From Promethearchaeia archaeon (GTDB lineage Archaea; Asgardarchaeota; Lokiarchaeia; Sigyniarchaeales; SOKP01): DNA of 32,000 nucleotides. Below are positions 1 to 32,000 of this stretch, in pieces (positions within the stretch are counted from its first letter, which is position 1; every line of letters begins with the position of its first letter). The position numbers were made by a program, and so were the translations under genes. The stretch is from positions 5,721-37,720 of the forward strand of contig JAWOFX010000083.1 in assembly GCA_046497275.1 (NCBI GenBank), given 5' to 3'. Below the pieces are notes generated by a model. That model did no database searches and had not been told where the DNA came from. It was given only the letters and a program-made list of their open reading frames with translations.

Positions 1-1
1 A

Positions 2-1816
2 TCTACTCATATTGGACAAGAATCGAGCTATTTAGATTATGAAGCAAAAAGCTTTTTAGCAGGGTTATGTGATGCTGTAGGGATGGAAATTTCGGATGCA
101 GTTCAAATTGCTGCGTATGGATTTCCTGTTGGAGAACCAGATGTTCCTAATGTAGAATTAGGGATGGGTACTATGGATACAGAGAATAAGGCAACTATAT
201 TAATGGTTGGTCACAATGTTGCTCCTGGAATTGAATTAGTAGATTATATGAGAGAAGCAGGTCTTGAAGATAAAGTTGATGTAGGAGCAATTTGTTGTAC
301 GGCAATTGATTTAACAAGATATTATGAAGGTGCTAAAATTGTTGGATCTCTTTCAAGACAGATGTTTTATATTCGTTCAGGATTAGCAGATGTTGTAATG
401 GTAGACGAGCAATGTGTCCACTTAAGATGTTATGATGAAGCAAAGAAAGTTAATGCCCCATTTATCGCCACAAACGATAAAAGGATGTGCGGATTACCTG
501 ATAGGACTGATGATCCGGAAGAAGAAATCATTGATGATTTAGTTAGTGGAAAGGTTGATGGAGTCTTAATACTGGATCCTGTGAAAGCGGGAAAAGTAGC
601 TGTAGAGACAGCAGTGAGAGTAAAACCAATCAGAAAAGGTAAAAGTGCTGTTCCAGATAAAGAAGGTTGTATGGAAATGGCATTAAATTGTAATGGATGT
701 GGAAATTGCCAGAGGAATTGTCCTAATGATTTACCTTTAGTTGATGGAGTCAATGCTGCCAAGCAAGGAGATTTCTCAATTCTAGAAGAGACATTCGATA
801 ACTGTTTAGATTGCGGACGATGCGAAGAAGATTGTATGAAAGGAGTATCACCTCTCACACTTTTAATGTATGCTGGAAGAGAAAAGATTAGAAATGAAAC
901 TTTCAATGTAAGAGTGGGACGTGGTCCAATTCGGGATACAGAAATCAGAAATGTTGGAGCTCCTATTGTATTAGGAGAAATTCCTGGAATTGTTGCGATC
1001 ATAGGATGTGCGAATTATGCGAAAGAAATTCAAGAACTTTATTTAATGGCAGAAGAATTCTGCAGCAGAAATTATATTGTGTGTGTTTCAGGTTGTGCTG
1101 CCATGGATATTGGACTGGTTAAGAATGAAGAAGGACAAACATTATATGATAGATTTCCAGGAGATTTTGACAGAGGAGGTTTAGTTAATGTTGGTTCATG
1201 TGTATCTAATCCACATATTAATGGTGCAGCAGTAAAAGTAGCAAATATATTTGCCCGTAGACCTCTAAGAGGGAATTATGAAGAGATTGCGGATTATGTC
1301 TTAAACAGAGTAGGTGCGTGTGGTGTTGCTTGGGGAGCGATGAGTCAAAAAGCAGCAAGTATCGCAAGCAGTTGTAATGGAATGGGTATCCCAGCTATCT
1401 GTGGCCCTCATTCAACAGAATATAGAAGAATGTATATTGGAAGAGCGGATGATGAAGATGTTTGGAAAGTGTATAATGCCAGAGATGGTACGGGCGATCA
1501 TTTAGTTGGTCCAGGACCAGAGCATTTACTTACAACCGCTGAAACAATTGAAGAAGCTATATGTCTAACAGCAAAAATGTGTATCAGACCTGCTGATAAC
1601 TCAAAAGGAAGAATGATTAAAATATCTCACTGGATGGATTTGGAACGCAAATATAAAGGTGTTGATATACCAGAAGATCTTGAAAAATTCATTCGAGTTG
1701 AAGCTGACATTCCAATCAATCTGAAAACTGAGATTATGGAATATCTTGAGAATGTTGGCTGGGAAGAAAAAGAGATAGTTGACCCAACTCTATTTGAGAA
1801 ATTCTGTCATTCCTAA
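2..1816 (+). CDS. cdhA: CO dehydrogenase/acetyl-CoA synthase alpha subunit (archaeal Cdh type), 5'-truncated by the window edge
   Basis: The frame is open from base 2 (STHIGQESSYLDYEAKSFLAGLCDAVG precedes the M at 83). C-cluster ligand motifs: VGHNV, AICCTAIDLTRY, VDEQC, SGCAAM, GSCVSN, AMSQKA. Two ferredoxin motifs, CNGCGNCQRNCP and CLDCGRCEEDC, are typical of CdhA. Confidence 0.97.
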   Translation, partial: STHIGQESSYLDYEAKSFLAGLCDAVGMEISDAVQIAAYGFPVGEPDVPNVELGMGTMDTENKATILMVGHNVAPGIELVDYMREAGLEDKVDVGAICCTAIDLTRYYEGAKIVGSLSRQMFYIRSGLADVVMVDEQCVHLRCYDEAKKVNAPFIATNDKRMCGLPDRTDDPEEEIIDDLVSGKVDGVLILDPVKAGKVAVETAVRVKPIRKGKSAVPDKEGCMEMALNCNGCGNCQRNCPNDLPLVDGVNAAKQGDFSILEETFDNCLDCGRCEEDCMKGVSPLTLLMYAGREKIRNETFNVRVGRGPIRDTEIRNVGAPIVLGEIPGIVAIIGCANYAKEIQELYLMAEEFCSRNYIVCVSGCAAMDIGLVKNEEGQTLYDRFPGDFDRGGLVNVGSCVSNPHINGAAVKVANIFARRPLRGNYEEIADYVLNRVGACGVAWGAMSQKAASIASSCNGMGIPAICGPHSTEYRRMYIGRADDEDVWKVYNARDGTGDHLVGPGPEHLLTTAETIEEAICLTAKMCIRPADNSKGRMIKISHWMDLERKYKGVDIPEDLEKFIRVEADIPINLKTEIMEYLENVGWEEKEIVDPTLFEKFCHS

Positions 1817-1822
1817 AAGCAT

Positions 1823-1860
1823 ATTTTTCTTTTTTTATTTTATTTCTAAATTTTTTATTT
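1823..1860 (+). terminator. Oligo-T tract downstream of cdhA, probable archaeal intrinsic terminator
   Basis: ATTTTTCTTTTTTTATTTTATTTCTAAATTTTTTATTT lies right after the stop codon; the next gene is convergent. Confidence 0.45.
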
Positions 1861-2012
1861 CTTATTATAGATTTCCTAATTAATTCATAATTTATATCTA
1901 AATATCATTATTAGAAAAAAAGCCCATGATTAATTTAGATATGCGAAAAGATCCCCTACATTTTTAAAAGAGAAAAGGGAGGATAAAAAGAGCCTATGAG
2001 ATCTTAATGATA

Positions 2013-2609
2013 TTATAAGGATGATAAGAAATCTGAAATTGCTTCGGGTTGTCTTTCTTCGTCTGTAAGTTCATCAGGCATTTCTATTTCTAGAAAAGTA
2101 AACTTATATCTACATCTATCATCATCCATTAAGACACACTCAATCTCCTCTCCTTCTGATTCAAACCCAAGAGTTCCTAAAACCCCATTTAAGATTCCTT
2201 GAGTAATAAGGCATAAATTCTTAGCCATTATATTTTCTTTTTCCTCTTCTGCTAAGGAGCCATAAATATTAACCAATAGGTGATCTTTCTTAAAAGCAGC
2301 ATCTATATATCCAAATCCCATAAGTGCTAACGCTTCAAGAATACCTAAGAAAACTTCTTTTCTTACAGGTATTTCCTCTACAGTCCAATCTTTTTCGTAA
2401 AAATATTTATCCATTATTTCCTTTCCTATAGTTTTTCCACTCCAGATCAGAATATCATCAGCATTTGCCCCGGCAAATTCTGAAAATTCAATGAGATCTA
2501 TCGGTCGGAGCATCAATAAACGAATGTCTTTTTTATCATCACCTAGGAAAAGGTGTGATTTTTTATTATCTATGTTGATTTGTAGTTCTTTTTTTATTCT
2601 TTTAAACAT
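2013..2609 (-). CDS. V4R (4-vinyl reductase)-domain protein
   Basis: 198 aa with the V4R pattern: helix with GKTIGKEI, LALMGFGYI, GILNGVLGTL and C-terminal EEIECVLMDDDRCRYKF (E..C......C.F); acidic tail. Confidence 0.8.
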   Translation of the reverse strand: MFKRIKKELQINIDNKKSHLFLGDDKKDIRLLMLRPIDLIEFSEFAGANADDILIWSGKTIGKEIMDKYFYEKDWTVEEIPVRKEVFLGILEALALMGFGYIDAAFKKDHLLVNIYGSLAEEEKENIMAKNLCLITQGILNGVLGTLGFESEGEEIECVLMDDDRCRYKFTFLEIEMPDELTDEERQPEAISDFLSSL

Positions 2610-2808
2610 ATTTTTGACCCTTTTTTAATAAAATATGAATGATAGCAAGAAACTCTATATCTTGTATGTTTTACAATTAATTAATTAGATATATAAATTT
2701 ATTGATTAATGAAAATGAATACTTAGTTAAAAAGGATATATCAATTATTTTAATAAAAATATTAAATTCTGATAATTCGCATTATAAAATCGTTCAATGA
2801 TATTGATT

Positions 2809-3864
2809 CTATATTAAATCTTCAGAAGAAATTAGATTAAAAATTATATTCAAAACTTCTTCAATATTATACCCTGTCTTCACGGATGTGAAGAGAAATT
2901 TCCATTGTCTGTCTGAAATACGATCAAATTCAAAAAAATCAAAGATTTCTTGTTCAAGTCTATAAATTTGGGTTTTATCAATATTTTTTCCATTAGAATG
3001 ATTGACTAAGTCAATCTTATTTCCCAAAATAAGTAAGGGGACTTCTTTCAATTCATAACGATTGAGAATTTTCCAAAATTCTCTTTTAGACTCTTCAAAT
3101 TGGAGTTGATTTGAAATATCAATCATAAATATTAAAATATTAGAATCTTGAAGACCTAGAAGCCATTTTTTTCTGAAAGTTCTTTGACCTGGCATATCCC
3201 ATATTGAAAGAAAGCCATCTTTCTCTTTTACATATTCAATATTAAACTTTCTCGTTGGAGTAAAATAATTATCATTAAATTTTCCTGTTTTTATTCTTCT
3301 TACTAAACTCGTCTTTCCAACCTCTTGTATTCCAAATAGAAACACTTTTACAAATATTTGTTCTTGATAATGAAATTCTATTTGAGGTCTTTTTTCAACA
3401 ACCTCATCCCCATATTTGCGTAGACTAATAAAAAGTGTAATCAGTAGGTTTTCGATTTCCATCTCATCTTCAAAACTAAAACTAGTTTCAGTATTAAGAT
3501 ATTCATGGAGTTGTTCTAAAAAGATGTCTTTATAATCGTATGGATTATCTTCTTTTTCAAAAATTAATCCAAGACTAATTCTCTTGTTAATGGAAGTAGA
3601 GTATATATTTAATCCATCAATAATTTGGGGAACAGGGTCATTAATGATATAGCTATTATGTGAATTCCTATTTTTTAACGTGTGAGATTTCCCGTTATTT
3701 CGATCTCGATATTTATTGATTAAATCTCCATGATCTTGACTATAGATTATCTTTCGAATTAAATCCCTTTCTTCAATATTAATCGAAGAAGGATAGCTAT
3801 AGATATTTAACTGATCCAGATCTGTCAGATTCTTACCCTTCAATAAAAAGATATTTAATAGCAA
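2809..3864 (-). CDS. Small GTPase (Arf-like) with N-terminal ~165-aa putative longin/uDENN-like domain
   Basis: TTG start. G1 GIQEVGKTS, G2 TPTRKFNIE, G3 WDMPGQ, G4 NKID and G5 TSVK are all present. The GTPase call is strong; the N-domain fold is an inference from the strand/helix pattern. Confidence 0.9.
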   Translation of the reverse strand: MLLNIFLLKGKNLTDLDQLNIYSYPSSINIEERDLIRKIIYSQDHGDLINKYRDRNNGKSHTLKNRNSHNSYIINDPVPQIIDGLNIYSTSINKRISLGLIFEKEDNPYDYKDIFLEQLHEYLNTETSFSFEDEMEIENLLITLFISLRKYGDEVVEKRPQIEFHYQEQIFVKVFLFGIQEVGKTSLVRRIKTGKFNDNYFTPTRKFNIEYVKEKDGFLSIWDMPGQRTFRKKWLLGLQDSNILIFMIDISNQLQFEESKREFWKILNRYELKEVPLLILGNKIDLVNHSNGKNIDKTQIYRLEQEIFDFFEFDRISDRQWKFLFTSVKTGYNIEEVLNIIFNLISSEDLI

Positions 3865-4073
3865 TTAAAGATCTAAGGATGATTTAATTTCAATATTAAT
3901 TTGGATAATTATAAAAAACTAAAAAGGTTTTTGAACTCTTAACAAATCATCTAATTTTTAGGAAAAAAGAGATAGTTTTACGGAGTTAAAAAAATGGTGG
4001 ATATCAAGAATTTTTTAAGCCTTTAGGGATAAAAATATTGATTATTATACTAACAGTTGGTTCTTCCAAACTT

Positions 4074-5453
4074 TTAAACGTCTGAATTTTCTTTGGATCC
4101 TTCGTCTTGCTCTTCTTGTTCTTCAGTCTCTTCCGAACTGACTGGAGTTCCACAAATTGGGCATTCAGTCCATCCTTCTCTCAAACCATAACCGCAGTTA
4201 GAACATTCCTTCATATTCTCTTCAGGCTCCCATTCTGGTATATCTAAGCCTCCTTGTCTCTTTTTAGCTAACTCTGTTAATTCATCTTCTGTCCATACTT
4301 CCATTCCCTCGGGTAATCCTGAACCTCTCTCCTCTTTGATTTTTTGGAGTTCATCTTCTGTCCAAACTCCTACGCCCTCTGGGAGTGATGATGAGGCTCT
4401 CTTTCTAGATTCTTCAGCTAATTCTTCAGCAGTCCATTGCTTTAATTCCTGTCCTCCTGGAGTAGTCATTCCTGTCCCTTGTTGAGAAGGCTGACTCTGA
4501 GCAGGATCTTGTGAAGGACTTACTTCTAAAGAGGGAGCATCATAACAAGCTGCTGAAAGTCTTAAGGCAGATTCAAAACAAACCTCGAAATCTTTTTCTT
4601 TATTGGATTCATTCATAACCACAATTAAAGTTGTTTTATCTGAGGGTTGTGGCAAAGCGAGAGCCGAAATAGATATTTCTGAATCTATACGTCCTGACTC
4701 CAATCCAGAAGTTAAATTCTTCAGAACATTAAGTAAATCATCTCGATTCATTAAAAAATCGCAAATAGGTTCACCATGACGTTGATACCCTTCATGATAA
4801 CGGGCTAAATGACTTTTAGTTGCGGTTAATTCTAGAGATTCAAGAATTGCAGAGATATATGCAAAATTATATGATTTCTTAGCTTTCTCTTCAGATTCTT
4901 TAAATTCATAATCTAAATCCAGCTCCCCCATAATAGGTGCGAAAAGAGGATCCTCGTCCTTTAAATTTCCGAATATGGTTGTCTTAGAAATTACAGTCTT
5001 AATCTCTCCGTAATAAGCAATAATATCATCGTATAATTCAATTGAATCATCTTTTAAAATTATTTGAGGAGCAGTTCTGAATAATACTTCCCCCCAAGGC
5101 ATCTCTTTTACAGGGATGATCGCATAACATACCTTCTCAATATAATCTTCAAGTATTTTTTTATATTTCTTAAACAAATTATTTAATTCTTTTTTCTCTT
5201 CCGCATTCTCTTCTTTCTCAATCTCCTCATTTACGCGATTTATGAATAATTTTAACGCTTCGTCATTTTTTTTAGCTACACCTCCAAAATATTTTACTTC
5301 TCCCACAATATTATCTTCTAGAATGGATGTTGCATTAGTTAACATTTCTTTTTGAAATTTTGAAAGTTCATCCTTTGGAGTAAGAAATATATAATCGAGG
5401 ATATCAAATTCAGACGTGTCAATTATTTCCTTAAACTTTTGTTGAACAGACAT
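4074..5453 (-). CDS. Hypothetical protein with low-complexity linker, W-T-x-E/D-E-L repeats and C-terminal double zinc ribbon
   Basis: 459-aa ORF with ATG start. C-terminal CSNCGYGLREGWTECPICG and an acidic tail. The N-terminal ~300 aa are not recognised. Confidence 0.75.
   Translation of the reverse strand: MSVQQKFKEIIDTSEFDILDYIFLTPKDELSKFQKEMLTNATSILEDNIVGEVKYFGGVAKKNDEALKLFINRVNEEIEKEENAEEKKELNNLFKKYKKILEDYIEKVCYAIIPVKEMPWGEVLFRTAPQIILKDDSIELYDDIIAYYGEIKTVISKTTIFGNLKDEDPLFAPIMGELDLDYEFKESEEKAKKSYNFAYISAILESLELTATKSHLARYHEGYQRHGEPICDFLMNRDDLLNVLKNLTSGLESGRIDSEISISALALPQPSDKTTLIVVMNESNKEKDFEVCFESALRLSAACYDAPSLEVSPSQDPAQSQPSQQGTGMTTPGGQELKQWTAEELAEESRKRASSSLPEGVGVWTEDELQKIKEERGSGLPEGMEVWTEDELTELAKKRQGGLDIPEWEPEENMKECSNCGYGLREGWTECPICGTPVSSEETEEQEEQDEGSKENSDV
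4230..4436 (-). repeat. Intragenic imperfect 21-24 aa repeat (LPEGxxVWTEDEL)
   Basis: Trp codons at 4434-4436, 4362-4364, 4293-4295 and 4230-4232 (spacing 72, 69, 63 nt). TTCATCTTCTGTCCA occurs twice on the + strand. Confidence 0.85.
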
Positions 5454-5591
5454 TACTAAAACCCTATATTAATATTTATCGTGAAATTTGATGTTTCTAA
5501 GATCCTATCAAAAGGCAGATATAAAAATTTAAGTGATATTTTATAGTTCTTCGGATTATGAAATCCTTTAAAAATTCTTAAGAGAGTCTTG

Positions 5592-5628
5592 TAAGATAAT
5601 TAAGATAATTTATAAAAATTAAGATAAT
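5592..5628 (+). repeat. Three copies of TAAGATAAT in the divergent intergenic region
   Basis: Exact 9-mers start at 5592, 5601 and 5620. Confidence 0.6.
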
Positions 5629-6040
5629 ATTAAAAATCAGATAAAGAATATTTAGAATTAACCGGATCAATTACCTTTTTATTATACTTATTTTGATAAG
5701 AAAACCCACTTGAGGCGTTCCTATTCAATAGAATCAAATGAAGAAGTCAAATTTTAAATTTCCTACTTTTACTATGAAAAAAGGGAAAAGAAATTGAAAA
5801 ATGTTCATCTACGTTTAAATTTAAAATAATTGAAATTTTTAATTTTTATAAATTCATATATTTAAATTTCATCCAATAAATCTTAGTAAAATCTTAATAT
5901 TTAAAGAATTAATGTCTTAATAGTATTTACTTAAATAATATTCGCAGAATTGCCAGAAAACGCTAAAAACATAGACATCGAGATGAAAATAAACATTTAA
6001 ATATAATATCACAATAATATGTAATAATAAGAATTTATAA

Positions 6041-6049
6041 TAAGGCGAT
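6041..6049 (+). promoter_or_regulatory. Shine-Dalgarno-like TAAGGCGAT upstream of RHH gene 1
   Basis: Ends 5 nt before the ATG at 6055; the same 9-mer has the same spacing before the paralog at 7816. Confidence 0.6.
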
Positions 6050-6054
6050 AATAA

Positions 6055-6351
6055 ATGAAGATTGTGACGGTAAATGTACCAGAGTCATATCTCGACGCTA
6101 TAGATAAATTAACGGGGAATAAGGGTCTATATCCTTCGCGCTCAGAACTTATTAGATGTGCAGTGAGGGATTTTTTATTAAAAGAGTTAAGTATGGCTAA
6201 AAAGCTCAAAAAATATACCATGAAGGGAGAAGATGGAGAAGACCTTCCTGAGAGTGATTATGTACGTATACCAGTAAGTAGCAAGAATGAAAAAAGTGAA
6301 TCTATTAATGATTTTAAAACGTATAAAATCATTAGGAGACTTGAATATTAG
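6055..6351 (+). CDS. Ribbon-helix-helix (CopG/Arc/MetJ-like) transcriptional regulator, paralog 1
   Basis: Strand KIVTVNVP, helix [10 protein letters not shown], turn GLYPSRS, helix [11 protein letters not shown]; plus a ~50-aa C-terminal extension. Confidence 0.92.
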
Positions 6352-6368
6352 AGGGTTGGAAAGGATTA

Positions 6369-6422
6369 AATTTTTCACTTATTATTTTTTCTTAATATTT
6401 TCTTTATATCTTTTTTTTCTTT
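6369..6422 (+). terminator. T-rich tract after RHH gene 1, probable terminator
   Basis: Several T5-T8 runs directly downstream of the stop codon. Confidence 0.4.
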
Positions 6423-6690
6423 CGATTCATAACTTTAATTTGCTTTGAAAAATAAAACCTATCTTTAACATCCTTAAAGAAAAAGATTTTGTATGAAATA
6501 TTTTTAAATTGAATTTTTAAAAGGTCTTTAAAATGTTCAGACAAAGTTTACGAGCATTAATAAATAATTAAAATATTTTTAATGTATAATACTTTGAAAA
6601 TCCTAATTTTGGAAATGTGATTTCGATTTTAAAAGATATTTTACACGTTCTTTTAAATTATTTAAGTTCCATTAGATAAAAAAAATTAAG

Positions 6691-7551
6691 ATGTATAATA
6701 ATTTATATTTAATAATGAACAACAATAGAAAATGGGTATTGATAACGGGAGCAAGTACAGGAATCGGTCGAGCTTCTGCGAAATATCTTGCCAACAACGG
6801 GTTCAACGTATTCGGAGGTGTGAGGAATGAAACCGATTTTCAAGATATAGCAAAATTAGCAAATATTCACCCAATTAAGCTTGATGTGACAATTACAGCG
6901 TCTATTCAAAATGCCTTCAATACTATCAAGAATCAAAATATCGATCTTTATGCTCTTATAAATAATGCGGGTATCGCACGAGCGGGTCCTCTAATGGATC
7001 TCCCCATTCAAGACCTTAGAGAGCAATTTGATGTAAATGTGTTCGGAGTTCATAGAGTGACGAGAACGTTCTTTCCCCTCCTTAATAAGAAAATAGGGAG
7101 AATAATAATGATCAGTAGTGATAGTGGATTTTTCGCAACACCTTTTTTTGGTCCATATTGTGCGAGTAAGTTTGCATTAGAGGGATATAGCGATTCGTTA
7201 CGGAGAGAATTATTGCTCTGTGAAATGAAGGTAATTCTAATCCAACCAGGTCGGGTAAAGACTCCTATCTGGGATAAAGGTAAAAGCTTGTTAGAACGTG
7301 AAGGGAAATCATTTTTTATGAAGTATGCAAAAAAACTGGGTGAAGAGGCTATAGAGAAGGGAAAAACTAAAGGACTTCCACCAAGAGAGGTGGCAAGGGT
7401 TGTTCATAAAGCATTAACAAAAAAGAACCCGAAATTACGATATTTAATTGCTCCAAGTACCTTTAAATATCGCTTAATAAAACTTCTCCCTGAAAAATGG
7501 GTTGATAAGATGGTCAAGAAAGAATATGAAAAAATTGAAGAAAAATTATAA
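6691..7551 (+). CDS. Classical short-chain dehydrogenase/reductase (RDH/17beta-HSD-like), probably NADP(H)-preferring
   Basis: TGASTGIG, NNAG, catalytic Ser (MISS) and YCASK. Arg after beta2 (GVRN). The true start may be the ATG at 6715. Confidence 0.95.
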   Translation: MYNNLYLIMNNNRKWVLITGASTGIGRASAKYLANNGFNVFGGVRNETDFQDIAKLANIHPIKLDVTITASIQNAFNTIKNQNIDLYALINNAGIARAGPLMDLPIQDLREQFDVNVFGVHRVTRTFFPLLNKKIGRIIMISSDSGFFATPFFGPYCASKFALEGYSDSLRRELLLCEMKVILIQPGRVKTPIWDKGKSLLEREGKSFFMKYAKKLGEEAIEKGKTKGLPPREVARVVHKALTKKNPKLRYLIAPSTFKYRLIKLLPEKWVDKMVKKEYEKIEEKL

Positions 7552-7801
7552 ATTGTTCATCTAAGTTTAAATAGAAAATAGAGGAAAAAAGTTTTGTTTA
7601 TAAATCGAAATGGCGATACGTTAAGCCATTTCATATGAGGAAAAATAGAGTATTTAAAAAATTAATACTTTAATAAATAATACTTAAATATCTAACAAGA
7701 TTATATATGATTCTTTTACAAATTCCGTCATATTAATCCGATAAAGACAAATCTTATATACTATAGTTTAATAAAATATATTATAAAAAAAGTATGTGAA
7801 T

Positions 7802-7810
7802 TAAGGCGAT
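7802..7810 (+). promoter_or_regulatory. Shine-Dalgarno-like TAAGGCGAT upstream of RHH gene 2
   Basis: Ends 5 nt before the TTG at 7816, which supports the TTG start. Confidence 0.6.
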
Positions 7811-7815
7811 TTAAT

Positions 7816-8106
7816 TTGAAGATTGTTACTGTAAATGTTCCAGAGTCATATATAGATGTAATTGGTAGGTTGGTTGGAGAGAATGGTCTTTACCCTTCTA
7901 GGTCAGAATTAATAAGATGTGCCGTTCGAGAATTTTTAATAAAAGAGTTAAAAATGGCCAAAAGTATTCAAAAATATAATACTAAGTCAGAAATGCAACA
8001 TTTCGATGATAAGAAGTATGTGAGAGTTCCTGTAGAGGATTTAAATGAAGATGAGCCCGTAAGAGAATTTAAAACCTATAAAATTATTAAAAGATTAGAA
8101 TATTGA
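7816..8106 (+). CDS. Ribbon-helix-helix transcriptional regulator, paralog 2
   Basis: 39 of the first 49 residues are identical to the 6055 protein (hand alignment); it shares the C-terminal FKTYKII[RK]RLEY. Confidence 0.92.
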   Translation: MKIVTVNVPESYIDVIGRLVGENGLYPSRSELIRCAVREFLIKELKMAKSIQKYNTKSEMQHFDDKKYVRVPVEDLNEDEPVREFKTYKIIKRLEY

Positions 8107-8381
8107 AAAAATTACAAAGATTTTAATTAATGGTATTTTATTCCAAAGATGTTATTCTCTCTATTTTTTTTATTTTTATCACCAGATAAATAATTTTATG
8201 TTTTCACAGAGTTCTTTGCTTATTGATTGAAAATATGAAATTTGTTCAAAAATAGCATAGATCTATTTAATCTATGAATTTAAAATAAAAACTATAAAAA
8301 TTAGTAAGTTATAATTAATTACATAAATGTTATTAATTATGCTCATAGTATAGCAGAAAACACCAAACTCAATACCAAGAC

Positions 8382-9263
8382 ATGATATTGCTTTTATATT
8401 TCGATAGAACATTAGGACCTCGGGTATTTTTAACGAGTCCAAGCGATTTAGCAGAGAATTTGGAAAAACAAAATGTAAACAAAATCAAATCACTTCTTGA
8501 TTCGGGAGAAGAGGGCTTTTTCTCACATTATTTTTCGCAAGAATTAAAGACTGCCAATTGGATTTTTAAAATTAAATCAGATTGGGCGAGAGGGAGACGT
8601 GAAATGCTTATGATTACTATTATAGCTCCAGAAGAAGAGCCAGACTTTTCTTATTATGAAGAATTGTTATCGAAATTTATTGGAAAAATAAAGGGAACTT
8701 CAGGTATTTTCAAAGGTCTTTATATAGATTCGCAAATAGAGGGAGAAATGAATCAAATCCAAAAATCCTATCAAATACTAAAAGAAGAAGTAAATAACTT
8801 ATATAAAATCGTTTCAGTAAAAGTAATTGAAACCGAAGGAGATCTAATATCTCTCGAGACTCTTAAAAAGAGAAGAAAGATTGATCTTTCAAGCCAAGTT
8901 ATAAATAGAATTAGCAAGATTTCCAATAGTGCTGAAAATTGTTTTATTGTTTTTAGAACGAGAGGAGAATCCACAAAAATCGACATTATACCAGTTAAGA
9001 CTGAAAAAGTAATCCGGTTAGCCATAATATTTGGTGAACAGATGACAGTCCGGATTGTCCAGCAAATTGGTCAAATTTTTACTAGATATGAAGATTCTGT
9101 GTCATTAATATTTACTTCAGGGATATGTCAAGAGATAGATAGGTGTATTTATGAAGTTTATATTGATCCAAATATGGAAAAATTAAACAATATTATCGAA
9201 GAGATCTATAAAATCGAGGGAGTACTTTCGATTGAAGTAAAATTAATAGATATTGATAATTAA
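8382..9263 (+). CDS. uDENN/longin-like domain protein with C-terminal ACT domain (possible AbrB-like middle domain)
   Basis: N-terminal LLLYFDRTLGPRVFLTSP resembles the NPRL2/uDENN start (FFSEFHPTLGPKITYQVP). Residues ~210-290 follow the ACT beta-alpha-beta-beta-alpha-beta pattern, ending IIEEIYKIEGVLSIEV. Confidence 0.7.
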   Translation: MILLLYFDRTLGPRVFLTSPSDLAENLEKQNVNKIKSLLDSGEEGFFSHYFSQELKTANWIFKIKSDWARGRREMLMITIIAPEEEPDFSYYEELLSKFIGKIKGTSGIFKGLYIDSQIEGEMNQIQKSYQILKEEVNNLYKIVSVKVIETEGDLISLETLKKRRKIDLSSQVINRISKISNSAENCFIVFRTRGESTKIDIIPVKTEKVIRLAIIFGEQMTVRIVQQIGQIFTRYEDSVSLIFTSGICQEIDRCIYEVYIDPNMEKLNNIIEEIYKIEGVLSIEVKLIDIDN

Positions 9264-9305
9264 ATTTATTAACTGAAAATAGTTAAAAATGGTGAGAAAT
9301 TAAGA

Positions 9306-10544
9306 ATGGTGAGATTTATGGAGTGGGGCCTTATCGATAAGGAAAATTTTAAGGGAAAGAATACCTTCGATATTCCAATAAAAAGATGGGATCCCCTTTC
9401 TACCGTAGAAATTTCTACCAAAGATTTTGGGGCACATAATAGACAGAGGAGATACCATGGCCATTATGCTTATTTAAGCCCGATCAGAGGAAAAAGACCC
9501 AAAGGATTCAAAACTCCCGAAAAGAAAAGTCAGTTATTAGATTGTTCAGAGATTATACTTTCTAAAACTAAAGATATCTTTACGAGTATCACTGAAGGAG
9601 AACCCATTTTCGATGATGATGGTAATCAAATTGGTGATGGATATACAATAATAATATGTGAAGATACAAAGCGCAGAGACAATCCTTTTTCTGATGAGCC
9701 TCACAAAATCAAAAAAGTATCTGAAAATACTAAAGCAGTTACATTAATAAATAGATATCCCGCTATGGCTCGTGTAGTGGATCCTATAGTAGAAAACTAT
9801 ATCAGAAATAATTTACCTCGACATTTGAAACTTGCAAGAGGGATTAATTTAGTGACTATCTCACGAGACTTTTATCCTTCGATGTGTTTTAGGTTAATTC
9901 CAAAAGAAATTTTGACTGCGATATTATTATCAATGAAAGAAGCTATTCTATACTGTGTTCAAGAAGCCATTCAAAAAGATTATTATGATATTCCAGTGAC
10001 TCCTTTCTTTAATATCGGTATGAAAGTAGGGGGGAGCCAGCCAAGGATTCATGGGCAAGTATATATAGATTTAAGTATGGATGGACATGGTAGTCGTTTG
10101 GAGAATTATCTGAATGCATTTAAAGAAATGAAAATATGTCATTTATGCGAAACGACCCACGGAAATACAGATCGAATTATTTTAAAAACAAAATATTGGA
10201 CATTTTACACCTCAGGCAGTCCAGTGAGAAATTATCATGTACGATTTCACCCAAATGAGCATGTTCGTAGATTTACACAATTAAATATCAATCAACTTTC
10301 AGAATTAGCAGATAATTTGAAGAAATTGCTTCAAGCTATGGATGATATTGATATTGACAAAAATAGGAATATTATGATGAATTGTTGTCCCTTTCATTAT
10401 GATGCTGATTTCCATCTCTTTGGAGATATAATCCCCCATGAAATTATTGGAGGAGCAGAAATGGCTGAGGATATGAGGGTTGCGAGAAAATTACCTAATA
10501 TAGCCGCTGCAGAGATTCGTGATGCTATAGAGAAGTATATATAA
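9306..10544 (+). CDS. GalT-like HIT-superfamily sugar-1-phosphate nucleotidylyltransferase (possibly ADP-glucose phosphorylase-like)
   Basis: RGKRP, NRYPAM, and FFNIGMKVGGSQPRIHGQ (cf. GalT NxGxxxGxSxxHPHxQ). Second-half CHLCE and HVRFHPNEH, C-terminal GGAEMAED. Confidence 0.8.
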   Translation: MVRFMEWGLIDKENFKGKNTFDIPIKRWDPLSTVEISTKDFGAHNRQRRYHGHYAYLSPIRGKRPKGFKTPEKKSQLLDCSEIILSKTKDIFTSITEGEPIFDDDGNQIGDGYTIIICEDTKRRDNPFSDEPHKIKKVSENTKAVTLINRYPAMARVVDPIVENYIRNNLPRHLKLARGINLVTISRDFYPSMCFRLIPKEILTAILLSMKEAILYCVQEAIQKDYYDIPVTPFFNIGMKVGGSQPRIHGQVYIDLSMDGHGSRLENYLNAFKEMKICHLCETTHGNTDRIILKTKYWTFYTSGSPVRNYHVRFHPNEHVRRFTQLNINQLSELADNLKKLLQAMDDIDIDKNRNIMMNCCPFHYDADFHLFGDIIPHEIIGGAEMAEDMRVARKLPNIAAAEIRDAIEKYI

Positions 10545-10825
10545 TTTGATTTATATTCTCTGAATTTAAATAGATAAAGAATATATAAATTTCGAGAATG
10601 GGCATATAATTGGATGAATTTAATATTATTTATTTATCTGTTTTTACACAAAAATTTTTAAGACATTGTTTTATTTATTGGATATCCATTTGAATTATTT
10701 TTCAATTTAAAAATCTATATTTAGATAATATAGCTTTTTTAAGTTTAAAAATCGAAATAAAATAGTAATATTATTATTTTCTTCTTTATAGCGAACTTAT
10801 TAATTAGAAAAGATGGTAATTAGAT

Positions 10826-11983
10826 ATGGCAAATCAAGACTCTTGGTCTGCAGTAATATTAGCTGGGGGGCTAGGAACTCGTTTGAAACCTTTGACAAGC
10901 GAAGTTCCGAAACCGCTTGTCCCCGTCACAAATGTTAATATGGTTGATTATGCCATCGCACATTTAATATATGCGGATATAAAATATATATTAGTCGCTC
11001 TCGCCTATATGGGAGAGAATTTAAAAAATTATATAGAGCGCACTTGGACTCCAGAAAAACTTGGGGATGTAGAATTAGAATGTGTGATACAAGAAAGCAA
11101 GGGTACAGCAGATGCGGTGCGATTGATGACGGATAAAATTCAATCAAAGAATTTTGTTGTGTCAATGGCCGATATCGTGACTAATTTACCGATGCGTAAA
11201 TTTATGGACTTTCATGAAAGTAAGGAAGGAATAGCAACGATCTCTATGAAATCGGTGGAATCTCATACTTCACAATATGGTGTTGTTTTATTGGATAAGA
11301 ATCGTAAAATATATCTTTTTTTAGAAAAACCTGGGCCTATGGAATTATATGTTAGTAGTATGGCTCAAAGAAATGATCTTTATCTTCACACAAATGTAAT
11401 TAACACAGGAATTTATTGTTTTAATCGAGATATTTTTAATGTATTAAACTCTACTGATATGATGGATTTTGGCGGGGAAGTATTTCCCTATTTATTAGAA
11501 AATCAATATGACCTATATGGTTTTGTAAAGGATTATTACTGGTTAGATTGTGGGAATCCTCAGACATATTTATGGGCGAATTGGGATCTATTAAGAAAAT
11601 ATGCGTGGCCAATAACACCAAATGGAAAAGAGTACGATGGTATCTTTGTTATGGGCATTATTAACTCAGGCGAAGGAGTAAGGATCGAAAAACCTAGTTG
11701 TTTTGGGGAATACGTGCAATTGGGACAGAATGTTAAGATAAAGGAGTTGACATCCATAGGAAATAATGTGAGAATCGGGGATGATACATCAATTGAGAGA
11801 AGTGTCGCGTGGGATAACGTTGAAATAGGTGCGGGTTGTGAAATTACCGAATCAATAGTCTGTAATGATTGTAAGATAGGAGATAATGTTATACTTGATA
11901 GAGCTATAATAGCGCCCCATTGTAAAGTAAGTAATGAAAAGGAATTAATCGATAAAACCCTAAACCTCGGAGAAGAAGTATAA
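10826..11983 (+). CDS. Sugar-1-phosphate nucleotidyltransferase (mannose-1-P guanylyltransferase/GCD1-like) with C-terminal left-handed beta-helix
   Basis: LAGGLGTRLKPLT...PKPLVP, GTAD, YGVV, FLEKP, INTGIY, YWLDCG, followed by hexapeptide repeats (IGNNVRIG, IGDNVIL). Confidence 0.93.
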   Translation: MANQDSWSAVILAGGLGTRLKPLTSEVPKPLVPVTNVNMVDYAIAHLIYADIKYILVALAYMGENLKNYIERTWTPEKLGDVELECVIQESKGTADAVRLMTDKIQSKNFVVSMADIVTNLPMRKFMDFHESKEGIATISMKSVESHTSQYGVVLLDKNRKIYLFLEKPGPMELYVSSMAQRNDLYLHTNVINTGIYCFNRDIFNVLNSTDMMDFGGEVFPYLLENQYDLYGFVKDYYWLDCGNPQTYLWANWDLLRKYAWPITPNGKEYDGIFVMGIINSGEGVRIEKPSCFGEYVQLGQNVKIKELTSIGNNVRIGDDTSIERSVAWDNVEIGAGCEITESIVCNDCKIGDNVILDRAIIAPHCKVSNEKELIDKTLNLGEEV

Positions 11984-12009
11984 TTCTCGTTAAAAGGAAG
12001 GAATAAATA

Positions 12010-15000
12010 TCATTGAGATTCTTCAGAATACTCTAAAAATGTGTTAACCTTATAATCGGCTTTCTTTGCCAATAATTTCCATTTTTTGATGATATTAATA
12101 ATTTCTTCAACATCCTCTTCTTTTTGATCAGCATCAGCAATCAATCTATTTAGTAATGTAATAAAAGCAAACCAATCGCAGAAAGTGGAAAATGCCTCAG
12201 CACTAAACCATAAAGTATCTTGATATCGGTTCAAATCCAAATATTGTTGAGCATCTGAATCACTAAATAGTTGTTTTAAGATAATTGTGATTTTATTTTC
12301 TCTCAAAACTTCTTTAGTTAGGAGATTTTGTTGTTTTGTGAGCAGTTTGATTAAAGTCGTTGCTTGAGTAGAATTTAGGTTTTCCTCTGATTTCAAACCA
12401 TCTAGAGTTAATTGTATGTATTTTGATAATTGGAATTCATCTATCCAACTACGCGATAATAAGTTATAATTCTTATCAGAAACGATCTTTCCTAATTGGT
12501 GGATGAATAACCATGATAACAGAATTCCCCATTCAAATTTAGTATTTGGAATGATTCCTTCAAGATAATCTATATATTCTTTATCAAGATCAATCTTTTT
12601 TATTTCAGAATCAATATTTAACGCTAGTTTAAGTTTTTTGAGAACTTTTTCTTTAACAATTGCAATCTCATTTTCTCCAGAGGAATATTTCTTTACTTCT
12701 GAAAGAAAATCAGAAAATTTAGTAGATAGACGATCAATAATTTTATCGGGATTTTTCGAACCGATTAATTCTTCAAATTTTCGGACATTAACTAATTTTT
12801 CAAAGGGAGAATGTAATGGTTGATATATTACTTGCGTTAATGTTTGATCAATATTTTGGACACCTCTTCCATTCAATAAATCATGTAATTGCGCATAATG
12901 GAAATATTCATCATCTTGCACCACTCTAAAATCTAAGAAAGAATAAGTATCATATGCTTTTAATTCAACATATAAACCCTTCTCGTGAATTTCCTTATTT
13001 CTCCTAATATATTCTTGTCCTGAATTATAATCTTTAAAAATACAATATCCTTCTTCTGGAAGATTGAGCCCCTCACCAAGAGTCTTTTGGATTATCTTTT
13101 TATCATCATCATCCTTAACAGCGAATCCGACAGATTGTCTGATAAAACCTTTCGTTTCTGCATATTTGTTATGATAAATGATCAGACCTCTTTCCCCATC
13201 TATACGATTAGAAAAGGCATACACATCCTCATTAACATAATTCCCAGTAAAAAAATCATACAACAGAAAATTTTGAACATCAGCAAACAGATAACGTTTT
13301 TTCATTAATGGGAATATTTGATTTTCATGTCTATGAACTAAGTCCCAATCAATTGGTTCATCCCAGTAGGAGCGTTTAAATTCCATCCCATATTTTTCCT
13401 CAAACCCTTGAATTTGCCCGTGTCCAAACATAGGTAATCCCGGCATAGTCACCAGGAGAGTACATGCTCCAAAATATTTGTCTCCGTCACCAAATTGTTT
13501 GATTGCTGTTTCTTCATCTGGATTGTTCATGAAATTGACAAATCTTTTCAGAATTTTCGGATCAAATCCTAAGGTGTTTTTTAAAACCGCCCGAAATTTC
13601 GCGTTATCTTCATCACTTAACATGTTCATAAAAGAAGAATTATAAACGCGATGCATTCCTAAGGTTCGTACGAAAAATCCTTCAAGCAACCAAAATGCTT
13701 CCGCAATAAGGAGAGTATCAGGATTTTCCTTATTAATTCTATCTACCACTTCTCGCCAAAACTCCTTTGGCATTTTTTCATAAAACTCTTCTTTGGTCAT
13801 CCCGTGCTCAGCTCTTGAAGGAATTGCACCGCCAGTGCCTGGCTGAGGAAACCATAATCTTTGAAAATGTTTTCGAGTTAATGTCATTGCGGCATCAAAT
13901 CTAATAATTGGAAAAAGATGAGAGACATGAAGGATAGTTTGAATAACTGTTTCTCTAACTTGTGGCAATAAATAATTTAATTGAGCGGTATCATTCCATG
14001 GATAACTAGTTCCATCATTCCCGTGATAAATATATCTGATATCATGATTTCTGTAATCTTCTCTTTTAAAAGCTACGGCGGCATCACTTCTCGTGAAATA
14101 TTTATCCTCTAAAAAGATCCCAACATTCGGATCTCCGGAAAGATTCTCTCCAGAATAACTATAGGAAGGAAACGGTTTGTGGTTAAGTTGAATAAACCAG
14201 TCCGGATGTTCCATCGTCCATTTGGAAACGATTGCCGTATGATTTGGAACCATATCGCTTGCTAGTCTTATTCCCCGTTCATTAGCTCTTTTCTTAAGAT
14301 CCTCATAAGACTCTTTTCCACCTAAATCATAAGCTATTATATAATCATAGATAGAATAAGCACTTGCGGCAGCTTCAGGATTTCCACACCATTTTTTTAT
14401 TGTTTCTGAGGCCTTCGAACGTTCCCATATGCCAATTAACCAAAGCGCATTAAAACCCCAATCTCTTAATTTATCCAATTCTTCATTTGGTATTTCATGA
14501 AGTTTCGAAATTAAGCGATTATATTTTTTCGAAAGCTGGTGAATCCATACATATGTATGTTTGGCAATCATGCAAACATGAGGCATCCAATCTTTATCAG
14601 GAGTAAATCTTTCCTCTAAAACATCATATTCGATGACCTTCGACTCTCCCGATCCAATCCCTCTAAACATCTCTTCTTCTCTTATTAGATCAAGAGCGAT
14701 CAAAATCTTTAAGCTGAATTTCCCCAAGAAACCAGACCATTTTTCATGAATATATTCTAATTGTTTCTTTATAGAATGTGGTTCTTCGTTTATCGGGGTC
14801 TCTAACAGTTCAATTAGAGTTTGTTTTGTTTGGGAGAATTCTGGCAATTCATCAAAAAAATTCTGAATTTCTTCACAAACTTCTTTATAATTTGTTTCTT
14901 TCTTTAATGGATCATCACTAAAAAGCTCCATGTAAGGAGAAAAGGCAGGATTATTATTTGCTAACCATAAACTAATGAATTCTGTTTGAATTATCTTTTT

Positions 15001-15414
15001 CCTCTTAATATCGTTCTTTTTTTCCTCTAAATATTCTTTTGCATTAATTTTATTATTATATACACGTTCCGGAGGAAATTCTTTTATTAATGTTTTAGAA
15101 ACTTTCATTAATTTTTTCTCGCCGATGGTTTCTTTGAGATATTTGAAAAGCTCTTCATTAAGAGATATATTTTCAATCTGTTTGTCATATAAATTAATAA
15201 TATAATCCATTATCTCATATATTAATGCCATTCCGTTTATTTGACCGATTTTTAAAGCTAATTCTGGAAAATTTATTAAATCTTTTTCTTGATTTAATCT
15301 CTGAGCAAATAATCTTACGGGATATACTTCTCCGTTGAAAACTAGATTGCCTTCATCTGAGATTTCAAAATCTTCCAATTTATATTTATTCCGAGCTTTC
15401 CGAGAAATTTTCAT
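12010..15414 (-). CDS. Large GH13 (alpha-amylase family) glycoside hydrolase/transglycosylase
   Basis: GH13 regions: GFNALWLIG, DMVPNH (I), RFDAAM (II, nucleophile Asp), AEAFW (III, acid/base Glu), MNNPDE (IV), TMPGLPMFGHGQ. 1134 aa with long N- and C-terminal extensions. Confidence 0.9.
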   Translation of the reverse strand: MKISRKARNKYKLEDFEISDEGNLVFNGEVYPVRLFAQRLNQEKDLINFPELALKIGQINGMALIYEIMDYIINLYDKQIENISLNEELFKYLKETIGEKKLMKVSKTLIKEFPPERVYNNKINAKEYLEEKKNDIKRKKIIQTEFISLWLANNNPAFSPYMELFSDDPLKKETNYKEVCEEIQNFFDELPEFSQTKQTLIELLETPINEEPHSIKKQLEYIHEKWSGFLGKFSLKILIALDLIREEEMFRGIGSGESKVIEYDVLEERFTPDKDWMPHVCMIAKHTYVWIHQLSKKYNRLISKLHEIPNEELDKLRDWGFNALWLIGIWERSKASETIKKWCGNPEAAASAYSIYDYIIAYDLGGKESYEDLKKRANERGIRLASDMVPNHTAIVSKWTMEHPDWFIQLNHKPFPSYSYSGENLSGDPNVGIFLEDKYFTRSDAAVAFKREDYRNHDIRYIYHGNDGTSYPWNDTAQLNYLLPQVRETVIQTILHVSHLFPIIRFDAAMTLTRKHFQRLWFPQPGTGGAIPSRAEHGMTKEEFYEKMPKEFWREVVDRINKENPDTLLIAEAFWLLEGFFVRTLGMHRVYNSSFMNMLSDEDNAKFRAVLKNTLGFDPKILKRFVNFMNNPDEETAIKQFGDGDKYFGACTLLVTMPGLPMFGHGQIQGFEEKYGMEFKRSYWDEPIDWDLVHRHENQIFPLMKKRYLFADVQNFLLYDFFTGNYVNEDVYAFSNRIDGERGLIIYHNKYAETKGFIRQSVGFAVKDDDDKKIIQKTLGEGLNLPEEGYCIFKDYNSGQEYIRRNKEIHEKGLYVELKAYDTYSFLDFRVVQDDEYFHYAQLHDLLNGRGVQNIDQTLTQVIYQPLHSPFEKLVNVRKFEELIGSKNPDKIIDRLSTKFSDFLSEVKKYSSGENEIAIVKEKVLKKLKLALNIDSEIKKIDLDKEYIDYLEGIIPNTKFEWGILLSWLFIHQLGKIVSDKNYNLLSRSWIDEFQLSKYIQLTLDGLKSEENLNSTQATTLIKLLTKQQNLLTKEVLRENKITIILKQLFSDSDAQQYLDLNRYQDTLWFSAEAFSTFCDWFAFITLLNRLIADADQKEEDVEEIINIIKKWKLLAKKADYKVNTFLEYSEESQ

Positions 15415-15685
15415 AATTTATGTAAGGATCTGCAAAAATGATAAATTTATAGTTCCTTTCTTTTAAGTTGATTTTTTTAATTAATTAAATTAATTGAATT
15501 TAAGTATTCTTTATTAAATATATAAATTAACTGAGGGACCTTTTTGAAGAACTTAAAGTAACATTGAAAAACTAAGGAAAATATAAAAAAAAGATAAATT
15601 GTAAATAGCATAAAACTTTATTATACTATATTTAGTAAATTCAATAAAGGATTATTTAATAAGTAGGAATTCAGAGAAATTTATT

Positions 15686-17074
15686 ATGGAAGTTAGTGAA
15701 ATTAATAATTTATCAAAACTCCTTCGAAATGGGAGAATAGTTGGAAGGGCTAATTTTGTATTCACCCCAGAACTTGCAGCAGAAATTGGTGTAGTTCATG
15801 GGAGTATGTTTCAGGAAAATGAATCAATTGTATTTGGGAGAGATTATCATTCAGATTCGAGAATGTTGAAAAGAGGATATTCCTCGGGCTTTATGTCGAC
15901 GGGTGCTAATCTCTTAAATTTATCAGATTGTACAGTTCCTCTTCTTCAGTTTACTATAAGGAGATTTGGAGCAAGTGGAGGTATTTATTTTAGTGGAGGT
16001 CATTTATATTCCGAAGATGTAGGGATAAGATTTCTTGACGCCCAAGGAATAGAGATTTCTCAACATGAAATGGATAGAGTTCTTGAAATGTATAATAATT
16101 ATCCAAAAAATATAAGAAGGGTTGATCCTAATAAAATTGGGAGATTAACCGCAATACCTCAGACCGAGGATATATATATTAAATCTTTACAACAATTTGT
16201 AGATAAGAAGAGATTAGCGGAACATGATCTAAAAGTCGTTGTGGATTGTTCATATGGACCGACGGGAAAGATAACTCCTTTATTATTAAATGAACTTGGA
16301 ATTGAAACTATCGCATTGAATACTCATTATAGGCAAAGAGATTATCCCGTTCCAAATATAAAAACAATAAGAAATACTGCAGATATTGTGAAAGCATCAA
16401 ATAGTCATCTTGGAGTATGTTTTGATGTAGATGGTTCAAGAATATTGATTGTTGATGAAAATGGATTAGAAATTAGTTTTGAAGATTTACTAATGTTATT
16501 CGTATCATATAATAAAAGAATTCAAAATTCTACAGGAAGTACTATCGTCACAACTCCTGCAATCTCATCAGTAGTCAAAGAATATATCGAAGAAAGTGGA
16601 TTTCCTTTGAAAACAATCGAAAATTTCCCAGGTGAATTATCAAGACAAATAAGAGAAGAAAGAGCATGTTTTGCAGCTTCCGATACCTTAAAATTTTATT
16701 TTCCTAATTATGCACCATTCTCTGATGGAAATTTTATATTGCTTAAGATCTTAGAGATTATGACCGAACAAAATGATTTATTAAGCTCTTTGACAAGGGG
16801 GTTTCCAAAAGGAATAAAAGTGAATAAAACAATTCCTATTTCCTCTGATATTATCGATAAAATTCATAATAAATTGAGAGAAATAACAGAGAATAAAAAT
16901 TATACCTTCCATGATATTATAAACGAATTAAAAATTATCCAAGACGATGTATATACCAACATCAAGGTTGCTCTTTATAGAGATGCCCTTTTACTTTCTG
17001 CAGAATCAGATAATAAAGATAAAGCACGAAAAATGATTTTAGAAATGGAAAAAATGATCGCTGAGATCCAGTGA
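15686..17074 (+). CDS. Alpha-D-phosphohexomutase (PGM/PMM) fold protein with degenerate active site
   Basis: FTPELAAEIG, FGRDYHSDSRML, LKVVVDCSYG and CFDVDGSRI are family landmarks. The phosphoserine motif TASHNP is replaced by SGGHLY. Confidence 0.88.
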   Translation: MEVSEINNLSKLLRNGRIVGRANFVFTPELAAEIGVVHGSMFQENESIVFGRDYHSDSRMLKRGYSSGFMSTGANLLNLSDCTVPLLQFTIRRFGASGGIYFSGGHLYSEDVGIRFLDAQGIEISQHEMDRVLEMYNNYPKNIRRVDPNKIGRLTAIPQTEDIYIKSLQQFVDKKRLAEHDLKVVVDCSYGPTGKITPLLLNELGIETIALNTHYRQRDYPVPNIKTIRNTADIVKASNSHLGVCFDVDGSRILIVDENGLEISFEDLLMLFVSYNKRIQNSTGSTIVTTPAISSVVKEYIEESGFPLKTIENFPGELSRQIREERACFAASDTLKFYFPNYAPFSDGNFILLKILEIMTEQNDLLSSLTRGFPKGIKVNKTIPISSDIIDKIHNKLREITENKNYTFHDIINELKIIQDDVYTNIKVALYRDALLLSAESDNKDKARKMILEMEKMIAEIQ

Positions 17075-17184
17075 TTTAGTAGATTACTAAAGATTTTTTT
17101 CATTAAGATCTATATTAAAAAATTTTTTACAATTATTGGCGTATTAAAAGTTTAATATAAATAAAGCCATTATTAATATAATTC

Positions 17185-17209
17185 ATAATAATAATAATAA
17201 TAAAAAAAA
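17185..17209 (+). repeat. (ATA)6 microsatellite followed by an A-run
   Basis: ATAATAATAATAATAATA at 17185-17202, then A to 17209, about 14 nt before the TTG at 17223. Confidence 0.7.
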
Positions 17210-17222
17210 GGATGGTTATATC

Positions 17223-17894
17223 TTGACAACTCTAGATCTAAATAGTTGGATATTTTTAATCACTTTCTTCTTGATTTTTGGTATTTTTCTCTTCTTTGAC
17301 ATTTTTAAAAGAAATGAACGTTATCGGTATTTAGCCTATTTAGTTGCGCTTTTACCCATCAATTATTTGTGGCTTTTAGGATTCGATATTATCTTAACCT
17401 ATTCGATATTGTTTGGATTATGGATCCTCTGCATATTCAGAGATATTATTCTGGTATATCGTAAAACGAAAGAATATAATGATATATTTATGTTCTTTAT
17501 ATTAGCGGTAATTGTTCAAATTGTAGCTTCATCCATAATTCCAGAAATAGCTACTTATCTTAAACCAAATGGGACAAATTTTACTTCGAAATTATGGTTC
17601 TTTTATTTGCCAGATATTTATGCTGCTGGAGTGGTTACTGAGTTTGTATTAGCTTTCCGACTTTTAATGACAACATTACTTATTTTCATAATGGGGCCAT
17701 TATTGTTAGATATTAAAGGTGAGGATATTCCGTTTCCAGTACTTTTGGTCATTGTTGCAATTTTCTTTATCCCGTTTTTGTTTTTAAGTTATATCTGGGT
17801 CCCAGATGCTATTTGGGTGTTATCATTTCTATTCTGTGTCATACTTTTCATAGTTTTGCTCATAATAACAAAAAGCGGAAAAGAAGTAAAATAA
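17223..17894 (+). CDS. Hypothetical polytopic membrane protein (~7 TM)
   Basis: 223 aa with about seven hydrophobic stretches separated by short charged loops; TTG start with a purine-rich upstream sequence. No family recognised. Confidence 0.75.
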   Translation: MTTLDLNSWIFLITFFLIFGIFLFFDIFKRNERYRYLAYLVALLPINYLWLLGFDIILTYSILFGLWILCIFRDIILVYRKTKEYNDIFMFFILAVIVQIVASSIIPEIATYLKPNGTNFTSKLWFFYLPDIYAAGVVTEFVLAFRLLMTTLLIFIMGPLLLDIKGEDIPFPVLLVIVAIFFIPFLFLSYIWVPDAIWVLSFLFCVILFIVLLIITKSGKEVK

Positions 17895-18007
17895 AATATT
17901 TCAATTTTCTTTTGTTTATTAATAATTTATCTCATTATTTTTTATATTTAAATTACTATTAAAATTGTAGAGATTCATATTTTTTAGAAAATTTTTTAGA
18001 GATTATA

Positions 18008-18988
18008 ATGTCAAATAAAGGAGAAAATACTGAAGACGATAATAAAAAGGAAGAGTATAATTTAGATGATATCCCCGGAGTAGGAGATGCAACTAAAAAG
18101 AAATTAAGAGATGCGGGGATTCTTAAAGTAAGATCACTTGCTCTATATCCAATAACTAAACTCATGGAAGATGCGGGGTTAGGAGAAAAAACATCGTTAA
18201 AACTTATAAAAGCAGCTCAAGATCTTGAAAAGATGGGGTTCAAATCTGCTGAGCTAATATGGGAGAAACGTAGAGATTTGAAAAGAATAACAACTGGAAG
18301 TAATAATCTTGATGAATTATTAGGGGGCGGAATAGAATCGGGATCCGTCACTGAATTATTTGGAGAGTATAGAACAGGAAAAACTCAAATTGCTCACCAA
18401 TTATGTGTTAACGTTCAATTACCTTATGAAGAGGGCGGTATAGAGGGGGGAGCATTATATATAGATGCAGAAGGGACATTTAGACCTGAACGAATTATAA
18501 GTATGGCAGAAGCTAAGGATTTAGATTACAATGAGGTACTTAAAAATATCGTTATAGGACGAGCTTATAATAGTGATCATCAAATACTCTTAGCAAAAGA
18601 AGCTTCAAAAATTATAGAAGAGAAAAATATTAAATTAATAATCGTTGATTCAATTATAAGTCATTTCAGAAGCGAATATATTGGGCGTGGGACTCTCGCT
18701 ACAAGGCAACAAATCCTAAATACTCATATCCATGATTTATTACGACTAAGTGAAACATATGAGGAAATGGCGGTTTTATTCACTAATCAGGTATCTTCCA
18801 AACCAGATGTGTTTTATGGAAATCCTATAACCCACACGGGTGGTAATATAATAGCCCATGGTGCCACTATACGAATATATCTGAGAAAAGGAAAGGGTGA
18901 ACAAAGAGTTGCTAAAGTTATTGATGCCCCTAATCTCCCTGAAGCTGATGCTATATTTACCATTACAGATGATGGGATTAGAGACTAA
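18008..18988 (+). CDS. radA: DNA repair and recombination protein RadA (Rad51/DMC1 family)
   Basis: N-terminal HhH (DIPGVG), FxxA motif FKSA, Walker A GEYRTGKT, YIDAEGTFRPER, Walker B LIIVDS, FRSEYIGRG, TNQV, GGNIIAH; ends DGIRD. Confidence 0.97.
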   Translation: MSNKGENTEDDNKKEEYNLDDIPGVGDATKKKLRDAGILKVRSLALYPITKLMEDAGLGEKTSLKLIKAAQDLEKMGFKSAELIWEKRRDLKRITTGSNNLDELLGGGIESGSVTELFGEYRTGKTQIAHQLCVNVQLPYEEGGIEGGALYIDAEGTFRPERIISMAEAKDLDYNEVLKNIVIGRAYNSDHQILLAKEASKIIEEKNIKLIIVDSIISHFRSEYIGRGTLATRQQILNTHIHDLLRLSETYEEMAVLFTNQVSSKPDVFYGNPITHTGGNIIAHGATIRIYLRKGKGEQRVAKVIDAPNLPEADAIFTITDDGIRD

Positions 18989-19061
18989 TCTAGAAATAAA
19001 TCTTTAAAATAATCTTTATCTCTCTAAATTGATTCAATTAAACTTTTTTTAAGATATTAAT

Positions 19062-19778
19062 ATGGTAAAAATTACGGTTTTAGTTGATGATTTAAATGGA
19101 GCTATAAATGGTTTTGTATGTTCATATGGATTTTCAGCATTAATCGAACTTGATGAAAATAAAATTTTATTTGATACAGGTACAGAAGAAGAACCATTGG
19201 CAAAAAATTTGAAGTTAATGGGTTATTCTCCAAAGGATCTTGATGCAGTTATTCTAAGTCATAACCATTATGATCATACAAATGGATTGCCTATTCTTCT
19301 GAAAGATAACCCAGATCTTCCTGTTTATGTTCATAAAAAGTGGGATAAAGATATTAACTACAAAGGGTGCAAAATTCCCACTAGGAATAAGATAATTCTA
19401 GAACATGGGAACTGTGTGGATGACATAAACTCTAATATATTTATTACTGATTCCTTTTACTCATCTGATTATGGGGGTGTATATGAACATGCTTGTTATA
19501 TAAAAAAAAATTCTCATTTTATTCTCATCTGTGGATGTTGTCATCCTGGACTCAATAAATTCCTTCAGAATAGAGAAAGACTCAAAATTAATACAGACTC
19601 TTTGACAATTATGGGTGGTCTTCATGGTTTTAGATTTAGTGACAATGAGGCAGAAAATATTAATCCAAAATTAGATGAGATTATCCTTTGTCACTGTACA
19701 TCTAATATAAAAACGTACCAGAATCAATTTAAGGAAAAATGCTCTATCGGACTAGTCGGTAAAACTTATCTCTTCTAA
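19062..19778 (+). CDS. MBL-fold metallo-hydrolase
   Basis: GFSALI, ILFDTG, LSHNHYDHTNG (HxHxDH), GCCHPG, GGLHG, CHCT. Confidence 0.92.
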   Translation: MVKITVLVDDLNGAINGFVCSYGFSALIELDENKILFDTGTEEEPLAKNLKLMGYSPKDLDAVILSHNHYDHTNGLPILLKDNPDLPVYVHKKWDKDINYKGCKIPTRNKIILEHGNCVDDINSNIFITDSFYSSDYGGVYEHACYIKKNSHFILICGCCHPGLNKFLQNRERLKINTDSLTIMGGLHGFRFSDNEAENINPKLDEIILCHCTSNIKTYQNQFKEKCSIGLVGKTYLF

Positions 19779-19874
19779 TTAGATCTGTATTTTGGTCTTC
19801 TAAAACATAAAATAAATTTAAATTTAAAAAAATGGTAAAAATAGTAAAGAAAAAATAAGAAAAAATATAAAATC

Positions 19875-20318
19875 TCAATAATCAAGAGTAACATCCACAT
19901 TTATTCCTTCTCGGACAGCTTGTGTAACTGTACAGTAATCCTCAAACATTTTACGACATCTATCTGCTCGTTTTCTCATGTCAGGAGTATCTATTTTTGG
20001 TTTTATAACCACATCAATATTTTGAACTCTCCAAAATCCTTTTTCATTCCTAGCAACTGTAACTTCTGCTTTAGCGTTCAAATCTTCGACTTTAAAATCT
20101 TTCTTTTTTAGACAAAAGATAAAACTTGCACTCAAACATGCTAATACAGCCATTCCCAACATTCTTGAAGGATTAGGGCCCCACATTTCAGCCGGCTTCT
20201 TATTTGTTTCATCAATGTAACAATCTTCTACCTTAATCTCTGCTAGATCACATTCAAATATCATTTCTTTTTTTAGGTGGATTCCTACTTCGGTTTTCAT
20301 TTGATCTGAATCAGACAT
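19875..20318 (-). CDS. OsmC/Ohr family protein
   Basis: GPNPSRMLGMAVLACLSAS and YCTVTQAV carry the two family cysteines. Confidence 0.9.
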   Translation of the reverse strand: MSDSDQMKTEVGIHLKKEMIFECDLAEIKVEDCYIDETNKKPAEMWGPNPSRMLGMAVLACLSASFIFCLKKKDFKVEDLNAKAEVTVARNEKGFWRVQNIDVVIKPKIDTPDMRKRADRCRKMFEDYCTVTQAVREGINVDVTLDY

Positions 20319-20496
20319 TTTATTTAATTACTCCAATTTAATTTTTATATAATCTATATTCGCAAATTTGAGTTTTTTAATTTTTATGTAATAAAAAATT
20401 AATTAATCAAAATAGTCATATTGAAAATTAAAAACAATCTTTTAATTAACTTATTTAGAGTTGTAGTTATGCAATAATTTGTATTTCTTTTATTAC

Positions 20497-21096
20497 TCAA
20501 CCTTCTTCGAGTTTTTTCAATTTATAATGTCTTGAGAGATGAAAAAACAAGAAAGGAAAATAGAAAAAGATGATATAAAAATAGTTTAAAGTAAATATAA
20601 ATACAACTAAAAGCATGAAAACGAAGAGGATTAACTCACTAAATAATAAAAATTTGTTATTATAATATTTAAAATCGAAAAAAGATGCAGGTGTTTTATA
20701 TTTCGATAGATATTCTTCTAAATTTTCCCGTTCTTCTTTTGTAATCAAAAATCTTAACCCAATAGTTTTATGGGAAAAATAAAAAAAATTTGTGCCCCAA
20801 TCAAAAGTATCAATAAAAACGTGTAAAAAATAGACAAAACCACTTATAATTAAGGCAATCCAATTTAAAAATAGACCTATAACAATAATAATTATGCTTG
20901 GAATTATTGAATGAGAAATAAGGTTTCTATGATTTTTGTCTTTCGCATATTTAGAAAAAAATACATCAAAATCGCAAATAAAGGAAGCTATAATAATTAG
21001 ACTATATTCAATAAAATTTAATTTAAGCAAATACGAGGATAGAGAAGCAATAATGACTCCTATAGCAAAATGGGAATTAATATGAATGTTAATCAC
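20497..21096 (-). CDS. Membrane-bound metal-dependent hydrolase (YdjM-like)
   Basis: SHFAIG, DFD, HRNLISHS and HVFID motifs within hydrophobic segments. The GTG start overlaps the upstream TGA (GTGA). Confidence 0.8.
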   Translation of the reverse strand: MINIHINSHFAIGVIIASLSSYLLKLNFIEYSLIIIASFICDFDVFFSKYAKDKNHRNLISHSIIPSIIIIVIGLFLNWIALIISGFVYFLHVFIDTFDWGTNFFYFSHKTIGLRFLITKEERENLEEYLSKYKTPASFFDFKYYNNKFLLFSELILFVFMLLVVFIFTLNYFYIIFFYFPFLFFHLSRHYKLKKLEEG

Positions 21097-22058
21097 CCCT
21101 CCCTTTTAATAATCACTCCTTTTTGAATTCGTTCATAAACTTTTTGTTTTGATTTAAACCCGTTAACACCTTTCTCTTCTATCTCAAAAGAAGCAGCAGA
21201 GGATGCTAAATATGCCGCATTTTTGATCGCTTTCCAAGATTTATCTGAGTTTAGGAATTCATACAAAAAAATTGCTAAGTACACATCTCCCGCGCCAGTT
21301 TCATCAATCACTTGAACTGGTTGAAATGCAGGGATTTTGATTAGTTTTTTATCTTTTTTTGCTACGAAAGACCCAAATTCTCCTAAAGTCATAATAGATA
21401 TACAATTAAATTGTTTGAAATAATCCATTATTTCATTCCAATCATGCTTTCCAGATACTAGTTTCATCTCCTCCTCAGAACCTTTTAAGATAAGGCGTTC
21501 ACCCAATAATTTGATAATTTTATTTAATCTCTCTATTAAGATATCATCTCTTTTGAGAACTATTTTACCCCTTGAATTAATTTTCCGTATAAACCCTTGT
21601 AGATCTATTCCGTAATACAAATCTCTAAATTGATTTTCCATATTAAAAACAAAATTGTATGAGATTTCATTACATATTGGGACAAAACATACTGCATCTG
21701 GAGGATTGTTGAATAATTTTTCGGGTAGATCCTCAAACATTAAATCTGGACACCTTGATTTGAGCTTTAATTTTCTCGAATGGTTAATATATTTTAAGAC
21801 AAATTTGGTTGGGTCTTTTTCAACCAATTTCAAACCATCTAAATTAATATTATTATTCTTTAATGGTTTCAAAATTGAATTTTTATAGAGTACTTTGCTA
21901 AAATTTGAAATAATACCAATATCGACATCTTTATCATATTCTCTTAAAGATAGAGAACAATATGATACGGACCCTCCGAGAGAGGGATTTGTTTTCTTTC
22001 CTAGTTTGAAAACAGTATCTATGGCAATATGCCCTATAAAGAGAATATGTTGTTTCAA
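21093..22058 (-). CDS. PfkB/ribokinase family carbohydrate kinase
   Basis: GHIAID, LGGSVSY, MTLGEFGS and DETGAGDVY (anion hole GAGD). TTG start with SD AGGTGAA at 22064-22070. Confidence 0.92.
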   Translation of the reverse strand: MKQHILFIGHIAIDTVFKLGKKTNPSLGGSVSYCSLSLREYDKDVDIGIISNFSKVLYKNSILKPLKNNNINLDGLKLVEKDPTKFVLKYINHSRKLKLKSRCPDLMFEDLPEKLFNNPPDAVCFVPICNEISYNFVFNMENQFRDLYYGIDLQGFIRKINSRGKIVLKRDDILIERLNKIIKLLGERLILKGSEEEMKLVSGKHDWNEIMDYFKQFNCISIMTLGEFGSFVAKKDKKLIKIPAFQPVQVIDETGAGDVYLAIFLYEFLNSDKSWKAIKNAAYLASSAASFEIEEKGVNGFKSKQKVYERIQKGVIIKREG

Positions 22059-22204
22059 GAATATTCACCTAGTAGGTTAAAATGAAGCATTTCAAATAAA
22101 TTAGGTGGAAAAAGCCTTAAATTTATGATAAGAGAAAAAGATTAGTTTAAAAAATTTCAGAAAATTTTTGAGAAAAATTAATAATTTAGAAGATTAATGC
22201 AATT

Positions 22205-23275
22205 TTAACTATTTTTTAGTTCTTCGATTATCCGCTCTTTTTCATTTAATTCCATCTTTAATTTATTAATAGTCTTCTGTAAATCTTCTATTAAATCTGA
22301 CATGGTAGTGGGAGTTTCTTTAGTTTTATCCTCTATCTTGCTGCGTAAATTTAATATTAAGCTATCTTGTTCTTGAATTTTTTGGTTAAGATGTTTAATT
22401 TTATTATTCATTTCCTCAGATTCATCAGAATTTATCATTTGATTATTAATTTGATTTTTATATTCCTTAATTTGTTCATTTAACTTTTCGTTTTGCTCTC
22501 GAAGAGAGATCAGCTCTTCAGAATCTATTGTAATTAAACCATCCTTTTCCATTGTATTTCGAAGTTGCTGATTTTCGTGTTTTAATTTATCTACAAGGAT
22601 TTTATGTTTATTTAATTCAGATTGGAGATCTTGGCATAAAAATTCAAGAGTTTTTGAAGAGGTTTCAGACGAAGATATTTCTTGAGGCAAAGTTTCTGAT
22701 CTATCTCTTTCAAGTTGAGTATTTCTTTCTTTAAGAGATTTATTTTCTTGGCTTAATTGTTCCATGTTTGCTTCAATTAAATTAATCTTTTCGATTAATT
22801 TCTGAATATTTGATTTTTTCTTAGATAATTCTGATTGAAGATTTTCCATTAAAGTTGCATTAACATTAGGAGGTAATTGAGTTTTTGATTCTAATTGGTT
22901 AATTTTGGTTTGTAATTTATTTATATTATTATCTTTATTATTTAATTGATCTATTTTAAGAGATAATTCTCTGTTCAAATTTTCTATTTGCTCTTCAAGA
23001 TTCTCAATTCTTTTTGTATATTCCGTTTCTAAGTTTATTTTTTCTTGTTTTAAAGCATTTTTCTCATCAACTGCTTTTTTGATGAATTCTTCAGATTTTT
23101 TAATCAAATTTATATTTTCTTCAATTTTTTTTCTTAGAAGGGCATTCTCCTCCTCTAATTTATCTAATTTGTCTAATGCATCTCCTATTGCAGAGGGGGA
23201 TTCCATTTCAGATTCTACTTTCTTTCTCCACATTCCTAAAAAATCATCAGATTCTTCTTCGGGCATTTTTATCAA
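22205..23275 (-). CDS. Hypothetical long coiled-coil protein
   Basis: E/K/N/L/I/Q-rich heptad pattern over most of its length, with few Pro/Gly. The likely start is the ATG at 23266. Confidence 0.8.
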   Translation of the reverse strand: MIKMPEEESDDFLGMWRKKVESEMESPSAIGDALDKLDKLEEENALLRKKIEENINLIKKSEEFIKKAVDEKNALKQEKINLETEYTKRIENLEEQIENLNRELSLKIDQLNNKDNNINKLQTKINQLESKTQLPPNVNATLMENLQSELSKKKSNIQKLIEKINLIEANMEQLSQENKSLKERNTQLERDRSETLPQEISSSETSSKTLEFLCQDLQSELNKHKILVDKLKHENQQLRNTMEKDGLITIDSEELISLREQNEKLNEQIKEYKNQINNQMINSDESEEMNNKIKHLNQKIQEQDSLILNLRSKIEDKTKETPTTMSDLIEDLQKTINKLKMELNEKERIIEELKNS

Positions 23276-23300
23276 AATTTTCTTTAATTTGTAAATCTTT

Positions 23301-24203
23301 TTATTTTAAGATTATCCCTGAAAAATATCCTACTGAATAATCTGAGGGTCCGCTTCCCCCCATTTTTTCATAACTTGTATAATATTTTAGACTTTTACAT
23401 TTGGTACCCCCTAATTTTTGACAAGTAAGCATTAAAGTAGTGATGGTTTGAGGTCCACAAACAGTAGTTTTCTGAGCGTTTTGTAAAGTTTTTTGCGGAT
23501 TAAATTCCTCAAATGCATCTATGACTGCTTGATCTTGTTTATTCATCTCTTCGAAATCTTTAGAAGGGTTTCTTACATTCTGAGGACGTTTATGAGTCAT
23601 ATCAGATGAGGCGACGATAATAACGTCTTTCTCAAATTCTTTTATCGCAGTTGCTATATCTTCAGCTATTTTCTCAAGATTATCATAATTTTTAGTTGTA
23701 ACTTTTATGGGAACAATTTTTATGTCTTTATCCATTGCACAATATTTTATAAAAGGTAATTGAACTTCAATATTATGTTCTCTTCCGAAAGGATATCCCA
23801 TAAAAGCGGATTCATCATTAAGGATAATATCACTTTCTTCTATTATTTTTTCTGCTAATTCGCTGTCGATTTTTAAATCTCCTAGGGGGGTTTCCCATTC
23901 TCCCTCTTTCATTAGAGCAATTTTATTATATCCAATATGATCTGTCCCTAATATAATAACAGTGTCTGGTATCTTTTCTTCAAATAAATTAAGATAGGTA
24001 AATGCTGCTGCTGGAGCAGAATAATCATAACCTGCGTGAGGAGCTATTCCTCCAATAGTCTCTCTTTCTTCTTTATTTTTAGGATTTGGCAATCGCCCAG
24101 GCCCAAATTTTTGATCTTTAAATGCATCTTCAATTTTTCGCACCAGAGCTGATTTCGTTCCTGGATAGAACTGTCCTGCCACACTAACTTTTCTAATAGC
24201 CAT
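23301..24203 (-). CDS. MEMO1 family protein (AmmeMemoRadiSam system protein B)
   Basis: RKVSVAGQFYP, PHAGYDYS, GTDH, WETPLG, EHNIEVQLPF, ASSDMTH, TVCG. Confidence 0.95.
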   Translation of the reverse strand: MAIRKVSVAGQFYPGTKSALVRKIEDAFKDQKFGPGRLPNPKNKEERETIGGIAPHAGYDYSAPAAAFTYLNLFEEKIPDTVIILGTDHIGYNKIALMKEGEWETPLGDLKIDSELAEKIIEESDIILNDESAFMGYPFGREHNIEVQLPFIKYCAMDKDIKIVPIKVTTKNYDNLEKIAEDIATAIKEFEKDVIIVASSDMTHKRPQNVRNPSKDFEEMNKQDQAVIDAFEEFNPQKTLQNAQKTTVCGPQTITTLMLTCQKLGGTKCKSLKYYTSYEKMGGSGPSDYSVGYFSGIILK

Positions 24204-24338
24204 AACTTTTCACATATGATTATTTTATCTTTTTACTAGTAAAATTAAAGACATAAGGATTTAAATAAATTTCATTTCATTTTTCTAAATAAAACTTGAT
24301 TTAGAATAATAATAATAAACTATCATAACTTATCATAA

Positions 24339-24944
24339 ATGATGAGTAAGTTAGAGAATGAGGAAATCTCACTTGATGAGATAAATGAGCAAGATATACC
24401 CGAAAAAATACCTACAAAATTAATTAATTCAAGAGTAATAGTATTTAATCCACTGTATGCATCCTATTTATATGTAAAGAAAGGATTTTTTGGATCTCCG
24501 CTGGGTATAAGTAAACCACGTTTAGAATATTTCTCAAAACCTTCTGAACTTTCCTTATTAGAAGCTTACTTCCTCCTTAAAAAAGACCAAATTTCCATTT
24601 TTGACGTTGAAAATGAAAAAAATTTGACGCACGAAGAATTTTATAGCCTTGTAAGAAAAATACATGATAAATTTGAGGAAAAGTTTATAATATATCAAGA
24701 CCTCAGGGAAAAGGGCTATATTCCTCGTCCTGGTCTCAAATTTGGAGCAGATTTTGTAGTTTATAAGAAAGGGCCAGGTTTAGAACACTCACCTTTTATA
24801 GTTCATGCCTTACCGCATGATTCGAAAATAAGTGCGGTTGAGATCGTTCGAGCAGGAAGATTAGCAACTTCCGTAAGAAAAAAATTTGTTATTGCAAATC
24901 CTAATAAAAAAAGTTATTACTTTTTCGAATGGTTTAAACCCTAA
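24339..24944 (+). CDS. endA: tRNA-splicing endonuclease catalytic (alpha) subunit
   Basis: ELSLLEAYFL, YQDLREKGY, GLKFGADFVVYKKGPGLEHS (catalytic Tyr, His) and RLATSVRKK (catalytic Lys). Confidence 0.95.
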   Translation: MMSKLENEEISLDEINEQDIPEKIPTKLINSRVIVFNPLYASYLYVKKGFFGSPLGISKPRLEYFSKPSELSLLEAYFLLKKDQISIFDVENEKNLTHEEFYSLVRKIHDKFEEKFIIYQDLREKGYIPRPGLKFGADFVVYKKGPGLEHSPFIVHALPHDSKISAVEIVRAGRLATSVRKKFVIANPNKKSYYFFEWFKP

Positions 24945-25036
24945 ATTATAGAAACTTAAATTTTCCTTGAACTCAAAGGTGGGAAATAGAGAAACAAAAA
25001 ATATTCTATGATTTAAAAATTCTAATTAAATAAAAG

Positions 25037-25675
25037 TTAAGAATATCTTAATACTCTGAGTAGATCTCCAATATCATGAATTCGATCAGCTAACTCCTCA
25101 AGAATTTTAATACTATCACGAATTCTCAATAATAACCTGATATCCATATCTTCTTTGTCATATAAATAGTCTAAAAAGCCTCTAAAGATTAAATCTATCT
25201 CATTTTCGAGTTCATGTATGGTGGTGGTATTCTTAAATACCTCTTGAGGGTTGTCACGGAGATTTTTTATTGCTAACTTCAATGTATTTGTCATTTCTAA
25301 GATATTGTTAATCATCTTATGGTAGGTATTTTTCATCTCTTCATTAAATTGTTCAACTGCGTCAATATGCGATAAGATGTCAACAAATTCTAATGCAGAA
25401 TTGATAACATTGTCCATACGCAATATTAAAGTCATATAATCTCCTACTCCTTGGGTACTTGCTTCAGAAAACTCTTTTATCAATCGAATTTTAATATTGT
25501 CAGCATCTTCTTCTAATAATAGTAACTTACTCTTTTTCTTCGCTAAATTTTTTTGGTTTGATTTTTTTGCTTCTTGCCAAGAAGTATAGTAGACACCCAT
25601 ATCACTAACGACTTGATATAGGATTCTAGAATGCTCGATCAATAAAGAGGTCATTTCATCGATTGTGGTTGCCAT
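25037..25675 (-). CDS. DUF47/PhoU-like helical protein (putative phosphate-transport regulator)
   Basis: Two repeats of the family pattern: LEEDADNIK...RMDNV and HELENEIDLIF...LEELADRIHD. Confidence 0.85.
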   Translation of the reverse strand: MATTIDEMTSLLIEHSRILYQVVSDMGVYYTSWQEAKKSNQKNLAKKKSKLLLLEEDADNIKIRLIKEFSEASTQGVGDYMTLILRMDNVINSALEFVDILSHIDAVEQFNEEMKNTYHKMINNILEMTNTLKLAIKNLRDNPQEVFKNTTTIHELENEIDLIFRGFLDYLYDKEDMDIRLLLRIRDSIKILEELADRIHDIGDLLRVLRYS

Positions 25676-25789
25676 TTCTTATTCAACTAATAAATTACTT
25701 GTATATATTATTAATATTATCTTAAAATTATTTAATTTATGTTTTAAAGAAATCAAAATTATTTTTAAATAAAATAACATTATTGTATA

Positions 25790-26569
25790 ATGTTTTATCT
25801 AAAAAACTCAAAATTGGTGGAATTTAGGCTTTCAATGATATCTAAATGGAAGACATATATCAAGATTACTCAAGTTGCTTCAATTGCCAGACGCTATTTT
25901 GTTAATAATTTCTATGATGGAATGCTTACCATTCTTGGCAGTTTATTAGGATTCCTTACTTATATCCTAACTGGGACACCGACAGTGGAAAGTCATATTA
26001 TAATTCTTGCAGGTATTGGAACATCTGTTAGCATGTTTATTTCTGGTTTTTCTGGTTCCTATCTCTCTGAGAAAGCTGAAAGAAAGAAGATTCAAAATGA
26101 AATGGAACGAGCGATGGGGCGCTATGAGGAAGAGGGAACTGAGGAAATAGAACAACAAGTGGATATGGAAGAGATAGAAAAAGCAATGCTGACAGAACTT
26201 CCCAGAAATACCTCTGCTGTTAAAAAAAAAAGAGTTTTTCAGAAACGTAAGAAAGACAAAGTAAAAACCCTTTTTGAAAAAGCCGAAAGTTTCGCAAATA
26301 AAATTGTTTCGATTGTAAATGGAGGAGCTCCACTTCTCGGAGGTTTTGTTCCTTTATTTCCATTCTTTTTTGTTCCAGAGGCGGGGCTTATAACTTTTAT
26401 AATATCATTTGTGATTATCACGATTTTTATCGTGCTTTTAGGCATTTTTCTCGGAGTAATCTCAAAAGGGTCAATCATAAAAAATGTATTACAGATGATA
26501 TTAGCTTTTGTGGTCACATTCTTAATTACTATGCCTATACTATTATTCACTCCATCCGCAGGTCCATAA
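25790..26569 (+). CDS. VIT1/CCC1 family metal transporter-like membrane protein
   Basis: RRYFVNNFYDG (conserved Asp), SMFISGFSGSYLSEKAE (conserved Met), acidic cytosolic segment, then three TM helices. The likely start is the ATG at 25835. Confidence 0.85.
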   Translation: MFYLKNSKLVEFRLSMISKWKTYIKITQVASIARRYFVNNFYDGMLTILGSLLGFLTYILTGTPTVESHIIILAGIGTSVSMFISGFSGSYLSEKAERKKIQNEMERAMGRYEEEGTEEIEQQVDMEEIEKAMLTELPRNTSAVKKKRVFQKRKKDKVKTLFEKAESFANKIVSIVNGGAPLLGGFVPLFPFFFVPEAGLITFIISFVIITIFIVLLGIFLGVISKGSIIKNVLQMILAFVVTFLITMPILLFTPSAGP

Positions 26570-26757
26570 AAGATTTATAAACCTCCAAAATTTCATAATA
26601 AAGAATATTTTAAATTCAAATACTTATCTTTATGTAATAAAAGAAAGAAAAAATCTTGGTTCCTAAAATGAATTTTTTTCTTTTACGGAAACTATTAAAA
26701 ACTCTTTTTCTTATATATTTATTATCCTTTTACATAAAGAAATATGTTTTTATCACA

Positions 26758-26764
26758 GAGGTGA
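26758..26764 (+). promoter_or_regulatory. Shine-Dalgarno GAGGTGA
   Basis: Canonical archaeal SD, 7 nt before the TTG at 26772. Confidence 0.7.
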
Positions 26765-26771
26765 ATGAAAA

Positions 26772-27554
26772 TTGAAAATAATTGAAATTGAAGGAATTGG
26801 AAAAAAATACGCTAAAGATTTGAATAAAGCAAACATAGAAGAAGTAGAGGATTTAACAAAATTAAGTTGGGAAGAGCTTGAAAATCTCGCTGAAAAAACA
26901 AAAATATCCTTAAAACTATTAGACAAATGGCAAGAACATGCTGATTTAATGAAAATTAAAGGTGTTGGACCGGAATATGCAGAAGTTTTGAATAAAATAG
27001 GAATAGATTCAGTAAAAGAACTATCTCATCGTAATCCAGAAAACACATTGAAGAGGATTCAAGAATTTGATAAAGAGCAACCAGATGTTATAAGGAGATT
27101 GCCTGTTCTGGATCAATTAAAGGATTGGATTAATCAAGCAAAAGTTAAATATGAGGAGAAAGGGCCAGGCACGAAATTGATCAAAATTGAAGGAATAGGG
27201 GACGTTTACGCAAAAGATTTGAAAAAAGCTGGATATGAAACATGTGAACAATTACTTCCTCTTTCCAGAGATGAAATCAAAGAATTGGCAAAAAAAACAG
27301 GAATATCATCAAAACTAATTGATAAGTGGCAAGAACATGCTGATTTAATGAGAATTAAAGGTGTCGGTCCAGAATATGCGGAAGCCCTAAATGAGAGCGG
27401 TATAGATTCTGTAAAAGAACTTGCACAGAGAAATCCAGAAAATACATTAAAAAAATTAGAAGAGTTAGATAAGAAGAAGCCCGATATTATACGTAAATTA
27501 CCCCTTTTAGATGATATTTCGGATTGGATTGATCAAGCAAAAAAAATAAAATAA
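26772..27554 (+). CDS. Tandem DUF4332 (HhH-containing) protein
   Basis: Two copies of IEGIG..YA..L.....WQEHADLM.IKGVGPEYAE.L...GIDSVKEL..RNPENTL, offset by 133 aa. Confidence 0.88.
   Translation: MKIIEIEGIGKKYAKDLNKANIEEVEDLTKLSWEELENLAEKTKISLKLLDKWQEHADLMKIKGVGPEYAEVLNKIGIDSVKELSHRNPENTLKRIQEFDKEQPDVIRRLPVLDQLKDWINQAKVKYEEKGPGTKLIKIEGIGDVYAKDLKKAGYETCEQLLPLSRDEIKELAKKTGISSKLIDKWQEHADLMRIKGVGPEYAEALNESGIDSVKELAQRNPENTLKKLEELDKKKPDIIRKLPLLDDISDWIDQAKKIK
26928..27351 (+). repeat. Identical 25-bp direct repeat marking the internal duplication
   Basis: TGGCAAGAACATGCTGATTTAATGA at 26928-26952 and 27327-27351 (399 nt apart). Confidence 0.9.
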
Positions 27555-27576
27555 ATTCTTCTTCTTATTAATTAAA

Positions 27577-27593
27577 TTCTTTTTTATTTTTTC
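27577..27593 (+). terminator. Oligo-T tract after the DUF4332 gene
   Basis: TTCTTTTTTATTTTTTC shortly after the stop codon. Confidence 0.4.
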
Positions 27594-27697
27594 ATAATAT
27601 TTTAAATCAAATTCCTTTTAAAATTTCAAATTTAGGCTCAAATTTATTATTTTTATTTCATTTTTCGATTTAATAAACACGAGAATTTTAATGAAAA

Positions 27698-28489
27698 ATG
27701 GAAAACGGAAAATGGGTTGCGGGCGTAGATATTGGTAGTTTAGCAACCAAAATAGTATTATTAAATGAAAATAAACAGATGGTTGACTGGCGCTTAAACC
27801 GATCGACTTATGATTTTAAACGTGTTGGACGAGATTTATTCAAGGAAATCTTAGAGAAAAATAATTTGAAACGATCAGACGTTTATGTGATTTCTACTGG
27901 ATATGGGAGAAATATAATAGATTTTGCAGATGATAGGATTACTGAAATAACTGCCCATGCGAGAGGGGCTCAATCTTTCTATCCTGATGCCCATTCTGTT
28001 ATAGATATTGGAGGTCAAGATAGTAAAGCGATAGTTATGTCTTCCAAATCTGGTAATGTTATCGATTTTCAGATGAATGATAAATGCGCCGCTGGAACTG
28101 GACGATTTTTAGAGGTCATGGCAAATGCATTAGAGGTTCCTCTTGATAAGATGGGAGAACTTGCTTTAAACTCAAGAAAACCCGCTTCAATAAGTTCAAC
28201 TTGTACTGTTTTTGCTGAGAGTGAAGTTATTAGTTTATTTGCTCAGGGGATGTCAAAAGAAAACATCGCAGCAGGAATACATCAATCCATTGCTAAACGA
28301 GTAGCGGGAATGGCAAAAAGAATCGGTGTCGAACCCCTTTTAGTTTTCTGTGGTGGTGTTGCTAAAAATATAGCTGTTAAAAAATATTTAGAAAAAGAAT
28401 TGGGTTTTGACATCGTTCGACCAGAGTATCCACAACTTACAGGTGCTCTTGGAGCAGCCCTGTTGGTTATGGATAAAAACAAAAATTAA
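27698..28489 (+). CDS. 2-hydroxyacyl-CoA dehydratase activase (HgdC/BcrA-D-like ASKHA ATPase, [4Fe-4S])
   Basis: GVDIGSLATK, TGYGR, EITAH, IDIGGQDSK, MNDKCAAGTGRFLE, STCTVFAESEV, GGVAKN, GALGAA. Confidence 0.96.
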   Translation: MENGKWVAGVDIGSLATKIVLLNENKQMVDWRLNRSTYDFKRVGRDLFKEILEKNNLKRSDVYVISTGYGRNIIDFADDRITEITAHARGAQSFYPDAHSVIDIGGQDSKAIVMSSKSGNVIDFQMNDKCAAGTGRFLEVMANALEVPLDKMGELALNSRKPASISSTCTVFAESEVISLFAQGMSKENIAAGIHQSIAKRVAGMAKRIGVEPLLVFCGGVAKNIAVKKYLEKELGFDIVRPEYPQLTGALGAALLVMDKNKN

Positions 28490-28795
28490 TAGTTTTAATT
28501 AGTTATATGCTTATTTTTCACTAATTAATATCAAAAATACAATCTTATAAAAGTAATCCTTTTTAATTAGGAATAAGCAAAAGGGGTTCAAATTAATGAT
28601 TTAGACTAATTAATCCTAAATTAAGTTAAAAATTTTAAATGTAAGGTTTTTTAATAGCAAATAACTAAAATACCCACCTATTCCATTATATAAGCTAAAC
28701 CTCATTCCGTTCACCATATTCACTGGATTAGATGAAAAAATAATTTTGAATAGATGGATATTATTTAAAATCATAGGAAAAGAAAAATATATACC

Positions 28796-31528
28796 ATGAA
28801 TGAAGAAAATAAGAATAATTCTCTTGAAAAACCAGAATCACCTTGGAAAGTCTCATCAAATACTATTATTGGAAAACTCAATGTAGATCAAAATAAGGGA
28901 CTGAAAGAAAGTGAGATTGAACAAAGAAGAAAAAAATTTGGTTCTAACAAGATAGAAAGAAAAGAGAAAAAAAGCGCTGTGGAAATATTAAAAAATCAAT
29001 TGAAAAGCATCATTATAATTCTTCTTATTGCCGCAACGGTGATATCATTAATTTTCGGCGAAATTATAGAAGCTATTGCCATTGGTGCCGTGATAATAAT
29101 TAATACGCTAATCGGATTTTTCACAGAATTAAAGGCTGCTCGATCCATGGAAGCTTTATATGAATTAACAAAAATTGAATGTAAGGTTCTACGAGAAGGA
29201 GATGTGATTAAGATTTCTGCTGATGATTTGGTGGTGGGAGATATTACCGTTCTAGATGCCGGAGATCTCGTACCAGCGGATTTAAGAATCATTGAGTCTT
29301 CAAAACTTCAAGCGAATGAATCATCTTTGACTGGAGAATCAGTACCTGTTAATAAGCAGGGTGAAAAAATTGAAGATGAAGAAGTCCCATTGGCAGAGAG
29401 ATATAATATGCTATACAAAGGAACGGCAATCACACGAGGTTCTGCAAGGGGGATCGTTGTCGGAGTAGGTGAAGATACAGAATTAGGAAGAATCGCGTCT
29501 TTAGTTGAAGAAGCAGGAGAGGGAAAAACACCTTTAACACAGAGATTACAAAAACTGGGAAGGAATCTCTTTTGGGTTACATTAATAGTTGTGGTGGTTG
29601 TTGGAATAAGTGGTTTTATACGAAATCCTGATGAGTTATTTTTAATGGTTGAGTCCGCTTTGGCTTTAGCAGTCGCAACTGTTCCAGAAGGACTTCCCGT
29701 TGTTGCTACAATCTCTTTAGCACGCGGTATGTGGAGAATGGCAGAAAAGAATGCTCTTATAAGCCGTCTATCAGCTGTTGAAACTCTTGGATCTACAAAT
29801 ATCATTTGTACAGATAAGACAGGGACTCTCACAGAGAATAGGATGACCGTAATAAAAATATATGCAAATGAGAAAGTGATCGAAATTACAGGTAAAGGTT
29901 TCGAAACAGAAGGTAAATTCTTAATAGATGATGAAGAAATTAACCCAGAAGAAATAAGAACACTTTCTAGACTGGTTAAAGTATCTTTATTATGTAATAA
30001 TGCGAATGTTAACGAAGGAGAGGAAGAATCTGATTTAGATTTTGTTGGAGAGCCTTTAGAAGTGGCATTAATTGTAATGGGGATGAAATCGGGCACTAGC
30101 CGTAAACAACTTTTAGAGGAATATCCAGAGGTAAGAGAGGAATCTTTTGATCCCAGCATTAACAAAATGGCAACTATTAACAAATTTGATGATAAATATT
30201 TAGTTGCCGTTAAGGGAGCACCAGAAGATGTCTTAGAAGTGTGCAGGTCTTATTGGACCGTGAACGGAATAAAACCACTCAACCAAGAAATAAGAAATAA
30301 AATTTTACAGATGAACAGAGAATTCGCTGAAAAAGGTTTAAGAATAATTGCAGCAGCGACTAAAGAAGCTGAAAATCAAGATGTTGAGCCATATTCAGAA
30401 TTAGAATTTTTAGGACTCATTGCACTTTTAGATCCTGCCCGAAAAGAAGTTAAACCTGCAATTGAAATTTGTAAAAGTGCGGGTATAAAAATTGTTATGA
30501 TTACAGGTGATCAAGCACCTACTGCTCAATATATTGGAGAAGAACTTGGTTTAATCTCTCCTGAAAGGTCTAATGTTAAGAAAGGTAATATTATTAAAGC
30601 TTATGAAGAATTATCAAGAGAGGAAATTAATGATATTGAAAAAACTAACATTTTTGCCAGGGTTGAACCCGCACAAAAATTAAATCTGATTGAAATCTAT
30701 CAAAGAGAAGGAAATGTTGTTGCAATGACGGGAGATGGAGTGAACGATGCCCCTGCACTCAGAAAAGCAAATATTGGGGTCGCTATGGGGCAGAGAGGAA
30801 CTCAAGTTGCTCAAGAGGCATCAGACATGATTTTAGAAGATGATAATTTCGAAACGATTACTACGGCGGTGAGAGAGGGAAGAATAATTACGGACAATAT
30901 CAAAAATTTCGTTATATATTTACTCTCGTGTAATATTAGCGAGATTTTGTTAGTTTTTTTCGCATCACTCTTGGGGATGCCCTTACCCATTTTACCTCTA
31001 CAGATATTATTTTTAAATGTGGTAACAGACATCTTTCCCGCGTTTGCTCTTACTGCTGGAGAAGGAACGAAGGGAATTATGACAAGATCCCCTCGAGATC
31101 CAGATAAACCTATAATTACGAAGAATCATTGGTTTACACTCGGTATTTATGGGTTTGGATTAACTTTGACAGTTTTGGGAACATTTTCAATTGCACTTAA
31201 TGTCCTTAGATTTAGTCAAGCTCGTGCTGTCACGATTTCATTCTTGACTCTGGCTTTTGTACAACTTTGGCACGTATTGAATATGAGAAATTTTGGAACA
31301 TCTTTTTTAAAGAATGAAATTACGATAAATAAATATATTTGGGGAGCAATCATTTTAAGTGGTATAATAATCTTATTAGCAACATATCTGCCAGGACTTT
31401 CCTTTGTCCTAAAGACTGTGGATCCTGGCGTTGAAGGATGGAGTTTGATTCTAGGAATGAGTTTGATGCCTCTAATTTTAGGTCAAATTTGGAAATCCTA
31501 TGGAAAAGAGATCTCTATTTTTAGTTAA
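28796..31528 (+). CDS. P-type ATPase, type II (probably IIA, SERCA-like cation/Ca2+ transporter)
   Basis: LTGES, VPEGL, DKTGTLT (phosphorylated Asp), KGAPE, MITGD, TGDGVNDAPAL, SCNISE and QILFLNVVTD; about 10 TM segments. Confidence 0.97.
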   Translation: MNEENKNNSLEKPESPWKVSSNTIIGKLNVDQNKGLKESEIEQRRKKFGSNKIERKEKKSAVEILKNQLKSIIIILLIAATVISLIFGEIIEAIAIGAVIIINTLIGFFTELKAARSMEALYELTKIECKVLREGDVIKISADDLVVGDITVLDAGDLVPADLRIIESSKLQANESSLTGESVPVNKQGEKIEDEEVPLAERYNMLYKGTAITRGSARGIVVGVGEDTELGRIASLVEEAGEGKTPLTQRLQKLGRNLFWVTLIVVVVVGISGFIRNPDELFLMVESALALAVATVPEGLPVVATISLARGMWRMAEKNALISRLSAVETLGSTNIICTDKTGTLTENRMTVIKIYANEKVIEITGKGFETEGKFLIDDEEINPEEIRTLSRLVKVSLLCNNANVNEGEEESDLDFVGEPLEVALIVMGMKSGTSRKQLLEEYPEVREESFDPSINKMATINKFDDKYLVAVKGAPEDVLEVCRSYWTVNGIKPLNQEIRNKILQMNREFAEKGLRIIAAATKEAENQDVEPYSELEFLGLIALLDPARKEVKPAIEICKSAGIKIVMITGDQAPTAQYIGEELGLISPERSNVKKGNIIKAYEELSREEINDIEKTNIFARVEPAQKLNLIEIYQREGNVVAMTGDGVNDAPALRKANIGVAMGQRGTQVAQEASDMILEDDNFETITTAVREGRIITDNIKNFVIYLLSCNISEILLVFFASLLGMPLPILPLQILFLNVVTDIFPAFALTAGEGTKGIMTRSPRDPDKPIITKNHWFTLGIYGFGLTLTVLGTFSIALNVLRFSQARAVTISFLTLAFVQLWHVLNMRNFGTSFLKNEITINKYIWGAIILSGIIILLATYLPGLSFVLKTVDPGVEGWSLILGMSLMPLILGQIWKSYGKEISIFS

Positions 31529-31665
31529 ACTTTACCATTTTGAATTTCCTAACAATAATACTATTGAATGTAATAATATCGAGCCTTTCTCTCTAAAGAA
31601 TAAATTTTATCAAGAATATCCTCTTTTTTTGTATAATACTAGTATTAATGCTTAGAATTTTTATT

Positions 31666-32000
31666 ATGCAATCTTTGGAACTTTTATCTGAATTCACGAC
31701 TTTCATAGAACAAAAGAAAGCACAGGGTAAAAAAATCATAGGTTTCATCGGACACGACAATATACCGGAGGAGTTAATCGATGCGGCTGGATTTATCCCT
31801 TTAAGAATGATTTTCGCGGGAGATGATTCATTAATGAATGCAAGTCATAATTTTTTACCTCCATCAACTTGTAGTTTTGCCCAGAGTTGCATCGGATTTT
31901 TTTCCTTAAAACCAAATATGTATAGATTCTTAGATTACGTTGATTATATCCTACTCTCAAACCATTGTGTATCAGATATAGTGGTATCCGAAATTATCTG
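31666..32000 (+). CDS. 2-hydroxyacyl-CoA dehydratase/benzoyl-CoA reductase-like subunit (HgdB/FldC family), 3'-truncated; not in the supplied ORF track
   Basis: Hand translation: MQSLELLSEFTTFIEQKKAQGKKIIGFIGHDNIPEELIDAAGFIPLRMIFAGDDSLMNASHNFLPPSTCSFAQSCIG...YILLSNHCVSD. The pattern KIIG...PEELI.AAG..P with a Fe-S Cys is typical of the family. An alternative in-frame ATG lies at 31648. Confidence 0.88.
   Translation, partial: MQSLELLSEFTTFIEQKKAQGKKIIGFIGHDNIPEELIDAAGFIPLRMIFAGDDSLMNASHNFLPPSTCSFAQSCIGFFSLKPNMYRFLDYVDYILLSNHCVSDIVVSEII

Follow-up and report, generated by a model that had tools for sequence, protein, structure and literature searches.

The window analysed here, a 32,000-nucleotide stretch of a Lokiarchaeial genome, contains a gene encoding a GTPase (longin-ArfR) with an additional N-terminal domain at the position where Arf proteins carry an amphipathic helix, which raises the question of what this domain does. 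The features of the gene and its two neighbours are given in Table 1. The ORF begins with a TTG codon and is directly preceded by an in-frame TAA. The TTG start is right since homologues begin at the same MLxNIFL sequence; database annotations of some near-identical copies give 344 aa. A frame artefact is ruled out by the 475 homologues of the protein found in the length range searched, the named ones of which belong to Lokiarchaeota/Promethearchaeota. A search for shorter or split forms returned fragments only and no sign of a real split gene; larger versions of 430-540 aa, with longer N-regions, do exist.

Table 1. Features of the longin-ArfR locus, with positions counted from the first nucleotide of the window.
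Feature	Position	Strand	Basis or remark
Gene for the 351-aa longin-ArfR fusion protein, orthologous to MK-D1 WP_147662730.1	2809..3864	(-)	ORF, Pfam, reciprocal best hits, tree
Longin domain, residues 1-156, beta-beta-alpha-beta-beta-beta-alpha-alpha; no GP motif; GAP-finger position without conserved Arg	3397..3864	(-)	AlphaFold2, fold searches, alignment
Insert of variable, basic/Asn-rich sequence separating alpha1 from beta3, residues 45-72	3649..3732	(-)	pLDDT below 50; mean identity 24%, elsewhere about 60%
Near-invariant DNPYDY motif past beta5, residues 106-111	3532..3549	(-)	Alignment; ANPYDY in MK-D1
Linker, residues 157-169, where Arf has the amphipathic helix	3358..3396	(-)	Low pLDDT; Pro in 114/120; hydrophobic moment at most 0.27
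Arf-related G domain, residues 170-345	2830..3357	(-)	Pfam, PDB matches, fold, tree
G1 / P-loop GIQEVGKT, residues 178-185	3310..3333	(-)	Sequence, 120-homologue alignment
Switch 1 / G2 TPTRKFNIE (T204; F207 = Arf1 F51)	3235..3261	(-)	Sequence, Arf/Arl alignment
G3 WDMPGQ, residues 222-227; DxPG against Arf DxGG; Q227 at the catalytic Gln position	3184..3201	(-)	
G4 NKID, residues 282-285	3010..3021	(-)	Sequence, 120-homologue alignment
G5 SVK, residues 327-329	2878..2886	(-)	Sequence, 120-homologue alignment
Downstream neighbour, V4R / Bet3(TRAPPC3)-fold protein, 198 aa; 199-bp gap	2013..2609	(-)	Context only
Upstream neighbour, encoding 459 aa that include WTxEEL-type repeats and, C-terminally, a zinc ribbon; 209-bp gap	4074..5453	(-)	Context only

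The G domain is related to Arf. Pfam analysis of residues 171-343 gave Arf as the best family (E 4e-29), followed by Ras (1e-16), SRPRB (7e-8) and Gtr1_RagA (8e-8), and the top PDB matches by both sequence and fold were Arl3, Arl8, Arf1 and the Asgard ArfRs 8OUK and 8OUM. The original prediction described an ORF at 2809-3864 with complete G1-G5 motifs and with the Arf-type aromatics F51, W66 and W78 retained while Y81 is replaced by Gly, and it proved correct on each of these points: the ORF is a 351-aa frame on the minus strand, all five motifs were located, and alignment to Arf/Arl chains places F207, W222, W234 and G237 at the four positions (Arf1 numbering). Across 120 homologues the residues G178, G183, K184, F207, W222, D223, G226, R231, W234, G237, Q239, N282, K283, D285, S327 and K329 are invariant, including the Gly at the Arf Y81 position (G237) together with F207, W222, R231 and W234. 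The catalytic-position Q227 is retained in 114 of the 120 and the Pro of the DxPG form of G3 in 119. Positions 2 and 3 of G1, Leu and Asp in eukaryotic-type Arf/Arl, are I/L/V followed by Asp in 112/120, and read Ile-Gln in the source copy, which alone has Gln there; the G2-G3 spacing is 19, as in Arf1, in 77/120. With G1-G5 intact and the catalytic Gln kept, longin-ArfR is predicted to bind and hydrolyse GTP, and F207, W222 and W234 would form a GTP-dependent hydrophobic surface.

The gene is present in 63 of 68 same-family genomes and in six of seven sister-family genomes, nearly always as one copy, and the other sampled Asgard genomes gave no match at a meaningful score; longin-ArfR is a vertically inherited, mostly single-copy gene. 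The chromosome of strain MK-D1 (Promethearchaeum syntrophicum) encodes a 355-aa counterpart with the same sequence as WP_147662730.1. Searching MK-D1 with longin-ArfR returned this protein (E 1.6e-38) ahead of the next MK-D1 GTPase (3.4e-11), and the reverse search of the source genome returned longin-ArfR (1e-50) ahead of the next frame (1e-9), making the two reciprocal best hits. They share 35% identity over the full length (E 9e-58) and 30% over the N-domain (E 2e-13).

The G-domain tree contained 84 rows under LG+G4, 12 of them RasL after thinning; 17 rows that were long or odd in composition and 12 redundant ones were left out, there was no MglA outgroup, and the eukaryotic rows were identified by motif only. 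In this 84-row tree the longin-fused family, which includes the source protein and its MK-D1 orthologue, forms one clade (99/94) outside the RagGtr, ArfL and RasL clades (each 100/100). Membership in Rag was rejected on this position, on the invariant NKxD and on the protein ending after the G domain, and membership in ArfL on the position of the G domain outside the ArfL clade. The sister of the longin-fused clade (91/82) consists mostly of stand-alone GTPases of 165-190 aa that share WDxPGQ and begin only 8-17 residues ahead of the P-loop, so the DxPG motif and the missing helix are common to GTPases that have no longin domain. A clade uniting the longin-fused family with eukaryotic Arf/Arl and other Arf-like rows was neither recovered nor rejected (p-AU 0.286), and the backbone is poorly supported; the assignment to ArfR therefore comes from orthology to the published ArfR. 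The Arf-like placement first proposed for the G domain stands in so far as it is Arf-related and apart from RagGtr, ArfL and RasL, but a clade with eukaryotic Arf was neither obtained nor rejected. A subgroup with longer N-regions, 370-540 aa in total, was also seen (P0291, P0293, P0295, P0298-P0303, L036:3951-5243), and the canonical WDxxG of G3 was undetected in these proteins.

The N-domain was modelled by AlphaFold2 from a 103-row alignment, and both this and the full-length model were built on P0002, which is the window protein except for D76 in place of N76. The model of the N-domain (pTM 0.74, core pLDDT about 90) contains strands at 2-9, 20-24, 78-82, 85-92 and 96-102 and helices at 33-44, 108-126 and 134-156, an order that matches that of longin domains with their five-stranded sheet. 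When the model was compared with 48,161 representative chains, the best 29 matches were all of longin or roadblock type. The best was the GATOR1 chain 8fw5_B (Z 10.2, rmsd 3.5 A, 128 aligned residues), which its chain length suggests is NPRL2, and the second-ranked Z was that of the dimeric Lokiarchaeal longin 8yqg (Z 10.0); the top longin matches reached Z 10.2/10.0/9.5 with 112-128 residues aligned at rmsd 3.0-3.5 A. VAMP7, Mon1-Ccz1, adaptin sigma/mu and SMCR8 were further matches, the first unrelated fold (PHY/GAF) appeared at Z 7.0, and the Foldseek and Atlas comparisons concur on the longin fold. The N-domain had no sequence match in Pfam, where none of the 103 members hit a longin family, and none in the PDB, so the longin assignment is made by fold comparison alone. 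The longin-like domain anticipated from the sequence is thus borne out. Its order of strands and helices was also described correctly, but of the 165 residues allotted to it the folded part covers 1-156 and the rest belongs to a 13-residue linker, and the list of elements missed the third central strand (78-82) and the insert at 45-72.

Conservation is 60% in the longin domain and 66% in the G domain. The conserved features of the longin domain are YP (24-25), PxxQ (77-80), GLxF...DNPYDY (99-111) and, where alpha3 ends, F-x-D-I-R-R-Y-G-D-E; R150, which also lies there, is conserved in 97/103 and does not occupy the arginine-finger position. The domain is acidic overall (pI 4.9), which makes direct binding of anionic lipids unlikely.

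The signals by which Arf proteins reach membranes were not found in this family. A Gly at position 2 occurs in 2/120 homologues and a terminal Cys in 0/120, the amphipathic helix is absent, and the 13-residue linker is not amphipathic (hydrophobic moment 0.27 or less). As judged from its sequence, longin-ArfR has no amphipathic helix or lipidation signal, and with the longin fold established by prediction the proposal that a longin-like domain stands in place of the helix is upheld. The full-length AlphaFold2 model has a pTM of only 0.51 with linker pLDDT under 50, so that the two domains are not predicted to dock in a fixed way.

These features are best explained, at what we consider an even chance, if the Lokiarchaeial ArfR is a soluble GTP switch whose longin domain is a non-catalytic platform for pairing or scaffolding. 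Under this explanation longin-ArfR by itself would not be anchored to a membrane, the flexibly linked longin would dimerise with a second longin of its own or another kind, and this pairing would bring the G domain into a complex, much like the roadblock domain of Rag GTPases, with GAP or GEF input coming from other proteins. Longins and roadblocks as a rule form pairs that serve as non-catalytic GTPase platforms, and Rags use their own roadblock in this way (PMC3747258). For the MK-D1 longin-GTPases, AlphaFold2 homodimers have been predicted at the level of the class, with four dimers shown (PMC10933270), and AArfs with extra N-domains have been proposed not to act on membranes (PMC11914678). 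A dimerisation or platform role is plausible by precedent for the longin fold seen here. Its match 8yqg is itself dimeric, a GP motif and an Arg finger are both lacking, and the model gives the two domains no fixed orientation. Against pairing, the 28-residue disordered insert between alpha1 and beta3 adjoins the usual dimer interface of longins, which runs through beta3 and alpha1, and the SRalpha longin binds its GTPase as a monomer, while the ArfR part of the explanation is weakened by our own tree, which lacks an Arf+ArfR clade without rejecting one (p-AU 0.286).

Three other roles for the longin domain were weighed against this one. A built-in GAP, in which the longin would donate the arginine finger for the G domain of the same chain or of a partner like NPRL2, FLCN and SMCR8 do, is suggested by the GATOR1 chain at the top of the fold matches, by the action of SMCR8 as an Arf GAP and by the conservation of R150. 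The GAP longins (NPRL2, FLCN, SMCR8 and one Asgard class) combine an arginine finger with a GP motif that precedes beta2 (PMC12290439), but the GP motif occurs in 0/103 homologues of the N-domain, beta4 and beta5 are joined by a turn of two residues (K, E, N or S) that includes no conserved Arg, and R150 lies away from the finger position. Profile similarity to the GP/WARG-type Asgard longins is likewise nil (probability 0.4%). This role was rejected on its motifs and we regard it as barely credible, so that the notion of a GTPase carrying its own regulator is disfavoured in the catalytic sense. Regulation in cis without catalysis, as by SRalpha-SRX on SRbeta, would require that in one of the nucleotide states the longin folds onto the G domain of the same chain and either slows exchange or hydrolysis or masks the effector surface. 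It would account for the similar conservation of the two domains, for the near-invariance of DNPYDY and of IRRYGDE at the alpha3 C-terminus, and for the presence of SRX among the fold matches (Z 7.9 and 6.0), and the G3 motif of longin-ArfR is DxPG, as in SRbeta. We nevertheless think it unlikely: AlphaFold2 did not dock the longin on the G domain with confidence, DxPG is also found in the stand-alone sister clade, the Pfam score for SRPRB (7e-8) is far from that for Arf (4e-29), and the linker runs only 13 residues from the bottom-face alpha3, while GTPases bind the top (alpha1) face (PMC3747258). Targeting is rather unlikely as well; here the longin would be a functional stand-in for the helix, recruiting the GTPase to a membrane protein or other complex on the model of the sigma/mu adaptin and SNARE longins, which bind peptides. 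Its place in the chain is that of the helix, Gly2, terminal Cys and an amphipathic stretch are all absent, and adaptin and VAMP7 longins are among the best fold matches (Z 8.3-9.5). This role has no candidate receptor, the domain is acidic, and likeness of fold proves no function.

The gene neighbourhood supplies candidate partners. The zinc-ribbon gene, longin-ArfR and the V4R gene lie on the same strand. The V4R protein has three invariant Cys and one invariant Glu, which likely form a Zn site, and its acidic C-terminal tail is conserved. Comparing coordinates by hand places the V4R gene directly after longin-ArfR in 58 of the 63 same-family genomes, the five others being three contig ends, one real rearrangement and one ambiguous case, and the zinc-ribbon gene ahead of it in all but about four of the 63. 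At sister-family loci the neighbours differ and the V4R adjacency is missing. In MK-D1, whose genome is complete, neither gene lies beside WP_147662730.1; the V4R match closest to it is about 1 Mb off, and the zinc-ribbon protein was not found with the source-genome query. The MK-D1 neighbours are presumably a PEP carboxykinase-like gene and GrpE, as named by reading the sequences. By such reading, four loci of the sister family and MK-D1 (L032, L035, L037, L048) have longin-ArfR divergent from a PEP carboxykinase-like gene, and three (L033, L035, L048) have it convergent on a GrpE-like gene. Genes for CO dehydrogenase alpha, an RHH regulator and a HIT-like protein also hold their place in the block around longin-ArfR, and since related genomes are not independent and these unrelated genes are fixed as well, the conserved adjacency carries limited weight. 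A promoter/terminator scan of 1700-6100 with a bacterial model stayed at chance level (23 against 23.5). GTPase genes of MK-D1 generally lie outside operons with such regulators (Tran et al., PMC10933270), and no description of the longin-ArfR/V4R/zinc-ribbon adjacency was found in the literature.

Further along the window, the CO dehydrogenase/acetyl-CoA synthase alpha subunit gene (2-1816, plus strand) is convergent on the V4R gene and stands beside the trio in 7/9 longer same-family loci. Two paralogous ribbon-helix-helix regulators (6055-6351 and 7816-8106, plus strand) flank a short-chain dehydrogenase gene, and related loci with one RHH copy each suggest a local duplication.

The neighbourhood allows a TRAPP-like alternative to the pairing platform, in which the V4R/Bet3-fold protein would dock on the longin and its acidic C-terminal tail would promote nucleotide exchange on the G domain, as that of Bet3 does on Ypt1. 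The same-strand adjacency in 58/63 genomes, with three of the five exceptions at contig ends, is consistent with it, as are the weak TRAPPC3 similarity of the V4R protein (E 0.085), the conservation of tail residues D183, F194, L195 and L198, and the TRAPP precedent itself (PMC3747258). We judge it quite unlikely, as the adjacency is absent from the sister family and from the complete MK-D1 genome, the intergenic gaps are about 200 bp, unrelated genes in the block are fixed too, the V4R protein carries the Cys residues that mark Zn-type V4R sensors, and the client of TRAPP is a Rab and not an Arf. Complex prediction for full-length longin-ArfR with two V4R copies scored 0.00 (mark 0.32) with the controls not folded, and is evidence neither way. 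That longin-ArfR, the V4R/Bet3-fold protein and the zinc-ribbon protein form a real complex, with the V4R tail driving exchange on a longin platform, is a long shot. If true, the trio would be a minimal archaeal TRAPP-like GEF with a fused client and would give an Asgard Arf-type GTPase its first native regulator; to our knowledge, no such GTPase has a known regulator or effector.

Other longin proteins are encoded nearby and elsewhere in the source genome. The gene at 8382-9263 (plus strand) encodes a 293-aa protein with a longin of the GP-motif/WARG kind, the signature of GAP-type longins (profile match 99.7%). At its C-terminal end it weakly matches an AsnC/Lrp-type ligand-binding profile (E 0.08), and it is a candidate ligand-sensing GAP acting in trans. 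Its full-length orthologue occurs in 11 same-family genomes including the source, within 8 kb of longin-ArfR in 10/11, was not found in the two largest genera, and is unlinked to longin-ArfR in the one single-contig sister-family genome compared. A second type of fusion between a longin and an Arf-like G domain, about 300-360 aa long, is represented by P0330, P0351, P0359, P0361 and P0386 and by a source-genome copy with a degenerate G3 (C65:19763-20839, minus strand). Its longin has the GP motif in 4/5 (the segment is missing from P0330), RG is invariant where the finger would lie, and the description of a GTPase with its own GAP-type longin fits this type better than longin-ArfR. The frame at C51:12012-13064 (plus strand) appears by eye to be the orthologue of a second MK-D1 longin-ArfR, WP_162306576.1, and has a degenerate G3 (DICC). 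All contigs of the source genome together contain 43 small-GTPase-like frames (E under 1e-4), and as 12 of them have more than 110 residues before the G domain, fusions of the longin-ArfR type are common there.

Both the longin-Arf architecture and the MK-D1 orthologue of longin-ArfR are already known. WP_147662730.1 was labelled LG, longin-GTPase, by Tran et al. 2024 (PMC10933270, Suppl. Fig. 6b), who reported 26/74 MK-D1 small GTPases fused to longin or roadblock domains, and was classed as 'ArfR, tree' by Vargova et al. 2024 (Table S3, bioRxiv 10.1101/2024.02.28.582541). Some Asgard Arfs have been described with an N-terminal longin instead of the helix (Zhu 2025, PMC11914678), and a passage of a 2016 review citing Klinger 2016 (PMC4917890) gives five longin fusions to Lokiarchaeum Arf-like GTPases. 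A fused longin offers a ready-made test of whether longin-GTPase coupling is older than eukaryotes, a point made in publications from 2016 onwards, and a better subject for it than the source-genome copy is the orthologue of MK-D1, a cultured strain. The source-genome copy adds only a family-wide conservation map, with no GAP motifs, a near-invariant DNPYDY and a DxPG common to the stand-alone sister, as well as candidate partners from its gene neighbourhood.

Compared with known systems, longin-ArfR is alike to MK-D1 WP_147662730.1 in its full-length identity of 35% and in the motifs YP, NPYDY and WDMPGQ, and differs from it in its neighbours, its variable 45-72 insert and the Gln at the third position of G1. 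The Asgard ArfR/AArf proteins HodArfR1 and GerdArfR1 (PDB 8OUK-8OUN; PMC11914678) share the G-domain fold and the Arf aromatic surface, and 8ouk and 8oum are among the Foldseek matches of the longin-ArfR G domain; these proteins have an amphipathic helix and bind membranes, whereas longin-ArfR has a longin, DxPG and a Gly at the Y81 position. Eukaryotic Arf/Arl proteins (Arf1, Arl3, Arl8) are the best Pfam, PDB and fold matches and have wDxxGQxxxRxxW and the G2-G3 spacing in common with longin-ArfR, which differs from them in lacking the amphipathic helix, the myristoyl Gly2 and the GG hinge, so that an Arf1-style helix/interswitch toggle is impossible. The GAP longins NPRL2/FLCN/SMCR8 and the Asgard GP-motif longins (PMC12290439) share the longin fold and the best structural score, but longin-ArfR lacks their GP motif and arginine finger. 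SRalpha SRX:SRbeta likewise brings together a longin and an Arf-family GTPase, though as separate chains with shown binding rather than a fusion. The TRAPP core (Bet5/Trs23 longins and Bet3) offers the same parts list of longin, Bet3-fold protein and GTPase, again as separate chains with binding shown, whereas here there is a fusion and gene adjacency in one family. Rag/Gtr proteins differ in their C-terminal roadblock and HKxD at G4 from the N-terminal longin, the NKID and the position outside the RagGtr clade of longin-ArfR, but they and the Asgard RagGtr share with it a G domain that carries its own longin/roadblock-type domain and likely the same pairing logic.

What the first reader, a model, noticed from the sequence alone, without database searches (positions are those of the whole stretch)
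8382..9263. uDENN/longin-like domain fused to an AbrB-like + ACT module
Seen: residues 1-143 start with LYFDRTLGPRVFLTSP; residues 210-290 alternate strands and helices as an ACT domain, with two Cys on the beta2-beta3 hairpin (SGICQEIDRC). Established: F.x4-5.GP...P opens uDENN/longin domains such as NPRL2 of GATOR1; ACT domains bind amino acids, as in the mTORC1 arginine sensor CASTOR1. Inference: residues ~155-206 (TLKKRRKIDLSSQVINRI...ENCFIVFRTRGESTKIDIIPV) resemble an AbrB/SpoVT swapped hairpin, as in archaeal AbrB-ACT proteins. The protein would then join a prokaryotic ligand-sensing regulator to a eukaryote-type GTPase-regulatory domain.
Basis: partly seen in the sequence, partly recalled or inferred. 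Interest (0 to 1): 0.82.

Follow-up and report, generated by a model that had tools for sequence, protein, structure and literature searches.

The report
Longin–AbrB–ACT fusion protein of Lokiarchaeia
A 293-residue Lokiarchaeial protein joins a eukaryote-type (NPRL2/folliculin-like) longin domain, of the kind that switches small GTPases off, to a prokaryotic dimerising AbrB-like plus ACT-like sensor module, and its genes sit next to small-GTPase genes, making it a small, testable candidate for an archaeal sensor-coupled GTPase regulator.

Summary
The ORF at 8382..9263 (+) is a real, conserved gene: 74 full-length relatives, all from Lokiarchaeota/Promethearchaeota, and no Pfam or NCBIfam hit.

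- **Residues 1-147:** a longin domain. Its best fold matches are the GATOR1 NPRL2 chain and chains of the folliculin and SEA complexes (Z 12-13). It carries the published "GP" motif (G12-P13, invariant) and a conserved Arg (R70) spaced as NPRL2 Arg78.
- **Residues 208-293:** an ACT/NikR-like βαββαβ domain (Z about 11-12) with a family-defining G-x-C…C-x-Y-E hairpin.
- **Residues 148-207:** AbrB-like. The support is weaker but convergent.

Further results:
- The homodimer prediction passes (0.67 against 0.00 for the best control) and runs through the AbrB-like and ACT parts.
- A split form exists elsewhere, with a GP-longin gene 4 bp upstream of a standalone AbrB-like–ACT gene.
- Six of six independent clades of the fused family have a small-GTPase gene within 5 kb.

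Best reading: a dimeric, sensor-coupled regulator, probably a GAP, of a neighbouring Arf/Rag-like GTPase. Whether it binds DNA, and what ligand or metal it senses, is open. This is a new architecture of a known kind, the Asgard NPRL2-like longins. The scan had already noted this locus on the same window (e1-5425755).

The parts
8382..9263 (+). Gene for the 293-aa longin-AbrB-like-ACT-like protein (P0001), stop codon included
   Evidence: ORF; 74 full-length homologues; AF2 mean pLDDT 86.6
8382..8822 (+). Residues 1-147: NPRL2/FLCN-type longin domain (bb-a-bbb-a-a)
   Evidence: VIA Z 12.8 (6nzd_H, 135 aligned, rmsd 2.6), 12.8 (8fw5_B = NPRL2), 12.2 (8adl_S), 11.7 (Loki longin 8yqg_B); generic longins Z <= 9.6. 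The same domain is found fused to Arf GTPase/PAS/His-kinase domains in other proteins
8415..8420 (+). G12-P13, the 'GP' motif in the b1-b2 loop
   Evidence: Invariant in 62 diverse domains; aligns with NPRL2 G20-P21; described as specific to GAP-type longins in PMC12290439
8586..8603 (+). A69-R70-G71-R-R-E74 in the b4-b5 loop; R70 is the candidate arginine finger
   Evidence: R70, G71 and E74 are >=90% conserved in 62 domains and invariant in the fused family. The GP-to-Arg spacing (58 residues) is the same as NPRL2 G20 to R78 (inference and PMC8213707)
8823..9002 (+). Residues 148-207: AbrB/SpoVT-like swapped-hairpin dimerisation (possibly DNA-binding) domain
   Evidence: Isolated model pLDDT 92.9. 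VIA top hits VapB 5k8j_A Z 3.1, AbrB-N 1yfb_A Z 2.9, Sso7c4 5itj_A Z 2.8, SpoVT 2w1t_B Z 2.1, among only 15 chains with Z >= 2. hhalign 54% to 25 Loki AbrB domains in the right register. Dimer contacts 152-191', 154-188', 156-186', 200-200'
9003..9260 (+). Residues 208-293: ACT/NikR-like b-a-b-b-a-b domain
   Evidence: VIA Z 11.7 NikR 2ca9_A, 11.5 aspartate kinase ACT 3tvi_A, 10.8 Rel ACT 6lxg_B; Foldseek top hits NikR, E 1.6e-5; hhalign 94.2% to PF04014+PF01842 proteins
9117..9161 (+). Residues 246-260, SGICQEIDRCIYEVY: b2-b3 hairpin with C249, C255, E258; candidate metal, cluster or redox site
   Evidence: G247, C249 and E258 are invariant and C255 and Y257 >=90% conserved across fused and standalone relatives. 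Residues 246-260 lie in the predicted dimer interface
2809..3864 (-). Arf-like small GTPase with a 170-aa N-terminal extension; candidate client of the longin domain (inferred)
   Evidence: PF00025 E 3.9e-29, the best Arf match in the genome. Conserved in the syntenic locus L001. A small GTPase lies within 5 kb in 6 of 6 clades of the fused family
4074..5453 (-). 459-aa protein with three W-T-E-[ED]-E-L repeats and a C-terminal zinc ribbon; conserved neighbour
   Evidence: 36% identical (E 3e-83) to the gene directly upstream of the distant family member P0083; a 520-aa gene sits at the same place in L001
7816..8106 (+). Ribbon-helix-helix (CopG/CdrS-like) protein 275 bp upstream; neighbour conserved only in the near clade
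   Evidence: PF01402 E 1.8e-6; sub-threshold hit to NF058555 CdrS; an RHH gene at the same place in L001 but not in L004
9306..10544 (+). 412-aa GalT/HIT-like protein starting 42 bp after the stop; probably co-transcribed
   Evidence: Weak HIT hit and GalT hits (NF008724 E 1e-7); a 416-aa gene at the same place in L001

Best explanation
The gene encodes a three-domain signalling protein.

Its N-terminal domain is a longin domain of the NPRL2/folliculin/SMCR8 class. That class carries a GP motif and an arginine in the neighbouring b4-b5 loop, and in eukaryotes it forms the catalytic half of longin GAP complexes for Rag and Arf GTPases.

The C-terminal 146 residues are a diverged copy of an archaeal AbrB-ACT regulator. 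An AbrB-like swapped-hairpin domain ties two chains into a symmetric dimer. An ACT/NikR-like domain carries a Cys-Cys-Glu hairpin at or near the dimer interface.

Proposed mechanism (inferred): the dimer presents two free longin domains that bind a neighbouring Arf/Rag-like small GTPase and stimulate its GTP hydrolysis through R70. Occupancy of the Cys/Glu site by a metal, an Fe-S cluster or an oxidant changes the dimer geometry, and with it the access or activity of the longin domains.

Shown here: the gene, the three folds, the motifs, the predicted dimer, the split-gene form, and the linkage to GTPase genes.

Inferred: GTPase binding, GAP chemistry, the nature of the ligand, and the direction of signal flow.
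For: Folds:
- The AF2 model has mean pLDDT 86.6.
- The longin domain gives Z 12.8/12.8/12.2 to 6nzd_H, 8fw5_B (NPRL2) and 8adl_S. That is about 3 Z units above the generic longins AP2 sigma, VAMP7 and DENND1A.
- The ACT-like domain gives Z 11.7 to NikR and 11.5 to an aspartate-kinase ACT.

Motifs:
- G12-P13 is invariant, and R70, G71 and E74 are >=90% conserved in 62 diverse domains.
- The GP region aligns with NPRL2 11-38 (E 1.2, not significant alone).

Link to GTPases:
- The same longin domain is fused directly to Arf-type G domains in other proteins.
- A small-GTPase gene lies within 5 kb in 6 of 6 independent clades of the fused family. It is adjacent in three of them (divergent Rag-like; 2-bp gap; 213 bp).
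- The background is 49 Arf-like genes per 3.85 Mb, or about 0.13 per 10 kb. Standalone AbrB-like-ACT loci have one in 3 of 20 cases.

Link between the two halves:
- In L041 a 477-aa GP-longin protein (hhalign 99.8%) ends 4 bp before a standalone AbrB-like-ACT gene.

AbrB-ACT origin:
- hhalign gives 94.2%, E 1.2e-7, over 122 columns to proteins that are PF04014+PF01842 in 7 of 7 cases.

Dimer:
- Score 0.67, best of 3 controls 0.00.
- The mark was reached by 20 of 30 proteins solved as pairs of one chain and by 1 of 23 solved as single chains. These counts hold only roughly, because my own alignment was used.
- The runs agree in >=98% of contacts, and the partner's pLDDT is >=86.
- AbrB and ACT/NikR oligomers are solved, so the pass may reflect that likeness.
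Against: - No residue-level superposition was available, so the equivalence R70 = NPRL2 R78 rests on topology and identical spacing only.
- Eukaryotic longin GAPs work as longin-longin heterodimers. In the predicted homodimer the longin domains do not touch, and no partner longin was identified.
- The neighbouring GTPases differ in type between clades: Rag-like with a C-terminal extension, plain 180-190-aa Arf/Ras-like, or N-terminally extended.
- In this window the GTPase is 4.5 kb away on the other strand, not adjacent.
- AbrB-type domains are normally DNA-binding, which fits a transcription factor at least as well.
- The AbrB-like call has no Pfam support, and the middle part alone against the AbrB-ACT profile fails (15%).
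- The classical ACT ligand loop (D-x-P-G) of the AbrB-ACT relatives is not conserved here.
- Nothing shows that the Cys pairs of two chains meet.
Confidence: 0.5

Rival explanations
1. It is mainly a transcription factor. The AbrB-like dimer binds DNA and the ACT-like domain senses a ligand. The longin domain is an input module that docks a GTP-bound small GTPase or another partner, so that GTPase state or ligand controls gene expression, for example of the downstream GalT-like and nucleotidyl-transferase genes.
For: AbrB/SpoVT/MazE domains are DNA-binding in known cases (established knowledge). The M+C module is homologous to AbrB-ACT regulators. Conserved basic residues occur at 162, 165 and 176. 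The next gene starts 42 bp downstream, in a sugar-nucleotide gene cluster. An NTP_transferase neighbour recurs in a distant clade. The standalone module is widespread without GTPase linkage, so its ancestral role is independent of GTPases.
Against: In the hhalign register, the Arg/Lys of the AbrB helix (R22/K23 in the AbrB-ACT proteins) align to I174/N175. There is no Pfam AbrB hit. No operator or DNA evidence exists. The longin domain keeps the GP and Arg catalytic-type motifs, which a mere docking module would not need.
Confidence: 0.25
2. The longin domain acts as a GEF or a passive platform or scaffold for a small GTPase, as most longin and roadblock domains do (TRAPP, Mon1-Ccz1, MglB-like), not as a GAP. 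The AbrB-ACT part serves only as a dimerising and regulatory base.
For: Most longin domains are GEF platforms (PMC10933270). Dimeric platforms are the rule, and the protein is predicted to dimerise. GTPase gene linkage does not tell GAP from GEF.
Against: The best fold matches are the NPRL2 chain of GATOR1 and chains of the folliculin and SEA GAP complexes, not TRAPP or Mon1 longins. The GP motif is reported absent from non-GAP longins (PMC12290439). The Arg is invariant in the loop next to GP.
Confidence: 0.15
3. The protein has nothing to do with GTPases. The longin-like domain is a generic protein- or ligand-binding module, and the GTPase neighbours reflect only the high number of GTPase genes in these genomes.
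For: Lokiarchaeial genomes hold about 50 Arf-like genes. Two short contigs show no GTPase. Tran et al. found that GTPase and longin genes are generally not in operons (PMC10933270).
Against: Six of six clades with enough flank have one, three of them directly adjacent, against 3 of 20 for the standalone module and about 0.13 expected. The same domain is fused in cis to G domains.
Confidence: 0.08

Closest known systems
NPRL2 (GATOR1), folliculin and SMCR8 longin domains: the catalytic longin GAP subunits of eukaryotes
   Same: Longin fold with best structural scores (Z 12-13). GP motif at the b1-b2 loop. Conserved Arg in the adjacent b4-b5 loop, with the same GP-to-Arg spacing as NPRL2. Genetic linkage to Rag/Arf-like GTPases.
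   Different: No DENN or NPRL2 C-terminal domain. No identified partner longin (NPRL3, FNIP or C9orf72 equivalent). Predicted to homodimerise through a prokaryotic AbrB-like/ACT module instead. No sequence-significant match (E 1.2). GAP activity untested.
Asgard NPRL2-like / 'FLCN-SMCR8-type' longin proteins (Liu et al. 2020 preprint 10.1101/2020.10.19.343400; PMC12290439; PDB 8yqg Loki Roadblock-Longin)
   Same: Same domain class and the same motifs. Fusion of this longin to prokaryotic signalling domains is a described theme. I recovered the Arf-GTPase/PAS/His-kinase fusions myself.
   Different: The partner module here, AbrB-like plus ACT-like with a Cys/Cys/Glu hairpin, is not mentioned in any text I could search. 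Figures and supplements of those papers could not be read.
Archaeal AbrB-ACT proteins (PF04014 + PF01842; NCBIfam NF006352 / PRK08577, about 135 aa, 'hypothetical protein')
   Same: Same order and size of the two domains. Profile-profile match 94.2% over 122 columns. A standalone Cys-type relative, P0203, hits NF006352 at E 4.2e-4 over its whole length.
   Different: P0001 itself hits neither Pfam model nor NF006352. It loses the R-G-R-I-V-I-P and D-x-P-G motifs, gains G-x-C...C-x-Y-E, and carries a longin domain in front.
NikR (ribbon-helix-helix + ACT-like nickel-binding domain)
   Same: Top Foldseek matches (E 1.6e-5; TM 0.8 on the isolated C-domain chains) and VIA Z 11.7. A small DNA-binding-type dimer domain is followed by an ACT-like domain whose conserved His/Cys-type residues lie on b-strands at an oligomer interface.
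   Different: The DNA-binding-type domain is AbrB-like, not RHH. The NikR ligand set (three His and one Cys) is not present, only two Cys and a Glu. Correspondence of positions was not testable with these tools. No sequence similarity.
CASTOR1 (ACT-domain arginine sensor upstream of GATOR1/Rag)
   Same: Conceptually, an ACT-fold sensor in the same pathway logic as a longin GAP and a Rag-type GTPase.
   Different: In eukaryotes the sensor and the GAP are separate proteins linked through GATOR2. No CASTOR1 match appeared among the 50 rows shown for each fold search. The conserved site here is Cys-based, not the amino-acid pocket.

Membership tests
GAP-type longin domains (NPRL2 / FLCN / SMCR8 class) | Longin fold b-b-a-b-b-b-a-a | tested here: met
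   DSSP of the AF2 model; VIA Z 12.8 (rmsd 2.6, 135 aligned) to 6nzd_H, Z 12.8 to NPRL2 8fw5_B, Z 12.2 to 8adl_S
GAP-type longin domains (NPRL2 / FLCN / SMCR8 class) | GP motif at the loop before, or at the start of, the second strand | tested here: met
   G12-P13 between E2-8 and E12-19; invariant in 62 domains; aligned to NPRL2 G20-P21; definition from PMC12290439
GAP-type longin domains (NPRL2 / FLCN / SMCR8 class) | Catalytic arginine finger next to the GP motif | tested here: inconclusive
   R70 is >=90% conserved in the b4-b5 loop, which by sheet topology lies next to the b1-b2 loop. The spacing from GP is 58 residues, as G20 to R78 in NPRL2. No residue-level superposition or activity test was possible
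GAP-type longin domains (NPRL2 / FLCN / SMCR8 class) | Heterodimer with a second longin subunit | not tested
   The longin domains are outside the predicted homodimer interface. Three other GP-longin genes are in the genome, but no pairing was tested
GAP-type longin domains (NPRL2 / FLCN / SMCR8 class) | C-terminal DENN (FLCN, SMCR8) or NPRL2-specific domain | tested here: not met
   Residues 148-293 are AbrB-like plus ACT-like
AbrB / SpoVT / MazE swapped-hairpin domain (PF04014) | Match to the family HMM | tested here: not met
   No PF04014 hit for P0001 at E <= 1, nor for any of 39 middle domains at E <= 10
AbrB / SpoVT / MazE swapped-hairpin domain (PF04014) | Profile-level similarity in the right register | tested here: inconclusive
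   A3 against 25 Loki AbrB domains: 54%, E 1.3e-4, 40 columns, with I-x-I-P aligned. A5 against AbrB-ACT: 94.2%, collinear through the AbrB core. A3 alone against A4: only 15%
AbrB / SpoVT / MazE swapped-hairpin domain (PF04014) | Interdigitated (swapped-hairpin) homodimer | tested here: met
   Prediction only: contacts 152-191', 154-188', 156-186' and 200-200'. Score 0.67 against a best control of 0.00. The mark was reached by 20 of 30 proteins solved as pairs of one chain and by 1 of 23 solved as single chains. The pass may stem from likeness to solved AbrB dimers
AbrB / SpoVT / MazE swapped-hairpin domain (PF04014) | Fold match to solved members | tested here: inconclusive
   VapB 5k8j_A Z 3.1, AbrB-N 1yfb_A Z 2.9, Sso7c4 5itj_A Z 2.8, SpoVT 2w1t_B Z 2.1. 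These scores are low, but they are 4 of only 15 chains with Z >= 2 out of 48,161. Foldseek found nothing significant
ACT domain (PF01842) | b-a-b-b-a-b fold | tested here: met
   VIA Z 11.5 (3tvi_A, rmsd 1.6, 76 aligned), 10.8 (6lxg_B), 10.5 (1ygy_A)
ACT domain (PF01842) | Match to the family HMM / conserved Gly loop between b1 and a1 | tested here: not met
   No ACT hit. The D-x-P-G loop of the AbrB-ACT relatives is not conserved in the wider family
NikR C-terminal metal-binding domain | Fold | tested here: met
   Foldseek ranks 1-13 are NikR, with TM 0.76-0.82 on isolated C-domain chains; VIA Z 11.7 (2ca9_A)
NikR C-terminal metal-binding domain | His/His/His/Cys nickel ligands | not testable with these tools
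   No residue-level structural alignment is returned. The family keeps C249, C255 and E258 but no conserved His in this domain
NCBIfam NF006352 (PRK08577) AbrB-ACT protein | Score above the curated cut-off | tested here: not met
   P0001 has no hit at E <= 0.01. The standalone relative P0203 scores 20.4 bits against a cut-off of 140. A canonical member scores 92.5 bits

The most novel reading that the evidence does not exclude
The protein is a one-chain prototype of eukaryotic nutrient signalling at the Rag/Arf switch. It would be a longin GAP whose activity towards a neighbouring Rag/Arf-like GTPase is gated by a metal, Fe-S, redox or metabolite site in its own ACT-like domain. Through its AbrB-like dimer it would also bind DNA. 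Sensing, GTPase control and transcriptional output would then sit in 293 residues. This would show that the GATOR1/FLCN type of GAP was already coupled to small-molecule sensing in Asgard archaea before eukaryotes arose.
Probability: 0.15. Interest if true: 0.85.

Novelty: new variant of a known kind. Interest (0 to 1): 0.6.

Why it matters
NPRL2/FLCN-like longin domains with a GP motif and an arginine have been noted in Asgard archaea. No activity has been shown for them in the papers read here, and no client GTPase or input signal is known.

This family offers a small soluble protein with three features that help:
- The candidate catalytic longin is physically fused to a sensor-type module.
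- In a split form, the same two parts are encoded next to each other.
- The candidate client GTPase is often the adjacent gene.

Together these make an open question directly testable in vitro with a handful of recombinant proteins: did longin GAPs, and their coupling to metabolic signals, predate eukaryotes?

The work also defines a widespread and unannotated Asgard family. The AbrB-like–ACT module with a G-x-C…C-x-Y-E hairpin was found in 102 of 151 genomes sampled across the phylum.

Tried and rejected
- **Pfam and NCBIfam** scans of the whole protein and of 39 isolated middle domains gave no family.
- **PDB sequence searches** with three profiles gave nothing significant. The only informative row was NPRL2 at E 1.2.
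- **Foldseek** on the isolated middle domain gave nothing at E <= 0.001.
- **hhalign** of the middle domain alone against the 7-sequence AbrB-ACT profile failed (15%, wrong register). A richer AbrB profile was needed.
- **The 351-aa GTPase of the window** does not share the GP-longin domain. BLASTP found nothing, and it was not among the genome's four A6 matches.
- **The zinc-ribbon neighbour** is not a GP-longin (hhalign 0.5%).
- **The 104-aa gene upstream of the P0073 homologue** is not the RHH, so the RHH neighbour is clade-specific.
- **GTPase or longin linkage of the standalone module** was tested on 20 loci and rejected: 3 of 20 had a GTPase and 0 of 20 a GP-longin. The L041 split form is therefore a special sub-lineage.
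- **Residue-level check of R70 against NPRL2 R78 / FLCN R164** was not possible. No tool returns superpositions, the supplement of PMC12290439 is not held, and PMC10050129 and PMC6393612 are not held.
- **The JGI name** 'sugar-specific transcriptional regulator TrmB' on one homologue (P0045) has no support in any search here.
Full report
**The gene**

The ORF 8382..9263 (+) encodes 293 residues beginning MILLLYFDRTLGPRVFLTSP. It has no Pfam or NCBIfam family. It does have 74 full-length relatives of about 293 aa, every named one from Lokiarchaeota/Promethearchaeota MAGs. The 50%-representative library holds 305 hits. The window is G000:C46:5721-37720, in a 3.85-Mb genome that is 98.9% complete. 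A 53-sequence alignment shows 56% mean column identity and 28 invariant positions. It is a real, constrained gene.

**Architecture**

AlphaFold2 with that alignment gives mean pLDDT 86.6.
- Residues 1-145 show strands 2-8 and 12-19, helix 29-41, strands 45-50, 56-65 and 73-82, and helices 89-105, 109-114 and 123-145.
- A middle part follows, with short helices 158-164 and 171-180 and a hairpin at 186-194 and 197-205.
- Residues 209-290 form a b-a-b-b-a-b unit.

**N-terminal domain**

An all-against-representatives structure search aligned residues 1-149 best to three chains:
- 6nzd_H of the lysosomal folliculin complex (Z 12.8, rmsd 2.6, 135 aligned).
- 8fw5_B (Z 12.8), named NPRL2.
- 8adl_S of the yeast SEA complex (Z 12.2).

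Next came the solved longin domain of a Lokiarchaeota Roadblock-Longin protein, 8yqg_B (Z 11.7). Generic longins (AP2 sigma, VAMP7, Lst4, DENND1A) score 9.3-9.6.

Foldseek also listed GATOR1 and FLCN complex chains.

The domain recurs in many other proteins. Pfam shows it directly followed by an Arf-type G domain and by PAS/His-kinase modules. This is the architecture class that Liu et al. called NPRL2-like longin fusions (10.1101/2020.10.19.343400).

In 62 diverse copies, G12 and P13 are invariant, and R70, G71 and E74 are at least 90% conserved.

A 2025 study defines exactly this pair, a GP motif before the second strand with a neighbouring arginine finger. It finds the pair specific to the GAP-type longins (FLCN, NPRL2, SMCR8, C9orf72) and present in some Asgard longins (PMC12290439).

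A profile search of PDB sequences aligns the GP region to NPRL2 residues 11-38 (E 1.2, not significant alone). In that register NPRL2 G20-P21 equals G12-P13. The published NPRL2 finger Arg78 (cited in PMC8213707) then falls on R70.

R70 lies in the b4-b5 loop. In the longin sheet that loop neighbours the b1-b2 loop. This equivalence is an inference, because no tool returned a residue-level superposition.

**C-terminal domain**

Residues 208-293 match NikR (Z 11.7), aspartate-kinase ACT (Z 11.5, rmsd 1.6), the AHAS small subunit, Rel ACT and PGDH ACT. NikR fills the top Foldseek ranks.

The conserved signature is on the b2-b3 hairpin. G247, C249 and E258 are invariant, and C255 and Y257 nearly so, even at 22-35% identity and in standalone relatives. 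The hairpin loop length varies from 5 to 7 residues.

The usual ACT D-x-P-G loop, present in the canonical relatives, is not kept. I therefore favour a metal, cluster or thiol-redox site over an amino-acid pocket. This is inference only.

**Middle domain**

Folded alone, the middle domain gives pLDDT 92.9.

Only 15 of 48,161 chains reach Z >= 2. They include VapB (Z 3.1), the AbrB N-domain (Z 2.9, 52 of 52 residues aligned), Sso7c4 (Z 2.8) and SpoVT (Z 2.1). These are low scores, but the enrichment is clear.

Related genomes encode true AbrB-ACT proteins of about 135 aa. PF04014 and PF01842 are found in 7 of 7, and they match NF006352.

The profile of residues 146-293, together with standalone relatives, matches these proteins at 94.2% probability, E 1.2e-7, over 122 collinear columns. 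The match starts at the R-G-R-I-V-I-P core.

The ACT half drives that score:
- The middle part alone against the same profile fails.
- Against 25 Lokiarchaeial AbrB domains it reaches 54%, E 1.3e-4, in the expected register.

**Dimer**

The homodimer prediction passes.
- The score is 0.67, and the best of 3 controls is 0.00.
- The mark was reached by 20 of 30 proteins solved as pairs of one chain and by 1 of 23 solved as single chains. These counts hold only roughly, because my own alignment was used.
- The runs agree in at least 98% of contacts, and the partner's pLDDT is at least 86.

The best-defined contacts pair strand 150-157 of one chain with strand 186-191 of the other, and 198-202 with itself across the axis. 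This is the interdigitation of a swapped-hairpin dimer.

Residues 246-260 and 289-293 of the ACT-like domain are also in the interface. The longin domain is not.

AbrB and ACT/NikR oligomers are solved, so the pass may partly be memory of those.

**Distribution and gene context**

*Copies in this genome.* There is one fused copy. There are also three standalone AbrB-like–ACT genes (two of them keep the Cys pair) and three other GP-longin genes (at least two of them fused to G domains).

*Across the phylum.* The module is in 102 of 151 genomes sampled, mostly as proteins of 140-160 aa. The fused form, about 300 aa, appears in only four genera of that sample.

*Split form.* In L041 a 477-aa protein with the GP-longin domain (99.8%) ends 4 bp before a standalone module gene. 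A Rag-like GTPase (Gtr1_RagA, E 7e-28) is divergently upstream.

*GTPase neighbours of the fused family.* Every clade with enough flanking DNA has a small GTPase within 5 kb:

| Clade | GTPase position |
|---|---|
| Window and L001 | 4.5 kb away, divergent arm |
| P0073 | 2.7 kb |
| P0091/P0094 | adjacent, divergent, Rag-like |
| P0103 | 2-bp gap upstream |
| P0083 | 2.5 kb |
| P0085 | 213 bp downstream |

*Background.* The genome has 49 Arf-like genes in 3.85 Mb. Twenty standalone-module loci have a GTPase in 3 cases and a GP-longin in none. Three short contigs were uninformative.

*Zinc-ribbon neighbour.* A protein of about 460-520 aa with W-T-E-E-E-L repeats and a zinc ribbon (window 4074..5453) is also a conserved neighbour. 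It is 36% identical (E 3e-83) to the gene directly upstream of the distant member P0083.

**Interpretation**

The most economical function is a dimeric regulator of a neighbouring small GTPase, probably a GAP. Its base is a recycled AbrB-ACT regulator that supplies dimerisation and a Cys-based sensing site.

A transcription-factor role for the AbrB-like part cannot be excluded and may coexist with this.

I found no paper describing this architecture. NPRL2-like longin fusions are an established theme in Asgard archaea, so this is a new variant of a known kind.

My tests support the GTPase linkage and the twin RHH genes. They do not show nutrient sensing.

Noticed in passing
window 4074..5453 (-): 459-aa protein with three W-T-E-[ED]-E-L repeats ('QWTAEEL', 'VWTEDEL', 'VWTEDEL') followed by a C-terminal zinc ribbon. 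It has no family. It is a conserved neighbour of the longin-AbrB-ACT gene in a distant clade (36% identity, E 3e-83 to L044:3429-4916). The repeats look like short docking motifs.
   Followed up: partly
window 6055..6351 (+) and 7816..8106 (+): Two paralogous ribbon-helix-helix genes (63% identical, E 6e-43) flank an SDR gene (6691..7551). They give sub-threshold hits to the haloarchaeal cell-division regulator CdrS (NF058555, E 1.9e-9) and to aCcr1. The syntenic locus L001 has only one RHH and no SDR, so this is a local duplication or insertion.
   Followed up: partly
window 2809..3864 (-): 351-aa protein with a 170-aa N-terminal domain of unknown family followed by the best Arf-type G domain of the whole genome (E 1.9e-29). 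The N-terminal part is not the GP-longin domain.
   Followed up: partly
window 9306..17074: Run of sugar and sugar-nucleotide genes: a GalT/HIT-like 412-aa protein, NTP_transferase with an eIF2B-type LbH (10826..11983), a 1134-aa alpha-amylase-domain protein (12010..15414, -) and PGM/PMM (15686..17074). An NTP_transferase and GHMP kinases also flank the distant homologue P0085 (L068). This is a possible hint to the ligand.
   Followed up: no
L041:2364-3299 (-), L042:1342-2547 (-), L067:4542-5753 (-): Rag-like GTPases (Gtr1_RagA about 1e-27) with a shared C-terminal extension of about 100-130 aa after the G domain, possibly a roadblock domain as in Rag/Gtr. They are divergently paired with GP-longin/AbrB-ACT genes.
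   Followed up: partly
G000:C60:21783-22181, C69:7209-7604, C156:60373-60687; 102 of 151 genomes of the phylum: A widespread, unannotated family of 140-160-aa AbrB-like–ACT proteins, up to five copies per genome. The members read keep a G-x-C...C-x-Y-E hairpin, except one own-genome paralogue that lacks the Cys pair. They are distinct from the canonical PF04014+PF01842 (PRK08577) proteins that coexist in the same genomes.
   Followed up: partly
window 2013..2609 (-): 198-aa protein with a weak V4R hit and a sub-threshold match to the C-terminal half of the redox-sensing regulator MsvR (NF053755, E 1.1e-6). It is conserved next to the GTPase in L001.
   Followed up: no
P0186 (122 aa): A metagenomic protein in which an L7Ae/L30e-like N-terminal part runs straight into the last 45 residues of this family's ACT-like domain (64% identical to residues 248-292). 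It is probably a chimeric assembly or a frameshifted gene call.
   Followed up: no
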